Of a DNA stretch of 64,000 nt, positions 1 through 64,000 are shown one piece after another. Each line of letters begins with the position of its first letter. Within the stretch, counting starts at the first letter, position 1. The stretch comes from an uncultured Gammaproteobacteria bacterium (GTDB lineage Bacteria; Patescibacteriota; Microgenomatia; UBA12405; JAHJSD01). The position numbers and the translations under genes were made by a program. A model generated the notes under the pieces. That model was not told where the DNA came from, searched no databases, and saw only the letters and a program-made list of their open reading frames with translations. The stretch is taken from contig CAYRYE010000001.1 of assembly GCA_964428655.1 (NCBI GenBank), forward strand, positions 218,258 to 282,257, written 5' to 3'.

Positions 1-1787
1 ATGGGGAGGTAAAGTTGACCACTACAGGCAGAGTTCTTTTTAATCAAGTCCTACCTGCGGAATTACGGTTTGTGAATGAACCAGTGGGTTCGAACAAAAT
101 CAAGGAGTTAGTTGGTCGAGCTTTTAATATTTTGGCGAGAGAAAAAGTTGTTGATTTGATTGACGCCCTAAAAGATATTGGTTTTTGGGGAGCTACTTAT
201 TCTGGGATATCTCCTTCCATTTTCGATTGCAGCCTACTGGGTGGGAAGGATAAATTAATTAACCAAGCTAATAAAAAAGCTAGCGAGATAGAAAATAACT
301 ATCACCAGGGGTTGATTACTGATGAAGAAAAAACTCAGTTGATTAAAGATATGTGGATTGAAACAACAGAAGAAATTGCCAGCTTGACTTGGCAGCAGTT
401 TTCTCCCGATGCACCGATAAAACTAATTAGTGACGCTGGAATTAAGCGTGTCACTCGAGATCAAATTAAGCAGATTTCAGGCATGAGGGGGTTAGTGGTT
501 GATCCTTTGGGGAGAATAGTTCCCTTGCCAACTAAGTCTAATTTTAGAGAAGGCCTGTCCGTGTTTGAGTATGTGACTGGTGCCCGAGGATCCAGAAAAG
601 GGTTAACTGATACCGCTTTGAAAACTGCTGATGCTGGTTATTTAACCAGGAGGCTGGTTGATGTAGCTCATTCTTGTTTAATTAGAGAAAAGGATTGTAA
701 AACAACAAAAAGATTGACAATTTCTAAATCTGGACCAAGAAAGCAGTCATTTTCTCGGAGAATTATAGGGAGATTTTTAGCTTTCAGCATAAGGGATCCC
801 AAGACCAACAAAGTGATTTTTAAAAAAGGCACTATTCTGAATGAGAAGGCGGTAGATGTAATAGACAAAAAGGGGATCAAAGAAGTGGCTGTCAGATCAC
901 CTTTTCTTTGTCGAAGCAAATATGGGATTTGTACTAAGTGCTATGGTTGGGATCTTTCTACTCGTAAGGAAGTCAAAGTGGGAACGCCGGTGGGAGTAAT
1001 TGCCGCCCAATCAATCGGTGAACCGGGAACCCAGCTTACTATGAGAACAAAGCATATTGGTGGCGTAATTGGATTGGATGTTACTCAGGGTTTACCTCGG
1101 GTTCAAGAGTTATTGGAAGTTCGTGCTCCCAAGAGCCTGTCTCCACTATCTGAGATAGACGGTAAAACTAAAGTTACTGAAACTGATGAAGGCTATAGGA
1201 TAACTGTTACTGGTAAAAAGGGAAAGAAAAAGACAACTGTCTCTTACCTTATTCCCTTAACCAGTTCTTTATTAGTAAAAACGGGTGATTTTATTAGCAA
1301 AGGAGTTCAACTTACTTCTGGCTCCTTAAATATCGAGGGAGTTTTAAAAGTTAGAGGTATTGAGGCGGCTCAATTTTATCTTTTAGGCGAAGTTCAAAAA
1401 GTTTATGAGTCGCAAGGGATTGTTATTCATGATAAGCATTTTGAAATAATTATTCGTGAAATGAGTGGGCGGATTAGGATTACCAACTCAGGAGATACTG
1501 ATTTACTAGTTGGTGAATATGTGGGAGAGCCGGTATTTGAGGACATTAATGAGAAAATTAAGAAGAAAGCTGGGAGACCAGCCAAAGGTAAAAGGACAAT
1601 TCTGGGATTAATTAAAGCCGCTCTTCATACAGATTCTTGGCTTTCGGCTGCCTCTTTTCAGCAAACTACTAATATTTTGACTGAAGCGGCGATTTTAGGG
1701 AAAAAAGATAGTTTGATTGGTTTAAAAGAGAATGTTATTATTGGACGCTTGATTCCAGTTAGCCCTGAAAAGGCAAAAATTAAGTAA
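1..1787 (+). CDS. rpoC: DNA-directed RNA polymerase subunit beta' (C-terminal part; 5' end lies outside the window)
   Basis: Open frame runs from the window edge; protein shows C-terminal beta' motifs ([16 protein letters not shown]...) and lies directly upstream of rpsL-rpsG-fusA as in the canonical arrangement. Confidence 0.9.
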
Positions 1788-1809
1788 TGTTAAGGTTTTC
1801 GTTAATTTA

Positions 1810-2259
1810 ATGCCAACATTTAATCAACTGGTACGAAAGGGTAGGAAAAAACCAAGAAAGAAGATAAAAAGCTCCGCTTTGCGTGGTTCCTTTAATTCAA
1901 TTAGAGGAAAGGTGGTTAGTTCAATTTCTTCTCAAAAGCGGGGAGTGGTTACTTTGGTTAAAACCATGCCTCCTAAAAAACCCCACTCAGCTTTGCGTAA
2001 GGTAGCCAGAGTAAGACTTTCCAATAGAAGAGAGGTAACTGCCTACATTCCTGGTGTTGGCCACAACTTAGCCGAGCATGCTGTGGTTTTAATCCGGGGC
2101 GGCAGAGTTAGGGATTTACCAGGGGTTCGTTATCATGTTGTTCGCGGTGTTGCCGATAGTAGCGGAGTAGCAGGTAGGGAAAAGAAACGGAGTAAATATG
2201 GGACTAAAAGGAACGACGTTTCTGAGGAGGAAAACAAAAAGGAGGAAAAAGATGCCTAG
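1810..2259 (+). CDS. rpsL: 30S ribosomal protein S12, with an acidic/Lys-rich C-terminal extension
   Basis: [11 protein letters not shown]...KKPNSALRK...GVRYH motifs; str operon context. Confidence 0.93.
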
Positions 2260-2731
2260 AAGAGGCTCCGTTAAAAGGAGAACTATTCCACAAGATTTAG
2301 TTTTTAAGAGTGTTTTGGTGTCTCGATTAATCAATCAGGTGATGAAAAGCGGTAAGAAGACTATTGCCCGGAAACATGTTTATCGAGCTTTTGAGATAGT
2401 CAGAGAAAAAACAAAGCTGGAGCCGATTCTTGTTTTTAATAAAGCTGTTGATAATGTTAGACCAAGAGTGGAAGTTAGATCGAGAAGAGTAGGTGGAGCC
2501 GCTTATCAGGTGCCTAGGCCGGTTAGAGGATTAAGACAGGACTCGTTGGCTCTTCGCTGGATTATAGTTGCGGCTAGGGAGAGACCAAACAAGGATTATC
2601 ATACTTTTGCTGAAAAACTGGCCGCCGAACTCATTGATGCTTTTGAAGAAACCGGTGGCGCTTTTAATAAAAAACGAGAAGTTGAAAAAATAGCAGAAGC
2701 TAATAGGGCTTTTGCCCATCTTCGTTGGTAA
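2252..2731 (+). CDS. rpsG: 30S ribosomal protein S7
   Basis: MPRRG...KSGKK...AF start preceded by AAGGAGG; overlaps the rpsL stop by 8 nt; S7 family sequence. Confidence 0.9.
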
Positions 2732-2759
2732 TATTGGAACATTAAGTTAGCATTAAGAT

Positions 2760-4865
2760 ATGAATCAGCAGCGAATAGAAGTAACTAAAAATAGGGATGT
2801 TCCTATGGAGAAAATCAGGAACATTGGTGTTATTGCCCACATTGATGCTGGTAAGACAACTACCACTGAACGAATTTTGTTTTACACAGGCAGGACTTAT
2901 AAGATGGGCAATATTGACGATGGAACTACGGTTACTGATTGGATGGACCAAGAGAAGGAAAGAGGGATTACCATTGTTTCTGCGGCAGTGACTGCTTTTT
3001 GGAAGGAATATAGGTTCAATATCATCGATACTCCAGGCCATGTCGATTTTACTGCCGAAGTCGAAAGATCTTTGCGAGTTTTAGATGGAGCTATTATGGT
3101 TTTTGATGCTGAAGAAGGAGTTCAGGCTCAGTCGGAAACCGTTTGGCATCAAGCTGACAGGTATAAGGTGCCGAGATTGGTTTTTGCCAATAAAATGGAT
3201 AAATTAGGAGCAGATTTTGACAATACCATTGAAATGATTAAAAACAGGCTGGTGGCTAAGCCGGCAATTGTTGCTTATCCAGTAGGTAAGGAACAGGATT
3301 TTAAGGGAGTAATTTTGGTTTTGGAGAAAAAGATGTTGATTTGGGATAAAGGGGAAATGGGAACAGAATATTCAACAGTTAATGTTGCTGATGAGTATCA
3401 AGAGAAAATTGAAAAAATTAGAGCAAAGTTGATTGAAGATATCTGTGGCGAAGATGAGGGACTAATGGAGAAATTTTTGAATAACGAAGAACCAAGTTTG
3501 GAAGAGCTAAAGGCAGGGCTGAGGAAAGCAGTTATTGCCAATAAGTTGGTTCCCGTCTATTGCGGTAGCGCTCTCCGCAATAAAGGTGTTCAACCTCTTT
3601 TGGATGGAGTAATAGATTATCTTCCCTCTCCCTTGGATTTGCCTCCGGTTAAAGGTGTCAATCCTAAAACAGGAGAGGAAGAAAGAAGATCCCCTAAAAA
3701 AGAGGAGCCCTTTTCGGCCCTTCTGTTTAAGGTTCAAACTGATCCCCATGTGGGCAAGCTTTCCTATTTAAGAATTTATTCCGGTAAATTGAAAAGTGCT
3801 TCGACTGTTTATAATGCCTCTAAAAAAAGCTCTGAGAGGATAGGCAGACTATTATTAATGCATGCCAATAAAAGAGAAGGAATTGAGGAGGCATTCGCTG
3901 GAGAAATAGTTGCCGCTGTTGGTCTTAAAGAATCTGCAACTGGGGATACACTTTGTCAGCAGGGACAAACAATTAATTTTGAGTCGATAAGCTTTCCTGA
4001 TCCAGTTATCTCTTTGGCGATTGAACCGGAAACAAAATCAGATCAGGAAAAACTTAGTGCAGCTTTAAGTAAATTAGGCGAGGAAGACCCTACTTTTAAA
4101 ACCAAGATTGATCATGAGACGGGTCAGACAATTATCTCCGGGATGGGAGAACTTCATTTGGAAATTTTGGTTGAGAGAATGAAACGAGAGTTTAGCATTC
4201 ATGTTAATGTTGGCAAGCCCCAGATTGCTTATCGAGAGACTATTACTGAAGCAGAGTCTGGTGAGGGAAAATATATTCGACAAACTGGCGGTCGGGGTCA
4301 ATATGGCCATTGTTTTTTACGAATTGAGCCCCTAGAGAGGGGCGGCGGTTTTGAATTTGAATCTAAAATTAAAGGAGCAGCAATTCCGGCTAATTTTATT
4401 CCAGCAATAAAAAAGGGTGTTAGAGAGGCAATGGAGAAAGGTGTTGTTGCGGGTTATCCTTTGGTTGACATGAGGATAGTTGTTTATGATGGCAGCTATC
4501 ATGACGTTGACTCTTCTGATTTGGCTTTTAAGATTGCCGGCTCGATTGCCTTACAGGCGGCGGTTAAAAAAGCGGTTCCTGTCATTTTGGAACCAATTAT
4601 GAAGCTTGAGGTAAACGCACCTGAAGAATTTCTTGGTCAAGTTATTGGCGATCTTTCTTCAAGAAGGGCTCAGATCCTGGGTACGGAAGATAGGGGCCAA
4701 TTAAAGATAATTAGTTGCTTAATTCCTCTTGAGGCCGCTCGAGGCTATGCTACAATAATAAGGAGTCTAACTCAGGGTCGGGGCTCTTTCTACATGGAGC
4801 CTTCGCATTATCAAGGAGTGCCTAAAAATGTCCAGGAGGATATTATTGCAAAAAAGACAGCCTAA
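2760..4865 (+). CDS. fusA: Elongation factor G
   Basis: G-domain motifs AHIDAGKTT, DTPGHVDF, NKMD; 701 aa; follows rpsG. Confidence 0.95.
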   Translation: MNQQRIEVTKNRDVPMEKIRNIGVIAHIDAGKTTTTERILFYTGRTYKMGNIDDGTTVTDWMDQEKERGITIVSAAVTAFWKEYRFNIIDTPGHVDFTAEVERSLRVLDGAIMVFDAEEGVQAQSETVWHQADRYKVPRLVFANKMDKLGADFDNTIEMIKNRLVAKPAIVAYPVGKEQDFKGVILVLEKKMLIWDKGEMGTEYSTVNVADEYQEKIEKIRAKLIEDICGEDEGLMEKFLNNEEPSLEELKAGLRKAVIANKLVPVYCGSALRNKGVQPLLDGVIDYLPSPLDLPPVKGVNPKTGEEERRSPKKEEPFSALLFKVQTDPHVGKLSYLRIYSGKLKSASTVYNASKKSSERIGRLLLMHANKREGIEEAFAGEIVAAVGLKESATGDTLCQQGQTINFESISFPDPVISLAIEPETKSDQEKLSAALSKLGEEDPTFKTKIDHETGQTIISGMGELHLEILVERMKREFSIHVNVGKPQIAYRETITEAESGEGKYIRQTGGRGQYGHCFLRIEPLERGGGFEFESKIKGAAIPANFIPAIKKGVREAMEKGVVAGYPLVDMRIVVYDGSYHDVDSSDLAFKIAGSIALQAAVKKAVPVILEPIMKLEVNAPEEFLGQVIGDLSSRRAQILGTEDRGQLKIISCLIPLEAARGYATIIRSLTQGRGSFYMEPSHYQGVPKNVQEDIIAKKTA

Positions 4866-4928
4866 TGGTAGAATTTTAAAGCGAAATTAAAGTTTAGTTA
4901 AATTTTTTGATTTTTTCAAGGAGGTATT

Positions 4929-6116
4929 ATGGCTGATGCATTTAAGAGAGATAAACCACATGTTAATGTGGGAACAATTGGGCACATTGATCATGGTAAG
5001 ACTACCCTCACCGCGGCGATTTTGAAAGTTTTAGAGGAAAAAGGGCAGGCTGAGTTTAAATCGTATGAAGATATTGCCAAGGGTGGTGTTGTTCGTGATC
5101 AAAGTAAGATTTTAACTGTTTCCGTGGCTCACGTTGAGTATGAGACAGAAAAACGGCATTATGCCCATATTGATTGTCCGGGGCATGCCGACTACATTAA
5201 GAATATGATCACTGGAGCTGCTCAGATGGATGGGGCTATTTTGGTTGTTTCTGCCCCAGATGGGCCAATGCCTCAAACCAGGGAACACGTTTTATTAGCC
5301 AAACAAGTTAATGTTCCGGCAATTGTTGTTTTTCTCAACAAGGTTGAATTAGTTGACGATGCCGAATTTCTTGATTTGGTTGAGATGGAAATTAGGGAAC
5401 TTTTAAAGAAATATGAATTTAAAGGAGATAAAATTCCCATCATTCATGGTTCTGCCCTTAAAGCGCTTAAAGGTGATGAAAAAGCCAAGAAATCGATCTT
5501 AGAGCTGATGAAGGCAGTTGATGAGCATATCCCCACTCCTAAGCGTGATTTAGATAAGCCATTTTTGATGCCGATTGAGGACGTTTTCTCAATTAAAGGC
5601 AGAGGGACGGTAGTTACTGGAAGAATTGATAGGGGTAAGGTTAAGGTTAATGATGAGGTTGAAATTGTTGGCCTACTCGATACTAGAAAGACAGTTGTCA
5701 CTGGAATAGAGATGTTCCACAAAAGTTTAAAAGAGGGACAAGCAGGTGACAACGCTGGCGTTCTCCTCAGAGGAATAGAAAAGAAAGACATAGAGAGGGG
5801 AGTGGTTTTGGCTAAGCCGGGATCAATTACACCTCATACTAAAGTTGAGGCGGAGATTTATGTCCTTAAAAAAGAGGAGGGGGGTCGGCACACTCCATTT
5901 TTCTCTGGATACAGGCCTCAAATTTATATTCGAACCACCGATGTTACTGGTGAAATTACTCTCCCCGATGGAGTGGAAATGGTTATGCCTGGCGACAATG
6001 CCACGGTAACTATTAAATTGATTAAGCCGGTGGCGCTTGAACAGGGGTCTACTTTTGCTATTCGGGAAGGCGGCAAGACTGTAGGGGCGGGAGTAGTTGC
6101 TAAGGTTTTAAAATAA
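4929..6116 (+). CDS. tuf: Elongation factor Tu
   Basis: [26 protein letters not shown] motifs; 395 aa; strong SD AAGGAGG. Confidence 0.96.
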
Positions 6117-6130
6117 TAGAATAAACAGAA

Positions 6131-6442
6131 ATGCCTAAAGGCAATAGTATTAGAGTACGTTTAAAAGCATGGGATCATCGAGTAATCGATGAAGCAGCGG
6201 CTAAGATAATCCAGGTGGCTATAAACACTGGGGCAAGAATAGTTGGCCCGGTGCCATTGCCAACTAGGCGCAAATTGTTTGTGGTTACCGTTAGTCCTCA
6301 TACTGATAAGGATGCTCGGGAACACTTTGAGCTTTTAACTCATCAGCGCTTCATTGAGATTAAAGATGCTGGCATGAGAACAATAGATGGTTTACAACAT
6401 TTAGAATTACCAGCAGGAGTAGAGATAACAATCAAAATGTAA
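6131..6442 (+). CDS. rpsJ: 30S ribosomal protein S10
   Basis: IRVRLKAWDHRVID...family signature; first gene of the S10 block. Confidence 0.93.
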   Translation: MPKGNSIRVRLKAWDHRVIDEAAAKIIQVAINTGARIVGPVPLPTRRKLFVVTVSPHTDKDAREHFELLTHQRFIEIKDAGMRTIDGLQHLELPAGVEITIKM

Positions 6443-6470
6443 TTTTAGAGAGGTAATTTTTAGTTTTTTC

Positions 6471-6492
6471 GGGGGCCTCTGGCCCCCTTTTT
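6471..6492 (+). terminator. GC-rich hairpin plus T-run between rpsJ and rplC (intrinsic terminator / possible attenuator)
   Basis: GGGGGCC-TCT-GGCCCCC followed by TTTTTG, seen directly in the sequence. Confidence 0.6.
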
Positions 6493-6501
6493 GTTTATAT
6501 T

Positions 6502-7149
6502 ATGAAAGGATTTTTGGTTAAGAAACTGGGCATGACGCATAAATTCCGTCAAGACGGAACTTTGGTGGCAGCTACTATTTGTCGGGCAGCTCCGTGCTTT
6601 GTTGTGGGCTTAGGAGCAAAAGATGAAAATGGTAATTTAGCAGTCCAATTAGCCGCTGGTAGAAAAAAACGGATTAATAAGCCCTTATCAGGTCAGATGG
6701 GAAAAGCAGGTGTAAACTTTGCTCCCGAAATTATCCGTGAGTTCAGGTTGAGCGCTAAAGACAAAATACCTAAGTTGGGGGGGGAAATTATGGTTTCAAA
6801 AGTTATTTCTCCCGGGATGTTTGTTGATGTGATTGGTGTCAGTAAAGGGCGGGGATTTGCTGGGGTTATTAAGCGCTGGGGATTTCATAGTCAACCGGCC
6901 ACTCATGGTCAGAGGGATAGGGAACGTTCTCCGGGTTCTATCGGGGCTCAAACCCCAGGAAGGGTGATTAAAGGCAAGAAAATGCCGGGTCACTTAGGCA
7001 ACCGGAGAAAAACTGTTCTTAATCTGGAAATTCTCTCGGTTGATAATAAAAAGGGAGAAATTCTAATTAAGGGGGCGGTGCCTGGATTTAAAGGTGGATG
7101 GTTGTTAGTTTTGGTGAAGAGAAAACTAAATGACAAAGAAAAATCTTAA
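6502..7149 (+). CDS. rplC: 50S ribosomal protein L3
   Basis: MKGFLVKKLGMT...L3 family; operon position. Confidence 0.92.
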   Translation: MKGFLVKKLGMTHKFRQDGTLVAATICRAAPCFVVGLGAKDENGNLAVQLAAGRKKRINKPLSGQMGKAGVNFAPEIIREFRLSAKDKIPKLGGEIMVSKVISPGMFVDVIGVSKGRGFAGVIKRWGFHSQPATHGQRDRERSPGSIGAQTPGRVIKGKKMPGHLGNRRKTVLNLEILSVDNKKGEILIKGAVPGFKGGWLLVLVKRKLNDKEKS

Positions 7150-7798
7150 ACTGCCGGTTCTGGATATATCGGGAAAAACTATCAAGGAGATGGTTTTGCC
7201 GGAGAAAATTTTTTCAGCTAAGCTGAATTTGCCTTTAATGGCTCAGGCAGTTAGGATTTATCTCCTGAATCAGAGGAAAGCTTTTGCCAAGGTTAAGACT
7301 CGAGGTGAGGTTCGTGGTTCTGGGAGGAAAATTTGGCGTCAAAAGGGAACTGGTCAAGCCAGACACGGTGATCGCTATGCTCCTATTTTTGTTGGTGGTG
7401 GCCGGGCTCACGGGCCTAAAGGTAATCAGGCCTACCGGTTAAAAATGAGTAAAAAAATGAAACGAGCCGCTTTATTTAGCGCTTTGACAGCGAAACTAAA
7501 TGATAAAAGGATACTTATTGTTGAAGGTTTAAAGGATATTCAACCAAAAACTAAAAATTCCCGAGAAATTTTGATTCAAATTTTTGGCAAGGAATTTGAC
7601 GAGACCAAAAAGCACCTCTTGGTTTTGCCGGAAAGATGGCCCAAAACAATAATGGGCTTCAGGAATCTTTCCTCAATTAATTTTTCCCTAGCCAGCAACC
7701 TCAACACTTACCAGGTTTTAAATAATGAGTGGCTGATACTTGTGCCGGATTCGATTAAAAAGATAGCTGAAAGAGTCAAGGAGAAAAAAAATGGATGA
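7130..7798 (+). CDS. rplD: 50S ribosomal protein L4
   Basis: L4 family sequence (GTGQARHG...GGGRAHGP); position between L3 and L23. Confidence 0.9.
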   Translation: MTKKNLKLPVLDISGKTIKEMVLPEKIFSAKLNLPLMAQAVRIYLLNQRKAFAKVKTRGEVRGSGRKIWRQKGTGQARHGDRYAPIFVGGGRAHGPKGNQAYRLKMSKKMKRAALFSALTAKLNDKRILIVEGLKDIQPKTKNSREILIQIFGKEFDETKKHLLVLPERWPKTIMGFRNLSSINFSLASNLNTYQVLNNEWLILVPDSIKKIAERVKEKKNG

Positions 7799-8087
7799 TT
7801 ATCATGTCATTTTAAAACCAGTAAGGACTGAAAAAAGTCTAAAAGATCAAGAGAATAATCGCTATCTCTTTTGGGTTGATCCTAAGGCAACTAAGAATCA
7901 GATTAAAAGGGCATTTAAAAAATTGTTTGGCATTGAACCCCTTGCGGTTCGAACAATGCTGTTAAAGGGTCAAACAAAATTATTGCGGTCTCAGAACAGG
8001 CTTGTTAGAGCTCCAAAGAGAAAAAAGGCAATTATCCAATTAAGGGAAAAGGAAAAGATTCCGTTAGTAGTTTCAAAGAGTAAATAA
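7791..8087 (+). CDS. rplW: 50S ribosomal protein L23
   Basis: Size, position and L23-like sequence (VILKPVRTEKS...). Confidence 0.88.
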   Translation: MDDYHVILKPVRTEKSLKDQENNRYLFWVDPKATKNQIKRAFKKLFGIEPLAVRTMLLKGQTKLLRSQNRLVRAPKRKKAIIQLREKEKIPLVVSKSK

Positions 8088-8088
8088 A

Positions 8089-8859
8089 ATGACTCGTAGG
8101 TTGATCAAGAGATTGGTTAAGATCAAAAAAAAGAAAAGCGGCCGGGACAGCCGGGGCAGGATAAGTGTTCGTCACCAGGGCGGCCAGCATAAACGCTACA
8201 TTAGGTTGATTGACTGGAAGAGAAGCAAAAGAGATATCTCTGGTAAGGTTGCTGGTATTGAATATGATCCTAATAGGAGCGCCAATATTGCTCTTATCGT
8301 TTACCCGGATGGGGAGAAAAAATATATTATTGCTCCGGTAGAGCTTAAGGTTGGTGATAAGATAATATCTAGTGAAAAGGCAGAAATTAAGCTTGGTAAT
8401 GCGCTGCCATTGAAGAGTATCCCTGTTGGAGTACCGATTCATAATCTGGAAATCATTCCGGGTAAGGGCGCTCAAATAGTTCGAGGCGCCGGAGTTCACG
8501 CTTTTATTAAAAGTAAGAGCAAAAAAAGAGCCAAGGTCAAGCTTCCTTCTGGCGAGATAAGGCTCTTTTCTCTTAAATGTTGGGCTACAATCGGCCGGGG
8601 GGATAATGTTGATCACAAATTTAGAAAGTTGAAAAAGGCTGGTGACAAAAGACATCGGGGCGTTAGGCCAGCAGTTAGGGGTGTAGCTCAGCATCCTGGT
8701 TCTCACCCCCATGGCGGCGGCGAGGGTAGATCACCGATCGGAATGAGTTCGCCAAAATCACCTTGGGGAAAGAAAACTTTAGGTAAGAAAACTAGGAAAA
8801 GAAAAAAATATTCTGATAAGTTAATTGTTTCTGCCAGAGGCAGGAAAAGGAGGAAATAA
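8089..8859 (+). CDS. rplB: 50S ribosomal protein L2
   Basis: [13 protein letters not shown]..., HPHGGGEGR motifs; Lys/Arg-rich C-terminal tail. Confidence 0.94.
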
Positions 8860-8861
8860 TT

Positions 8862-9146
8862 ATGTCTCGCAGCTCAAAGAAGGGACCATATATTGATGAA
8901 AAGTTATTAAAAAAGGTGATGGTCCAAAAAAAAGCGGGCGATAAGGGTGCTATTAAAACATGGGCTAGGAATTCTCAGATTCCTCCAGAGTTTGTTGGTC
9001 ACACCTTTGAAGTTCATAACGGCAGAAAGTTCATTAAGGTATTTGTTACCGAGGAGATGGTTGGCCATCGCTTAGGTGAATTTTCTCCTACGAGAACATT
9101 TAGAGGCCACGGAAAAGTTGTTAAGAGAATTGTTGAGAAAACATAA
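8862..9146 (+). CDS. rpsS: 30S ribosomal protein S19
   Basis: [11 protein letters not shown]...[12 protein letters not shown]... Confidence 0.94.
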
Positions 9147-9161
9147 TTTAATTATCAATTA

Positions 9162-9542
9162 TTGATGAATAAAAATAAAATAATTAAAAAAAAATTAATC
9201 GAGGTGAAAACTGAAGCAAAGTATTTGCCGATTTCGGCGCGGAAATTGAGATTGATTGTTAATGAGATTAAGGAAATGAAGCCCAGTGAGGCGCTGAGGA
9301 AGTTGGCTTTTCTGAATAAAAAAGGAGCCCGATTTTTGATTAAAGCGATTAAAACAGTGATAGCCGATTCGAAATATAATTTTAAGTTGAATAAAGATAG
9401 CCTTTGTTTTAAGGAGATTTTGGTTAATAAGGGGCCGAGCTTGAAGAGAAGGGACAAGTCTCATGGGGCCCGTTTTCATAGCGGCGTTATTAAGAAATCA
9501 AGAGCTCATTTAGTAGTTAAGGTTGTTGGAGAGAAGGAGTAA
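9162..9542 (+). CDS. rplV: 50S ribosomal protein L22
   Basis: Position between S19 and S3; L22-like sequence (ISARKLRLIVNEI...). Confidence 0.88.
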   Translation: MMNKNKIIKKKLIEVKTEAKYLPISARKLRLIVNEIKEMKPSEALRKLAFLNKKGARFLIKAIKTVIADSKYNFKLNKDSLCFKEILVNKGPSLKRRDKSHGARFHSGVIKKSRAHLVVKVVGEKE

Positions 9543-10192
9543 TGGGTCAAAAAGTTAACCCGATTAGTTTTAGACTAGGTGTAAAGGGAAGTTCATCTCA
9601 ATGGAAATCTCAGTGGTTTGCCAAGAAAAGAGACTACAAGAAGTTTATTATTGAGGATCTTAGAATCAGACAATTTTTAGAAGAGAGGTTAAAGTTGGCT
9701 GGCCTAATAGATATCAAAATCGAGCGGCTTAAGAATCAAATAAAAATAATTATTCAGGCTAGCCGTCCTGGTGTGATTATTGGTCGAGGCGGTAAGGGAT
9801 TGGAAGATTTAAAAAAACATCTAATTAAATTAGTGACTATTGCTGAGCCGGAAAAGAATTTGGAGATAGAAGTTGAAGAAGTTAAAAATGCGGAACTATC
9901 AGCAAGATTTATTACCAATAGAGTTATCAATCAAATTGAGAGGAGAATGCCTTATCGCCGGATAGCTTATCGAGCCATGGAGTCGGTAATGAATGCTGGC
10001 GCTTTAGGGATAAGGCTGGTTCTTTCTGGTCGTATTGCTGGAGTTGAAGTCTCTCGAGTGGAAAAGTTTTCTCGAGGCAAAGTTCCATTAAGTTCAATTA
10101 GAGCTGATATTGACTACTTCGAGAAACCGGCTCTGACAAGATCTGGATATATTGGTGTTAAGGTTTATATTAATCGAGGCGAAAGAGATTGA
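9542..10192 (+). CDS. rpsC: 30S ribosomal protein S3
   Basis: [13 protein letters not shown]..., KH domain GRGGKG. Confidence 0.94.
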
Positions 10193-10605
10193 TGCTGCAG
10201 CCGAAAAAAACAAAGTATCGAAAGCAATTCAGAGGCCGAATGAAGGGAAAGAGTGTTGCTGGCTCGAGGATAAATTTTGGCGAGTTTGGCCTAAAGAGTC
10301 TTGGCAGGGGTTGGCTGAGTGCGGCTCAGATTGAAGCAGGCAGAAGGGCGATTACTCACTATACTAAAAGAAAAGCCAAGGTTTGGATTAGGGTTTTTCC
10401 CGATAAACCGGTCACTAAGAAAGCGCCAGGCGCGCCAATGGGAGCGGGAAAAGGCGATATCGATCATTGGGTGGTAGTTGTTAAGCCGGGAAGGATTTTA
10501 TTTGAGTTAAGAGGTGTTCCTTCCGATGTGGCCAAAGAAGCCTTAAGGAGAGCCGGACATAAGTTGCCGTTTAAGACCAAGATTATTAGCAAGGGGAAAG
10601 AATGA
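10189..10605 (+). CDS. rplP: 50S ribosomal protein L16
   Basis: [19 protein letters not shown]... Confidence 0.94.
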
Positions 10606-10817
10606 AAAAAAAGAGAAAGATAGAATTGCGGGGGAAAACCATTGCCGAACTAAAATTAGATCTGGAAAAAAGACAGAAGGGTTTGGTTGAAGCTAGATTC
10701 AAATTAGCCCAGGAGCAGTTGAAAGATGTTCACTTGCCTGCCAAAATTAGACACGAAATCACAGTTATAAAAACTATTATTAGTGAGAAATCTACTCTGG
10801 GGGGGAATAAAAAATGA
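10602..10817 (+). CDS. rpmC: 50S ribosomal protein L29
   Basis: 71 aa, L29-like coiled-coil; operon position. Confidence 0.85.
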
Positions 10818-11053
10818 GAAAACAATTTGTAGGGGAGGTCGTTTCTGACAAAATGTCCAAAACAGTGGTTGTTTTAGTTAGGCGAAAAACACGACACCCT
10901 CTTTACCGAAAAGTAATTTCTAAAAGAAAGAAGCTTTACGCCGATAATAAAAAAGGAGCTAAGCTTGGCGACCAGGTCAGAATTGAAGAAACTCGGCCTT
11001 TGAGTCGGTTGAAAAGGTTTAAAGTTATTGAAGTTATTAAGAACCCAAAATGA
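10814..11053 (+). CDS. rpsQ: 30S ribosomal protein S17
   Basis: 79 aa, S17-like (GEVVSDKMSKTVVV...); operon position. Confidence 0.88.
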   Translation: MRKQFVGEVVSDKMSKTVVVLVRRKTRHPLYRKVISKRKKLYADNKKGAKLGDQVRIEETRPLSRLKRFKVIEVIKNPK

Positions 11054-11418
11054 TTCAACTGAGAAGTATTCTTAAGCCAGCTGACAATGTAGGTGTAAAA
11101 AAATTAATGGTCATTCATGTTATGGGTGGTTCCAAGAGAAGAACGGGTAGTCTTGGCGACTTAGCAGTAGCCACTGTCAAGGAAGCCTTGCCTAATGGCG
11201 TAATTAAAAAAGGTGAAAAGGTTCGGGTAGTAATTGTTAGGGCTAGAAAAGAAAGGCGAAGAAAAGATGGCTCATCGATCCGGTTTGATGATAATGCTGC
11301 CGTTATTGTTGATAAACAGGGCAACCCAAAAGGAAGCAGGATTTTTGGTCCGGTGGCCAGAGAAGTAAAAGAAGCTGGTTTTAGTAAAATTGCCGCTATG
11401 GCAAAGGAGCTAATATGA
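11050..11418 (+). CDS. rplN: 50S ribosomal protein L14
   Basis: MIQLRSILKPADN...VIVRARKE... Confidence 0.93.
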   Translation: MIQLRSILKPADNVGVKKLMVIHVMGGSKRRTGSLGDLAVATVKEALPNGVIKKGEKVRVVIVRARKERRRKDGSSIRFDDNAAVIVDKQGNPKGSRIFGPVAREVKEAGFSKIAAMAKELI

Positions 11419-11741
11419 TTAGAAAATTTAAGATTAAAAAGGGCGACAAGGTAAAAGTGATTCTTGGTAAAGATCGCGATAGAATTGGCCTGGTCAAAAA
11501 GGTGTTGCGTAAAAAGGGTCAGGTGGTGGTTAAGGGGATGAACGTGGTAAAGAAACATGTCAAGCCATCGGGGCAAGACAAGAAAGGTGGAATTATTGAG
11601 ATAGAAAAACCCCTTTATATCAGCAAGGTGATGTTGGTTTGTCCCCAGTGCGATAAGGCCGCTAGAATTGGTTATCAGCTTGACAAAAGTGGTAAAAAAT
11701 ATAGAATTTGCCGAAAATGCAAATCATTGATAGATAAATAA
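11415..11741 (+). CDS. rplX: 50S ribosomal protein L24 with a C-terminal CxxC...CxxC zinc-ribbon extension
   Basis: KOW motif (IKKGDKVKVILGKDR) followed by CPQCDK...CRKCKS tail. Confidence 0.88.
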   Translation: MIRKFKIKKGDKVKVILGKDRDRIGLVKKVLRKKGQVVVKGMNVVKKHVKPSGQDKKGGIIEIEKPLYISKVMLVCPQCDKAARIGYQLDKSGKKYRICRKCKSLIDK

Positions 11742-11743
11742 AT

Positions 11744-12286
11744 ATGCTGTTCAAGGACTATAAAACTAGAATCATACCAAAGTTGCAAAAAGAATTGGGG
11801 GTTAAAAATCCATTAGCTTTACCTCAAGTAACGAGGGTGGTTATTAATATGCGGGTGGTTGAGGATAAGGGAGATCAAAAAGCAATGGATGAAGCGATTG
11901 AGGAGCTGAAGTTGATTACTGGCCAAAAGCCGAAACTTTGCCGAGCTAAGAAGTCAGTTTCTGGCTTCAGGCTAAGGGAGGGCGAGCCGATCGGCCTAAA
12001 GGCAACTCTTAGGAGGAAGAAAATGTATGACTTTTTGGATAAGTTGTTTTTTTTGGTTTTGCCAAGGTTGCGGGATTTTCGCGGTTTAGCAATATCCCAA
12101 TTTGATCAGCAGGGGAATTTTAACATTGGCATGAATGACCAGAGGGTTTTTCCGGAAATCAATATTGACAAAGTTAAGAGAACAAGAGGACTGCAGGTAA
12201 CAATCATCACTAGCACTCGAGACAGAGAGGAATCTAGATTTTTATTAGAGGTATTAGGGTTACCTTTTGTTAAGGAAAGCGGCTAA
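11744..12286 (+). CDS. rplE: 50S ribosomal protein L5
   Basis: L5 family sequence; operon position. Confidence 0.92.
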
Positions 12287-12288
12287 AA

Positions 12289-12474
12289 ATGGCGTCTAAG
12301 GCGAAAATTGTCAGAGAAAGCAAGAAGCTAAGGTTTAAGATTCGTTATCGCAATCGTTGTCAAATTTGCGGCCGGCCGCGAGGCTATATTCGCCTTTTTG
12401 GTCTTTGTCGTTTATGTTTTCGACGATTAGTTAATAAAGGTGTTTTGCCAGGAGTTAAGAAGGCGAGTTGGTAG
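12289..12474 (+). CDS. rpsZ: 30S ribosomal protein S14, zinc-binding type Z
   Basis: 61 aa, CQICGRP...CRLCFR four-Cys motif. Confidence 0.92.
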
Positions 12475-12872
12475 TTACTATGGATACAATCGGAGATTTT
12501 TTAAGCCAGATCAGGAACGCCTATTTGGTCGGCAAGAAAAAAGTTGAGATCCCTTGGTCAAAGGCCAGGGAAGCGCTTGCCAAATTATTGGTGACTGAGG
12601 GTTATTTGGGAAGATTTAAGGTGGAAAAAATTGATAAGGTTAAGAGGAAAATGATTCTTGATCTGAAGTATGATCAAAAGATGTGCCCAGTAATAACCGG
12701 GATAAAACGGATTTCTAAACCGGGAAGAAGGTTTTATACGGTTGCGAATAAAATACCCTGGTTGCTGGAGGGGGTGGGGATAACGATAATTTCAACCTCC
12801 GAGGGCCTTATGAGCGATAAAAAAGCCCGAAAAAAGAATTTGGGAGGAGAGGTTATTTGTCAAATTTATTAA
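12468..12872 (+). CDS. rpsH: 30S ribosomal protein S8
   Basis: [13 protein letters not shown]...S8 signature. Confidence 0.92.
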
Positions 12873-12878
12873 ATTAAG

Positions 12879-13433
12879 ATGTCAAGAGTGGGCAGCCAAC
12901 CAATCATTATTCCTGAGGGAGTAACAGTAGAAATAAAAGCCAATAAGGTGAAAGTTACTGGCTCGAAAGGCGGATTGCATTTGACTTTGCCAGATTCAAT
13001 TAAAGTGACTCAGGACAAGAAAAAATTATTGGTTTCGCGTTATCGTAATGATAAGAAAGCCAAGGCTAATCACGGTACTATTAGAAGCCTAATTAATAAC
13101 ATGATAATTGGTGTTACTAAAGAATGGGAAAAAGAATTACAAGTAGTCGGCACTGGTTACAGAGTTGATCTACAGGGTAATAATTTGGTTTTTAAATTGG
13201 GTTTTTCTCATCCAGTCGTTTTTGAAGCTCCAGAGGGGGTTAAATTTGAGGTGAAGGATGACAAGTTAAAAATTTCGGGGGTAGATAAAGGATTAGTCGG
13301 TAATATAGCTGCTCGGATCAGAAAGATTAAACCACCTGACGCCTATTTGGGAAAAGGGATTAGATATTCGGATGAAATTGTTAAACTGAAGCCAGGGAAA
13401 GCAGCCAAAGTGGGCGCTGCTGGAGAGGAGTAA
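12879..13433 (+). CDS. rplF: 50S ribosomal protein L6
   Basis: MSRVGSQPIIIPEGV..., two L6 repeats. Confidence 0.92.
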   Translation: MSRVGSQPIIIPEGVTVEIKANKVKVTGSKGGLHLTLPDSIKVTQDKKKLLVSRYRNDKKAKANHGTIRSLINNMIIGVTKEWEKELQVVGTGYRVDLQGNNLVFKLGFSHPVVFEAPEGVKFEVKDDKLKISGVDKGLVGNIAARIRKIKPPDAYLGKGIRYSDEIVKLKPGKAAKVGAAGEE

Positions 13434-13436
13434 AAA

Positions 13437-13805
13437 ATGAGAAAAATTATCATAAAAACAGCCAAAGAGCGAAAAAAAACAAGAGTAAGGGCTAGAATAA
13501 AAGAGGCGAATAGGGATAAAAAACTTACCGTATTTCGTTCTAACCGCTATATTTGGGCGCAAATTATTGACTTGTCAACTGGTAAAACCCTAGTGACTTC
13601 TAGTGATAAATCATTATTAAAAGAAAAGAAACGATTGGCTGGCAAAAATAAGACAGAGAAAGCGTTTGAAGTAGGTAGGGAAATTGCCAAAAAGGCGGTT
13701 AAACTCAGATTGAAAAAAGTAGTCTTTGATAGGGGTTGTTATAGATATCATGGTCGTGTTAAAGCTTTAGCAGAAGGGGCCAAGGCCGAAGGTTTGCTGT
13801 TATGA
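13437..13805 (+). CDS. rplR: 50S ribosomal protein L18
   Basis: Size and position; L18-like C-terminus (YRYHGRVKALAEGA). Confidence 0.88.
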   Translation: MRKIIIKTAKERKKTRVRARIKEANRDKKLTVFRSNRYIWAQIIDLSTGKTLVTSSDKSLLKEKKRLAGKNKTEKAFEVGREIAKKAVKLRLKKVVFDRGCYRYHGRVKALAEGAKAEGLLL

Positions 13806-14275
13806 GAGATAGAAGAATGAGTAACCAATGGGGAAAAAATGAGTTTCAAGAAATAGTCCTTCAGATTAAGAGGGTTTCTAAGAAAACCAAAGGCGGCAAC
13901 CAAATTGGTTTCACCGCTCTAATGGTTGTTGGCGATGGTAAGGGAAAAGTGGGTGTTAGTTTGGGAAAGGCCAAAGATGTAGCCTCAGCGATTAGAAAGG
14001 GTGTCAACCAGGCCAGGAAAAAAATGATTGAGGTTTATTTGAAAGGAACAACAATTCCCCACCCAGTGAAATATAAAAAGAAATCAGCTAGAATTTTACT
14101 TAAACCTGCCAGAAGAGGTTCTGGTTTAATTGCTGGAGGGGTAGTGAGGGCGATTGCTTCAGCTGCCGGGATTAAAGATTTAGTGGCAAAACTTATTGGC
14201 TCTCGTAATAAGACAATCAACGCTTGGGCTACTTTGGAAGCATTAGGGAAATTAAAAAAGCCAACCGAGGAGTAA
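13802..14275 (+). CDS. rpsE: 30S ribosomal protein S5
   Basis: S5 dsRBD plus C-terminal domain (RGSGLIAGG...). Confidence 0.92.
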   Translation: MRDRRMSNQWGKNEFQEIVLQIKRVSKKTKGGNQIGFTALMVVGDGKGKVGVSLGKAKDVASAIRKGVNQARKKMIEVYLKGTTIPHPVKYKKKSARILLKPARRGSGLIAGGVVRAIASAAGIKDLVAKLIGSRNKTINAWATLEALGKLKKPTEE

Positions 14276-14282
14276 ATTAGTT

Positions 14283-14756
14283 ATGGTTAACTTGCATAAT
14301 TTGCCGAAGATTACTAGTAAAAAGAAAAAGAGGATTGGTCGAGGTTATGGAAGTGGTGTAGGCGGGCACACTACCATAAGGGGGGCTAAGGGAACGAAAG
14401 CCAGGGGTAAAGTACCTTTGGCTTTTGACGGCACTAAAACTAAAAAGTCGTGGCTTAAAAGATTGCCTCTTTGGAGGGGCAAGGGAAAAAAGAGATCGCT
14501 AAGACGGCAGGCTGTTGTTAATGTTCAAGTTTTAGAAACTTATTTTAAAGATGGTGATAAAGTTAATTTAAAATCTCTTATTAAGAAGGGATTAATTAAA
14601 GAAAGAAGGGGTAAAAGAGTCGAGGTGAAAATTCTTGGACAGGGGGAACTTACTCGGAAGCTGGAAGTTTCTTTGCCTTGTTCTAAAAGAGCTTTAGAAA
14701 AAATTAAAATTGCAGGAGGAAGAGTAAAGGATGAGCAAATGGTTGGAAAAAGCTAA
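14283..14756 (+). CDS. rplO: 50S ribosomal protein L15 (follows S5 directly; no L30 gene between them)
   Basis: [12 protein letters not shown]...L15 signature. Confidence 0.9.
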
Positions 14757-16014
14757 GCTTTTTAGCGAAGCTTTAAAAATTTCTCAGGTTAAAAAAAGAT
14801 TTTTTTTCACCGCAGTTATTTTTTTGCTCTATCGCTTCATTGCCCATTTACCGGTTCCTGGGGTTAATACTGCTTTACTTAAACAGTTCTTTTCTCAAAA
14901 TCAGCTATTGTCTTTGTTGGATATCTTTTCCGGAGGGACCTTGGCTAATTTTTCAGTGGCGGCTTTGGGGATAGGACCTTTTATTACTGCTTCGATAATG
15001 CTTCAAATGCTTACTTTGGTTTGGCCTAAATTGGAAGAGTTAAACAAAGAGGGAGAGTATGGTCGGGCTAAAATTAACCTCTACACCCGTATTTTAACTG
15101 TTCCTTTAGCTATTGTTCAAAGTTTAGCAATGTACACTATTTTAAAAAGTCAGGGGTTAATGGGAGATCTCCCTTTGTTGGTTTTAGTTTCCATGGTTGT
15201 TACCATGGCGGCTGGAACCATGGTTTTAGTTTTTTTTGGAGACATGATTAATGAATTTGGAATTGGCAGCGGAACTTCTTTAATTATTTTTGCCGGTATT
15301 GTGGCTCGCTACCCGGTAAGCATTTTTCAAACCTTGGCTGTTGTAGAAAGCCAACAGGCATTCAATTTGACTGTATTTTTTGGATTAACCGTACTTCTTG
15401 TTTTTGGTGTTATTATGATTGAAGAAGCGGCTTTAAGGTTGCCGATCCATTATGCTCGTCGGGGTGGAAAAACCGGTGCATCAAGCAAGACTTATTTGCC
15501 GATTAAGATTAATACTTCTGGAGTGATGCCGATAATTTTCGCTCTATCTTTAGTTTTTCTACCTTCTTTTATAGGTAAAACTTTGGCTAATTTACCCCGG
15601 GAAAAGATTGCTTTAATAGGAGAAACTCTAGTTAAGGTTTTTCAACCGGGTAGCGCTGTTTATAATTTGGTTTATTTTTTGATAGTGGTTCTTTTCACCT
15701 TTTTTTATACAACAATTGTTTTTAAACCTGAAGAAGTGGCGGAGGAATTGAGAAAGGGCGGTGCGTTCATTCCGGGTATTAGACCGGGAGAGTCAACTAA
15801 GAAAAGGCTTAGCTGGTATCTTTATCGGGTTACTGCTATTGGGGCCGTCTTTTTGGGAATTATTGCTATCCTGCCTTCAATGGTCCAAAGAATGACTAAC
15901 ATTTCTACGATTAGTCTTGGCGGGACAGGAGTCCTGATTGTTATTTCAGTTATCTTGGAAATCACTCGCTCAGTTGAAAATTTAGTTCAAACCTATCGCT
16001 ATGAAACATTCTAA
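14731..16014 (+). CDS. secY: Preprotein translocase subunit SecY
   Basis: 427 aa, roughly 10 TM segments, SecY motifs; canonical position after L15. Confidence 0.94.
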
Positions 16015-16618
16015 AATCGCCAGACTGGTTATTATTGGTCTTTCTGGGAGCGGCAAAGGAACCCAAGCTAAATTGCTGGAGAAAAAATTCGGCTGGAAGC
16101 ATATTTCTATGGGAGAACTTTTTAGAAAAGAAATAGAAAGAGAGACTAAAATTGGCAAAAAGATAGAAGAACTTATTGCTCAAGGTGTCTGGGTTTCAAC
16201 TGGCCTGACCTTTAAAGTTTTAAAACCGGTTTTGAAAAAAGAGCTTAAGACAGGCTTTGTCTTAGATGGGTTTCCCAGAGTTCCTGATCAACCTAGAGCA
16301 TTGGATGAGTTTTTAGCTCGTGAGGGAGATAAAGTTGACTTAGTGATTCATCTTATTATTCGGCCGAGAGCGATTATGGCTCGAAGGAAAAGGCTTTGGG
16401 CAAAAGGCAAGAGTTTTTATGAGAATAAGAGAAAAGATGAAACTAAAGAAGCGATTAAAGGGCGGGTTAAATCATATGAAAAGACAATTAAGCCTATTTT
16501 GGATTATTACCAAAAAAAAGGCATTTTGGAAGAAGTAGACGGGGAAAGAAGCATCGAAGAGATCCATCGGGATATTGCCGGGTTAATTAAAGATAGAGTC
16601 TTTAAAAGGAATGAATAA
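16001..16618 (+). CDS. adk: Adenylate kinase
   Basis: P-loop [11 protein letters not shown]; follows secY. Confidence 0.88.
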
Positions 16619-17375
16619 GGCGTTTATTGAGGCTGGGAAAAGATTATCGAGAATTTTCGCCAAGACTCTAGCTGAAATCAAGCCTGGGAGAAAATTGAGA
16701 GAAATTGATTCTTTAGCTGATAAATTTATTTCCAAATCAGGAGGAAAAGCTTCTTTTAAAGGAGTTGGCGATTATCAATGGGCCACTTGCATAAACCTTA
16801 ATGAGGGTGTTGTTCACGGCATTCCTGATAATAAAATTATCAAGAGAGGCGATGTTGTCAGTTTGGATATGGGTTTTGAATATCAGGGTTGTCACGCTGA
16901 TATGGCTTATACTCTTCAAATCCAAAATCCAAAATCCCTGCCCACAGATTTAGAAGTAGATAGGTTTTTGGAGGCGGGAAAGAAGGCATTAGATGAAGCG
17001 ATTAGAGCAGTTAGGGCAGGGAACAGAGTTGGTCATATTTCAAAAGCAATTCAAGAAATTATTGAAGAAGCTGGCTATAGCTGTGTTAGGGAACTAACTG
17101 GGCACGGTATTGGCGGTAATTTACATCAGCCCCCCTGGATCCCATGTAGATTAACAGAACGGATAGAAAAAACACCTCTTTTGAAAGAAGGGGTAGGTTT
17201 GGCGATAGAAGTGATTTATACTTTAGGGAAGGCGGATTTAGAAAAAATGGCTGACGGCTGGACAATTAAAACTCGTGATGGTAAAATATCAGCACTTTTT
17301 GAGAAAACTGTTTTGGTTACTAAAAAAGGCGTGAGGGTAGTTACCCCCGAAATTTCGGGGGACTTAGTTGTTTAG
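16611..17375 (+). CDS. map: Methionine aminopeptidase type I
   Basis: M24 pita-bread fold motifs (metal ligands D...D...H...E...E); canonical position. Confidence 0.9.
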
Positions 17376-17377
17376 AA

Positions 17378-17626
17378 ATGATAACCGATAAGCGGCCTGG
17401 TTTCTCGCAGGCTCAAAATAAGAAAGAAAGAGTAGAAGGTGTAGTTTTTGAAGTCTTGCCTGATACGAATTTTCGGGTTGAATTGGAAGATGGGCGTAAA
17501 ATCTTGACCTATCTTTGTGGTAAAATGCGGATTAGACGTATTCGCGTTGTTACCGGAGATCGGGTCCTGGTAGAAATAAGTTCTTATGATGATAAGCGAG
17601 GCAGGATTATTTATCGGAACAGATAA
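17378..17626 (+). CDS. infA: Translation initiation factor IF-1
   Basis: S1-like OB fold: [19 protein letters not shown]...GKMR... Confidence 0.92.
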
Positions 17627-17638
17627 CCTGGAGACTGA

Positions 17639-17752
17639 ATGAAAGTTAGTTCAAGTGTGAAAAAACGATGTCCAAAGTGTAAAATTGTTCGCCGTCGTGG
17701 CACGGTTCATGTTGTTTGTGAGAATCCTAAACACAAACAGAGACAGGGATGA
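17639..17752 (+). CDS. rpmJ: 50S ribosomal protein L36 (37 aa; below the ORF-track length cutoff)
   Basis: [37 protein letters not shown] read directly from the sequence; GGAG SD; stop overlaps the rpsM ATG. Confidence 0.85.
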
Positions 17753-18162
17753 GAATCTTAGGGATTGATATACCAGATAAAGAGCGAGCGGAAATTGGTT
17801 TGACTAAAATTTATGGCATTGGTAGGAAAAATGTTTTTGAATTGCTTGAGAAGACAAAGGTTGATCCTGTAAAAAGGGTCAAGGATTTAACCAAACAGGA
17901 AGTGGCTGTTCTTATTAAAGCCTTGGAGGATTTTGAGATAGAGGGGGACCTTAGGAAGAGAACGGCTGACAATATTGTCCGATTAAAGGCAATACGTTGT
18001 TACCGGGGGCTTAGGCACATTTTGAACTTACCGGTTAGAGGCCAGAGAACGAAGACTAATGCCAGAACTAAAAGAGGATCAAGGAAAACAGTTGGAGCTT
18101 TAACTAAAAAGCTGTGGGCGAAGCTGGAGGAACAGCAAAGAGCAGCTATAAGTAAAAAATAA
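17749..18162 (+). CDS. rpsM: 30S ribosomal protein S13
   Basis: [11 protein letters not shown]...S13 family. Confidence 0.92.
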
Positions 18163-18551
18163 TGGCAGTAACAAAAATAACTAATTCAACTGAAACTAAA
18201 ACAGCGCTTGAGGGTAGGCTTTATGTTAGTGCCAGTTTCAATAATACTTTAACAACTGTTACCGATTCCAAAGGAGATGTTTTGGAGTGGACTTCCTGCG
18301 GCAGATTGGGTTTTAAAGGGACAAGGAAATCAACGCCATTTGCGGCCATTACTACACTGGAAGATATTATTAGGCGAGCAGTTAATTTGGGAGTGAAACG
18401 ACTCCAGGTTTACATCAAGGGTCCAGGTCCTGGCAGAGATGCCGCGCTAAGGGTGCTTAGAAATGCTAGAGGCATTGATATCACGATGATTTCTGATATT
18501 ACGCCAATGCCCCATAATGGGCCCAGACCGCCAAAAAGAAGGAGAACATAA
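18162..18551 (+). CDS. rpsK: 30S ribosomal protein S11
   Basis: S11 family sequence (GRLGFKGTRKSTPFAA...). Confidence 0.92.
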   Translation: MAVTKITNSTETKTALEGRLYVSASFNNTLTTVTDSKGDVLEWTSCGRLGFKGTRKSTPFAAITTLEDIIRRAVNLGVKRLQVYIKGPGPGRDAALRVLRNARGIDITMISDITPMPHNGPRPPKRRRT

Positions 18552-18552
18552 A

Positions 18553-19170
18553 ATGGTAGCTATTAGTAAAAAATGCCGGTTATGTCGTCGGGAGAGAACA
18601 AAGCTTTTTTTAAAAGGATTGCGTTGTTTTTCGCCTAAGTGTCCAATTGAAAAAAAAGGCGGTGTGCCTCCTGGCGTTCACGGCTTGAGAAGTGGTTTCC
18701 GGCCCTCATCTTTTGCTAAACAGTTAAGAGAAAAACAGAAAATAAAGAGAATTTATGGCGTTTCGGAATCTCAATTTAAGAATTATTTTCTTCTGGCGAA
18801 AAGAAAAAGGGGCGATACCGGGATGCTTCTTTTACAATCGCTAGAAATGCGTCTTGACAATGTTCTTTGCCGACTGGGATTAACACCTTCCCACGCCACC
18901 GCTAGACAATTAGTTGTTCATGGTCATGTTTTGGTAAACGGTAAGAAGCTAACTATTCCTTCTTATTTGGTAAAAATGGGCGATGAGATTACTTTGTCAG
19001 AAAAAGCTCAGAAGATGGAAAAAATTCAAACTTGGGTAGCCAGAAAGGAAAAAATACCATCTTGGTTTAAAAAAAAGGGTTTTATCGGAAAAGTAAGCGC
19101 TTTGCCTAAGAGAGAAGATATGGATTCCGAAATGAACGAATCTTTAGTAGTTGAATATTATTCTAAATAA
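18553..19170 (+). CDS. rpsD: 30S ribosomal protein S4 (N-terminal Cys4 zinc finger)
   Basis: ATG at 18553 preceded by AAGGAGAA; CRLCRRE...CFSPKC plus S4 domain. Confidence 0.9.
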   Translation: MVAISKKCRLCRRERTKLFLKGLRCFSPKCPIEKKGGVPPGVHGLRSGFRPSSFAKQLREKQKIKRIYGVSESQFKNYFLLAKRKRGDTGMLLLQSLEMRLDNVLCRLGLTPSHATARQLVVHGHVLVNGKKLTIPSYLVKMGDEITLSEKAQKMEKIQTWVARKEKIPSWFKKKGFIGKVSALPKREDMDSEMNESLVVEYYSK

Positions 19171-19182
19171 AGGAGGTTTTTT

Positions 19183-20094
19183 ATGATTGGAGAAATTCGG
19201 TTCACTGTCTCTCCTCAAAAAGAAGATAAGAAATGGGGGCGATATATTATTGCCCCTTTGCCGGCAGGGTTTGGCAGTACTATTGGTTATAGTTTAAGGA
19301 GAATTTTAATGGGGTCTTTACCGGGAACGGCGGTAACCAAGATGAAAATTAAGGGGGCTTTGCATGTCTTTACTACTTTAAAAGGAGTTAAGGAAGATCT
19401 AGTCCAAGTGATGCTGAATGTAAAGCAGATTAGGTTTGACTATCAAGGCAGGAAACCGGTAACTCTTAAGGTTGAAAAGTTTGGTCCGGGTAAAGTTAAG
19501 GCTAAGGATATAAAGCTCCAGCCTGGAGTTAAGGTGGTTAATCCGGATTTGGTTTTAGCTACATTAGCTGATAAGAAATCAAATCTGAAAATGGATTTGG
19601 TTGTTTCCCGAGGGGTGGGTTATGAACTGGCTGAAGAACATAAGAGTTCCAAGTTGGGCGTGATAGGTGTTGACTCTGCTTTTAGCCCGGTAACCAAGGT
19701 TAGCCACCAATTTGAGTCTGTCCGTGAAGGTAAAAAGATCAACTTGGATAAGTTAACAATTGACATCTGGACCGACGGCTCGATGAAGCCCAGAGAGGCA
19801 TTAGAATCGGCGGCCAAAATCCTGGTAGAAGTTTTTAGCCAGATTGTAAAATCTAAACCGATTAAAAAGAAAGAAAAAAAGGAGGCAAAGAACCACAATT
19901 TAGAATTACTAATTGAGGAGGTTAGTGGTATTCCTTTAAGACTGGCTAATGCTCTTAAAAAAGCTGGTTTTAAAAGAATAAAAGACCTTGCTGATGCGGA
20001 ATCTGAGGAAATACTTAAGGCTAAAAATGTTGGTGAGAAATCAATTGAACTTCTGAAAAAAGTTCTTAAAAAGCAGGGCATTGAACTTAAATAA
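19183..20094 (+). CDS. rpoA: DNA-directed RNA polymerase subunit alpha
   Basis: 303 aa; N-terminal dimerisation domain plus C-terminal domain; canonical position. Confidence 0.92.
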   Translation: MIGEIRFTVSPQKEDKKWGRYIIAPLPAGFGSTIGYSLRRILMGSLPGTAVTKMKIKGALHVFTTLKGVKEDLVQVMLNVKQIRFDYQGRKPVTLKVEKFGPGKVKAKDIKLQPGVKVVNPDLVLATLADKKSNLKMDLVVSRGVGYELAEEHKSSKLGVIGVDSAFSPVTKVSHQFESVREGKKINLDKLTIDIWTDGSMKPREALESAAKILVEVFSQIVKSKPIKKKEKKEAKNHNLELLIEEVSGIPLRLANALKKAGFKRIKDLADAESEEILKAKNVGEKSIELLKKVLKKQGIELK

Positions 20095-20096
20095 TC

Positions 20097-20534
20097 ATGA
20101 GACATCGGGTATTTGGTAAAAAACTGAGTCGGAGTCGCGGCCATCGCCGATCTTTATTTAAGAATCTGGCCCGTAGCTTTTTTATTCACGGCGGCAAAAT
20201 AAAAACCACCTTAGCTAAAGCAAAGGCAGTTCGCCCTTTAATTGAACGAATGATTGCCAAGGCGGGCAGAGGCGATCTTAATTCTCGCCGCTGGTTGTTC
20301 AAATATTTCCAAGACCAGAATTTGGTTAACCAAATTGTAGAAACTTTTGGCAAGCAGTTCGAAAAAAGAAAAGGCGGCTATACTAGGGTTGTTAAGATTA
20401 AGAAGAGAAAAGGCGATGATGCCGTTATAGTTAGTCTTGAGTTGGTAGAAGAATTTCGCCCAAAGGACGAAAAGCAGGAAGAGGAAAAGAAAAAGAAAAA
20501 AACTAGAAAAACTGAAGTTAAAGAAAAAAAATGA
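20097..20534 (+). CDS. rplQ: 50S ribosomal protein L17 with a Lys/Glu-rich C-terminal tail
   Basis: MRHRVFGKKLSRSRGHRRSL... Confidence 0.92.
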   Translation: MRHRVFGKKLSRSRGHRRSLFKNLARSFFIHGGKIKTTLAKAKAVRPLIERMIAKAGRGDLNSRRWLFKYFQDQNLVNQIVETFGKQFEKRKGGYTRVVKIKKRKGDDAVIVSLELVEEFRPKDEKQEEEKKKKKTRKTEVKEKK

Positions 20535-20947
20535 GAACCTATCAACCCAAAGCAAAAGAAATTAAAAGGAAATGGCATTTAATTGATGTTGAAGGGCAAA
20601 TATTGGGGAGAGTGGCAACCCAAATTGCTCGTTTCCTTATGGGGAAGCATAAAGTTACTTATTCTCCTCACTTAGATAGTGGTGATTATGTTGTTGTTAT
20701 TAATACTACTAAGATTAGAGTCACCGGTAAAAAAATGAAAGACAAGATTTATTATCGGCACACCGGCTATATGGGAGGCTTAAAAGAAACCCGCTTGGAA
20801 GAATTGATGGCCAAAGATCCAAGAAGGGTAATTTTATTGGCTGTTAAAAATATGCTTCCTAAAAATAAGCTGCGCCGGCAGAGGATGAAAAGATTAAAAA
20901 TTTTTACGGGTGCAAAGCATCCTTATAAAGATAAATTAAATTCGTAG
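20531..20947 (+). CDS. rplM: 50S ribosomal protein L13
   Basis: L13 family sequence. Confidence 0.9.
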   Translation: MRTYQPKAKEIKRKWHLIDVEGQILGRVATQIARFLMGKHKVTYSPHLDSGDYVVVINTTKIRVTGKKMKDKIYYRHTGYMGGLKETRLEELMAKDPRRVILLAVKNMLPKNKLRRQRMKRLKIFTGAKHPYKDKLNS

Positions 20948-20981
20948 GGACATTGTGTGAAGTGCCCGTCTTTGAATAAAA

Positions 20982-21398
20982 ATGCCAAAAAGTAAGAAGT
21001 CAACCAAAAAGTATGTCTATGCTATTGGTCGAAGAAAAGAAGCGACAGCCATTGTTAGATTGTTCAAGGGTAAAGGCAAGATTAGTGTGAATGATAAGTT
21101 AATCGGTGATTATTTCCCGGGTATAGTCGATAGACATTATTATCAACAGCCTTTTGAATTCACCGGGACCCTAGGTAAGTTCTATGCCACTATTAAAGTA
21201 AGAGGCAGCGGCAAGAAAAGTCAGCTGGAGGCAGTGGTTCTGGCTTTATCTAGGGCTTTGGAAAAAACTGATCGGGAAAAATACCGCCCTGTTCTTAAAA
21301 AAGCCGGCCTGTTGACTGTGGACGCCAGGGTCAGGGAACGGAGAAAAGCAGGCCAAATGGGCCGCGCTCGCAAGAAAAAGCAATCCCCAAAGAGGTAG
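20982..21398 (+). CDS. rpsI: 30S ribosomal protein S9
   Basis: S9 family; C-terminal ...GRARKKKQSPKR. Confidence 0.92.
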   Translation: MPKSKKSTKKYVYAIGRRKEATAIVRLFKGKGKISVNDKLIGDYFPGIVDRHYYQQPFEFTGTLGKFYATIKVRGSGKKSQLEAVVLALSRALEKTDREKYRPVLKKAGLLTVDARVRERRKAGQMGRARKKKQSPKR

Positions 21399-21399
21399 G

Positions 21400-21597
21400 T
21401 TAAGATTGATCTTCAATAAATTTTGCAAAAGATCGATCGTAAGTTTTTTCTGCTTCTTTAGAAAAACAACAAGCAGGCAATTGTTTCGTAGTAAGATGAT
21501 ATTTAATGCATTCACAACAGATACCTTTTCTAGGGCAGGATTCATAAGTGCAGGGGCAATCTTTTAGATTTTGTTTTTGGTTAGGACAAGTTTTCAT
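21400..21597 (-). CDS. Small cysteine-rich (about 10 Cys) putative metal-binding protein; the ORF track extends it to 21666 but an internal Met (MKTC...) avoids overlap with iscS
   Basis: C-x..-CPC-x4-CP-x5-CCEC-x3-H...CC pattern resembling the cysteine-rich small domain family; convergent with rpsI, divergent from iscS. Confidence 0.5.
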   Translation of the reverse strand: MKTCPNQKQNLKDCPCTYESCPRKGICCECIKYHLTTKQLPACCFSKEAEKTYDRSFAKFIEDQS

Positions 21598-21656
21598 TAA
21601 CGCTATTTTTTCATAAAAATCTTTCTTTTTCAACTCAAATGCTATAATTGTGCCAT

Positions 21657-22817
21657 ATGAAAGCAAAGCTTTATCTAGACTATGCCGCTACTACTCCGGT
21701 TGACCCTCTGGTAGTGAAGGCAATGCTGCCATATTTTAGTGATAAATTTGGCAACTCCGCATCTTTACATTATTTTGGCCAGCAGGCAAAAAAAGCGCTG
21801 GATAAAAGCCGCAATACTATTGCCGAATCTTTGGGTGCAAACCCTGAAGAACTTGTTTTTACTGCTTCAGCAACAGAAAGCAATAATTTAGCTCTAAAGG
21901 GAATTGCCCTTGCTAATCAAGAAAAGGGAAAACATATTATTATTTCTTCTATTGAACATGATTGTGTTTTAAATAGTGCTAAGTGGTTGGAAAGTCAGGG
22001 ATTTAAGATTAGTTATTTACCAGTAGATAAGCATGGATTAGTTGACCCGGGCGATGTTGGGAAAGCAATCAGGAAAGATACAGTTTTAGTTTCCATTATG
22101 CATGCTAATAATGAAATTGGCACAATTCAGCCGATTGAGAAAATAGGCAGAATTTGCCGTCAAAGAGAAGTTTATTTTCACACTGACGCCGCTCAAACCT
22201 TTGGCAAGATTCCTATTGATGTGAGGAAAGTGAATATTGATCTCCTGACCGCCTCGTCTCATAAAATGTATGGTCCAAAAGGAATAGCTCTTTTGTATGT
22301 CAGGCAAGACGTGAAAATAGTCTCGATTTTGCATGGCGGCGGCCATGAATTTGGATTAAGGTCCTCGACAGTTAATATTCCTGGCATTGTTGGCTTTGCC
22401 AAAGCAGTTGAACTTTGTCAATCAGAAAGAAAGAAAGAAACAGGACGATTAATTGAATTAAGAGATAGAGTAATTAAGACTGTTTTAAAAGAAATCCCTG
22501 ATTCAAAATTAAACGGTCATCCTAAAAGAAGATTACCTAATAATATTAATTTCAGCTTTTCTTTTATTGAAGGAGAATCACTGGTTTTAAAACTTAATAG
22601 CCATGGTATTGCTGTTTCCACTGGTTCGGCTTGTTCTTCTCCTAAACTAGAGCCAAGTCATGTGCTTTTGGCAATAGGGTTAAAGCATAAACAAGCCCAT
22701 GGTTCATTGAGAATAACCTTGGGCAGATGGACAACAAAAGAGGAAATAAATTATTTTTTAAAGGTTTTACCAAAAGTAATAAAGGAATTGCGCGCGATCT
22801 CGCCGTTTAAAAAATAA
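21657..22817 (+). CDS. iscS: Cysteine desulfurase (IscS/NifS family, PLP-dependent)
   Basis: SSHKMYGPKG PLP-Lys motif, GSACSS active-site Cys; the ATG at 21657 is more plausible than the upstream TTG. Confidence 0.9.
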   Translation: MKAKLYLDYAATTPVDPLVVKAMLPYFSDKFGNSASLHYFGQQAKKALDKSRNTIAESLGANPEELVFTASATESNNLALKGIALANQEKGKHIIISSIEHDCVLNSAKWLESQGFKISYLPVDKHGLVDPGDVGKAIRKDTVLVSIMHANNEIGTIQPIEKIGRICRQREVYFHTDAAQTFGKIPIDVRKVNIDLLTASSHKMYGPKGIALLYVRQDVKIVSILHGGGHEFGLRSSTVNIPGIVGFAKAVELCQSERKKETGRLIELRDRVIKTVLKEIPDSKLNGHPKRRLPNNINFSFSFIEGESLVLKLNSHGIAVSTGSACSSPKLEPSHVLLAIGLKHKQAHGSLRITLGRWTTKEEINYFLKVLPKVIKELRAISPFKK

Positions 22818-22820
22818 ACA

Positions 22821-23291
22821 ATGTACACCAAAAAAGTACTTGATTATTTTAGAAATCCTAAAAATTACGGCAAACTGAAAAACCCGGATGGAATTGGCAG
22901 AGTGGGCAACATTATCTGTGGCGATGTAATGCAGCTTTATATTAAAGTAGGTAAAAACAAAAAAGGCGAAGAAGTTATTGAGGACATTAAATTTGAAACC
23001 TTTGGCTGTGCCGCCGCCATTTCTACTAGCAGTGTAATAACGGATTTAGCCAAGGGAAAAACCTTGAATAAAGCCCTGAAAATTGATCAACGGAAAGTTG
23101 TTTCTTCCTTGGGCGGTTTGCCGCCAATTAAAATTCACTGTTCGGTTTTAGCCGCTGACGCTTTGGCCGAAGCAATTTATAACTATCTTTCCAAAAATAA
23201 AAAGCCAATTCCTAAAGATTTACAAAAAAGACGCTCCAGGATTGAGAAAGAAAAGAAATTGATTAAAGAAAAATACAAAGATTTTTATTAA
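22821..23291 (+). CDS. iscU: Fe-S cluster assembly scaffold (IscU/NifU N-terminal domain)
   Basis: Three conserved Cys (GDVMQLYI..., FGCAAA, HCSVLA); adjacent to iscS. Confidence 0.88.
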   Translation: MYTKKVLDYFRNPKNYGKLKNPDGIGRVGNIICGDVMQLYIKVGKNKKGEEVIEDIKFETFGCAAAISTSSVITDLAKGKTLNKALKIDQRKVVSSLGGLPPIKIHCSVLAADALAEAIYNYLSKNKKPIPKDLQKRRSRIEKEKKLIKEKYKDFY

Positions 23292-23295
23292 TTTT

Positions 23296-23335
23296 TACAC
23301 GCTCCGGGACCTGCTAGTTCGGCAGGCAGGTGTTC
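23296..23335. terminator. GC-rich hairpin between convergent iscU (+) and the MazG-like gene (-)
   Basis: CCTGC-TAGTTCG-GCAGG with extended flanking complementarity, seen in the sequence. Confidence 0.45.
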
Positions 23336-23342
23336 CGCATAA

Positions 23343-23657
23343 TTAGTCGTTTTCTGAGTCAGGAGATCCACCTTTATCTAAACGCTTGGAATATTTTTCT
23401 AAAACCTCTGCAAGTGCCTCTTCAAGATCAATATCAAGTAGATTGGCAGTAACGATTAGTGAAAAAAGAGAGTCTCCAAGTTCAGACCTGGTTTTTGCTC
23501 TGGGTTCAGGAGGCTTTTTACCATAGTCAGTCATTTTTAAAATCTCTTTAGCAACCTCACCAATTTCTGAAACTAAATCTAAGACTCTATGTTCCAATGG
23601 TGCGTTTAGATTATGCTTTTGACAAAAATCTCTAACCTGATATTGAAGCTGTTTCAT
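23343..23657 (-). CDS. MazG-like nucleotide pyrophosphohydrolase (small all-alpha NTP-PPase)
   Basis: About 100 aa; EIGEV...E..D...E-type motif as in MazG/YpjD family. Confidence 0.6.
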   Translation of the reverse strand: MKQLQYQVRDFCQKHNLNAPLEHRVLDLVSEIGEVAKEILKMTDYGKKPPEPRAKTRSELGDSLFSLIVTANLLDIDLEEALAEVLEKYSKRLDKGGSPDSEND

Positions 23658-23791
23658 CTTTGTAGAATTTTGAATTAATAAAATTTCATCTAACGTTTCG
23701 GACCATATGGGATCCTGATTACAATCTTATCAGGATTTGGGAAAATTTTCTTTTGAATTTTCCGTATAGCCCGTGTTAGGCGATATCTACT

Positions 23792-23998
23792 TTAAAGAGC
23801 TCTGGCCCTCTCTCTAAGATTTAGAGCGCCCCGATGCCATTCTACTAATCTTTTAACCCTCCCCCTTCTTATTTTTGGAGTTTGAAGAGACCACGGATGT
23901 TTTTTTACTACATCACGGGCCCAAATCATACCATTTGCTCCTTGTGCTAATATTCGTCTCGCTTCTGCAAAATCAAAATCACTCTCGCCTTTTGCCAT
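23792..23998 (-). CDS. Small basic hypothetical protein (68 aa)
   Basis: Strong SD (AAAGGAGGTGA, 8 nt upstream of the ATG) on the minus strand; no recognisable family. Confidence 0.5.
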   Translation of the reverse strand: MAKGESDFDFAEARRILAQGANGMIWARDVVKKHPWSLQTPKIRRGRVKRLVEWHRGALNLRERARAL

Positions 23999-24154
23999 TT
24001 TCAGGTCACCTCCTTTTTGTCACTCAAAGTTAAAAGTAAATTTCGTTTAACGTTTAGGTATATCTGAAGTTTAGCAAAAACCTTGAGTTTTATCAAAGAA
24101 ACCATGAAAAACAATTATTTCACTGATGACTAAACTTATATGTTATAATATAGG

Positions 24155-24595
24155 CTATGAGAATAATTGTGCTAGATAGCTGTCGAGGATTGGTTAGTGA
24201 AGTTACAGAAGGGCGGAAAAAAGGCCATGAATTGGGTCGACGTTTTGTTAGGAACCAGAGAGCAGTAGCTCAAAGCGGAGATCCGAAAATAAGGCGGGCG
24301 TGTGGTCCAGCCGCTCGAAGGGCGATCAGTGAAGGAATTTTAGGTGAACCCAATAGTAATGTAAGAGTAAGGGATTTTGTTGCTGACGCACTACTTCCGT
24401 CCGAAAGTCCGCTTAGCTTGTTAATACCCACAGGAAGAGAACTTCGGTCAAGGGTAAGAAGAGTGGGAAGAAACGTGGGGTTTGTGCAGGGAGTAAGTGA
24501 AGAGTTGGGTGGTTTAGGAAACATTGATCAATTGGTTCCGAGACCTAAACAAAGAGGAAGATAGCTTCATCAGTCTAAAGACAATTGTTTTTTTA
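24155..24595 (+). ncRNA. Candidate structured ncRNA (purine-rich, GC-enriched; contains GAAAGUCCG; identity unresolved: RNase P RNA or another housekeeping RNA?)
   Basis: Extended -10 TGTTATAAT at about 24139-24147. Downstream about 440 nt has GC content visibly above the surroundings. The only long ORF on either strand is Arg-rich and lacks an SD. The locus ends in a palindrome (ACAATTGT) plus U7. Confidence 0.35.
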
Positions 24596-24672
24596 ATTCT
24601 CCCTTCCCTATTTTTCAACCTTTTGGGTGAAAGGCAGAGGGGAATTAAAGGGGTGAATGCCTGAGTCCAAAA

Positions 24673-25095
24673 TTATTTTAGTAATCTTACTTTTTGAACT
24701 GTATTTTCAAAGTTTTTCATCAATTCGTGTTCCCAAATTCTAATAACTTTCCAAGTTTTCTTCTTGTAATATCTATTAACCTTTTTATCTCTTGTCTTAT
24801 TTCGTTCAATTTTGCCTGTCCAATATTTTTTATTTGTCGACGGCATTCTGCAATGTTTTTTACAACCGTGCCAAAAACAAGAATCAATAAAAATTACTGT
24901 TTTATATTTTTTCAAAACCAAATCAGGTTTTCCAAAATATTTTGTTGAATTTTTTCGATACCTAAGTCCAGCTTTCCAAATCGCTTTTCTAAAATCAACC
25001 TCAATCTTACTATCCCTACTCCTCACTTTTGACATTATTTCACTTCTTTGCTGCTTCGAAACTGTATCTGTCATCTCAGTCGTTAAAAAGCTCAA
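24673..25095 (-). CDS. vsr: Very-short-patch-repair endonuclease (Vsr, T:G mismatch-specific)
   Basis: IFIDSCFWHGC motif diagnostic of the Vsr family; overlaps the upstream gene by 20 nt. Confidence 0.88.
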   Translation of the reverse strand: MSFLTTEMTDTVSKQQRSEIMSKVRSRDSKIEVDFRKAIWKAGLRYRKNSTKYFGKPDLVLKKYKTVIFIDSCFWHGCKKHCRMPSTNKKYWTGKIERNKTRDKKVNRYYKKKTWKVIRIWEHELMKNFENTVQKVRLLK

Positions 25096-25837
25096 CAGGA
25101 TTTATTTTAAATTGAAGCATTTTTGAAGTATCTCGTCCCGCATCCCCTCCTTTCCTTTGCATTCCGATTCTCCCAATTTTTAAACTGCCTTGCGATGTTA
25201 TTTTAACATCGCCGTCTCCAAAAACATTCATGGCCTCGTTTATTGACTTCAGTATCCATCTACTACTGTCATTAATTTTTAGAATCACCAAAACCCAGTC
25301 GGCAGAAAATTCTCCCCTGCCCTTTAACAAATCGGAGACAATCAAAATTTTGTTATTTTCAAAAAATCTTACAACTTTATCTTGATCGTCTTTATTCATT
25401 TCTGTTAAAAACATTCTCCGCTTGTCTTTTAATCCCTTTTTGATCGGCTTTAGCTCCCCGGTAAAAAGCTTCAGGATTTTTGCGATATCTTCCGGGATGT
25501 TCCAAAGTTCAATATACTTATCAACCCATCTTTTGTCTATTTGGTTAAATCCTTGAGGATTGCTAACAAGTTTTACTTGCAGGTTTTGCAAGTCCTCTTG
25601 AGATTTTAACTTAATGATAATTTTAACTCTAACTTGAACATCAGCTTTGTACTGTCCGCGAACTTTTTCTGCTTTTACATATTCAATGTCTGAAATACTA
25701 TAACCCATAACTTCTAACCACTTTTGAGCCGTTTTGTCTTTTTTCCAATCGTTAAAACGATTAATTACGTTTTTTTCGTTTCTGAAACCGCCTTTTGCGA
25801 TTTGAGAACCTAATTTCGCTAACTGTTTTTTATTCAT
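25076..25837 (-). CDS. Probable Type II restriction endonuclease (cognate of the adjacent C5-MTase; size and layout resemble HhaI/HinP1I/MspI-type enzymes)
   Basis: Sits between the m5C-MTase and vsr with 4-nt and 20-nt junctions; no other recognisable family. The call rests on context. Confidence 0.45.
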   Translation of the reverse strand: MNKKQLAKLGSQIAKGGFRNEKNVINRFNDWKKDKTAQKWLEVMGYSISDIEYVKAEKVRGQYKADVQVRVKIIIKLKSQEDLQNLQVKLVSNPQGFNQIDKRWVDKYIELWNIPEDIAKILKLFTGELKPIKKGLKDKRRMFLTEMNKDDQDKVVRFFENNKILIVSDLLKGRGEFSADWVLVILKINDSSRWILKSINEAMNVFGDGDVKITSQGSLKIGRIGMQRKGGDAGRDTSKMLQFKINPVELFND

Positions 25838-25841
25838 AAAT

Positions 25842-26819
25842 TCAATTTAAGTAATTTAATAAACTTTGACCAAATGATTCAACGACATTTACGGTCATGG
25901 CGTTCCCCGCCTGACTTAACAAATCAGTGTCCGAAATTTTACCTTTGACTTTTTTTGACAACTTTTCGGGAAACCCTTGTAACAACAAAGATTCATATCC
26001 AGACAGTTTTCTAAATTTTCCGCCCCTCACATATAAAATACCATGCCTCCCTTTTCTAAGAGTTGGCACTTTGCCACGATATAGGCGCAAGTCAGATTGG
26101 CGAGTATCAATGACTAAAAATTGTTCTTTTAATAACTCATTGATTGAAAATTTACCTTTGTTGTATTTATTTTCCAAATATCTCAAAAAGGTTTGATAGG
26201 CTCTTTTCTTTTCATGAAACTCTAACTCATTAGTGTCAATCAAATATTCTTTTAATTCCGGTTTTTTAACTGATTGTGGAAAATTAAAAGCGTTACCGTT
26301 TCTTAAATCCTTCCGCACACCAATAAAATAAATTCTCTCCCTCATTTGCGGAACTCCATAGCACAAACTGCTTACTAGTTTCCAATAAACTTTATAACCA
26401 GCCTTTTCTAGCTCGCTTAAAATGTTTTTAAAAGACTGTCCATTGCCATGATTCAGTAAACCCTTTACATTTTCCAGAATGAAATATTTCAGATTTTTCG
26501 CTTTCATTATGTTTATCAACCCATAAATAATCTGACCTCGCGGATCGCACATTCCAGTTCTTTGTCCAATGACTGAGAAGGTTTGACATGGAAAGCCTGC
26601 AATCATCAAGTCAAAGCCCGGCAAGTCATCTGGAGTTATCTTCATCAAATCACCATAATTAGCTTCATTTTTTCCAAAAAATACCCTATATGTTTCTTCG
26701 GCTTTTCTATTAATTTCCGAAAAACCCACACATTTCATTCCACTATTTTCAAGACCAATTCTCCCCCCGCCAATACCAGCACAAAAATCTATAAATTTCA
26801 GTTTCTTGTTCAATGCCAT
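25842..26819 (-). CDS. DNA (cytosine-5)-methyltransferase
   Basis: Motif I FCAGIGG, IV GFPCQ, VI ENVKGL, VIII QMRERIY, X GNAM; an NHGNG stretch after motif VI resembles M.HhaI-like enzymes. Confidence 0.9.
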   Translation of the reverse strand: MALNKKLKFIDFCAGIGGGRIGLENSGMKCVGFSEINRKAEETYRVFFGKNEANYGDLMKITPDDLPGFDLMIAGFPCQTFSVIGQRTGMCDPRGQIIYGLINIMKAKNLKYFILENVKGLLNHGNGQSFKNILSELEKAGYKVYWKLVSSLCYGVPQMRERIYFIGVRKDLRNGNAFNFPQSVKKPELKEYLIDTNELEFHEKKRAYQTFLRYLENKYNKGKFSINELLKEQFLVIDTRQSDLRLYRGKVPTLRKGRHGILYVRGGKFRKLSGYESLLLQGFPEKLSKKVKGKISDTDLLSQAGNAMTVNVVESFGQSLLNYLN

Positions 26820-26890
26820 AATTTCATTTTACTAAAAATTTCTATTAATTCGTATTGCCTTTGTTTTTTTAAGACAAAACCAATAGAAAA

Positions 26891-27892
26891 CTAAGACTTA
26901 CTAGGTCTCTCCTTATTTTTTTTACGTGACCTTTCAACAAAGTGCTCAACTTTGTCTTTCCAACCAGAAATATGGGGGACTCTATTAAACTCCTTTCCAT
27001 GTCTACCAGACAAGAGCTCTGTTCTGGTGCACTTACTCAGCTCTTGCCAATTACTATACATAATATAAATAGCATTTCCGTATTCAACGTTTTCAAAAAC
27101 TACTAGATCTTTTTCTAAAAGTGCACCAAAGTAACGTTGTATTCCGCTCATTCCGTAAACAAGCTTTTTGGGCCTAAGTTTTTTAAAAAAGTCGTATCTT
27201 TCTCCAGCAGTCTTTTTCTTTTCCTCTGGAACGGGCGATTTATATCCGGCAAAAATTCTATCCACAACTTCTTCTCGGGTCCCTGGTGGAAGAATTATCC
27301 AATCAACCTTTGTTGTTTGTAAGTAATCATTGAATGAGGCATTTGCTTTTTGAACCCCGCACATGCCAATATTTTCCTGAAGGATATTTAAACACTTTAA
27401 CAGATCTCTTTCAAAATTTGGATCTTTTCTGTCAAGCACGCTATCTAGCTCAAATGTAAGCACATACTGCTTTTTATTCTTACCTTTTTCCTTGGTATTA
27501 ATTTTGACACAAATATGTTCTGGTCCATAAAAATCTCGTGGATATTTCCTGTATGGAAGGTCGACACGATGGGACCCATTGTACCAATCTCCATAATTAG
27601 GACATTCAACCGAATTATAATGAGTTTCCTTGGGGAGGTCTTTACGAATAACTGCATATCCATCGATATTTCTCCTGCTGTATTTTCCACTAGTCACTGG
27701 AGGAACCGCAGGATCTTCAGGAACAATGAGCTCCTCGTTGCTTAAATGAATGCCAAGATGTTTAAGTTCTCCTTGTAGTAACTGTTGAGAAGAAACAATT
27801 TTAAGACATGCTGCTACAATATAACGTTCATTGAGTCTTTTTAATTGCACGTGTACAAGTTTTGGAATCTTCCGAATATTTTTTTTAGCCAT
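26891..27892 (-). CDS. Hypothetical protein (333 aa), translationally coupled to lexA
   Basis: Start overlaps the lexA stop by 8 nt; no recognisable motif. Confidence 0.6.
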   Translation of the reverse strand: MAKKNIRKIPKLVHVQLKRLNERYIVAACLKIVSSQQLLQGELKHLGIHLSNEELIVPEDPAVPPVTSGKYSRRNIDGYAVIRKDLPKETHYNSVECPNYGDWYNGSHRVDLPYRKYPRDFYGPEHICVKINTKEKGKNKKQYVLTFELDSVLDRKDPNFERDLLKCLNILQENIGMCGVQKANASFNDYLQTTKVDWIILPPGTREEVVDRIFAGYKSPVPEEKKKTAGERYDFFKKLRPKKLVYGMSGIQRYFGALLEKDLVVFENVEYGNAIYIMYSNWQELSKCTRTELLSGRHGKEFNRVPHISGWKDKVEHFVERSRKKNKERPSKS

Positions 27893-28523
27893 GCTGGTTT
27901 TGATAATTAATAGGTATTACGCTAACAACAACACCCTGAACTTTAAAGTCATTTGTTAAAATAATTGGTTTATTTTTTGGGTTGGATGACTTTGGCTTCA
28001 ATACAATTGCATTCCCGACGTGATTATATTCCTTAATAGTGGTCTCATCGTCTATTAGAGCAACCACTCGATCTTTATTTTTGGCCGTTGATTGCTGACG
28101 AATCAATACCAAATTACCATCGTTAATGCCAGCCAAATCCATAGAATCTCCGGATGCACGGAGAATAAAGTATTTCGACCCGGATTTAAGCATAGACGTA
28201 GTGACTGGAATATTACCTTCTATGTTTTCTTCTGATAGTAAAGGCATACCGCACGCGACCATTCCAACAAGCGGAATGTCTTGGGTTTGAGCATGAGTTA
28301 AATTTGACTGAGGATCTTTTATCAATTGATATTTTCCGGATTTTATCTTTTTTAACACATTCTTTTTTTCAAGTTTTTCTAATATATCTTGAGCTGATCT
28401 AGGAGATTTATAGCCAAGAGCCTTCATAAGCTGACGCACTGATGGACTCGATCCATTATGCACCAAAGAATTTCTAATATGCCTTATTGCTTGAAACTCT
28501 TTTTTGCTTAGTTGTTTTTCCAT
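27885..28523 (-). CDS. lexA: LexA repressor (wHTH plus S24 peptidase)
   Basis: N-terminal LexA wHTH (LGYKSPRSAQDILEKLEKKNVL); C-terminal GDSM catalytic Ser and downstream Lys. Confidence 0.88.
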   Translation of the reverse strand: MEKQLSKKEFQAIRHIRNSLVHNGSSPSVRQLMKALGYKSPRSAQDILEKLEKKNVLKKIKSGKYQLIKDPQSNLTHAQTQDIPLVGMVACGMPLLSEENIEGNIPVTTSMLKSGSKYFILRASGDSMDLAGINDGNLVLIRQQSTAKNKDRVVALIDDETTIKEYNHVGNAIVLKPKSSNPKNKPIILTNDFKVQGVVVSVIPINYQNQHG

Positions 28524-28532
28524 ACTGTTTGT

Positions 28533-28561
28533 ATGTTACCGTATGTTTTAATCCTTGTCAA
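28533..28561 (-). promoter_or_regulatory. sigma70-like promoter for lexA (-35 TTGACA, 17-nt spacer, -10 TAACAT), overlapped by a GTATGTT-N3-GTATGTT direct repeat
   Basis: Read from the minus strand: TTGACAaggattaaaacatacggTAACATacaaacagtATG. Confidence 0.5.
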
Positions 28562-28746
28562 GAGTCCAAGTCGAATACTAAAAAAGCCATAAAACATCCC
28601 GCCAATGTAGTTGGCGGGATTCCTTAATTCCCCTCTAAAATAAAAACAAACTTATCTTTCCCCATACTCAACCTTCTTGGGGTTGAAAAATATTTTTTGA
28701 ATTGCGTATAACTAGTGCTTATGTGAATTGTTTTCGTAATTTCGTT

Positions 28747-28823
28747 TGGTCGGGGATGCCGGACTCGAACCGGCGGCCTCGCGCACCCCATGCGCGCGCG
28801 CTAACCAACTGCGCCAATCCCCG
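28747..28823 (-). tRNA. tRNA-Pro (anticodon GGG)
   Basis: 77-nt cloverleaf folded by hand: C1-G72 acceptor stem, GCGC D-stem, loop AUGGGGU (G37), TTCGAGT T-loop, encoded CCA. Confidence 0.85.
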
Positions 28824-28838
28824 TTTCATTGGTTGTAT

Positions 28839-28857
28839 TTTAACATGAATTGTGTTA
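28839..28857 (+). promoter_or_regulatory. Inverted repeat TTAACA-N7-TGTTAA upstream of recA (candidate SOS operator)
   Basis: Perfect 6-bp inverted repeat about 35 nt upstream of the recA ATG. Confidence 0.35.
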
Positions 28858-28891
28858 AAAAAAGTAATATCATTGATTCGTTGAAAGGGGT

Positions 28892-29920
28892 TTGATGACT
28901 GGAAAAAGAGACGAGAAAAAACAAAAGGCTCAAGCTGTGAAGATAGCAATGGCGCAGATTGAAAAGCAATATGGCAAAGGCTCGATAATGAAGATGGGGT
29001 TAAAACAGAGGAGATTGGAAGTAGATGCCATTTCCACAGGATGTTTGCCTTTGGATATTGCTTTGGGAGTTGGCGGTATTCCTCTTGGGAGAGTAACAGA
29101 GATTTTTGGTCCCGAAGCTTCGGGGAAAACAACTATTTGTCTTCATATTATTACTGAAGCTCAGAAAATGGGTGGATCGGCAGCCTTTATTGATGTTGAA
29201 CATGCTTTGGATCCGAGCAGGGCCAAAGCAATTGGTGTTAAACTGGAGGATCTGATTATTTCTCAACCCGATACTGGAGAGCAGGCTTTAGAAATTGTCG
29301 AGACTTTAGTTAGGTCAGGGGGATTAGATATTGTTGTTGTTGACTCAGTAGCCGCTTTAGTACCTAAAAGTGAAATTGAAGGCCAAATGGGTGATGCTTC
29401 TATTGGAGTTCAGGCAAGGTTGATGTCTCAAGCTTTGAGAAAATTAACGGGAGCAATTTCTAGATCAAAAACGGCTGTTATTTTTACTAATCAAATTAGG
29501 CACAAGATTGGAGTTTTCTTTGGTAATCCCGAAACGACTTCGGGTGGTTTGGCATTAAAGTTCTATTCTTCGGTGAGAATAGATTTAAGAAGAAGAGCAA
29601 GTATTAAAAATTCCCAGGGGGTAGTTATTGGCTCAATGCATAAAGCTAAGGTGGTTAAGAATAAGGTGGCGCCTCCATTTAGAGAGGCAGAGTTTGAGAT
29701 TTTAAATATTGGTGGAGTTTCCAAGATGGGCAGTTTGCTTGATGCAGGTATTCAGGTTAAAGTTGTTGTTCAGAGTGGAGCCTTCTATAAATACGGGAAA
29801 ATTAACCTGGGGCGAGGACGAGAAGCGGCAAAACAATTTTTGACAGGAAATCCTAAATTGGTTAAGGAAATTGAGAAGAAAATTTGGAATGTGATTGAAA
29901 GTGCTTCTTCAACCTTTTAG
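28892..29920 (+). CDS. recA: Recombinase RecA
   Basis: Walker [10 protein letters not shown]; L1/L2 loop regions; 342 aa. Confidence 0.95.
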
Positions 29921-29985
29921 AGTTTTGTTGTAAAATATATCAATTATGTTTATCTGGAAAATGATTTTTTCTAAAGGAGGTTTTT

Positions 29986-31458
29986 ATGATTGGTCAAATT
30001 TCACATCGGATATTTGGTTTGTTTGGAAAACAAAAGAAAAAAATTCCCCCACCCCCAGTAGTTAAAAAAAAGATTAAACCAACTTATAGACCAGAGCCAA
30101 AGTGGGAAAGAAAACATACTCCTAAGAAATCCTTTGAAGAGAGGAAAAATATTGAGCTGTTGAACGAGTTGAAGCGTCGGGAGGTAGAACTGAATAAGAG
30201 AGTTCAATCGCTTGAAGAAAAAGAACGTTACCTTCGCAACAAGGAATTTCGTTTAGATGGGGTAGAGACTCAGACTCAACAAAAACAAAGTAGGATTGAG
30301 GAATTGGAAAAAGAAATAAAAGCGAAGCTGGAGAAGATTTCTGGTTTAAAAGCCAGTGAGGCAAAAGAGCAAGTTATTAAAAATACTGAGAAGAAATTAA
30401 TTGCTTGGACTTCTAAAAAAATTGAGGAGGCAAAAGAAGAGATTAAATCGCGAGAAGAAGAATCAGCTAAAGAGATTTTAATTGATTCTATTAGACATGG
30501 AGTTGTTGATTGGGTAGCGGAATATACTGTTTCTACCATTAGACTTCCTGATGATGAAATCAAGGGTAGAATAATCGGTCGGGAAGGAAGGAATATTAGG
30601 TCTTTTGAAAGGGCTACCGGGGTTGAATTAGAGTTGGATGAAACTAATGACATTAGGCTTTCCTCATTTGATCCAGTGCGCCGTGAGATTGCCAAGATAG
30701 TTCTGCAGAAATTAATTCGGGACGGAAGAATCCAACCTTCAAGAATAGAAGAAGTGGTGGCTCAGACAAAGAAGCAAATGGATAAGATACTTTTAGAAGA
30801 AGGGAAAAAGATTTGTCAGGCAGTAGGCGTTTATCACTTGCCAATTGATTTAATTAAGTTAATTGGCAGATTTAAGTATCGTTTTTCTTATGGTCAGAAT
30901 TTAGCTCAGCACACGATTGAAGAGACAAAGATTGGGATTGCTTTAGCTCAGCAGTTAAAAGTTGATGTTAAGACGGTTCGATTAGGCTGCCTACTGCACG
31001 ATATTGGCAAGGTAATTACTGATGAAGAAGGAAGCCATGTTCAATTAGGAGTGAGTTTACTCAAGCGTCATCAAATACCGGAGAAGGTAATTGCTTGTGT
31101 GGCTGAACACCATGAAGATAAACCCTTTTCTTGTTTAGAGTCCACTGTTGTTTGGATTGCAGATGCCGCTTCCGGCTCCAGGCCTGGAGCTCGCTATGAA
31201 CCTCATGAGGAATATTTAAAGAGAATGGAGGGCATTGAGGAAGTAGTCAACTCTTTTGAAGGAGTTGACAGTGTGGCCGCTTATCAAGCGGGTAGAGAAG
31301 TCAGGGTCATTGTTAAGCCGGAAAAAGTTTCTGATGAAGAATTAAATGTCTTAGTTCAGAAAATAGCTGAAAAACTGGATGAAGAAACCAAATGGGCGGG
31401 ACGGATAAAAATAACTGCTATCAGGGAGAAGAGGGCAACGGCAGTAGTTTCCCGCTAG
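29986..31458 (+). CDS. rny: Ribonuclease Y (KH plus HD domains), Lys/Pro-rich N-terminus without an obvious TM helix
   Basis: KH GREGRNIR; HD LLHDIGK; long coiled-coil N-terminal region. Confidence 0.85.
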   Translation: MIGQISHRIFGLFGKQKKKIPPPPVVKKKIKPTYRPEPKWERKHTPKKSFEERKNIELLNELKRREVELNKRVQSLEEKERYLRNKEFRLDGVETQTQQKQSRIEELEKEIKAKLEKISGLKASEAKEQVIKNTEKKLIAWTSKKIEEAKEEIKSREEESAKEILIDSIRHGVVDWVAEYTVSTIRLPDDEIKGRIIGREGRNIRSFERATGVELELDETNDIRLSSFDPVRREIAKIVLQKLIRDGRIQPSRIEEVVAQTKKQMDKILLEEGKKICQAVGVYHLPIDLIKLIGRFKYRFSYGQNLAQHTIEETKIGIALAQQLKVDVKTVRLGCLLHDIGKVITDEEGSHVQLGVSLLKRHQIPEKVIACVAEHHEDKPFSCLESTVVWIADAASGSRPGARYEPHEEYLKRMEGIEEVVNSFEGVDSVAAYQAGREVRVIVKPEKVSDEELNVLVQKIAEKLDEETKWAGRIKITAIREKRATAVVSR

Positions 31459-31474
31459 TCAGGGAATCTCGAGA

Positions 31475-31503
31475 TTGACAAGTTTGGAAAACACCGGTAA
31501 AAT
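31475..31503 (+). promoter_or_regulatory. Near-consensus sigma70 promoter upstream of the HU gene (TTGACA-17-TAAAAT)
   Basis: Seen directly in the sequence; followed by AAGGAGGTG SD. Confidence 0.55.
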
Positions 31504-31548
31504 GCAATTAATTAACATTTACATTTCTGGAAAGGAGGTGGGTAAGTA

Positions 31549-31821
31549 ATGACAAAAAGGGAGCTAATAGAGATCTTGGCAAAGAAAGCAAAACTTACTA
31601 AAAGAGCAGCGAGAGAAGTAGTTGAAACTTTTCTAGGTGAGATTACCAAAGCTCTTGCCAGAGGTGAAAAAGTTAAGCTTTCTGGATTCGGAGTTTTATT
31701 TACTAAGCTTTTTAAACCTAAAGAGGTGTCGCCGATCGGTGGAGGACCCAAAAAGAAAATTGCTGCTCGAAGAATGCCGCGGTTTACTCCAGGAACGGCT
31801 TTGAAAAGAGCAGTAAAATAG
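31549..31821 (+). CDS. hup: DNA-binding protein HU
   Basis: HU/IHF fold signature (GFGVL..., arm R...P). Confidence 0.88.
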   Translation: MTKRELIEILAKKAKLTKRAAREVVETFLGEITKALARGEKVKLSGFGVLFTKLFKPKEVSPIGGGPKKKIAARRMPRFTPGTALKRAVK

Positions 31822-31889
31822 TTTTCTTAACTTTTACTTAAAAGGTTGTTAATCAGAGAGATGGATTTCTCTGATATGCATTATTAATA

Positions 31890-32873
31890 ATGGATATTAT
31901 TACTGCTTCTCATTTAAAAAAATATTATCGCGTTCATCAAAAGGAGCCTGGGTTGCTGGGAACGTTAAAATCACTAGTTAAGAGAAAATATGAAGAGGTT
32001 AAGGCTGTTGATGATGTTACTTTCAGAATTGCGGAAGGCGAATTAGTTGGTTTTATCGGTCCCAATGGAGCTGGTAAAACAACCACACTGAAGTGTCTCT
32101 CCGGTTTGCTTTATCCTAATAGCGGCTTCATTTCCGTATTAGGTTTTACTCCTTGGGATAGAAGGTCTAATTTTTTAAAACAGATCGCTTTTGTCATGGG
32201 GCAGAAAAACCAACTCTGGTGGGATCTGCCGCCGATGGAAACTTTTTTACTTAACAAAGAGATCTATGAAATCTCCGATTCTAAGTTTAAAAAAACACTG
32301 GGTGAATTAGTAGAGCTTTTGGAGGTTAAAGATGTTTTGAAAATTCAAACCAGGAAATTGTCCCTGGGGCAGAGGATGAAGTGTGAGTTAATTGCCGCCT
32401 TGCTTCATCAGCCCAAGGTTTTGTTTTTAGATGAACCGACAATTGGTTTGGATGTAGTGATGCAAAAAAAGATTCGCGATTTTATTAAAGAATACAATAG
32501 AAAGTGTGAGTCAACTATTATTCTTACTTCCCATTACATGGGCGATATTCAAGAATTGGCTAAAAGAGTAATCATTATTGATAAAGGAAAAATAGTTTTT
32601 GATGGCCAATTAGAAGAGATTACCAAAAAATATGCTGACCACAAGCTTGTCTCAGTTATTTTTAGTAAAAAAGTTGAAAGAAAGGATCTTAAAAAGATTG
32701 GTAAAATTAAAGCGTTCAGTTTTCCCAAGGCGTCATTGATGATAAAAAAAGGAGCTGTTTCTTTAGCGGCTTCAGAATTATTAAAAAAATTCCCGATTGA
32801 AGATTTAAATATTGAGGAGCCGCCAATAGAGGATATTATCCGTGAGTTATTTACTGGCAAAGATTATGCATGA
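31890..32873 (+). CDS. ABC transporter ATP-binding protein (ABC-2 type)
   Basis: Walker A GPNGAGKTT, signature LSLGQRMK, Walker B LFLDEPT. Confidence 0.9.
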   Translation: MDIITASHLKKYYRVHQKEPGLLGTLKSLVKRKYEEVKAVDDVTFRIAEGELVGFIGPNGAGKTTTLKCLSGLLYPNSGFISVLGFTPWDRRSNFLKQIAFVMGQKNQLWWDLPPMETFLLNKEIYEISDSKFKKTLGELVELLEVKDVLKIQTRKLSLGQRMKCELIAALLHQPKVLFLDEPTIGLDVVMQKKIRDFIKEYNRKCESTIILTSHYMGDIQELAKRVIIIDKGKIVFDGQLEEITKKYADHKLVSVIFSKKVERKDLKKIGKIKAFSFPKASLMIKKGAVSLAASELLKKFPIEDLNIEEPPIEDIIRELFTGKDYA

Positions 32874-33652
32874 AAAAATATTTTGCTTTTACAAAATTAA
32901 GTTTTCAAAGAGAACTATTTTATCGGGCTGACTTCTTTTTTTATTTCCTTCGCCAATCCCTTGTGTTTTTAGTTCAGATTTTATTGTTCGGAGTAATTTT
33001 TCGTGAAGAGACAATGATTGTCGGTTATAACTATTCTCAGTTTGTTCAGTATTTCTTAATTATTTATCTGGTTAATCTTATGATTGTGACTGGAGTGGAT
33101 AGTTATTTAGGGGAGATGATCAAAAATGGGGATTTGTCAAAACATTTGATGCGCCCGATCTCTTTTTTTTGGGCGATTTTTTTTCACCAGTGGGGCAAAC
33201 AGATTCATCGGTTGATTTATGTCGGTTTGGTAATTGTCCTGTTTGTTTTTTTAGGATCGGTAAAAATTAGTTTGTGGAAAATTACTCTTTTTGTTTTAAT
33301 TTTGGCGAACGCTACAATTCTATCTTTTCTTTACCGTTTTTTACTGGGGATTTCAGCTTTTTGGCTGGTTAACATTAGTTCAGTTTTGTGGCTTTTCCGT
33401 CAGTCAGCAAGCTTTTTAGGTGGTGGCCACCTGCCACTATCTTTTTTCCCTGAATGGGTAGGTAGACTAATTCGATCTTTGCCTTTTTATTTAACTCTTG
33501 GCTTTCCGGCCGAGTTTTTTCAGGATAAAATTTCATTGAAATTGGTTTTTTGGAATATTCTTCAGCAGTTTGGCTGGGTTCTTCTTTTATTTTGGTTAGT
33601 GGCCATATTATGGAGCAAGGGAGTGAAAGAATATGAGGCAATTGGCAACTGA
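32870..33652 (+). CDS. ABC-2 family permease (paralog type A)
   Basis: Six TM helices; homologous to the ORF at 34455. Confidence 0.75.
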   Translation: MKKYFAFTKLSFQRELFYRADFFFYFLRQSLVFLVQILLFGVIFREETMIVGYNYSQFVQYFLIIYLVNLMIVTGVDSYLGEMIKNGDLSKHLMRPISFFWAIFFHQWGKQIHRLIYVGLVIVLFVFLGSVKISLWKITLFVLILANATILSFLYRFLLGISAFWLVNISSVLWLFRQSASFLGGGHLPLSFFPEWVGRLIRSLPFYLTLGFPAEFFQDKISLKLVFWNILQQFGWVLLLFWLVAILWSKGVKEYEAIGN

Positions 33653-34454
33653 AAAACTAAAAGAGTGGTTGCACAGTTTTAGAGTTTATCTGGTTTGGTT
33701 GCAGATGAGGTGGCTGCGGCATTTGGAGTATCGCTTTAATGCAATTGCCAATTCTTTTGGTTCGCTTTTTTGGGTGGGAATAACATTGTTGACTTATAAT
33801 TTAATTTTTCAAAAAGTGGATTCTTTAGCGGGATGGAGTTGGAACGAGATGCTGGTTCTGTTTGGAGTTTACAATCTTTGGTGGGGTCTGATGGTGACCT
33901 TTTTTAACGGCGGCTTGCGGATTGGCGAACGGGTAAGAAGAGGAGGGATGGATAAAGTATTGCTTTGGCCGGGAAAAGCATTCTTTTATGTCTCAATGAA
34001 ATTTGAACCGGAATTGTTAGTTCACTTTTTAACCGGAGTGATAATATTTGTTATTTCTCTCAATCGAGTCCAAATTAATTTGTCACTTTTTAGTTTTATT
34101 TTGTTTTTTGTTCTTTTATTGAATAGTTTGGCTTTGATTTATTTTGTTTCTATTCTCTTTGGGTCAACAGCCTTTTGGTTTATTGAAAATAGGCAGTTAG
34201 CGGATTTTTTTTGGCTTTGGGAAACTTTGGCGAAATACCCGGGAGAATTCTTTTCCGGCAGCAAGGTGTTGCATTGGGCTGTTTTTACTATCTTGCCGGT
34301 GGTTTTCATTGCCGTGATTCCAACAGAAGTGGTTTTGGGCAAAATTAAATGGGGAACAATTGGAAGCGCGTTTTTAATTACTTTCATTTTTGCGATTTTG
34401 GCTAGGAAAGTTTGGAGAGTGGGTTTAAAAAGATATACTGGAGTATCAATTTAA
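33633..34454 (+). CDS. ABC-2 family permease (paralog type B)
   Basis: Six TM helices; homologous to the ORF at 35259. Confidence 0.75.
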   Translation: MRQLATEKLKEWLHSFRVYLVWLQMRWLRHLEYRFNAIANSFGSLFWVGITLLTYNLIFQKVDSLAGWSWNEMLVLFGVYNLWWGLMVTFFNGGLRIGERVRRGGMDKVLLWPGKAFFYVSMKFEPELLVHFLTGVIIFVISLNRVQINLSLFSFILFFVLLLNSLALIYFVSILFGSTAFWFIENRQLADFFWLWETLAKYPGEFFSGSKVLHWAVFTILPVVFIAVIPTEVVLGKIKWGTIGSAFLITFIFAILARKVWRVGLKRYTGVSI

Positions 34455-35255
34455 ATGAAAAAGTACTGGCTTATTTTCAAACTAACTTTAATGGAGTATT
34501 TTGTCTATCGGCTTAATTTTCTTTTGTGGCGGTTTCGGAGCGTAGTTTCTTTTTTGACCTTAGTGTTTTTTTGGCAGGCAATTTATGGAATCCGGCAGGA
34601 AGTTTTTGGTTATCAAAAATCTCAAATGCTGACTTATATTATTGGGATTACTTTTCTCCGAGGGATTGTTTTTGGCAGCAGAACAGCGGATTTAGCCGGA
34701 ATGATTAAAAGTGGCGATGTGGTTAATAAATTTTTAACTCGACCATGGAATGTGATTAAGGCTTGGTTTTTCCGAGATTTAGCAGCCAAATTTTTAGATA
34801 CGCTTTTTGTTTTTCTAGAATTAAGTTTAATACTCCGGTTTATTAGTCTGCCTTTCTATTTGCCGAAAGATTGGCGGTTCTTATTACTTTTTGGAATAAG
34901 TTGTTTGTTGTCAATAGTTCTTTACTTTTTTATTAACTTTTTCTTTTCAATCATTGCCTTTTGGATTGATAATATTTGGGCGCCGCGTTGGCTTTTTGGA
35001 GTGATTTTTTTGGAATTTATGTCAGGAGCCTTCTTCCCTTTGGATGTTTTACCAAAAACATTATTTAATTTTATTAAATTAACCCCATTTCCTTACTTGA
35101 TTTACTTCCCGATTAAGATTTACTTGGGCCAAGTTGATGTTTTAGGAACAATTAAGATATTAGGACTGATGTTTTTTTGGTTGTGTTTAATTTTGCCTTT
35201 AACTAATTTAGTTTGGAAAAAAGGGTTAAAAGCTTATTCTGCTTATGGCGGTTAG
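34455..35255 (+). CDS. ABC-2 family permease (type A')
   Basis: N-terminus (MKKYWLIFKLTLMEYFVYR) parallels the permease at 32870. Confidence 0.75.
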   Translation: MKKYWLIFKLTLMEYFVYRLNFLLWRFRSVVSFLTLVFFWQAIYGIRQEVFGYQKSQMLTYIIGITFLRGIVFGSRTADLAGMIKSGDVVNKFLTRPWNVIKAWFFRDLAAKFLDTLFVFLELSLILRFISLPFYLPKDWRFLLLFGISCLLSIVLYFFINFFFSIIAFWIDNIWAPRWLFGVIFLEFMSGAFFPLDVLPKTLFNFIKLTPFPYLIYFPIKIYLGQVDVLGTIKILGLMFFWLCLILPLTNLVWKKGLKAYSAYGG

Positions 35256-35258
35256 ACA

Positions 35259-36044
35259 ATGAAGAGAATAATTAAGATCTGGTTTTTAATGGCTAAAATG
35301 GTTGTTTTGCCTGATTTGGTTAATCCTGGAGCGTCAATATTATTTATTGTTGGCAAAGTGGTTAGATTTGGCTTCTTTTTTATTTTTTTATTCTCTGTTC
35401 TTTCCGGCGCCGGCAGTCTGGCCGGTTATTCGCGAGAGGAAGTGATTTTGTTTTTTTTGGTTTTCAACCTGATTGATATCACTGTTCAGTTTGTTTTTCG
35501 CGGCGTTTATCATTTTCGCCCGTTAGTGGTTTCCGGCAGCTATGATTTGGATTTGTTAAAGCCGTTGCCTTCTTTTTTACGGCCTCTTTTCGGTCATGTT
35601 GATATTCTCGATTTTGTTACTCTTGTGCCATTAGCAGGATTTACATTTTGGTTTACAGTTAAACATAATTTGGCAAGCGGGCCTGCTAATATGGGTGTCT
35701 TTATCGTTCTTTTTTTGGCGAGCTTGCTTTTAGGATTTGCTTTTCATCTTTTTGTTTGTTCAATTTGTATTTTAACTACCGAGATTGACCATTTAATTTG
35801 GATTTATCGAGATTTAACCGCTATGGCTAGATTTCCAACTGATATTTATCAAGGCTTGGTCAAATTTGTTTTAACTTTTGTTATTCCTGTTGTTTTATTG
35901 ATTACTTTTCCAGCTAAGGGGTTATTAGGATTGCTCTCTGCCAAAGCAATTTTGTCAGCTTTATTTATTGGTATTTTATTCGCCTATTTTTCCTTAAGGT
36001 TTTGGTATTTTAGTTTGCGCCGCTACACCAGCGCCAGCAGTTAA
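35259..36044 (+). CDS. ABC-2 family permease (type B')
   Basis: Polytopic membrane protein paralogous to the permease at 33633. Confidence 0.75.
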   Translation: MKRIIKIWFLMAKMVVLPDLVNPGASILFIVGKVVRFGFFFIFLFSVLSGAGSLAGYSREEVILFFLVFNLIDITVQFVFRGVYHFRPLVVSGSYDLDLLKPLPSFLRPLFGHVDILDFVTLVPLAGFTFWFTVKHNLASGPANMGVFIVLFLASLLLGFAFHLFVCSICILTTEIDHLIWIYRDLTAMARFPTDIYQGLVKFVLTFVIPVVLLITFPAKGLLGLLSAKAILSALFIGILFAYFSLRFWYFSLRRYTSASS

Positions 36045-36067
36045 TTTGTTATACTTTTTTTAAATCA

Positions 36068-36652
36068 ATGAAGAAGGACAAGTTTTTTTTGTTTATCATT
36101 GTTTTCCTATTTTTCCTGGAGAATATTCTGTACTTTCATTATTTTTTCTTGAATCGGAAAAAAGGAGTGGTTCTTTCTTCATTAACTTATTCTGATAATT
36201 GTAGTTTGGATTGTCAGGAAATGATGGATGAAAAGATCAATAGAGCTTTGGCAAGAATTTCCGGGAGTTATTCTGGGGGGCCCAAATCAACTTCTATTAG
36301 TTATATTCCTTTGGGTGATGGCGGTTTAACTATTTCTCATGATTGGGTTCTTATTGAGGGTTCACAGTTTGTTTTTGATCTTAATGATTATCCTTCTGGA
36401 ACAAGGGTTTATTGGGAGGGAAATTTAAAAGCTCGGCACAGTAATAGCCGCTGTTATGCCAGAATTTATGATAAAGATAATTTTAGAGAAGTAGATTATT
36501 CCCGCCAGTCTACTGATAAAACCAGTTTTGAATCTTTGAAAAGTAATTCTTTAAGAATTTGGGCTGGAAACAATCACTATCAATTAGAAATTAAGTCATT
36601 AAATGGTATTCCTTGCTACTTAGAAACCCCAAGGCTTATTGTCAAGTATTGA
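36068..36652 (+). CDS. Hypothetical protein with an N-terminal signal-anchor (exported), downstream of the ABC-2 cluster
   Basis: Hydrophobic N-terminus FLFIIVFLFFL; no recognisable family. Confidence 0.55.
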   Translation: MKKDKFFLFIIVFLFFLENILYFHYFFLNRKKGVVLSSLTYSDNCSLDCQEMMDEKINRALARISGSYSGGPKSTSISYIPLGDGGLTISHDWVLIEGSQFVFDLNDYPSGTRVYWEGNLKARHSNSRCYARIYDKDNFREVDYSRQSTDKTSFESLKSNSLRIWAGNNHYQLEIKSLNGIPCYLETPRLIVKY

Positions 36653-36717
36653 TTATTGCTATAATAGAAAGATTAGAGAGATTTACTCTCCTGCTCCTTT
36701 TGTTTTTACTCTAAAAT

Positions 36718-37053
36718 ATGGAATCTGATGAGGTTAACCGAGTTTGTGCCGCCTGGTGGCAAGAAGAGTATGAAGCGACTAGGGAAGAGGTGCTTGCGGA
36801 AGACCCTGTCGCTAGAGAGTGCACTTATGTGACTTTCGTAAGTCGTTCTAATGGTCGTGGTCGATCGCGAAGGAGACCTAGGAGCGTTGAATTAATAGGT
36901 TATGGTGGACGCCATTATTCAATTAGAAAAGATGGGCCTCATAGCCCACTTGATGTGATTGCTGACGAAGTATTGGGCGAATCTGTTCCTTCTAATGAAA
37001 GGTATGATAAGTTTTTGCAACGTGTTCGAAAAGTGCCGAGGCGACGGCGTTAA
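36718..37053 (+). CDS. Arg-rich hypothetical ORF (111 aa) in a GC-enriched patch; may instead be a structured RNA
   Basis: No SD; extended -10 TGCTATAAT at about 36659; GC content visibly above the neighbours. Confidence 0.3.
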   Translation: MESDEVNRVCAAWWQEEYEATREEVLAEDPVARECTYVTFVSRSNGRGRSRRRPRSVELIGYGGRHYSIRKDGPHSPLDVIADEVLGESVPSNERYDKFLQRVRKVPRRRR

Positions 37054-37068
37054 AGTGTCATAAGCTTC

Positions 37069-37566
37069 ATGGGTTATAATGAATTAATGATTATTTTAGG
37101 AATAGACCCTGGTTTGGCTTCTACCGGCTGGGCGATTTTGAAGAAAGGGAAAGAACCAAGACTACTTGGTTATGGCTGTATTAAAACCGGTAAAGAAGAA
37201 AATTTCAGTGAAAGACTTTGTTTTATTTTTCATGAGGTGAAGAAATTAATTTTAAAAGCAAAGCCCCAGGCAATGGCAATAGAAGAAATATTTTTTGCCA
37301 AGAATATAAAAACGGCCATTAAAATAGCCCAGGTAATGGGTGTAATTAAAGTGGCTTGCAAAGAATCCGGCATGCCTGTTTTTGAATATACGCCTTTGAA
37401 TGTAAAAATGACCATTACGGGCTACGGCAGAGCAGATAAAAATCAAGTTGAAATTATGGTTTCCAAAATACTTAACTTGAAAAAAAAAGTTAAACCAAGC
37501 CATGCCGCTGATGCAGTGGCAGTTTCATTGACTCATCTTTTTACAAATTCCCAACTAAAGGTATAA
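37069..37566 (+). CDS. ruvC: Holliday junction resolvase RuvC (likely true start at 37087, MIILGIDPG)
   Basis: ILGIDPGL...; catalytic D/E/D/D pattern. Confidence 0.9.
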   Translation: MGYNELMIILGIDPGLASTGWAILKKGKEPRLLGYGCIKTGKEENFSERLCFIFHEVKKLILKAKPQAMAIEEIFFAKNIKTAIKIAQVMGVIKVACKESGMPVFEYTPLNVKMTITGYGRADKNQVEIMVSKILNLKKKVKPSHAADAVAVSLTHLFTNSQLKV

Positions 37567-37575
37567 TTAAAAGTA

Positions 37576-38154
37576 ATGATTAGTAGTATAAGAGGAAGAA
37601 TTATTCACAAGGGGATTGATAGAATAGAGATTGATACCAATGGCATTGGTTGGGAAGTTTTTCTTTCTAAAAACGGGCTTTCAAAAGTGGTAATGGATGA
37701 AGAAATAGAAATTTTTACTTTTCATCATCTTGCTGAAGGATGCGATCTTCTCTATGGCTTTCTCTCCAGGAGAGATAAGCGCGTTTTTGAAATGCTGCTT
37801 TCTGTTTCAGGCATCGGGCCCAAAATATCAATGGAAATTTTTTCTGTTGGCAATGGAGATAGAATTTTGCGGGCTGTTTCAGAAGCTGATGTGGAATTTT
37901 TTCAGCAGGTAAAAGGTCTTGGGCGCAAAGGCGCTCAGCGAATTATTGTTGATTTAAAATCAAAGGTCGGCAATATTAAAGAACTTGATTTAAAAGCTGA
38001 AGAGGGGGGTAATGAGATTATTTATCAAGCCCTCCAGGGTTTGGGCTTTACCAGGAAAGAAATTTCCCGATCATTGAGAGAACTCCCTGAAAATTTGCAA
38101 TCTGAAGACGAAATAATTAAATATGCTTTAAAGCAATTGGGAAAAAGTGGATAA
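37576..38154 (+). CDS. ruvA: Holliday junction branch-migration protein RuvA
   Basis: OB domain plus tandem HhH (GIGPK). Confidence 0.88.
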
Positions 38155-39136
38155 CGAAAATATTGAAAAAACTCTTCGTCCCCAAAAATTGGCTGATTTT
38201 GTTGGCCAGGAGGATTTGAAGAAACAACTAAAAATTATTCTTGGCGCAGCTCGGAAAAGGGGAGAATCCCTGGACCACTTGCTATTTTATGGTCCTCCGG
38301 GATTGGGAAAAACAACTCTATCTAATCTTATTGCCAAGGAAATGGGAGTGAATATTAGAGTAACTTCGGGTCCGGCGATTCAGCGAGCCGGCGACTTGGC
38401 TTCAATTTTAACCTCGTTGGAAAAAGGAGACATATTTTTTATTGATGAGGTTCACCGTTTAAATAAAGCAGTAGAAGAAACGCTCTATCCGGCCATGGAA
38501 GATTTTCGTCTTGATGTTGTTTTGGGTAGAGGTCCGGCCGCCAGGACTTTAAGATTGGAGCTAAACAGGTTTACGATTATTGCAGCCACTACCAGGATTG
38601 GCCTTCTTTCTTCGCCAATGAGGGATCGTTTTGGTTTTGTTCATCGCCTTAGTTTTTATGACAGAGAAGAGTTGAAAAAGATAATTATTCGTTCGGCCAA
38701 GGTTTTGAAAATTGGCATTAAAGATGAAGCCGCCTTGGAAATTTCAAGGCGATCTCGGGGTACTCCAAGAATAGCCAATAGGCTATTGAGAAGAGTTCGG
38801 GATTTTGCTGAAATCGAAGCAGACGGGGTGATAACTTTAGAGGTGGCCAAAAGCGCTTTGAAAATACTGGCAGTTGACAATAAAGGCTTAACCGAGGCCG
38901 ATCGACAGTTATTAAGAGCTTTAGCAGAAAAGCATTCTGGTGGACCGGTAGGCATTGAAACTCTGGCCGCCATTATTAATGAGGATGTTGGCACAGTGGA
39001 GGCAGTTTACGAACCCTTTTTGCTCCAAGTTGGCTTTTTGAAAAGAACTCCTCGGGGAAGAGTGCTTACTCCCGAAGCATTTAAGTTTCTAAATATTCCC
39101 CTCCCAGAACAGCTAAAACAAAAAGAGTTATTTTGA
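38147..39136 (+). CDS. ruvB: Holliday junction ATP-dependent helicase RuvB
   Basis: AAA+ motifs [15 protein letters not shown]; C-terminal winged helix. Confidence 0.95.
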
Positions 39137-39224
39137 TTGGCAACACCGGGAAACTTTACTTATTTCACCTAATACTTCATTCAATCTCCTAGCTTTATAA
39201 GATGAGTTTGAATATAATTTAAAT

Positions 39225-39659
39225 ATGGGGAGAATACCATTTAAAGAATTTAAATATATTTTTAGCAAAGTTCCGAGAACAACAGCGGAAGTGGTCTTGG
39301 TAAAGAATGGTGGAATAGCGCTTACATTACGGAATATCAATCCCTACAAGGGTCTTTGGCACACTCCAGGTGGAACTTTGTTTTATAAAGAAAAAGTTGA
39401 GGATGCTGTTAAAAGGATTGCGAAGGATGAATTGGGAGTTGAAGTAGCAATAGACAAGTTTCTTGGTTATTGGGAAGTACCTGAGTGGGCCCAACCTAAT
39501 GGTTTTGGCCACGCGGTTAGTTTAGCTCATCAAGTGCGATTGGTTTCTGGTGATCTTAATGTTAATAAACAGGCTTCAGAAGTGAGAGTTTTTCAAAAAC
39601 TACCCACAAATATGATCAAAGAACAAAAAGAATTTTTGGAAAAGAAATATGGGCTATGA
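39225..39659 (+). CDS. Nudix hydrolase
   Basis: Nudix box GG.L...E...A..RE..EE.G. Confidence 0.7.
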   Translation: MGRIPFKEFKYIFSKVPRTTAEVVLVKNGGIALTLRNINPYKGLWHTPGGTLFYKEKVEDAVKRIAKDELGVEVAIDKFLGYWEVPEWAQPNGFGHAVSLAHQVRLVSGDLNVNKQASEVRVFQKLPTNMIKEQKEFLEKKYGL

Positions 39660-39722
39660 AGAGAGTGTTGACAATGGCCAAAAGAGTGTTTTGGAATTAA
39701 GGGGTGGTCTGCCCATGAAACT

Positions 39723-40436
39723 ATGGGTGCTTGTATGGGAGAACGATTAAGGAAACCTGAAATATTAAATTCTCTGGTTCAGCAGAGCTATTCTTTTGAA
39801 TTGTTGTCTCAAATAGATTTATCTCATATCCTTGGCCATTTAATTTCAAGTGGGAGATTAACAGAATTAGGCAGAGAATTTTATATTGATATAAAAGAAC
39901 TTCAAGAATTTCCATTATTAAGGGATTCTCCTCGTGTTGTATTTGCACGCTCTTTAGCGGAAGCAAGAGCAGCAACAAATCAGCTTTTAATAGAAGCTTC
40001 TGGTTTCGTTGGTTATATTACTGGTGGTCTTGAAGGTGGTTTTCTTCAAATTATGTTAAACGGTTTAGTAGCTGGTGGGGAAATAGACACCTTCATCATT
40101 GGCCTCGAAGAAGAAAAATATGTTGCTTCTAAAGGAAGAGGGCCACTTTTTTCTACGCAAGAAAAAGCTTCTTTGTGGATGCAACTGGCTCCAGATAATA
40201 GTGTATTATTTATAATTCCTCCAAGACCAGAGTCAATGTCGCCCGATGATTATTACGATTGGATTTCGGAGTATTTAGGTGTTTTCAAAAATGGTCAAGT
40301 AATTTACTTTGAGTCAAGAGATGACCCCTTCGAAATTATTGCTGCCCACCTTCGAAGAGCCGCCTCGCCAAATCACATTTTATCTGTTTCTTTGGGCGAG
40401 CCTCCTCTTCATGCGTCTGAATTACTAGCCAAATAA
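39723..40436 (+). CDS. Hypothetical protein (237 aa)
   Basis: ORF with plausible coding composition; no recognisable family. Confidence 0.5.
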   Translation: MGACMGERLRKPEILNSLVQQSYSFELLSQIDLSHILGHLISSGRLTELGREFYIDIKELQEFPLLRDSPRVVFARSLAEARAATNQLLIEASGFVGYITGGLEGGFLQIMLNGLVAGGEIDTFIIGLEEEKYVASKGRGPLFSTQEKASLWMQLAPDNSVLFIIPPRPESMSPDDYYDWISEYLGVFKNGQVIYFESRDDPFEIIAAHLRRAASPNHILSVSLGEPPLHASELLAK

Positions 40437-40512
40437 GCTGTTTCGAATAATACTTACGATGGGGAACCGAATAGACCAAAGGGGTTCGAACATAGTCCAG
40501 CCCGGGGAGTAT

Positions 40513-40531
40513 ATATACCACTTTGGTATAT
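40513..40531. repeat. Perfect 8-bp AT-rich hairpin (ATATACCA-CTT-TGGTATAT) in the 39723/40551 intergenic region
   Basis: Seen in the sequence. Confidence 0.4.
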
Positions 40532-40577
40532 TAACTGTGTTCCTTGAGGGTTGGTATTTTTGGTAAAATCAATACAC

Positions 40578-41660
40578 ATGCCAAAGAAAAAAGTTTTAAA
40601 TACTACTCCACTAGATTTTGTGGTTATTGGAAGTGGTCAAGTAGTTGATAAATATTGGCTTCGTTCTCATGTGGACAGGAGTGTCAATATTACAGATATA
40701 GTGAGTCTAGAACCTGAAAAAACTTTTAGACAGCGTAACACAAATTTTGTTGGAAGATACTATCATTCGTCATCAGTTGATGATACTTTTGCAGTTCTTG
40801 TCAAGCTAGGAGAGAAAGAAGGCGATCTTAATATTGCCAACGTTGCCACTTCTAATATTCGTTTGGATTTAACACAAAGAATTCTCTGGAATCCTTGTTT
40901 TGGAAACACTCGGGTATTTGTTGAAAAGCCATTCGCATCAAACCGTCAAGATTTGGACACATTTGCTGACCTTATTAAAGAACATTCTTCTCGCTTACAC
41001 TTCTCGGGAAAATATTCAAACGGAAGAGCAAACATACTTTATCCTTGTTTACCTGAGGGCAAGTTTCCAACAAAAATTAAAGGTAGATTGATTGAAGGAG
41101 CAGAATATTTTCGTGTCATCAAAAAGAGAGAAGAACGCGAAGGAGGTCATCCGTACTTAAATGATGGGCCTGAACTGGATTTGGGGTTTCACTTGCTCGA
41201 TATTATAGGTATAGCTTTTCAAAAATTTGGGGGAATTAGAAGGCTTAGATTGAAGAAAGTGTATGACTTATGTCAACGAAGAGAAGAGTTTGAACCAAAC
41301 TATGGATTCGGGTCGGAAATGGAGGCATATACACTCCTTGGAGATACTATCCTTCTTGATTTGCAAGCAGGGAAAGCTAACACATTAAATGAGCGATTTA
41401 TTGAATTTTACTATAAGGAGGCTGTGTATGGTCAGGAATATACCGTTGGAGACTCGATTGATCCAGTTTATAGAGTGGAAAATGGGGAAAAAACAACAAT
41501 TGCTCAACATGAGACAGGATATAATTATTATGCCCAAGAGCTAAGCTCGGCTGTTTTTTGTAAACAAACCACTGGTCAACAGCTGGCAAGCTTATCCAAT
41601 ATAGGTATTAGTTTGGATATTAGAAAAAGACGACTAAGTTTGTCTCATAAGGATTCTTAG
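40578..41660 (+). CDS. Gfo/Idh/MocA-like NAD(P)-dependent oxidoreductase (tentative)
   Basis: N-terminal Rossmann VVIGSGQV; EKP motif (VFVEKPFA). Confidence 0.5.
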   Translation: MPKKKVLNTTPLDFVVIGSGQVVDKYWLRSHVDRSVNITDIVSLEPEKTFRQRNTNFVGRYYHSSSVDDTFAVLVKLGEKEGDLNIANVATSNIRLDLTQRILWNPCFGNTRVFVEKPFASNRQDLDTFADLIKEHSSRLHFSGKYSNGRANILYPCLPEGKFPTKIKGRLIEGAEYFRVIKKREEREGGHPYLNDGPELDLGFHLLDIIGIAFQKFGGIRRLRLKKVYDLCQRREEFEPNYGFGSEMEAYTLLGDTILLDLQAGKANTLNERFIEFYYKEAVYGQEYTVGDSIDPVYRVENGEKTTIAQHETGYNYYAQELSSAVFCKQTTGQQLASLSNIGISLDIRKRRLSLSHKDS

Positions 41661-41788
41661 TTTTTCGGAGATGTGCCGAGTAAACTCGAAATGATTCTTA
41701 CTCCCAGAAAGACATTTACTAGGGAAGTATCATCGATCTTAAAACGAACCAAGTCTGCAAGGAAAGAAAAAAGGGGCGGAGAGAAAAG

Positions 41789-43081
41789 CTAAATTCTCAT
41801 GGTAAATAAGAAAATTTCCCTAGAGACAGTTTGCCCCGGGCGGTAATAAATGATTGAGTTTCGATTAGTTGTTTGCAAGCCCAAGATGGTAGAGTTAATT
41901 TTTTTCACGGGCAGGAAATTTTTATTCTGAAAACCTATTTTTTTAATGTCGTTTAAAATTTCTAGATAAAAGAATTGGTCTTTATAACGAATTACCGGAA
42001 AAATAATTGCGATTACCCCATTGGCCTTAAGTATTTTTTTAAATTCCTTGAAGGCTTGAATATAAAGATTTTCGATTTCCTTAATTTCTTTTTTAATCAA
42101 ATTAAGTGGGGTGAATTTTAATTTCGGTGATCCCAAATAGGGTTCGCTAATAATGGCATCTATCTTCCGTGAGAAGATCCTCGAGCTTATTTGTCGGACA
42201 TCACAATTTATAAATTCAATATGATGGTTTTCTTTTTTTAAAAAATGATAATTTTTAAACAACCATTCTAAGTTAGTTTTAGTATTAGAAATAGCGTTGT
42301 TATCAATATCTGCACCAATAATTTTTTTATACCCAAGTAAGATAAGTTCTTGCAAAAAAGTGCCACTTCCACAAAAAGGGTCGAGGAAAACTGAGTCTTT
42401 TTCTTTTCGAGTAAGGTTAATCATTATTTTGGCTACCTTTAAAGGAATCATGCCGGCGCGGGAATCTCTTTTTGGTCTTCCATAATCCCTAAAGCTGTAG
42501 CTTTTATAGTCTTGGACAGTTAAAGTTTTTCCTAAATACACCCAATGTTGTCCAACGCAAATTATAAATTCAAATCCCCGTTTTAAAAGGGAGTTCCTGT
42601 CGACAGAAACGGTCGAAAGAATTCTTTCTTTGGGGTATAAAAACCAGGAAGTTACTCCGGAGGATTCTAGTTGGTCTTTTAGTTTTTTGCAAACTTTAAG
42701 CGCTAGAGACCGAATTTTGTTCAATTCCTTAAGTTTTGTTCCGGAATGATAGAGACTGAGGCCAAAAGCAATACGTTTCTCTTTTGGGGGCAGAAAAAAA
42801 TCTTTAAATTTTTTCTTAGTTATTTCTTTGGCAAAACTTTCCAAAAAACTATCGAGTGGAACAGAAGTAAAAATCTTAATGAGCTTGGCGGTACTCCCGA
42901 AATCATTTATTGAGATATATTTTTCAATCTCTTTTGGACTTTCAATAATCAATGTTTCTTGGGAGGCCTCTATTACCTTAAACGGAATCTTTTTGAAACT
43001 TAGCACATTTAAAATTTCTACTTTACAAAGGGTATGGTTTGTTCCAAGAACAAAGCAATATAAAAACGAGGCAGTATTCAT
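41789..43081 (-). CDS. THUMP-domain class I SAM-dependent RNA methyltransferase (RlmL/Trm14-like)
   Basis: Motif I DPFCGSGT; N-terminal THUMP-like region; UPF0020-type architecture. Confidence 0.6.
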   Translation of the reverse strand: MNTASFLYCFVLGTNHTLCKVEILNVLSFKKIPFKVIEASQETLIIESPKEIEKYISINDFGSTAKLIKIFTSVPLDSFLESFAKEITKKKFKDFFLPPKEKRIAFGLSLYHSGTKLKELNKIRSLALKVCKKLKDQLESSGVTSWFLYPKERILSTVSVDRNSLLKRGFEFIICVGQHWVYLGKTLTVQDYKSYSFRDYGRPKRDSRAGMIPLKVAKIMINLTRKEKDSVFLDPFCGSGTFLQELILLGYKKIIGADIDNNAISNTKTNLEWLFKNYHFLKKENHHIEFINCDVRQISSRIFSRKIDAIISEPYLGSPKLKFTPLNLIKKEIKEIENLYIQAFKEFKKILKANGVIAIIFPVIRYKDQFFYLEILNDIKKIGFQNKNFLPVKKINSTILGLQTTNRNSIIYYRPGQTVSREIFLFTMRI

Positions 43082-43102
43082 AATGGCATTTTAACTTAAT
43101 GA

Positions 43103-43342
43103 GTGTCTTTGGGCAATTTTGATTTTCTTCAGGGCGTTGAGGCAGCTCATGTTAAAATAGCTCATAATGTCTCTTTCTGTTGGGACTGGAGCCTGGCTAA
43201 CCCACATTTAGAATTTAGGCTTGGCTTTGTTATGCCAAGCCCTCGGAAAATTAGAATTATTACTGAGAGAGATGAATTGGGGAGAATTATAAAAGCCAAA
43301 GTGCCAGAGCTAAAGGAGTATGATGAAAAAATTTCAATTTAG
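43103..43342 (+). CDS. Hypothetical protein (79 aa)
   Basis: ORF only. Confidence 0.35.
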   Translation: MSLGNFDFLQGVEAAHVKIAHNVSFCWDWSLANPHLEFRLGFVMPSPRKIRIITERDELGRIIKAKVPELKEYDEKISI

Positions 43343-43428
43343 TAAAGCAGATTGGATTAAAGAAAAAAAATTGGATAAAAAAGAAATTGTGTTCCTAGAC
43401 ACCTTGCAAAAAAATATCTCGAGATACA

Positions 43429-43788
43429 ATGTTGGAAGTTTATAGGAGATGGAAGGGTAAATGTGCTTTTTGTGGAGTATCTGGAACGATTGAACAACAT
43501 CATATAGTTCCTAAGAGCAAGGACCCTTCATTGATAGATGACCCAGATAATTTAGTTCTCCTTTGTAGTAATCATCACACTTTGACACGGAAAGTGAATC
43601 CAGATGGTAAATCTGTTATTTCTTTTCGTGAGATTCAAAATGTTGCAAATTCAAAATATGTGAGTTCAAATAAATTCGGAGTTTATTTTGATGTTCCGCA
43701 GAACAAACGGGTGATATTAGGCGGGAACTCTTGTATAGATTATCCCTACATTTTAGTGGTGAACAATAAACCGTTGGTTGAATTATAG
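43429..43788 (+). CDS. HNH endonuclease (stand-alone)
   Basis: CAFCG...HHIVPKS...NLVLLCSNHH (HNH/His-Me finger). Confidence 0.8.
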   Translation: MLEVYRRWKGKCAFCGVSGTIEQHHIVPKSKDPSLIDDPDNLVLLCSNHHTLTRKVNPDGKSVISFREIQNVANSKYVSSNKFGVYFDVPQNKRVILGGNSCIDYPYILVVNNKPLVEL

Positions 43789-43830
43789 TCTAAAAGACCT
43801 GTCCATTATACAAAGAAATTAGGCTTTTTT

Positions 43831-44172
43831 GTGACGATGCGTTTTTTTGACGAAGAAAATAATTTCTTGGGAGGAATGTTTGATAACCATTGGGCCTATG
43901 TAATAGGGGAAGATTGGAAGATAAATGTTGAGCCGAATAAAATCGAAATAAGACATAAAGAGAAAAATCTATTTGTGAAAATAGAGAAGAAAGAAAGTTT
44001 GTATATCGCTGGAGCTTTTTACTTTGATGGTATTCGAGTTGAAGCTAGAAATGATGCCCTTGTTCTCCCTAAAAACAACAAGATGATAGGAAATACACTT
44101 GTTGGTTATGCTTTTTCTGTGTTTGGAGATAAACGTAATTCTGGCTTTGCTATCGGAGGAATAAAATTATGA
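43831..44172 (+). CDS. Hypothetical protein (113 aa) immediately downstream of the HNH nuclease
   Basis: ORF only. Confidence 0.4.
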   Translation: MTMRFFDEENNFLGGMFDNHWAYVIGEDWKINVEPNKIEIRHKEKNLFVKIEKKESLYIAGAFYFDGIRVEARNDALVLPKNNKMIGNTLVGYAFSVFGDKRNSGFAIGGIKL

Positions 44173-44386
44173 AAGGAAAAGCCTGAAATGAGTTTGAGTT
44201 GTGGGATAGTGAGAGTGGGAATCGACTTTTTGAAAATAGGCGCAAGCAGGCTGGAGTTCCTCTGTTTTTGCATATCAAAATGCCACCCCCAAGAAAATAT
44301 CCTCAAATTCTAAAAAGAGATAAAAATGGAAGAATAACTGCTTCGAGATTTCCCCCACTAAGTGTTAAAATACATTCATAAGTCAG

Positions 44387-45508
44387 ATGAAAAATATAAT
44401 TTTGAAGAGATATCCCAGAAATAAAGAGAAGTTTGTTAAATTAATTGAGTTTTTCAAAACAATTCTGGATATTTGCGAAGAATTAAACATTAATCCGGTA
44501 ATTAATGGCAGTCTGGCTGTTTTTGCCTATACAAAGAATAAAGGCATGACTGTTAATGATATTGACCTATCAATTTCAGAAGCAGAATACCCCAAAATAA
44601 TGAGCGCATTAGAGGAAAAAGGTATTAAATACAAGTTAAGAGAACGGCATGTTCTAGAGGCTCTAAAAGACGATTTGAGAATTGGATTTGGTTCATCCGA
44701 GCGGTGGTCCAAAGGCTTACCTACAAATTATGAAACTTTACAAATCGACAATTACAAAATTAAAATGCTCAGTCGTGCTGGGTTGATTAAACAATATAAA
44801 AATGCAATGGGAGATAGGAAGAAAAAGTCCTATGAGGATGCTCGTGAAGGAACAAAATATCTGTCCCTTAAAGAAAAATACGGTGTTGTTAAGCCGAACA
44901 AAAAACAAGATCGGATTACCTCTAAGAAGGTAGCCAAGGACCCATTATTAATAGCTAGCACCCATTTCCTAAGGAACGGAGAAAGAGTATTTTTCCGTCC
45001 TCTTGTCAAGAGTGATGCCAGTGCTTTCGGTGAATTTCTAAAAAACTTACAAGAAAAAACAAGAACAAGGTTTGGTCCCCATCCATTGACAGTAGGTGAG
45101 GCTAAAAAAATTTGCAACAGTTTAAATTATTCAGAAATAGTACGGATGATTTTAATCAATATGAATCAAGAAATTATTGGGTATATGATACTTTCATTTC
45201 TGCTTCGGGAAAGCCAGATTGAACGCTACAAGAAATACAGGATTTCGTTAGTTAACCATAAAGATGCTTGTATAGCTCCTGTTGTTACTGATGATTGTCA
45301 AAATAAAGGCACTGGGAGTTTAATGCTGGATGAGACTATAAAAATTGCCCGATCCTTGGGGATTAGACTTCTTGTTTTGTGGCAAGGAGTCCAAGCTAGC
45401 AATGATCGAGGGATACATTATTATGAGAAGTTTGGTTTTAAAAAGAATGGAGAGTTCGATAGATACGGCACTCATAATATTGATATGACATTAAAAATGT
45501 TAAAATAG
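44387..45508 (+). CDS. Two-domain protein: N-terminal LinB/ANT(2'')-like nucleotidyltransferase fused to a C-terminal GNAT acetyltransferase
   Basis: N-terminus GSLAV...VNDIDLSI (minimal NTase G[SG] ... DxD); C-terminus QNKGTGS...YEKFGF (GNAT motifs A/B). Confidence 0.55.
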   Translation: MKNIILKRYPRNKEKFVKLIEFFKTILDICEELNINPVINGSLAVFAYTKNKGMTVNDIDLSISEAEYPKIMSALEEKGIKYKLRERHVLEALKDDLRIGFGSSERWSKGLPTNYETLQIDNYKIKMLSRAGLIKQYKNAMGDRKKKSYEDAREGTKYLSLKEKYGVVKPNKKQDRITSKKVAKDPLLIASTHFLRNGERVFFRPLVKSDASAFGEFLKNLQEKTRTRFGPHPLTVGEAKKICNSLNYSEIVRMILINMNQEIIGYMILSFLLRESQIERYKKYRISLVNHKDACIAPVVTDDCQNKGTGSLMLDETIKIARSLGIRLLVLWQGVQASNDRGIHYYEKFGFKKNGEFDRYGTHNIDMTLKMLK

Positions 45509-45515
45509 CTTCACT

Positions 45516-46571
45516 ATGTCACAGCTTCAAATCGGGATTGTTGGTTTGCCAAATGCGGGCAAGTCGACTTTGTTTAATGCTTTGTTGGGACGGCAGGTAG
45601 CAAAAGTTGAAAGCTACCCTTTTTGTACAATTGAGCCTAATACTGGAGTAGTTGAAGTTCCTGATGAGAGACTGGAGAGAATTGTTAATTTAGTTAAACC
45701 CCGGAAAACTCTCCCCGCCCCGATTAAGTTTGTTGATATTGCCGGTTTGGTTAAAGGGGCTTATAAGGGTCTGGGTTTGGGTAACAAATTTTTGGCCCAC
45801 ATTCGTGAGTGTGACGCGATTTTATATCTTCTTCGTGATTTTAGTGGTTCGGTTGCGAAAGCCGGTTCAGTCAGTCCCGGAGTTGATTTGGAAGTGTTGA
45901 AAACAGAGCTGGCTTTAAAAGATTTAGAAACCCTAACCAGGATAAGTGAAGAAAAAACTAATACTAAAGAGAAAAAATCAAGAAAATCAGTGGCGGAAAA
46001 ATTAGCCGCCAAGTTAGAAAAGAGTGTGTTGGCAAAAGATGTAAATTTAAGCAAAGAGGAAAAAGAAATCGCTAGACAATTCTTTCTTTTGACTATGAAG
46101 CCTTTTTTGGTGGTCATTAATGTGAGTGAATCGGTTGATTTTGAAAAAAGGAAAAAGCAGTTTGTTGATTTAAAAGCGATTATCGCCTCAGCCCAATTTG
46201 AAGCGGATTTAAATGAACTTTCAGGGGAAGAAAAAAAAGAGTTTTTATCAAGCCAGAGTTTTACCTCTGCTTTAGATCAAGTGATTGTGGCCGCTTATAA
46301 AATTCTGGGGTTAATTACTTTTTATACTATTAAGGGGGGTAGAGAAACTAGAGCTTGGCCAATTAAGAAGGGTTCAACAGCCATTGAAGCAGCCGGATTA
46401 GTTCACACTGACTTTGTCAAAAAATTTATCCGAACCGAAGTAGTTTCCTTCAACGACTTTGTTAAGTTTAGTGGCTGGGAGGGAGTTAAAACTAAAGGAA
46501 AATTAAGAACTGAGGGGCGAGATTATAAGGTGGCCGATGGCAATATTATTGAATTTAAAACTGGACGATGA
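45516..46571 (+). CDS. ychF: Ribosome-binding ATPase YchF (Obg family, TGS domain)
   Basis: [18 protein letters not shown]; C-terminal TGS. Confidence 0.92.
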
Positions 46572-47530
46572 ATAAGGTTCTGGTTGTTTGCGGGCCGACA
46601 GCGGTGGGGAAAACTTCGGTAGCTGTTTCTTTAGCTGGAAAATTGAACGGCGAGATTGTCTCAGCCGATTCCCGTCAAGCCTATAAAGGCTTGGATGTTG
46701 GCACCGGTAAGGATATTCCAAAAAATTCTAAATTCCATATTTTAAATTCTAAATTCTCAAATTTTAATATTGGGTACTGCGAGATTAGCAAGGTTCCTGT
46801 TTGGCTTCTAGATGTTGTTTTGCCAAAATATCAATTCAATGTTGCTGATTGGTTAAAGTGTGCCAATGTAGTCATTAAAGACATTTGGAAAAGAGGAAAA
46901 CTGCCAATTGTGGTTGGCGGCACAGGATTTTATATCAAAGCCTTAGTTGATGGTATTGGTTCATTAGGAATTAGGCCTGATAAAAAACTGCGCCGGAAAT
47001 TAGAAGAGTTGTCAATTGAGCAGTTACAAAATAAATTAAAAAAATTAGCTTTAGGGGTTTGGAAGAAAATGAATTCTTCTGATCGAGCCAATATGCGGCG
47101 CTTAATTAGAAAAATAGAAATCTCTTTGTCCGGAAATATTGAGAAGGCAAAACCTATGAAGGCAGATTACTTAATGATTGGTTTGTCAGCCCCTAGGAGG
47201 ATTATTTATCAGAGAATTGACCAAAGAGTTAAACAGAGGTTAGCCAAAGGATTAATTGAAGAAATAAAGGATCTTCTGAAACAGGGGGTATCTTGGGAAG
47301 ATCCGGGAATGGACACTTTAGCTTATAAAGAATTCCGGGACTATTTTGCTACTAAGAAGGGACTTTCACAAGCCATAGAGCGGTGGCGGTTTGATGAGCA
47401 TCGTTATGCTCGACGCCAATTAACCTGGTTTAAAAAAGATCAAAGAATTGAATGGTTTGATATTACTATTGATAACTGGCAAAATAGAATGGAAAGATTA
47501 ATTATTAAATGGTATAGTCGGAAAAGATAA
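46568..47530 (+). CDS. miaA: tRNA dimethylallyltransferase
   Basis: GPTAVGKT P-loop; SADSRQ.Y motif. Confidence 0.9.
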   Translation: MNKVLVVCGPTAVGKTSVAVSLAGKLNGEIVSADSRQAYKGLDVGTGKDIPKNSKFHILNSKFSNFNIGYCEISKVPVWLLDVVLPKYQFNVADWLKCANVVIKDIWKRGKLPIVVGGTGFYIKALVDGIGSLGIRPDKKLRRKLEELSIEQLQNKLKKLALGVWKKMNSSDRANMRRLIRKIEISLSGNIEKAKPMKADYLMIGLSAPRRIIYQRIDQRVKQRLAKGLIEEIKDLLKQGVSWEDPGMDTLAYKEFRDYFATKKGLSQAIERWRFDEHRYARRQLTWFKKDQRIEWFDITIDNWQNRMERLIIKWYSRKR

Positions 47531-48522
47531 TGGAAAAGGTTAAGAAGATTGAAATCTCTCATAGAACAATAGTCTTCTCTGTTTTATTTCTCGTCGCTAT
47601 TTGGTTTCTCTATCAAATAAGGGAAATTTTGTTAGCCCTTTTTATTTCCATAATCCTAATGGGAGCTATTAATCCTACCGTTGATCGTTTGGAGAGGTGG
47701 CGCTTGCCTCGTTGGCTGGCAATCCTTTTGATTTATCTTGTTTTATTGAGTTTAATAATTACTGCCATTGCTGGTTTGATTCCTCCCTTAGTTGATCAAA
47801 CCAGTCGATTGGTACAGGTAGTAATTGACCTTTCTGACAGACTTTCCTTTTTGGGACTCTCTTCGGAGAAAATAAGATTACAAATTCAAGAGCTGGGAGC
47901 GTTACCAACTCAGATATTAAAACTGGCAGTTTCGATATTCTCTAATATTATTGCTATCTTTGCCATTTTAGTAATCACTTTTTATTTGCTTCTGGAGCAT
48001 AAAAACTTGGATAGATATCTTTTCTTTCTTTTTGGTCAGAAGCGTAGAGAAAGAGCTAAAAGAGTAGTCGGCAAGCTGGAAAAAAAGCTTGGCGGCTGGG
48101 TCAGGGCAGAGTTACTTTTGATGACAATTATTGGTTTGCTTTCATACATTGGTTTTCGCTTGCTGGATCTCCAATTTGCTTTGCCTCTGGCGATCTTGGC
48201 CGGACTGTTGGAAGTCGTTCCCAATATTGGTCCTACTTTATCAGCGGTGCCAGCTGTTGCCATAGGATTGTTAGAATCATCTCTGATTGGTCTTTTAGTT
48301 TTGGCCTGGACTTTTATTATTCAACAATTGGAAAACAATTTGATTGTTCCTAAGCTAATGCAGAAAACCGTTGGGGTCAATCCTTTGATCACAATTTTGA
48401 CATTAGCGGTTGGTTTTAAACTAGCGGGGGTAATGGGGGCTGTTCTGGCAATTCCAGTTTATCTGGCAATTGAAGTAGTTGTTTCAGAGTTTATCTCTTT
48501 AAAAAAAGCCAAAGGCCAATAA
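47530..48522 (+). CDS. AI-2E family transporter (PerM/YhhT-like membrane protein)
   Basis: About 8 TM helices; AI-2E/UPF0118 architecture. Confidence 0.75.
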   Translation: MEKVKKIEISHRTIVFSVLFLVAIWFLYQIREILLALFISIILMGAINPTVDRLERWRLPRWLAILLIYLVLLSLIITAIAGLIPPLVDQTSRLVQVVIDLSDRLSFLGLSSEKIRLQIQELGALPTQILKLAVSIFSNIIAIFAILVITFYLLLEHKNLDRYLFFLFGQKRRERAKRVVGKLEKKLGGWVRAELLLMTIIGLLSYIGFRLLDLQFALPLAILAGLLEVVPNIGPTLSAVPAVAIGLLESSLIGLLVLAWTFIIQQLENNLIVPKLMQKTVGVNPLITILTLAVGFKLAGVMGAVLAIPVYLAIEVVVSEFISLKKAKGQ

Positions 48523-48540
48523 GCCAGATTCTGTTTTTTC

Positions 48541-48725
48541 CGATATGTTTTATGTATCGGAACTGGATTCATCTATCTATGCTCTCCACCTGGTGTTAAT
48601 GAGGGAGGCTTCTCAACACCGATTTGAGATTGCTCAAAGGAGGGTTGCCTCGTTTCACCCCCGATATGTTTTATGTATCGGGACTCGTCTCTGTGGCCCT
48701 ATCTCGTCCCCCGATATTTCGGGGA
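48541..48725. repeat. Cluster of short perfect hairpins: two copies of CCGATA-TGTTTTATG-TATCGG (48541-48561, 48662-48682) and CCCCGA-TATT-TCGGGG (48710-48725)
   Basis: Seen directly in the sequence, in a 360-bp non-coding stretch. Confidence 0.7.
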
Positions 48726-48885
48726 AGTTCTAACTTGCGTTAGAACACTTTGCCTCCGCGAGTCTGGACTTTCCTGATCGAAATTTCGACCCGAATCCTT
48801 AGCCTTTAACCAGATATATTATACCATGGAATGCAGGAAAAAGCCCCTCATGCGTAAAAGAGAGGCTTTTTCAAGTTAACGAGCT

Positions 48886-49032
48886 TATTTTTTTGCGGAA
48901 ACAAATTTAAACATTGTTGTTCCACAATCGGGACATTTAGCTTTTACATAAGGCCGCCCATTTTTGGCAACACCTTCTTCGTAATCATCAACGTCCTTTT
49001 TAGCACGACACTTTACACAGTAGAAAACCATT
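48886..49032 (-). CDS. Small zinc-ribbon protein (48 aa, CxxC...CxxC); not in the ORF track
   Basis: Hand-translated as MVFYCVKCRAKKDVDDYEEGVAKNGRPYVKAKCPDCGTTMFKFVSAKK; GGAGGTG SD 7 nt upstream. Confidence 0.6.
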
Positions 49033-49178
49033 TTTTCTTCTTCACCTCCCTTCTCCTTAGGCAGGAGAATTTAACGATCGAACCAATATAACACAGCCCA
49101 GGTATGGATTGCAAGTAATTCCTGTTTCTTTCTATCCTGTTGACATTAATTGTTTAAAGAAGATAAAATTGAACCAGA

Positions 49179-49628
49179 GTGAAAGTAGAATTTGTTTTGG
49201 TTGGCTTGACCTTGTGGAACTTGATTATTAGCTGGTTTGTTTGGCGGGCAGTAAGTCATTATCGACACTTGACCAAAGGAGTTAGTAAGAGTAATCTGGA
49301 AAAAGTTCTAGAATCAATCCTGAAAAATGGACAGTTGACAAAACAAGGCGTAAAAACCCTGAAGAAAAGAATTGAAGATTTGAGTATTGATAGTGAATTT
49401 CACTTTCAAAAAGTTGGCTTAGTTAAATTCAATCCTTTTTCTGAACTTGGCGGCAATCAAAGTTTTTCTTTGGCAATTTTGAATGGTGCTGACAAAGGAT
49501 TAGTGATAACCAGTCTCCATGGTCGCCAGACAACTAGGGTTTATACTAAATTAATTAACGGTAAAAACGAAGTGAGGCTTTCTGAGGAAGAAGTGAAAGC
49601 AGTAAAAAAAGCCAAAAAGGGAAAGTAA
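49179..49628 (+). CDS. DUF4446-like membrane-anchored protein
   Basis: N-terminal TM; VKFNPFSELGGNQSFSLAILNGADKGLVITSL motif as I recall it for DUF4446. Confidence 0.5.
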   Translation: MKVEFVLVGLTLWNLIISWFVWRAVSHYRHLTKGVSKSNLEKVLESILKNGQLTKQGVKTLKKRIEDLSIDSEFHFQKVGLVKFNPFSELGGNQSFSLAILNGADKGLVITSLHGRQTTRVYTKLINGKNEVRLSEEEVKAVKKAKKGK

Positions 49629-50824
49629 TGAATTTAAAAACAAAATTAATTATCTCTGGGTTAGGTATTTATTTACTAGTCACGGGTCTATCATTTGCTG
49701 TTTTTTCTGTTTCTCACAAGGACTCTTCGTTAGTTTCGCCATTAGCTGAAAGAGAGACAGCCCAGGAGGAAATGAGAGTTTTTACTGGACCAAAAGACCA
49801 AGAATGCCCAATTAATGGAGCGATGTATACCAAGGGACAAAAGGATGTCTGGGAGAAGCGAAGACCATTAACGGCCATGATTGAGAATCATGAGGATTCA
49901 AGACCTCAATCAGGCTTAACAAAGGCTGATGTGATTTATGAAGCAGTAGCCGAGGGGGGAATTACCAGGTTTATGGGCGTTTATTATTGCCAGGCCGCGG
50001 AGCCATATTCTATGAAATATGATTTAGGGCCGGTTCGTTCAGCAAGAAGCTACTTTTTAGATCTAGCTTCAGAGTATGGAGATTATCCCCTATATCTTCA
50101 TGTTGGCGGAGCTCACTGCAGCGCTGAAGGTGACCGTTGTACTACTGACCCAAGGGCTCAAGCTTTGGAGCAGATTCAAGAATATGGCTGGCAGAACAAG
50201 GATCACTGGAGTGATATGAATCAATTCTCGTTGTCTTATCGTCACTGTCGTCGAGAACCCGAGAGAACCGGTGAAAGTCGGGTCACAGAGCATACTATGT
50301 ATTGTGACACTGATGCCTTATGGCAGGAAGCAGATAAACGAGGCCTAGGAGATAGTGGTTGGGATGAAAATTTCCAACTTTGGGAATTTAAAGATGAAGA
50401 AAAAGCAGACAGCAGGGGAGATATTGCTAATATTGAGTTTAATTTTTGGGAGGGCTATGGCAGTTATAAGGTAACCTGGCAGTATGATACTGAAAATAAT
50501 CAATATCTAAGGTATAACGGTGGTGAACTGCAAAAGGATTTTGTCGCTGATCAGGATTTAACAGCCAAAGTAGTGGTGGTTCAATTTGTTAAGGAAATAG
50601 GGCCAGTTGATAAACACAAACATATGCTCTATGAGGTAGTTGGCAAAGGGGAAGCCTTGATATTTCAAGACGGCGAGGTTGTTCAGGGTAGGTGGAATAA
50701 GGGGTTAAGGCAATCTAGGACGGTTTTCACTGATTTAAGAGGCAAGGAGATTGAGTTGAATCGTGGCTTAATCTGGATTGAAATTCTGCCTGCTGGTAAT
50801 AGAGTTAATTATGAATCCACTTAG
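49628..50824 (+). CDS. DUF3048-like (YerB-type) exported protein
   Basis: Signal-anchor; ENHEDSRPQSGL...EGGITRF motif region. Confidence 0.5.
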   Translation: MNLKTKLIISGLGIYLLVTGLSFAVFSVSHKDSSLVSPLAERETAQEEMRVFTGPKDQECPINGAMYTKGQKDVWEKRRPLTAMIENHEDSRPQSGLTKADVIYEAVAEGGITRFMGVYYCQAAEPYSMKYDLGPVRSARSYFLDLASEYGDYPLYLHVGGAHCSAEGDRCTTDPRAQALEQIQEYGWQNKDHWSDMNQFSLSYRHCRREPERTGESRVTEHTMYCDTDALWQEADKRGLGDSGWDENFQLWEFKDEEKADSRGDIANIEFNFWEGYGSYKVTWQYDTENNQYLRYNGGELQKDFVADQDLTAKVVVVQFVKEIGPVDKHKHMLYEVVGKGEALIFQDGEVVQGRWNKGLRQSRTVFTDLRGKEIELNRGLIWIEILPAGNRVNYEST

Positions 50825-51404
50825 TTCGCTAAAAGGGATCATTGTTTCCGACTCAAGAATTAAGCTTCTTCAAGTTTTGTTCTATCGGCCTGGTGAAATG
50901 TATTATGTTCGTCAGCTGACCAGGTTGACCAAGAGTAAATTAAATTCTGTTCGCCGGGAGCTGGAGAATTTAAAGCAGGCTGGTATTCTTGGAAGCGAGT
51001 GGCGAGCCAATAAGCTCTTTTACTGGGTTAACAAGAAGCATTGTTTTTTTCAAGAAATACTATCTTTGGTATTGAAAACTAAAGGACTAGGTAAGGAACT
51101 AGTTAAAAATAGACAGAAATTAGGTAAAATAAAATTTATTGTCTTCTCGGGTGGTTTTGCTCGGAATTTGATTCCTCAAGAAAAAGAGATTGACATTTTG
51201 ATTATTGGCAAAGTGGTTCTTCCTGAATTAAGCGCTTTAATTAAGGCTGAGGAAAAATTGCGGGGAAGAGAGATTAATTACACTGTGATGGATGAAAAAG
51301 AGTTTAGTTTTAGAAAAAAGAACAGGGATCCATTTTTAACCAAAGTTCTGCTACAGGGAAGACTAATGATTATTGGTGACGAACAAGAGATGGTGGAATA
51401 TTAG
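50811..51404 (+). CDS. Putative winged-HTH transcriptional regulator
   Basis: N-terminal ArsR-like wHTH (RIKLLQVL...YVRQLTRL); overlaps the upstream gene by 14 nt. Confidence 0.45.
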   Translation: MNPLSSLKGIIVSDSRIKLLQVLFYRPGEMYYVRQLTRLTKSKLNSVRRELENLKQAGILGSEWRANKLFYWVNKKHCFFQEILSLVLKTKGLGKELVKNRQKLGKIKFIVFSGGFARNLIPQEKEIDILIIGKVVLPELSALIKAEEKLRGREINYTVMDEKEFSFRKKNRDPFLTKVLLQGRLMIIGDEQEMVEY

Positions 51405-51406
51405 AG

Positions 51407-52738
51407 ATGCAGAAGCGGAGATTTCTACTTTGGCTGATTCTTCTGGTTACTGTTAGCTCAATAATTGTTGATTTGCCCTCCAGTTATCGTTTAAAAGTCA
51501 AAATTGGTTCTCGGCAGATTGATACCACCATTTCCCGACCATTTAGTTTTCTAAAGCGATTCAAAATTGTTAAGGGATTAGATTTGGCGGGCGGCGTCCA
51601 CTTGATGTTTAGGGTAAAAATGGATGATCTTCCCCAAAATGACTACCAAAAAGCTCTTTCTTCTCTAAAAGTGAATATTGAAAGGCGAGTTAATTTTTTT
51701 GGAGTTAGTGAGGCAGTAATTCAGACTTCTCGAGTTGGCAATGATTATCGTTTGGTTGTTGAGCTTCCTGGAGTAATCAATGTCGATGAGGCGGTTAATC
51801 TGGTTGGCAGAACAGCTGAATTAAAGTTTAAGGAAACTGTTGAGATACCGCCTGAAGCGACGGTATCGGCAACAGTCTATGATCTTTTTTCCGGGGAAAC
51901 TGGTTTATCCGGCAGACATTTAATCAGAAGTCAGGTTAATTTTAATTCCAATACTGGCAAGCCGGAAGTTAGCTTGGAGTTTAATGAGGAAGGAAGAAAG
52001 CTCTTTTCAGAAATTACCAAAAAGAATATTGATGAACCCTTGGCTATATTCTTGGATGATATTTTGGTTAGCGCGCCTCGGGTGAAAGAACCAATTAGTG
52101 ACGGCAAGGCAGCTATTAGTGGTGAGTTTGATGTTAAACAGGCCAAAGCTATGGTTTCCCAGCTTAATGCGGGAGCATTGCCGGCCCCGATTGAACTAAT
52201 TGAAAGGCGTCAAATTGGTCCTACTTTAGGTGAGCAATCTATTAGAAAAACTCTAAAAGCTGGCTCCATAGGGTTAGGGGCTGTTGTTTTATTCATGGCT
52301 GTCTATTATCGCTGGCTGGGGATTTTGGCGGATATTGGGCTGATTATTTATGCCTTGATTACTTTGGCTCTTTATAAACTAATTCCAGTCACTCTAACTT
52401 TACCGGGTCTGACCGGATTTTTACTTTCAGTAGGAATGGCGGTGGACAGCAATATCTTGATTTTTGAAAGAATGAAAGAGGAATTAAGAGATGGCAAGCC
52501 TTGGAATGTGGCTATGGAATTAGGTTTTGGAAGAGCTTGGGATTCAATTCGCGATGCCAATATTTGCACCCTGATAATTTGTTTTTTGCTTTTTAATCCT
52601 TTTGATTGGAGTTTTTTAAACACGTCAGGGATGGTTAAAGGTTTTGCTCTAACTTTATCTTTGGGAATATTTATTAGTTTATTTACAGGGATTGTGGTTA
52701 CCAGAACTTTGCTGCGTGTTTTTGCCAGAAAGAAATAA
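51407..52738 (+). CDS. secD: Protein translocase subunit SecD
   Basis: N-terminal TM, periplasmic domain, C-terminal six-TM RND-like block. Confidence 0.9.
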   Translation: MQKRRFLLWLILLVTVSSIIVDLPSSYRLKVKIGSRQIDTTISRPFSFLKRFKIVKGLDLAGGVHLMFRVKMDDLPQNDYQKALSSLKVNIERRVNFFGVSEAVIQTSRVGNDYRLVVELPGVINVDEAVNLVGRTAELKFKETVEIPPEATVSATVYDLFSGETGLSGRHLIRSQVNFNSNTGKPEVSLEFNEEGRKLFSEITKKNIDEPLAIFLDDILVSAPRVKEPISDGKAAISGEFDVKQAKAMVSQLNAGALPAPIELIERRQIGPTLGEQSIRKTLKAGSIGLGAVVLFMAVYYRWLGILADIGLIIYALITLALYKLIPVTLTLPGLTGFLLSVGMAVDSNILIFERMKEELRDGKPWNVAMELGFGRAWDSIRDANICTLIICFLLFNPFDWSFLNTSGMVKGFALTLSLGIFISLFTGIVVTRTLLRVFARKK

Positions 52739-53610
52739 TGAAAGTTAAATGGATAAAGTTTAGCTGGTTGTATTTTTTGATTTCAGCTATTGTTTTACTG
52801 CCGGGGATTTACTCTTTATTTAAATGGGGAGTGAAACCCGCAATCGACTTTACCGGCGGCACTTTATTAGAGCTCAAAGGAGAGGGATTAAATAATGATT
52901 TGATTAGTAGGTTAGCTGGAAAAATGGAGCTTAATTTAGAAAGCCAGCGGGGAAGCGAAGCCAATAGTCATCTTCTCAGATTTTCTCAGCTTGGAGAAGA
53001 TAAGAAGAATGAGCTGATAACAGCCCTGGAGAAAGAAGTAGAAAATATTGAAATAATCCGGTGGGAAACTTTAGGGCCTGCTCTGGGAAGGGAGCTTTTA
53101 ATTAAAACTGGAGTGGGAATAATTTTGGCAGTTTTGGCGATTCTGGTTTATATCAATTTTCAGTTTAAGGATAAATGTTTTGGCATTTGCGCTATTTTGG
53201 CCATGCTCCATGACAGTTTAATTCTTTTAGGGGGTTTTAGTTTATTAGGTCATTTTTTAGACGTTCAAATAGATGGCCTTTTTGTTACTGCCATTTTAAC
53301 CACTCTTTCAACTTCAGTTCACGATACTGTGGTTGTTTTTGACAGGCTTAGGGAATTAAGTAAAATTTATCCAAAGCTTGGGATATCAGAGATTGCCAAC
53401 CAAGCAATTAGTCAAACCCTAACCAGATCAATTAATAATTCTTTAACAATTATTTTTATGCTGGTAGCTTTGGTTTGGCTGGGAGGGGAAACAACCCGCT
53501 GGTTTGCCGCCGCTTTATTAATAGGAACTACCGCCGGCACTTATTCATCCACTTTTATCGCCGTGCCTTTACTTGTAGTTTGGAAGAAAATATTTACAGG
53601 AAAGGAATAA
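52738..53610 (+). CDS. secF: Protein translocase subunit SecF
   Basis: Follows secD; SecF architecture. Confidence 0.9.
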   Translation: MKVKWIKFSWLYFLISAIVLLPGIYSLFKWGVKPAIDFTGGTLLELKGEGLNNDLISRLAGKMELNLESQRGSEANSHLLRFSQLGEDKKNELITALEKEVENIEIIRWETLGPALGRELLIKTGVGIILAVLAILVYINFQFKDKCFGICAILAMLHDSLILLGGFSLLGHFLDVQIDGLFVTAILTTLSTSVHDTVVVFDRLRELSKIYPKLGISEIANQAISQTLTRSINNSLTIIFMLVALVWLGGETTRWFAAALLIGTTAGTYSSTFIAVPLLVVWKKIFTGKE

Positions 53611-53689
53611 CTTGCGGGATGTTCCACCTGAGAGATGGAACAGCAACTTTTGTAGTTGGCTTATAACGGTGGTATAATTAAAGTTATGA

Positions 53690-54000
53690 GTGAACAAAAG
53701 CAAAGGAGAAGTTTAAAGAGGAGATTCGTAGATTGTGAAGAACGCTTTCGGGATGGTGTAAGACTACAAGGCCGCATGGTTCACAATAGACAAATGGCAG
53801 AAGGGGCTCTTTGCCTGCTTAGGTATTCAGATCTAAAGCCCGGAGAGAGAAAAAGGTTAAAAAGAACAGCAGAGTCTTATTCTCTTAGGTTTGAGACCAC
53901 TAGATGCAGACTTTCTATGAGTTCGCCAGCTACAAGGCTTGGTTCTAGGGTTGCAGCTGTTCGTGGACTTTTTCCTTTAAAAAGATAGGCCTATTTTGTA
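53690..54000 (+). ncRNA. Candidate structured ncRNA downstream of an extended -10 (TGGTATAAT at about 53676-53684); identity unresolved
   Basis: GC-enriched; the long ORF is Arg-rich and its ATG would lie upstream of the predicted transcription start. Confidence 0.3.
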
Positions 54001-54046
54001 AACTCCAAAAGATAGAAAATCCTAACATTTTTCAAGCGAATTTTGG

Positions 54047-54271
54047 TTAATTTTTTAGTTTGTCTGCCGGACATTTTGTTCTGCCAATTACAGTTGCTCC
54101 ACCTGGTGCAAGGGGGTTAAAAACAATTCGGGTAGTAATTTTATTGGTTGGATTTGACTTTGAAGGTTCTTGGACACAAGTGACTTCCACTCCCATTCTG
54201 CCCCTAAAACGCGAACATGTTCTGCAAGCAACACCTGGAGGCATAAGATTCCTTCCTTTGTATTCTGTCAT
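54047..54271 (-). CDS. Possible small Cys-containing protein (74 aa); mutually overlapping with a plus-strand 77-aa ORF; doubtful
   Basis: ORF only; no SD. Confidence 0.2.
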   Translation of the reverse strand: MTEYKGRNLMPPGVACRTCSRFRGRMGVEVTCVQEPSKSNPTNKITTRIVFNPLAPGGATVIGRTKCPADKLKN

Positions 54272-54401
54272 ATTAGAGCCTATTTTACTTTAGTGATAAA
54301 ACTGTTTCAATCTAGTGATCTGTTTTTCCCGGCTGGCCAGATTTCTTTGCCCACTTTAAATATTTTTGCGTTTAGGATAATCCTCTAATATAATATGCGC
54401 A

Positions 54402-55205
54402 ATGCTTTCACAAGTTGAAGCATATGTAGAATATGCGCATAAACCAGAAAATGCATGGGAATTAGTAGAGCGGCCGATATTGGACTATGTTTTTGAGAGA
54501 TTTTATTGCGCTAGATTCAATAGTTATCGAAAACAAGATACAGTACCAACCACTTTTGGCTTTCCGATTGCCAAAGATTTTCAGGTTTTGGATTTGGGAA
54601 CTGGGACAGGTAGGGTTCCGGGGCGTCTAATTGACTACGGCGTTCCAGCAGATAATATTGTTGGGATCGACAGGAATCAAGATCTATTAGGAGTCGAATT
54701 CTTTCCTGATGGCGCGAGAAAGGTAGCTGGTGATGTCAGAGAACTTGATCGGCTATTAGGCGCTGACGAGTCTTTTGATTTTATTACTGCAAACATGCTG
54801 TTTCATCTTTTAAGTTATCCTGATTATGTGGGGTGTTTAAGACAAGTCCGTAATCATACCAAAAGGTTTAGAACAAGGGTGTTAATTATTGTGCCCCATC
54901 CATTAAGGAGAGGAATATATACTACTGGCGAATACCACGCCCATTCAGCTTTAACAGAGAGAGCACCCTGGGGAGAGGAAATACAAGTTCAACAAAAGAC
55001 GATTCAGGATTATGAAAGAGGATTATTTGAGGCGGGTTTTGACACTTTCTACATTGCTACATATGGAGTTGGTTTGGATAATGTAGATAGTACTTTTTTA
55101 ATAAGAGACCAAGCGTCTTGGAGAAAAATTGGAAGAAGGAAAAGTGTTGGTAAGAAAAGACCATCGCATCTTCGCTTGTGGCTTTTTGCTCATCCAAGGG
55201 GATAA
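54402..55205 (+). CDS. Class I SAM-dependent methyltransferase
   Basis: Motif I VLDLGTGTGR; GC content visibly higher than the neighbours. Confidence 0.65.
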   Translation: MLSQVEAYVEYAHKPENAWELVERPILDYVFERFYCARFNSYRKQDTVPTTFGFPIAKDFQVLDLGTGTGRVPGRLIDYGVPADNIVGIDRNQDLLGVEFFPDGARKVAGDVRELDRLLGADESFDFITANMLFHLLSYPDYVGCLRQVRNHTKRFRTRVLIIVPHPLRRGIYTTGEYHAHSALTERAPWGEEIQVQQKTIQDYERGLFEAGFDTFYIATYGVGLDNVDSTFLIRDQASWRKIGRRKSVGKKRPSHLRLWLFAHPRG

Positions 55206-55243
55206 ACAGCTCAAAAAAAACTCTATAAATAAAGCTTTTTACA

Positions 55244-55792
55244 TCAATCTGTAATTTTAAATGTTGCTATTATTTGATCAACTTCTTCTTCGCGGTTCAT
55301 GTTTAACAAAGTAATATACTTGTCCGCAACTTTTTTAATTGTTAGATTATCCATTTGAGTTTTATATCTACTCTCGTAGTCTGAAAAAGTATCCCAGACT
55401 TCTATGGGTAGATCGTAAGATTGCCCGCCTTTATATAAAAGAACAACTGCGTCGGGCCAGCCATAGAGATTTTTTTTGTCATCCAGAGCTTGGTAGTTTT
55501 CCGGATATGAAATTTCAAAACCATATTGCTCGTTTTTATAAGTGGTCCAACCCTGTTTAACTGAAGGAGTTGCAGTGGGTATAGGTGTATTTGTTGCTAC
55601 TGGTATTGTTAATGTCGGTAATGTTGTTGGGGTTTGTGTTGATACTGGCGTTGGTTCTGTAAAAGGTTTAGGTTCTTTCTTTTTACCTTGTTGTGTTCCT
55701 AGATAATAAGCCAGTCCAATACCTGAAATGGCTAAAATAGTTATTAATATTAGGAAACCAGATTGTTTCTTCATTGTTATAGATTTTAGCAT
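55244..55792 (-). CDS. Exported protein with a Thr/Pro-rich linker
   Basis: Signal-anchor, PT-rich low-complexity linker, globular C-terminus. Confidence 0.55.
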   Translation of the reverse strand: MLKSITMKKQSGFLILITILAISGIGLAYYLGTQQGKKKEPKPFTEPTPVSTQTPTTLPTLTIPVATNTPIPTATPSVKQGWTTYKNEQYGFEISYPENYQALDDKKNLYGWPDAVVLLYKGGQSYDLPIEVWDTFSDYESRYKTQMDNLTIKKVADKYITLLNMNREEEVDQIIATFKITD

Positions 55793-57156
55793 TTTTTAGC
55801 CACTTCGGGAATTCTTTTAAAAAGATATTCTTTTTTATTCTTGTCTTTATCTTCTTCGACTTCGTTAAAAAGAGCCTGTAAGATTTGGCCGACTTTTGGG
55901 CCAGGCTTGATTTTCAGGACTTTCATCACATCACGACCATTAACTTTTAAATCTTTAACAGAAAAAGGCTGTTTTTGGACTTCAATAAGCCGTTTTTTAA
56001 ATAATTCTGTTCGCCAGGAAGTTTTAGGAACACCACTGCCTAAACGATCTCCGGTTCTGATATCGATAATGTCTTGGAGGTTTTCTTTGCCCACCCTTCT
56101 GATAAATCTTCTGATGGCCGCATCAGTTTGTTTTTCGTTGGGAGTAAATTGATGCCATCTGACTAGGCGCCAAAGTTTATCTAGTTGCTTGTTAGAAAGG
56201 CGTAGCCTCTTGCCAATTCTTTTGGCAATGGCCGCTCCGATCACTTCGTGATTATAAAATGTTCGATCCTCACCCTTTCCTTTAGCCGCGGCCGGTTTGC
56301 CTATATCATGAATGAGGGCAGCTAAACGAACCAGAGAATCTTTTGAAGGGCAGTGCTGTAGGGTTTTAATTGAATGTATCCAAACATTATCAACATGGTG
56401 TTTGGCCTGTTCAACACCTCTGCCCTCAATTAGTTCTGGCATTAGGAATTGGAGTAGACCGCTATTGAGAAGCAAAACTATGCCATCGGCAGGGTAATTA
56501 CTGGCTAGAAGTTTAAAAAACTCTTCTCTAATTCTCTCCCAGGCAATTTCCTCGATCAGAGCGGCATTTTTTTGAATTGATTTAAAAGTTTCACTCTCAA
56601 TGGTAAAGGCCAGCTGAGTGGCAATTCGGATAGCCCTTATTAATCTTAAAGCATCTTCTTTAAATCTTTTATTTGGGTTACCCACTGCCCTGATAATCTT
56701 TTTTTTAAGATCTTTCTGGCCATCAAAAGGATCCACCATATTTATCATTTTGCATTTATTGTTTATTATTTTGAATTCTAGAGCGATGGCATTAATGGTA
56801 AAGTCGCGTCGGGAAAGATCTTCCTTGATCGTTTTGCCCCAAGAGATTTTGTCTGGTCGGCGAAAATCAGAGTATTTTTTTTCACTTCGGTAGGTGGTGA
56901 CTTCAAAAATATCATTTTTATTTTTACCCATAACAATGCTGACCGTGCCAAACTTGTTATTGTAAAAGCTATTTTTGGGAAATAAGGATTGGATTTGTTC
57001 AGGAACAGCATTAGTAGCAAAATCCCAGTCGGCTATTGGGTATTGGATTAACCACCCCCTGGCAGATCCGCCAACAACATAAATCTCAAAATTAGCGTTC
57101 TGAAAAGTTTTGATGAGCTTTTTTACTTTATCAGGGAAATTAATGTTTTTATCCAT
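55786..57156 (-). CDS. cca: CCA-adding tRNA nucleotidyltransferase with a C-terminal HD domain
   Basis: Class II NTase head (YVVGGSARG...DWDFAT); HD motif (LIHDIGKP). Confidence 0.85.
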   Translation of the reverse strand: MDKNINFPDKVKKLIKTFQNANFEIYVVGGSARGWLIQYPIADWDFATNAVPEQIQSLFPKNSFYNNKFGTVSIVMGKNKNDIFEVTTYRSEKKYSDFRRPDKISWGKTIKEDLSRRDFTINAIALEFKIINNKCKMINMVDPFDGQKDLKKKIIRAVGNPNKRFKEDALRLIRAIRIATQLAFTIESETFKSIQKNAALIEEIAWERIREEFFKLLASNYPADGIVLLLNSGLLQFLMPELIEGRGVEQAKHHVDNVWIHSIKTLQHCPSKDSLVRLAALIHDIGKPAAAKGKGEDRTFYNHEVIGAAIAKRIGKRLRLSNKQLDKLWRLVRWHQFTPNEKQTDAAIRRFIRRVGKENLQDIIDIRTGDRLGSGVPKTSWRTELFKKRLIEVQKQPFSVKDLKVNGRDVMKVLKIKPGPKVGQILQALFNEVEEDKDKNKKEYLFKRIPEVAKKC

Positions 57157-57176
57157 GTATAATCATCATTATAGCA

Positions 57177-58841
57177 ATGATTCAAAAAAAGTGGCAGCTT
57201 CTTCAGCAGGGAAAGATGGATAAGGGAGTGGGCGATGAAAAGATCATTTTGAAACTTCTAAAAAATAGGAATATTGGTTCTCGAAAAAAAGATGAGTTTC
57301 TTAATCCTATTTCTCCTTTTAAACTTGAGCCAAAGTCAGTGGGAATCAGGAAATCATCTTTAGAAAAAGCGGTAAATATAATCAAAAAAATAGGCAAGAA
57401 GAAAAAGATTATTGTTTATGGCGATTACGATGTTGATGGTTTTTCGGCTTCAGCAATCATTTGGGAAACACTCTGGAAAAAAGGCTTTAATGTTTTACCC
57501 TTTATTCCCAATCGAGAAAGAGACGGTTATGGATTAAAAGAAGAAGTTGTTAAAAGATTAAAACAAGAAAATCCCGATTTGGGTTTAATTATTACTGTAG
57601 ATAACGGCATAGTCGCGTTTGACGCGATTAATCTTGCCAGATCTTTAGGAATAAAAACCATTATTACCGATCATCATCTTGTTTCCGAGAAAGAACCTTT
57701 GGCTGATGCAATTGTCCACAGTACTAAAATAGCCGGCAGCGGCGTGGCTTGGTTTTTAGCTCGTCAATTTGGCTATCGCTCTTTGGATTTGGTTACTCTT
57801 GGCACCATTGCCGATATGTTGCCCTTAACTGAAGTTAATCGAAGTTTTGTTAAACATGGTTTGAAAAGATTGGCTCAGACGGAAAGAATCGGTTTACAGC
57901 TTCTGAAAAAAGAAACGGGAATTAGCGAAGGTGAATTATTACCCTGGCAAATATCTTTTGTTTTGGCTCCTCGTTTAAATGCTGTTGGGCGGTTGGCCGA
58001 TGCCACGGATAGCTTAAGATTGTTGTGCACTAATAGCGTTTCTAAGGCGAGAATGCTGGTTGGCAAGATGGAAAAGACGAATAGACGGCGGCAAAAATTG
58101 ACTATAGATGGTGCGGCCCATGCTAAAGAGAAAATTGGAAGCAAGCCTGGAAAAATTGTTTTTGCCATTGATAAGTCATATCATCAGGGAGTTATTGGTC
58201 TAGTTGCCTTCAAGTTAGTTGAGGAATTTTGTCGTCCCTCAATTGTTATCTGGAAAGGTAAAACTATTAGTAAGGGATCGGCCAGGTCGGTAGGCAGCTG
58301 CAATATTATTGAATTAATCAAAAAAGGAGAGAAATTTTTAATTGATGTTGGTGGTCATCCAATGGCAGCTGGGTTTACCATTGAAACCAAGAAAATTAAT
58401 GATTTTGTCGAAAAAGTCAGCAAAAGTGCTGAGAGAGAAATTAAAATGAGAGACTTAATTTCTCAGTTAAAGATTGATTTTGAAATGGATTTTTCTTTAA
58501 TCAATAAAAACTTCTATTCTTTATTGCAAAAGCTGGCCCCTTTTGGTATTGGTAATCCCGAGCCGACTTTTTTGATTAAAAATGCCAGGGTGGTTGGTCT
58601 TAAAGTAATGGGGGGCAGTCAACAGCATTTAAAGCTTCAGCTTGATGATCCTCAAACACCAGAAATAGAAAGAATTATAGCAGAGGCAGTTGGTTTTGGC
58701 TGGGGTGAGTGGCAGGATAGGCTTTTTCCCGGCGATTTAGTTGATCTGGTTTTTAATTTGAATTTAAATAAGTGGAATGGGAGAGAAACGCTCCAGCTTA
58801 AGATTAAAGATTTGAGGAAAACGGGAGAGGTGATAAAATAG
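57177..58841 (+). CDS. recJ: Single-stranded-DNA-specific exonuclease RecJ
   Basis: DHH motifs (GDYDVDG, ITDHH) plus DHHA1 (GGHPMAAG). Confidence 0.88.
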   Translation: MIQKKWQLLQQGKMDKGVGDEKIILKLLKNRNIGSRKKDEFLNPISPFKLEPKSVGIRKSSLEKAVNIIKKIGKKKKIIVYGDYDVDGFSASAIIWETLWKKGFNVLPFIPNRERDGYGLKEEVVKRLKQENPDLGLIITVDNGIVAFDAINLARSLGIKTIITDHHLVSEKEPLADAIVHSTKIAGSGVAWFLARQFGYRSLDLVTLGTIADMLPLTEVNRSFVKHGLKRLAQTERIGLQLLKKETGISEGELLPWQISFVLAPRLNAVGRLADATDSLRLLCTNSVSKARMLVGKMEKTNRRRQKLTIDGAAHAKEKIGSKPGKIVFAIDKSYHQGVIGLVAFKLVEEFCRPSIVIWKGKTISKGSARSVGSCNIIELIKKGEKFLIDVGGHPMAAGFTIETKKINDFVEKVSKSAEREIKMRDLISQLKIDFEMDFSLINKNFYSLLQKLAPFGIGNPEPTFLIKNARVVGLKVMGGSQQHLKLQLDDPQTPEIERIIAEAVGFGWGEWQDRLFPGDLVDLVFNLNLNKWNGRETLQLKIKDLRKTGEVIK

Positions 58842-58849
58842 GATTAAAA

Positions 58850-60217
58850 ATGAAAAGGAGTTTGGCGAAAAAGACAATTTCAAAAATTGGTGAGAGAATT
58901 TTATTATTCGGTTGGGTGAATTCAATTAGGAAACACGGAAAGGTAACTTTTGTTGACCTTCGAGACCGTTCCGGCATTGTTCAGTTAGTTGGCGGCAAAG
59001 AATTGGGAGGATTAGGTCATGAGGATGTAATTAAAGTTACTGGCGAGGTTAAGAAAAGAGGGCAGAGATTGATTAATCCTCGATTGGAAACAGGTAAAGT
59101 AGAAATTAAGATTGAAAAATTAGAAGTTCTAACAAAAACTAAGCCGTTGCCTTTTGATATCCATGGTTCGGGACTGGAGATTGATGAACGGGTCCGCTTA
59201 AGATATCGCTATTTAGATCTTCGTCGATCCCGCATGGTTCAGAACCTTGAGCTTCGCCATCAGGTGATAAAATATATCCGTGATTTTCTTGACCAGCGCA
59301 AATTCATTGAGATAGAGACGCCAATCCTAACTAAGGCCACTCCTGAAGGAGCTCGTGATTTTATTGTTCCCTCACGTCTTCAGCGTGGTAAGTTTTATGC
59401 CCTTCCTCAATCACCCCAGCAGTATAAACAGCTTTTAATGGTAGCTGGTTTTGAGAAATATTATCAAATTGCTCGCTGTTTCCGTGATGAGGACCCTCGG
59501 GCTGATCGAGCCTATGGTGAATTTACTCAATTGGATTTAGAAATGTCGTTTATAACCCAAGAAGATATTCTTAAGCTCACGGAAAAATTTATGATTCGCC
59601 TGACGGAAGAGGTGGCCGAGAAGAAGGTTTATCAAAAACCTTTTCCAAGGATTTCTTATCAAGAAGCAATGAAACGTTTTGGTGATGATAAGTTTGATCT
59701 GCGCAAGAAAAAAGATTCTAGTGTTTTAGCTTTTGCTTGGGTAGTTGATTTTCCTCTTCTTAAACAGACTGAAACGCGGGAAATTGCTCCCTCTCATCAT
59801 CCTTTTACCGCTCCCAAGGATGAAGATGTTCCCTTGCTTGAAACTGAGCCAATGAAAGTTCGCTCTTGGCAGCACGATTTGATTTGTAATGGTTTAGAAG
59901 TGGGTGGCGGCAGCCTTCGGATCACTAATCCTGAGATCCAAAAGAAAGTCTTCAAGATTCTTGGTCACACAAAAAAAGAAATAGATCAAAAGTTTGGCCA
60001 TCTTTTAAAAGCTTTTGATTATGGCGTCCCGCCGCATGGCGGGATTGCTCTTGGTATTGATCGCCTAATGATGCTTTTTAGCGGCGAGAACAGCCTTCGC
60101 GAGGTTTTCGCTTTTCCCACTATTTCGTCAGGTAGAACAGCGGTGATGGATGCTCCCAGCAAGGTTGGGCCAGAACAGTTAAAAGAACTAGGAATTAAAG
60201 TAGTTAAGAAGAAATAG
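58850..60217 (+). CDS. aspS: Aspartyl-tRNA synthetase, short form lacking the GAD insertion (archaeal/non-discriminating type)
   Basis: Class II motifs; FRDEDPRADRAYGEFTQLD; 455 aa. Confidence 0.8.
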   Translation: MKRSLAKKTISKIGERILLFGWVNSIRKHGKVTFVDLRDRSGIVQLVGGKELGGLGHEDVIKVTGEVKKRGQRLINPRLETGKVEIKIEKLEVLTKTKPLPFDIHGSGLEIDERVRLRYRYLDLRRSRMVQNLELRHQVIKYIRDFLDQRKFIEIETPILTKATPEGARDFIVPSRLQRGKFYALPQSPQQYKQLLMVAGFEKYYQIARCFRDEDPRADRAYGEFTQLDLEMSFITQEDILKLTEKFMIRLTEEVAEKKVYQKPFPRISYQEAMKRFGDDKFDLRKKKDSSVLAFAWVVDFPLLKQTETREIAPSHHPFTAPKDEDVPLLETEPMKVRSWQHDLICNGLEVGGGSLRITNPEIQKKVFKILGHTKKEIDQKFGHLLKAFDYGVPPHGGIALGIDRLMMLFSGENSLREVFAFPTISSGRTAVMDAPSKVGPEQLKELGIKVVKKK

Positions 60218-60225
60218 TAACAATC

Positions 60226-61158
60226 ATGGGTTGGGAGAAGTTAAGAAAACTCTTACTGTTTAATCTAGTAGCATTGTTGGAAGTTATTTTTATTCTTTTG
60301 GCAGCTAAGTTTATTATTTTCAACAAAGTGATTGCCGATTTTCAAATTAGCCCAAAATCCTTTCCAAAAACAAACAGGTTTGTTCCTCCCCCGGCAACTT
60401 CGGCCGAATCAATACTAGTGATGGATGTTGATTCGGGAGCAATTATTTTCCAAAAGAAACCTCATTTGAAATTACATCCGGCCTCAATTACCAAGATGGC
60501 AACGGCCATCACTGCTTTAGAAGCTTATCCAATTGATGAAGTGATTACTATTAAGGAAGAGTATTCTATTGGCAAGACGATGGAGTTATTAGCAGGGGAG
60601 AGGATCACAGTTGAGAATTTAATCTATGGTCTTTTGATTCATTCTGCTAATGATGCCGCTTACATTCTTGCTGGCCAAAATGATGAACAAGTGAGGCGCT
60701 TTGTCGAGCGCATGAACGATTTTGTTAGACGATTAGGTTTAAAAGAGACCAATTTTGTTAATTTTAACGGTGAGGATGATGAGGGCCATTATTCAACAGC
60801 TTTTGACTTAGCTCATTTGGCCAGATGGGCCTTGAAGAATAAAATCTTTTCCCAGGCGGTTCAGATTAAGAACGTGACTGTAGAAAGTGTTGATGGCTTA
60901 ATTGAGCATCAGCTTGAAGCTACTAATGAACTTTTAGATGTTCTTCCTGAAGTTAGAGGAATAAAAACCGGCTGGACTCCCCAAGCGGGGGAATGTTTTA
61001 TTGGTTTAATTGACTTGGGTGATCATCAGTTGATTACTGTGATTTTGGGTAGTCAAGATCGTTTCCTTGAAACAAGAAAATTAATTGATTGGTCTAAAGA
61101 AGCTGTTTCTTGGTTAGATTACGATTCTGACCATTCAATTGGCGGAGCCGGAACATAG
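60226..61158 (+). CDS. D-alanyl-D-alanine carboxypeptidase (S11 family, PBP5-like)
   Basis: SITKM (SxxK), SAND (SxN), KTGWT (KTG). Confidence 0.85.
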   Translation: MGWEKLRKLLLFNLVALLEVIFILLAAKFIIFNKVIADFQISPKSFPKTNRFVPPPATSAESILVMDVDSGAIIFQKKPHLKLHPASITKMATAITALEAYPIDEVITIKEEYSIGKTMELLAGERITVENLIYGLLIHSANDAAYILAGQNDEQVRRFVERMNDFVRRLGLKETNFVNFNGEDDEGHYSTAFDLAHLARWALKNKIFSQAVQIKNVTVESVDGLIEHQLEATNELLDVLPEVRGIKTGWTPQAGECFIGLIDLGDHQLITVILGSQDRFLETRKLIDWSKEAVSWLDYDSDHSIGGAGT

Positions 61159-62177
61159 CCCCAGAAGTTATTATCTCCTTGAAAAACAAAAATTGGTTGT
61201 AAAAATCGAGCCAATGCGGGTGGATTAAAGTAACCCATAGAAATCTTTCTTATCTTAACGGAGCTGGTTTGACTGCCATCAAAAGAAGCCAAAAAGTATT
61301 TTCCGGATTTAATTTCATCCCAAGCTTGTTGAATGGTTTTTAAAGGGTAAGTGCCGAATTTTTCTTGATCGATAGGGAAATGAGTGTATTTTACCTCGAC
61401 TACATTTTTACTCTGAATCTCTATGCCGGAGATAAGGACTGAAACCAGGTCTTGGTTGGGGTTAGGGGGTAAAACAGAATATTTGTCGTCTATTTTGATT
61501 CTAGCAATATTAATTCGCATGAAATCGGCCTCTGATGGAGAAATAGCGGCCACCAATTTGTTTGTAGTTATTTTCCAATAAGTTGGTTTGTATTCCCCCT
61601 CCTTGAGATCACTAGTTAATTTGCCAATTCTTTCTAGAAATGTCTTCGTTATATTGATCGCTTCTGTTTCTGAAGGTAAAGAGGAAGGATTGATTAAAGT
61701 TTGATCACCCAGATAGGCGTATGAGTACTCAAAACTTTCGGTTAAGACGTTAATTTTCAACTGGGTGTTATTAATGGAGTTATCAAACCAATAGATATTT
61801 TCACTTATTTTTTTGGGTTTGGCGGTAAAGCCCAATTTCTCTGCTAAGCTGGTCGCTTTATCCAAAGACAAGAATCGGCCGCCAATTTGAGGGATAAAAT
61901 AGACTTTTTCAACACTTGGCAAGTCAGTTGGCAAGTGTCCTTCGGCGGTTTCTAATTGTAAATCGGTTGGTTTTTGGCTTTTTTCTTTGGGGAAACTAAT
62001 GGCCGGCAGTTTGCCGAAGGCAGTGTTTGGCGGCGGCGGCGGCGGTGGATGGAGCTTTCTCCAATAAGATTTAGCAATTCCAAAACTAGTTTTTAAAACA
62101 AAAAGGAGAACTAGAAAGATACTGGCGAATTTCACAAATTTGCGCGTATAGTAAGAGGTGATTGTCAATTGTGACAT
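61119..62177 (-). CDS. Membrane-anchored hypothetical protein with a poly-Pro tract
   Basis: N-terminal TM; PPPPPPP; no recognisable family; 3' end overlaps the carboxypeptidase gene by 40 nt. Confidence 0.5.
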   Translation of the reverse strand: MSQLTITSYYTRKFVKFASIFLVLLFVLKTSFGIAKSYWRKLHPPPPPPPNTAFGKLPAISFPKEKSQKPTDLQLETAEGHLPTDLPSVEKVYFIPQIGGRFLSLDKATSLAEKLGFTAKPKKISENIYWFDNSINNTQLKINVLTESFEYSYAYLGDQTLINPSSLPSETEAINITKTFLERIGKLTSDLKEGEYKPTYWKITTNKLVAAISPSEADFMRINIARIKIDDKYSVLPPNPNQDLVSVLISGIEIQSKNVVEVKYTHFPIDQEKFGTYPLKTIQQAWDEIKSGKYFLASFDGSQTSSVKIRKISMGYFNPPALARFLQPIFVFQGDNNFWGYVPAPPIEWSES

Positions 62178-62216
62178 TTTATCCAGTATATCAATCAGGT
62201 GTGTTAGAATTCAAAT

Positions 62217-63617
62217 ATGAGAGTCAAAACTCGTTTTGCTCCTAGCCCCACTGGCTTTATTCATGTTGGTAGTGCTTACAGTGCTCTTTTGGACTATGCT
62301 TTTGCCCGTAAGCACAGGGGTGAGTTTTTCCTAAGGATTGAGGATACTGATAAGAAAAGATATGTTAAGGAAACAGAGGAGATGATTTATAAAGGATTGG
62401 AATGGTTAGGCTTAAAACCAGATGGAGAACTAATCCGGCAGTCAGAGCGATTGGGGATTTATAAAAAATATGCGGAGGGGTTGGTAGAAAAAGGTTATGC
62501 CTATTACTGCTTTTGCTCCCTGGAGCGATTAGAAGAAATAAGACAAAAAAAAAGAAAAAAAAGTCAACCGCCAATGTATGACCGGCTTTGCCGCAAGATC
62601 AACTTAAAAAAGGCAAAAGAGCGAATTGCCAAGGGTGAAGGTTATGTCATTAGAATGATAATTCCGGATAATGAAAAAATTGTTGTTAATGATTTGATTC
62701 GTGGTGAAGTTGTCTTTGATAGTGATTTAATTGATGACCAAATTTTACTTAAAGCTGATGGTTTTCCCACTTATCACCTGGCGGCAATAGTTGATGATCA
62801 TTTAATGAAAATTACCCATGTGATTCGGGGCGAAGAGTGGCTACCTTCGGCGCCAAAACACGTTTTGCTTTATCAATATTTTGGTTGGAAAATGCCAATT
62901 TTTATGCATACTCCAACACTAAGAAATCCTGATAAAAGCAAACTCAGTAAAAGAAAAAGCCATACTTCTCTTGGTTGGTATCAGGAGCAGGGATTTTTGC
63001 CCGAGGTTTTACTTAATTTTTTAGCTCTTTTGGGTTGGTCTCATCCGGAAGAAAAAGAAATATTTTCCTTAGATGAATTTATCAGACTTTTTGATTTAAA
63101 AGATGTTTCTCCCATTGGCCCTGTTTTTGATTTGACTAAATTAGAATGGATGAACGGGGTCTATATTCGCAGTAAGAAGAATAGTGAGCTTGCTGAACTA
63201 TTAAAACCATTTTTGCCCAAGATGACGCCAAAACAAATTGCCATAGCGGTACCTCTGATTAAAGAAAGAATTAAAAAACTCTCTGAAGCAAGAGATTTAT
63301 TGGAATTTATTTGGTCTTGCAGAGAGCCTTCCCGAAAACTTTTACTTCAGCGGGGATTAAATAAAAAACAGGCAAAAGAAATGCTTAAAAAAACTAAAGA
63401 AATAATTAGTAAAGTGGGCATTGAAAATACAGAAAGACTCCAAAAGAGATTACTTCAATTAATTAAAGAAAATAATTGGAATACGGGCGCTTTTTTCATG
63501 CTTTTTCGAATCGCTGTCACTGGCAAAAAAATTACCCCGCCAATTATTGAGTCATTACTGTTGATTGGCCAAGAGGAAGTTCTCAAAAGGCTTGATTCAG
63601 CAGTAAAAAAGCTCTAA
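62217..63617 (+). CDS. gltX: Glutamyl-tRNA synthetase
   Basis: HIGH (PSPTGFIHVG); KMSKS-like KLSKR; 466 aa. Confidence 0.9.
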   Translation: MRVKTRFAPSPTGFIHVGSAYSALLDYAFARKHRGEFFLRIEDTDKKRYVKETEEMIYKGLEWLGLKPDGELIRQSERLGIYKKYAEGLVEKGYAYYCFCSLERLEEIRQKKRKKSQPPMYDRLCRKINLKKAKERIAKGEGYVIRMIIPDNEKIVVNDLIRGEVVFDSDLIDDQILLKADGFPTYHLAAIVDDHLMKITHVIRGEEWLPSAPKHVLLYQYFGWKMPIFMHTPTLRNPDKSKLSKRKSHTSLGWYQEQGFLPEVLLNFLALLGWSHPEEKEIFSLDEFIRLFDLKDVSPIGPVFDLTKLEWMNGVYIRSKKNSELAELLKPFLPKMTPKQIAIAVPLIKERIKKLSEARDLLEFIWSCREPSRKLLLQRGLNKKQAKEMLKKTKEIISKVGIENTERLQKRLLQLIKENNWNTGAFFMLFRIAVTGKKITPPIIESLLLIGQEEVLKRLDSAVKKL

Positions 63618-64000
63618 CTAGGATCTCCGCGAGCCAAATTTAACATTAAAAATCTTTTGAAGTTTGTCTCCAAAAATATCTAAATTCACTTTTGTTCTGG
63701 GTAAATAATCACTTAGTGAATCTTTAAAGCGCAAGTTTCTAACCACTTTTTCTTTCTTAATTTCGTCTATTTCTCTAATAAAGTATTCCGCCTCTTTTAA
63801 GTCTTTCTGACCGAGCTCCCAGTTTTTGTTTGCCTTGGGCCAAGTAGTTTGATGAACACTGGTCTTTTTTTTGTTTTTTCTAAACAATTGCTGGTAAATT
63901 TCCTCGGTGATAAAAGGAAGAATGGGGGCGTAAAGCTTAAGGATATTTAATAGACAAGAATAAAGAATATACTTGGTTGCTTCTTCGTCAGTCCTGTGTT
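63618..64000 (-). CDS. C-terminal fragment of a class I aminoacyl-tRNA synthetase (Val/Leu/Ile-RS-like; 5' end outside the window)
   Basis: Frame stays open upstream of the listed ORF: ...PILPFITEEIYQQL...WP... resembles the conserved C-terminal anticodon-binding region. Confidence 0.45.
   Translation of the reverse strand, partial: HRTDEEATKYILYSCLLNILKLYAPILPFITEEIYQQLFRKNKKKTSVHQTTWPKANKNWELGQKDLKEAEYFIREIDEIKKEKVVRNLRFKDSLSDYLPRTKVNLDIFGDKLQKIFNVKFGSRRS

Follow-up and report, generated by a model that had tools for sequence, protein, structure and literature searches.

The transporter locus at 31890–36652 of the window (the whole 64 kb stretch of DNA that was analysed), from a CPR (Microgenomates) bacterium with a tiny genome, carries closely packed + strand genes for a single ABC ATPase (N), for four PF06182 permeases arranged as A-B-A'-B', and for a protein anchored in the membrane (X). 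The reading that we consider probable, with some reserve, is that one ATPase homodimer (N2) energises two separate exporters, N2·A·B and N2·A'·B', that the A-B pair was added once, and that either pair has since been lost in descendants. Gene content, paralogy, the fold of A in an AF2 model, synteny, and the reciprocal presence and absence of the two pairs are established directly.

The ATPase gene N (31890–32873, 327 aa) lies downstream of hup (31549–31821, encoding HU, 90 aa), the last gene of a recA-rny-hup anchor. It is followed by A (32870–33652, 260 aa), B (33633–34454, 273 aa), A' (34455–35255, 266 aa), B' (35259–36044, 261 aa), and X (36068–36652, 194 aa), all of these, like hup, on the + strand. 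The same genes are found in the JGI gene calls on the source contig (3300008517 Ga0111034_1103162, 548 kb), and all six open reading frames from N to X are present on the + strand at the positions stated in a first-pass annotation of this DNA. A and B are cognate partners in a rare, lineage-restricted pair, and A' and B' are the partners in a widely conserved Microgenomates core pair. The stop codon of N is shared with the start codon of A in an ATGA overlap, A and B overlap by 20 nt, the TAA of B is followed by the ATG of A' without a spacer, and the gaps between A' and B' and between B' and X are 3 nt and 23 nt. The four permease genes are predicted to be translationally coupled behind N.

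N matched PF00005 with an E-value of 4e-25, and its catalytic motifs are intact: Walker A, an LSLGQ signature, Walker B with the catalytic Glu, and the H-loop. Its C-terminal extension aligns to 4YER. The top NCBIfam match was TIGR01188 (DrrA/NatA-like), with 205.5 bits against a cut-off of 312.45; judged by its sequence, N is related to drrA and lies outside the curated membership of TIGR01188. No second ABC ATPase was found in the 64 kb window by tblastn (E ≤ 1e-3), in keeping with the first-pass annotation, which assigned a single ATPase to four permeases; N is the sole ABC ATPase of operon and window alike.

All four permeases matched PF06182 (ABC2_membrane_6) above the gathering score, with E-values of 6e-27 for A, 7e-39 for B, 9e-17 for A', and 4e-32 for B', and bit scores of 95.3, 134.5, 62.1, and 112.3, respectively, against a cut-off of 22. 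That they form two paralogous A/B pairs, as had been proposed from the sequence, was borne out by pairwise alignment with BLASTP: A and A' are 27.4% identical over 266 aa (E 6e-20) and B and B' 26.6% over 218 aa (E 5e-11), while the cross pairs are far weaker (E 4.5e-7 for A-B, 0.007 for A-B', 0.026 for A'-B', and 0.99 for B-A'). A profile-profile comparison of the A family with the A' family gave a probability of 99.9% and an E-value of 5e-35. The split between A-type and B-type subunits was recovered in 99 of 100 bootstraps, and every complete pair consists of one subunit of each type, which fits a heterodimeric transmembrane domain (TMD) like that of the canonical three-gene systems.

The AF2 model of A (pLDDT 89.5) has the type V exporter fold. 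An amphipathic interface helix lies at the N-terminus, there are six TM helices, a coupling helix separates TM2 from TM3, and TM5 and TM6 are separated by re-entrant helices. The structural neighbours of A are all type V transporters with two TMDs, the closest in structure being glycopolymer exporters. A sequence search for a solved structure of the permease family gave only chance-level matches (E 0.16). The fold is shared with Wzm-Wzt (6M96), KpsMT (8TSH), TarGH (6JBH), ABCG, and ABCA at only 7–14% identity; the TMDs of Wzm, KpsM, and TarG are homodimeric, whereas the A/B pairs described here are predicted to be heterodimeric. By analogy with the solved relatives and with relatives that have a single pair, the functional unit would comprise two NBDs and two TMDs.

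The two pairs are not the product of a recent tandem duplication, the local event suggested by the first-pass annotation. A scored 62.8 bits against A' and 86–162 bits against at least 148 other representatives of the family, and A and A' did not form an exclusive clade in any of 100 bootstraps (neighbour-joining trees of short, divergent membrane proteins, in which deep branches are poorly resolved). Bit-score ranking and the bootstrapped tree agree that A and A' are not closest relatives, and sequence comparison places them as deep paralogues. There are more than 670 homologue clusters of A', one of the 10 nearest non-orthologous relatives of A is from Paenibacillus, and a metagenome scan with the A alignment gave at least 5 confirmed loci.

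About 40 related loci have the transporter downstream of the recA-rny-hup anchor. N-A'-B' is the usual core in Microgenomates, and most Microgenomates loci have the A'-B' pair alone. A-B is confined to one ATPase subclade, each time at the recA-rny-hup-N position. Three states were found among these relatives. N-A-B-A'-B' occurs in the window and in loci L006, L009, L015, L079, L080, and L082; N-A'-B' only in L004, L005, L007, L008, and about 20 more loci; and N-A-B only in L074, L081, and probably L078. The ATPases of all three states are 70–83% identical to the N of the window, and all are at the recA-rny-hup-N position. In the ATPase tree every locus with A-B falls in one clade, those with A-B alone form a group (97% support) whose sister is the group with both pairs, and A'-B'-only genomes are interleaved with genomes having both – a pattern of reciprocal loss. 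These states describe about 7–10 kb on each side of a relative's locus, and the other pair or a second ATPase of the family could lie elsewhere in its genome. Many GTDB records bear titles such as 'uncultured Gammaproteobacteria', 'Bathyarchaeia', or 'Clostridia', at odds with the conserved synteny of CPR type, and these titles were set aside for taxonomy.

Since close relatives retain either pair without its counterpart, the most likely arrangement is that A-B and A'-B' form separate transporters on the common ATPase. The first-pass annotation had offered two alternative translocons sharing one ATPase as one of its two explanations, and the occurrence of either pair alone with an orthologous ATPase in close relatives fits it. 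A shared N is also supported, indirectly, by the presence of a single N gene and by the segments predicted to face N, in which the paralogues resemble each other most. In the mechanism that we propose, an N homodimer would power two type V ABC exporters, with this stoichiometry and the sharing of N both inferred, and the membrane part of each would be a heterodimer, A·B or A'·B'. The ancestral core pair of the Microgenomates would be A'-B', and the deeply diverged A-B would have entered one Shapirobacteria-like subclade through a single insertion between N and A'. Either pair could subsequently have been lost in descendants because each complex would function alone, being self-sufficient. Presumably the two complexes would differ in substrate, and both would carry their substrates out of the cytoplasm or the membrane; export as such and the distinctness of the substrates are part of the proposal.

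An unlikely alternative is that the subunits combine freely, with A·B' and A'·B heterodimers in addition to the cognate pairs, giving up to four translocons on one ATPase. Type V half-transporters with alternative heterodimer partners are known, for example Drosophila White, which pairs with Brown or Scarlet, and the four subunits here would be co-translated from a single operon. The segments that face the ATPase are also the parts in which the paralogues are most alike: similarity in predicted cytoplasm-facing segments relative to the rest of the protein is 0.40 vs 0.23 for A/A' and, with segment boundaries placed by analogy since the predicted structure is of A only, 0.28 vs 0.19 for B/B' (p about 0.03 for each). 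This greater likeness is probably a trait of the whole family, however, and is thus no proof of a common partner. The membrane regions, where a TMD-TMD interface would form, are only about 19–23% identical between paralogues. Cognate pairing is favoured because A and B, and likewise A' and B', have always been gained or lost as units in the roughly 60 loci examined.

Equally improbable is that the two pairs are redundant isoforms that do the same job, with the four-permease state a transient one between the gain of a second pair and the loss of one of the two. Close relatives have repeatedly lost one pair or the other, and no substrate feature was found that tells the pairs apart. However, all four open reading frames are intact in the window and in each of the six related loci with both pairs, even though the orthologues are only 50–70% identical, which points to long-term purifying selection on both pairs. 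An identity of 27% between the pairs is also a greater divergence than would be expected of interchangeable isoforms.

It is very unlikely that A-B is powered by another ATPase, encoded elsewhere, and that its adjacency to N is merely positional. The contig is at least 548 kb long, of which the window covers 64 kb, and an orphan PF06182 pair with no adjoining ATPase does exist (L084). Against this, the stop codon of N overlaps the start codon of A, N has been kept immediately upstream of A-B in the A-B-only genomes (75–76% identity), and CPR genomes are very small. Least probable is the other explanation in the first-pass annotation, a hetero-tetrameric channel in which A, B, A', and B' form one four-TMD complex on an ATPase dimer: four translationally coupled genes and a single ATPase gene in one operon would suit such a complex, but an NBD dimer has just two TMD docking sites, the type V fold seen in A and in all of its structural neighbours works with two TMDs, either pair is found without the other beside an orthologous ATPase in close relatives, and A'-B' stands alone in most Microgenomates.

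Two separate exporters on a common N may be one case of a more general arrangement. In other Microgenomates, with L014 and L024–L026 among the loci, one or two extra pairs are found upstream of the same single ATPase gene; at L014 three pairs accompany one N. We suggest tentatively that the Microgenomates N after recA-rny-hup acts as a hub, to which diverged TMD heterodimer cassettes are added and from which they are removed, with one to three pairs upstream or downstream of N. Mixed A/B' pairing may extend this design.

The exporter family is known yet little studied, and the form with two pairs and one ATPase is uncommon. A single membrane pair is the rule in known systems, such as EvrABC (TCDB 3.A.1.141) and BC0513-0515 of B. 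cereus (PMC5417439), and the three-gene operons of this family described elsewhere also have one (PMC6003355). The first-pass annotation was correct in treating one pair as canonical: single-pair loci also include a Paenibacillus locus (L083) and most of the Microgenomates loci. EvrABC of Synechocystis PCC 6803 exports ethyl viologen (PMC5417439), and this drug-type exporter is the sole characterised member of the PF06182/DUF990 family. Compared by family (EVE/DUF990 in TCDB) and description, EvrABC and the present locus both belong to PF06182 (formerly DUF990), have two unlike membrane subunits and a separate ATPase, and are presumed exporters, but known systems have one membrane pair, while here two deeply diverged pairs lie behind one ATPase gene. 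In some Firmicutes, natA-COG3694-COG4587 operons are under the control of ppGpp riboswitches (PMC6003355). These are of the same three-component family and combine a riboswitch leader with one permease pair; the present locus has two pairs and no Rfam match.

No literature description was found of a type V (ABC-2) exporter whose one ATPase gene precedes two or three distinct pairs of heterodimeric TMDs. Among importers, MsmK and MsiK are multitask ATPases of type I ABC systems (PMC7658222, PMC4519317). The arrangement proposed here follows their principle, by which several distinct TMD sets are served by one NBD protein. MsmK and MsiK work with substrate-binding proteins, their genes are usually unlinked to those of the transporters, and sharing has been shown experimentally, whereas the present locus encodes a type V exporter whose TMD sets lie in one operon with the ATPase, and the sharing of N is inferred. 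Group II ECF transporters have a common EcfAA'T module and exchangeable S components. They too have one energising module with exchangeable membrane specificity components, but they are importers with a wholly different fold and mechanism.

If the hub reading is true, it describes a modular type V design with a common ATPase, the exporter counterpart of the multitask importer ATPases and the group II ECF transporters. Sharing of N would mean that ultra-small CPR genomes economise on ATPase genes while export diversifies. Genomes with both pairs, with A-B only, and with A'-B' only are a natural set for finding determinants of specificity in the DUF990/PF06182 family. The importance of the finding is modest, and no long-standing problem is solved by it.

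A riboswitch leader, an idea that came from the link of related operons to ppGpp riboswitches (PMC6003355), was rejected: the region 31000–37300 has no Rfam match at E ≤ 1, and thus no known riboswitch or RNA leader. A candidate sigma-70-like promoter (TTGACA-17-TAAAAT, 11/12 by consensus match only) lies upstream of hup at 31475–31503 on the + strand, and a hup-N-A-B-A'-B'-X transcript might start from it. The total of promoter-like sites in the region is not above that in shuffled sequences, and terminator counts are likewise not clearly above. Within the 68-nt spacer between hup and N, a perfect 8-bp hairpin read from the + strand, ATCAGAGA-N8-TCTCTGAT, is at 31852–31875, 14 nt upstream of the N start codon. 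A weak hairpin and T-rich run after X (36675–36707, +) is a tentative candidate for the end of the operon; it was read from the letters, while the scan gave a hairpin on the – strand only.

X is probably co-transcribed with the transporter in the window. The first-pass annotation described it as a signal-anchored 194-aa accessory protein, and the N-terminal anchor was indeed found – there is one hydrophobic segment, at residues 6–24 (helix 2–31 in AF2), and no further one. The accessory role fails on synteny. Of about 50 informative loci, just 4 have X behind the transporter (the window, L015, L023, and L082, where it is displaced), and the homologues of X in 4/4 other genomes (P0156, P0188, P0196, and P0199) are in unrelated neighbourhoods, with enolase, TspO, or cysS, so a dedicated transporter subunit was rejected. 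The TM helix is followed by a CxxxC motif and a variable linker, and then by a C-terminal β-jelly-roll domain (residues 77–193) that resembles CBM6/CBM36, with C129 and C183 invariant. X is a neighbouring cell-surface protein with a CBM-like jelly roll, and not part of the transporter machine.

Six consecutive ORFs occupy positions 31890–36652 of the window, all on the forward strand: the ABC ATPase N (327 aa), the permeases A (260 aa), B (273 aa), A' (266 aa) and B' (261 aa), and an anchored protein, X (194 aa). These coordinates agree with the first-pass annotation, and the JGI gene calls on the 548-kb source metagenomic contig give the same six genes. N and A share an ATGA overlap, A and B overlap by 20 nt, the TAA of B is followed directly by the ATG of A', A' and B' are 3 nt apart, and B' and X are 23 nt apart. 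Because of these overlapping or near-abutting junctions, the five transporter genes N-A-B-A'-B' look translationally coupled. N matches PF00005 (E 4e-25) and contains a Walker A motif (GPNGAGKT), the signature LSLGQ, a Walker B motif with the catalytic Glu (VLFLDE) and an H-loop. Among curated families drrA (TIGR01188) comes nearest, with a score under the cut-off of that model; in sequence N is most similar to the full-length Thermotoga ATPase 4YER and to ABCA-type NBDs. Each of the four permeases exceeds the gathering threshold of PF06182 (ABC2_membrane_6, formerly DUF990), and tblastn found no further ABC ATPase within the 64-kb window, so the arrangement first described, one ATPase and four permeases in A-B-A'-B' order, holds.

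Pairwise alignment bears out the reading of the permeases as two paralogous pairs. BLASTP gave 27.4% across the full length for A and A' (E 6e-20) and 26.6% for B and B' (E 5e-11), with far weaker cross-pair matches (E 4.5e-7 to 0.99). When the A and A' families were compared profile against profile, the probability was 99.9% (E 5e-35), and the split between A-type and B-type permeases was recovered in 99 of 100 bootstraps of an 83-sequence tree.

The statement that canonical systems carry a single pair is also correct, because every comparison has just one: EvrABC and the B. cereus homologue BC0513-0515, each combining a single ATPase with two membrane proteins (PMC5417439); the natA-COG3694-COG4587 three-gene operons of no known function, found downstream of ppGpp riboswitches (PMC6003355); and a Paenibacillus relative with the layout N-A-B. 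EvrABC is the characterised member of the DUF990/EVE family, with a single membrane pair where the window has two. The Paenibacillus operon (L083, 2073–6604) lies directly 3' of a family-2 glycosyltransferase gene and a radical-SAM gene, neighbours that may hint at the substrate class in that organism.

The tandem duplication proposed in the first-pass annotation, if recent, was rejected on bit-score ranking and the bootstrapped tree. The bit score of A against A' of the window is 62.8, while 148 cluster representatives, one of them from Paenibacillus, score 86–162 against A. An exclusive A+A' grouping appeared in 0 of 100 bootstraps; support was 79% for the A clade and 89% for the A' clade. 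Orthologues of A form only about 15 clusters at ≥49% identity, after which identity falls to ≤29%, and A' has more than 670 matches. With A as the query, exhaustive HMMER searching recovered 4,153 homologues at E≤1e-3, of which just four reached E≤1e-30. The score ranking and the tree thus indicate that pairs of differing descent were brought together beside one ATPase gene. Since the deep branches of the tree are not resolved, a very ancient duplication is a possible source of the two pairs.

Related loci were fetched with an A' profile from one-genome-per-species contigs (63 loci), more were added through homologues of A and X, and each ORF was classified against the six window proteins. Named relatives were Candidatus Shapirobacteria, Roizmanbacteria, Woesebacteria and Microgenomates, which places the source among CPR bacteria of the Microgenomates group. 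In Shapirobacteria-like genomes a conserved recA-rny-hup block, ending in the HU gene, always precedes the transporter. The common layout is N-A'-B' (about 24 loci); A'-B'-N is found in Roizman/Woese-type genomes (about 11–14 loci). The layout N-A-B-A'-B' occurs in the window, L006, L009, L015, L079, L080, L082 and the partial locus L077. A third state in the same position, N-A-B without A'-B', is found in L074 and L081, with 4.8 kb and 3.5 kb of downstream DNA, and probably in L078; tblastn detected no A' or B' remnants in these three. L004, L007 and L008 carry N-A'-B' without remnants of A or B. Six loci (L014, L020, L022, L024–L026) have one or two extra PF06182 pairs between hup and N, reaching three pairs with one ATPase gene in L014 (3781–9617); the extra pairs form two more lineages in the permease tree, distinct from A and A'.

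In a 53-sequence ATPase tree (100 bootstraps), all A-B-bearing loci fall within one clade (61%). Within it, a 97% subclade joins an A-B-only group (L074, L081 and the truncated L075; 97%) and a both-pairs group (window, L015, L079, L080, L082; 73%). L006 and L009, which have both pairs, are interleaved with A'-B'-only L004, L007 and L008 in the sister group (97%, six taxa). Identity to the window ATPase is 70–83% in all three states. The simplest reading of this tree is that A-B was acquired once, with reciprocal losses afterwards.

Three side observations concern these loci. In the four-permease relative L082 (6596–7342), A' and B' are separated by an inserted gene for a 248-aa TPR-repeat protein. 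L084 (2293–4163) has a PF06182 pair with no nearby ATPase and its B-type gene split into two or three short ORFs, apparently a decaying orphan. The titles of many GTDB MAG records (L004–L031 and others) read "uncultured Gammaproteobacteria", "Bathyarchaeia archaeon" or "Clostridia bacterium", although their synteny, recA-rny-hup-N-A'-B', is clearly of CPR type; such labels look unreliable.

We hold with moderate confidence that one ATPase energises two DUF990/EVE-family type V exporters, both heterodimeric and each independent of the other, built from deeply diverged pairs that are each dispensable in some relatives. N would power both exporters, and A-B and A'-B' would each function without the other. 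Several TMD sets drawing on one ATPase are documented in type I importers, with MsmK among the multitask ATPases concerned (PMC4519317, PMC7658222); no description of such sharing was found in the literature for the DUF990/EVE exporters. Mixed pairing of A and B subunits across pairs has a lower probability; A and B are always jointly present or absent in the examined loci, as are A' and B'. Also of lower probability is redundancy in transit, with which loci keeping one pair would agree and the several both-pairs genomes less so. A hetero-tetramer of all four permeases fits the contiguous genes of the window and is less probable in view of relatives with either pair alone. Service of A-B by a different ATPase, encoded beyond the window, is a lesser possibility given the N/A overlap. 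A more tentative proposal is a general Microgenomates strategy in which TMD cassettes can be swapped around the shared ATPase as their hub.

The AF2 model of A (pLDDT 89.5, pTM 0.86) has an N-terminal amphipathic helix (2–17), TM1 and TM2, a short cytoplasmic helical segment (76–93), TM3 to TM5, two short helices (195–217) and a long TM6. Paralogues resemble each other more closely in the predicted cytoplasm-facing segments (N-terminal helix, TM2-TM3 loop, C-terminal tail) than elsewhere, at 0.40 vs 0.23 for A/A' and, with boundaries set by analogy, 0.28 vs 0.19 for B/B' (circular-shift p about 0.03 for each). This likeness agrees with the shared-ATPase reading but is weak evidence, because such segments are probably conserved family-wide and the B boundaries are analogical.

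The proposal that X is an exported accessory of the transporter did not survive the synteny comparison. Its homologues form 49 clusters, all unannotated and all from Patescibacteria. X begins with a TM helix at the N-terminus, followed by a CxxxC motif that is nearly invariant, a variable linker and a conserved domain of ~115 aa in which C129 and C183 are invariant. Besides the window, X directly follows B' only in L015 and L023; in L082 it is two genes further on, past a reverse-strand gene. All four other homologues looked up lie elsewhere (after enolase, after cysS twice, beside TspO), and in one genome (L032/L073) X and the transporter are about 80 kb apart on one contig. Since its homologues sit in other neighbourhoods, X is evidently not a conserved transporter component; it appears to be a Microgenomates surface protein that is by chance the last gene of the window operon. 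A glycan-exporter-like fold beside a CBM-like X is suggestive, and a functional link is not supported by synteny. The homologues right after cysS in Pacebacteria-like and other genomes (L069, 7001–11078; L071, 4050–7368) adjoin a divergent cluster encoding a VWA-domain protein and N_methyl (type IV pilin-like) proteins, which hints at a cell-surface role separate from the transporter.

No Rfam family matched within 31000–37300. Candidate regulatory features, and only candidates, are a strong promoter-like site before hup (31475–31503, 11/12 match), a hairpin before N and a weak hairpin with a T-run after X (about 36675–36707). The hairpin before N, a perfect 8-bp inverted repeat on the forward strand (ATCAGAGA-N8-TCTCTGAT, 31852–31875), lies in the 68-nt hup-N spacer, 14 nt before the N start codon; it has no Rfam match and could be a partial terminator, attenuator or protein-binding site. 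Between X and ruvC, a forward-strand ORF of 111 aa (36718–37053) has a GC content of 0.47, compared with 0.33–0.41 in all neighbouring genes, and Arg-rich stretches (RSRRRPRS, VPRRRR). It has no significant Pfam or NCBIfam match, and its tblastn matches in related loci are copies of the same contig only; the stretch may be an orphan gene restricted to the lineage, or else a GC-rich island that does not code for protein. With lexA, recA, rny and hup before it and ruvC, ruvA and ruvB downstream, the transporter lies in a DNA-repair-rich neighbourhood. The lexA-like repressor gene (27885–28523, reverse strand) is divergent, upstream of recA, and past lexA (L001, 219–3438) are genes for a Vsr endonuclease, an R.HinP1I-like restriction enzyme and a C5 DNA methylase.

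Follow-up and report, generated by a model that had tools for sequence, protein, structure and literature searches.

The 791 nt between the stop codon of secF (TAA, 53608-53610, + strand) and the ATG of a methyltransferase gene at 54402 most likely contain two small lineage-specific protein genes and not a GC-rich structured RNA. We put the probability at about 70% that this interval consists of two small converging protein-coding genes, orf100 on the + strand and orf74 on the - strand, which are leaderless or nearly so. The window referred to throughout is the whole stretch of DNA that was analyzed (64,000 nt). All sequence features named in an earlier interpretation from sequence alone (here called the sequence-only reading) fall within the 791-nt interval, and reading the sequence located the hairpin after secF (GTTCCA-cctgagaga-TGGAAC, 53621-53641), the extended -10 element (TGGTATAAT, 53670-53678, matching the consensus TGnTATAAT), and an Arg-rich ORF (53656-53988, +) that measures 110 aa when counted from a TTG and has an in-frame ATG at 53686, exactly 7 nt past the -10 box, where +1 is expected. 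GGAG and GAGG are indeed absent within 20 nt upstream of the orf100 and orf74 ATGs, and two ORFs do overlap on opposite strands (77 aa, 54060-54293, +, and 74 aa with four Cys, 54047-54271, -). Our reading is chiefly a correction of what these features mean, as it is normal for genes here to lack an SD, to have their ATG where transcription starts and to be overlapped by antisense ORFs. orf100 and orf74 are ordinary hypothetical small genes, both already called by public pipelines, and the locus neither opens nor closes a long-standing question.

In the arrangement we propose, orf100 (53686-53988, +) and orf74 (54271-54047, -) would form two monocistronic, convergent transcription units, each with its own sigma-70-type promoter setting the start of transcription at the ATG or ∼3 nt from it. 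The ribosome would bind the 5'-terminal AUG directly on these leaderless or near-leaderless mRNAs. orf74 would encode a basic protein with four Cys that is probably a zinc ribbon, and orf100 a very basic, partly helical and Arg-rich one that probably binds nucleic acid; orf77, the third ORF of the locus, would be only an antisense shadow of orf74. What we observed comprises the sequence features, the lack of RNA structure, the homologue of orf74, the -10-to-ATG pattern and the break in synteny; the transcription starts, translation, metal binding and any function are inferred.

The sequence-only reading had placed the locus in a GC-rich patch and interpreted it mainly as a structured non-coding RNA of a new family. 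The segment 53640-54300 has a GC content of 39.9% compared with 38.5% for the window (66th percentile; 661-nt windows have a standard deviation of 2.8 points and a maximum of 46%), and its flanks are similar (39.1% in secDF and 40.5% in the methyltransferase gene). A search of the whole window against Rfam 15 at gathering scores returned only RNase P RNA (48504-48810, -, 106 bits, 46.3% GC) and one tRNA (tRNA-Pro, 28750-28823, -), both located elsewhere and neither in 53500-54500. When the scan of 53500-54500 was relaxed to E<=10, a single chance-level frameshift element appeared (E = 7, 16 bits compared with a gathering score of 35). Compared with dinucleotide shuffles, the predicted folds have lower stability (z = +1.76 on the strand of orf100, +2.72 on that of orf74, and +0.70 on that of orf77), and the spacers fold no better (z = +0.6 to +1.2). 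RNase P RNA, with its Rfam match and 46% GC, is thus unlike the orf100/orf74 locus, which has no match, 40% GC and a poor fold. The Rfam scan and the fold prediction had been named in the sequence-only reading as ways to check the RNA, and both went against it; so does the conserved protein homologue of orf74 described below, which is among the findings that the sequence-only reading had named as refuting an RNA. DNA similarity to the region is absent from 125 related loci retrieved in SecF genome and metagenome scans, as is protein similarity, which leaves no material for building covariation or for dN/dS. Six contigs contain the locus and show 100% identity there, with no polymorphism for a test of selection. 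An extended -10 identical to that of RNase P RNA, the absent SD and the ORFs overlapping on both strands would all fit a structured RNA. Against this stand the folds of both strands, a GC content that is not raised, an Rfam scan whose only match at E<=10 has E = 7, and the fact that 54047-54271 is explained by a protein homologue, an intact ORF and conserved Cys residues. We give a new structured RNA family almost no credence.

The protein homologue concerns orf74 (54047-54271, -), which encodes a basic protein of 74 aa with four cysteines (Cys-16, Cys-19, Cys-32, and Cys-67). An indexed search of 5.8 billion proteins returned only self matches for orf74. An exhaustive HMMER search of 1.84 billion representative proteins identified P0009, a hypothetical protein of 72 aa from the JGI metagenomes 3300056889 and 3300057013 (loci L136 and L137), with E = 1.9e-6. 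The two sequences share 39% identity over residues 9-74 of orf74 by BLASTP (pairwise E = 2e-16) and 39-44% in full-length alignments, in which Met-1, all four Cys, the motif NP[LI]APGGAT and the C-terminal CPxxxLKN-stop are kept. The layout from promoter to ATG is also similar: orf74 is preceded by TTGAAA, 17 nt and TAAAAT (54282-54310, -; 10 of 12 matches in the promoter scan), with the ATG 10 nt further on, and the P0009 gene is preceded by TTGAAA, 17 nt, TAACAT and 7 nt. Its genomic context, in contrast, differs from that of orf74. The P0009 gene is divergent from a gene for a 469-aa protein without a Pfam match and is followed by one for a predicted membrane protein (as judged from its sequence), and neither the methyltransferase nor an orf100-like gene is found nearby. 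The conservation of start, stop and Cys residues in an unrelated context implies purifying selection. orf74 is thereby placed, by sequence similarity, in a very rare and unnamed family of small Cys4 proteins, which orf74 and P0009 document and which so far has these two members. We regard orf74 as very probably coding, the homology argument being that of the single homologue P0009.

A second candidate, P0010 (468 aa), was rejected as a homologue, its similarity being a chance 9-residue match, FNPLAPGGA, repeated six times. P0010, which matches orf74 residues 43-60, contains the units FNPLAPGGAR, FQSTRPGWGEA and ISIHSPRVGRG and resembles the three-frame translation of a CRISPR-type repeat array.

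Both ORFs could instead be non-functional, having arisen by chance or being remnants under decay in a rapidly evolving spacer at this variable junction. The two are orphans or nearly so, their coding scores are atypical, and junction length and content vary among relatives. Dinucleotide shuffles of the 791-nt stretch produce an ORF of at least 100 codons in 5% of cases, a length that is by itself mildly unusual; in 3% there is a further ORF that reaches 74 codons or more. We nevertheless consider non-functional ORFs very unlikely, given a 41% identical homologue that retains the start, the stop and the four Cys in an unrelated context, and given that the starts of orf100, orf74 and the methyltransferase gene each have a correctly spaced -10 element, which is expected for ∼5% of ATGs.

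The ORF antisense to orf74, orf77 (54060-54293, +), begins with TTG and is aligned with orf74 such that their third codon positions coincide. In the DNA encoding P0009 (L137) the sense frame is intact, and the antisense frame equivalent to orf77 contains at least 3 internal stops. Because stops interrupt its frame in the homologue, we regard orf77 as an ordinary shadow ORF and not as a gene. In tblastn, the residual similarity of orf77 to the antisense frame of the homologue mirrors the conservation of the sense strand, and searches of profile libraries found no family for it. Purines occupy 51% of first codon positions in orf77, compared with 68% in orf74 and 65% in real genes. Mutual antisense overlap had been regarded as a signature of RNA, but the 64 accepted genes of the window contain 32 antisense ORFs of at least 70 aa, of which 18 lie in the wobble-aligned frame of orf77 and orf74, the commonest antisense-ORF frame in the window.

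The four cysteines suggest that the orf74 mini-protein is probably a zinc-binding ribbon. Searches of Pfam, PHROGs, NCBIfam, PADLOC and PDB sequences assigned orf74 to no family, and a Foldseek search with its low-confidence AlphaFold model gave no match at E<=0.001. We considered whether orf74 could be a Trm112-like zinc-ribbon partner or activator of the divergent methyltransferase, or a derivative of the ribosomal protein bL36 (rpmJ). The two genes adjoin divergently, with 130 nt between their ATGs, and the likeness to bL36 is seen in several places. The bL36 zinc site has the arrangement C-x2-C-x12-C-x5-H in a protein of about 37-38 aa, and the N-terminal half of orf74 (54176-54226, -) shares with it the spacing of the first three Cys (C-x2-C-x12-C), the motif CR[TN]C and basic residues between the Cys, as does that of P0009. 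bL36 is also the best PDB profile match of orf74 (E = 0.78), and an hhalign comparison with the genome's own bL36 aligns 20 columns. However, the hhalign probability is 5%, the His ligand of bL36 is absent, orf74 has double the length, including a conserved C-terminal half without counterpart in bL36, and the similarity is not significant. At 74 aa, without the His and with these scores, orf74 was rejected as a bL36 ribosomal protein; a normal rpmJ is present in the same genome (17639-17752, +). A likeness of orf74 to Trm112 found no support in the Pfam-A scan. That scan, which included Trm112p, gave no match to any family, at E<=1 for orf74 and at E<=10 for P0009, the HMMER filters dropping most matches weaker than E ∼0.1, and within this scope a Trm112-like activator is not supported. 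Moreover, P0009 is not located beside a methyltransferase, and the 67% identical homologue of the methyltransferase has no orf74-like sequence within 220 nt upstream. We judge a partner of this kind or a bL36 derivative to be highly improbable. A broader proposal would unite orf74 and P0009 in a new family of zinc-ribbon mini-proteins with four Cys and leaderless genes in ultra-small (CPR) bacteria, maybe descended from a bL36-like ribbon and acting on the ribosome or on RNA, perhaps together with the orphan methyltransferase nearby, and would make orf100 a young Arg-rich gene, perhaps born de novo, at a fast-turnover junction; we regard it as speculative and quite unlikely.

orf100 (53686-53988, +) encodes 100 aa with 20 Arg and a calculated pI of 11.4. 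Its predicted promoter (53650-53678, +) is composed of a -35-like TTGTAG (53650-53655; three of six consensus matches), a 17-nt spacer and TATAAT (53673-53678), the latter being part of the extended -10 element at 53670-53678. The TGnTATAAT 9-mer occurs only 7 times in the 64 kb, both strands counted. The ATG follows the -10 box by 7 nt, and the sole SD-like match upstream is a GGTG that overlaps the -10 region. The frame of orf100 scores 0.0 to +0.1 bits/codon over 53656-53880 compared with -0.3 to -0.8 in the other five frames. Over the whole ORF its coding score (-0.03) is above those of 99% of spurious ORFs and below those of ∼98% of real-gene segments (mean +0.19, first percentile -0.05). 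Because the score of orf74, a gene with homology support, is lower still (-0.10), we take this atypical score as weak evidence against orf100. Its composition is gene-like, with 70% A+T at codon position 3 and 61% purine at position 1, and AGA or AGG accounts for 16 of its 20 Arg codons, in keeping with an AT-rich genome. The NCBI, JGI and Logan pipelines all called orf100 as a gene. The indexed search of 5.8 billion proteins found only self matches for orf100, and the Pfam, PHROGs, NCBIfam, PADLOC and PDB sequence searches gave no family. Single-sequence AlphaFold models of the two ORFs, orf100 and orf74, are of low confidence (pLDDT values of 54 and 48 for the pair). We consider it likely that orf100 is coding, with less assurance than for orf74, and its very basic product (20% Arg), for which an N-terminal helix is predicted, probably binds nucleic acid.

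The principal alternative for orf100 is that it is not translated. The promoter would then drive a non-coding, weakly structured RNA of ∼300 nt, and orf74 would be the only gene; such an RNA could be regulatory or antisense, reading through the 58-nt spacer and interfering with orf74. The lack of a homologue in the indexed search, a coding score on the border between the spurious and the real distributions, the low-confidence AlphaFold model, and the failure to find a terminator between the convergent units are all compatible with this, and an identical promoter 9-mer drives a known non-coding RNA, that of RNase P. But orf100, the longest ORF of the locus, opens with an ATG precisely where a strong extended -10 promoter predicts +1, its frame clearly outscores the other five, and codon-position composition and the choice of Arg codons are those of a gene. 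In addition, the fold is less stable than those of shuffled sequences (z = +1.76), and orf74, with its homologue, scores even lower on the same coding measure. On balance we find an untranslated orf100 rather unlikely and prefer the coding interpretation.

The spacing between -10 element and ATG at orf100 and orf74 recurs in the genome. A -10-like hexamer (at least five of six matches, with A2 and T6) is located 4-12 nt upstream of 16 of the 65 gene starts (25%), compared with 5.2% of all ATG triplets (binomial P = 1.6e-7). Examples are at 24144-24159, 37562-37578, 39213-39227, 41789-43081 (-), 45516, 49179, 61119-62177 (-) and 62217. The pattern is found mostly at first genes, and internal genes of operons carry a GGAG-type SD. 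The gene for RNase P RNA (48810-48504, -) may serve as an internal ruler for the distance from -10 to +1: TGGTATAAT is found 7 nt before its Rfam-aligned 5' end (48810-48826, -) and 7 nt before the orf100 ATG, and the two thus share an identical extended -10 9-mer and the same spacing to the first transcribed base, which for orf100 is a predicted one. RNase P RNA is probably also the first locus implied when the sequence-only reading called the present one the second of its kind. A third leaderless-type start at the locus belongs to the methyltransferase gene, where TATAAT (54389-54394) ends 7 nt before the ATG; its homologue in L132 (67% identical) keeps TATAAT, 7 nt and ATG, and the remaining upstream DNA cannot be aligned. 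All three genes of the locus carry the element at a distance typical of leaderless genes (TATAAT and 7 nt for orf100, TAAAAT and 10 nt for orf74, TATAAT and 7 nt for the methyltransferase).

The classic leaderless-rich phyla are the Actinobacteria and Deinococcus-Thermus. Published work gives a Pribnow box at 6-8 nt from the start of a gene as the signature of bacterial leaderless genes ("group C" of GeneMarkS-2, PMC6028130), and more generally bacterial leaderless genes have a Pribnow box ∼6-10 nt upstream of the starts of the first genes of operons (PMC6028130; Zheng et al. 2011, PMC3160421). orf100, orf74 and the methyltransferase gene resemble these in having TATAAT or TAAAAT 7-10 nt before the ATG and no SD; they differ in that the host is a Patescibacteria (CPR) genome and in that the transcription starts are predicted. 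orf100 and orf74 each have an AUG start and no SD, the two marks of a leaderless gene, and their mRNAs are predicted to be leaderless or nearly so, the 5' ends being predicted ones. For orf74 the predicted leader is ∼3 nt or shorter, 2-4 nt being as likely as none. An SD would be missing from both because the mRNAs start at the ATG or within ∼3 nt of it. An SD-less ATG at the transcription start, which had been read as a cue for RNA, is thus the signature of a leaderless gene and recurs in this genome. The excess of -10 boxes suggests that leaderless transcription may be widespread in this CPR genome; a search of the accessible literature found no paper directly on leaderless transcription or translation in CPR/Patescibacteria. 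A practical rule for reading the rest of this genome is to take TGnTATAAT or TATAAT ∼7 nt upstream of an ATG as the mark of a leaderless first gene. Elsewhere in the window, TGCTATAAT (21640-21650, +) overlaps the TTG assumed as the start of a 389-aa ORF (21648-22817), the true start of which is therefore probably further downstream.

The hairpin after secF (53620-53642, +) begins 10 nt past the stop codon. Its arms, GTTCCA (53621-53626) and TGGAAC (53636-53641), are extended by a pair between T53620 and A53642 to a 7-bp stem (TGTTCCA/TGGAACA) with a 9-nt loop, and it was also recovered as inverted repeat I7. The stem contains 3 G-C pairs and is followed by gcaacTTTTg, in which the run of four T starts 6 nt after the stem. 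Its fold does not exceed what chance would give (z = -0.9 to -1.5). The terminator scan does not call it; an intrinsic terminator would have a GC-rich stem, a short loop and a T-run directly behind the stem. It is at best a weak terminator for secDF. An AT-rich spacer of 58 nt (53989-54046) separates the convergent stops of orf100 and orf74 and contains an imperfect palindrome (inverted repeat I1), in which the terminator scan found no convincing intrinsic terminator (fold z = +0.9 and +0.7). With no terminator predicted there, the convergent transcripts may overlap and interfere.

We compared the junction between secF and cca with those of related loci. The SecF protein is at most 63-65% identical to those of Patescibacteria and Shapirobacteria metagenome-assembled genomes. 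Most of the closest related loci have p398-p208-secD-secF, a convergent cca and recJ in this order, and in several others recJ follows secF directly. secF abuts cca in L009, L011 and L066, and 0.1-1.1 kb lie between them in other relatives. Here the junction (53611-55785; compared with L008-L015, L066 and L081) measures 2.2 kb and contains orf100, orf74, the methyltransferase gene and a gene for a 182-aa protein (p182). None of the 23 related loci that extend to a gene past secF (SecF 40-65% identical) has a homologue of any of these four downstream of secF. The junction is thus variable, and comparison of these sequences indicates that the 2.2-kb segment is lineage-specific. On our reading, lineage-specific genes collect at the secF/cca junction in Microgenomates-like bacteria.

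The sequence-only reading had offered recently acquired DNA as an alternative to RNA. The absence of the 2.2-kb segment from the 23 related loci agrees with acquisition and is the sole support for an island; GC content (40% compared with 38.5%) and Arg codons, however, are native. The nearest relatives are so distant (SecF at most 63-65% identical) that a "recent" acquisition cannot be shown. We found no convincing flanking direct repeats or att-like site around the insert and no tRNA nearby, and searches of viral contigs, phage and plasmid collections and defence libraries returned no phage, plasmid or defence match for orf100 or orf74. Mobility genes are likewise absent, and neither composition nor repeats or a tRNA support a horizontally acquired island. 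Acquired DNA would be compatible in part with the 2.2-kb segment.

The methyltransferase gene (54402 to 55205, +; 267 aa), which is divergent from orf74, encodes a SAM-dependent enzyme (Pfam Methyltransf_25, E = 5.6e-9). It is rare, with 5 homologues among 5.8 billion proteins, the best 67% identical, and in the defence libraries it matches only PADLOC mad2, in the methyltransferase domain (E = 1.7e-8). A 13-nt direct repeat, which may be due to chance, is present at 54389-54401 (TATAATATGCGCA) and 54427-54439 (TAGAATATGCGCA) on the + strand. The first copy spans the promoter and start region of the methyltransferase gene; 38 nt downstream of it, the second falls within the gene. The 182-aa ORF (55244-55792, -) shares 7 nt with the end of cca. 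It matched no family and is not found in relatives, and its sequence reads as having a hydrophobic segment at the N terminus and a linker rich in Pro and Thr.
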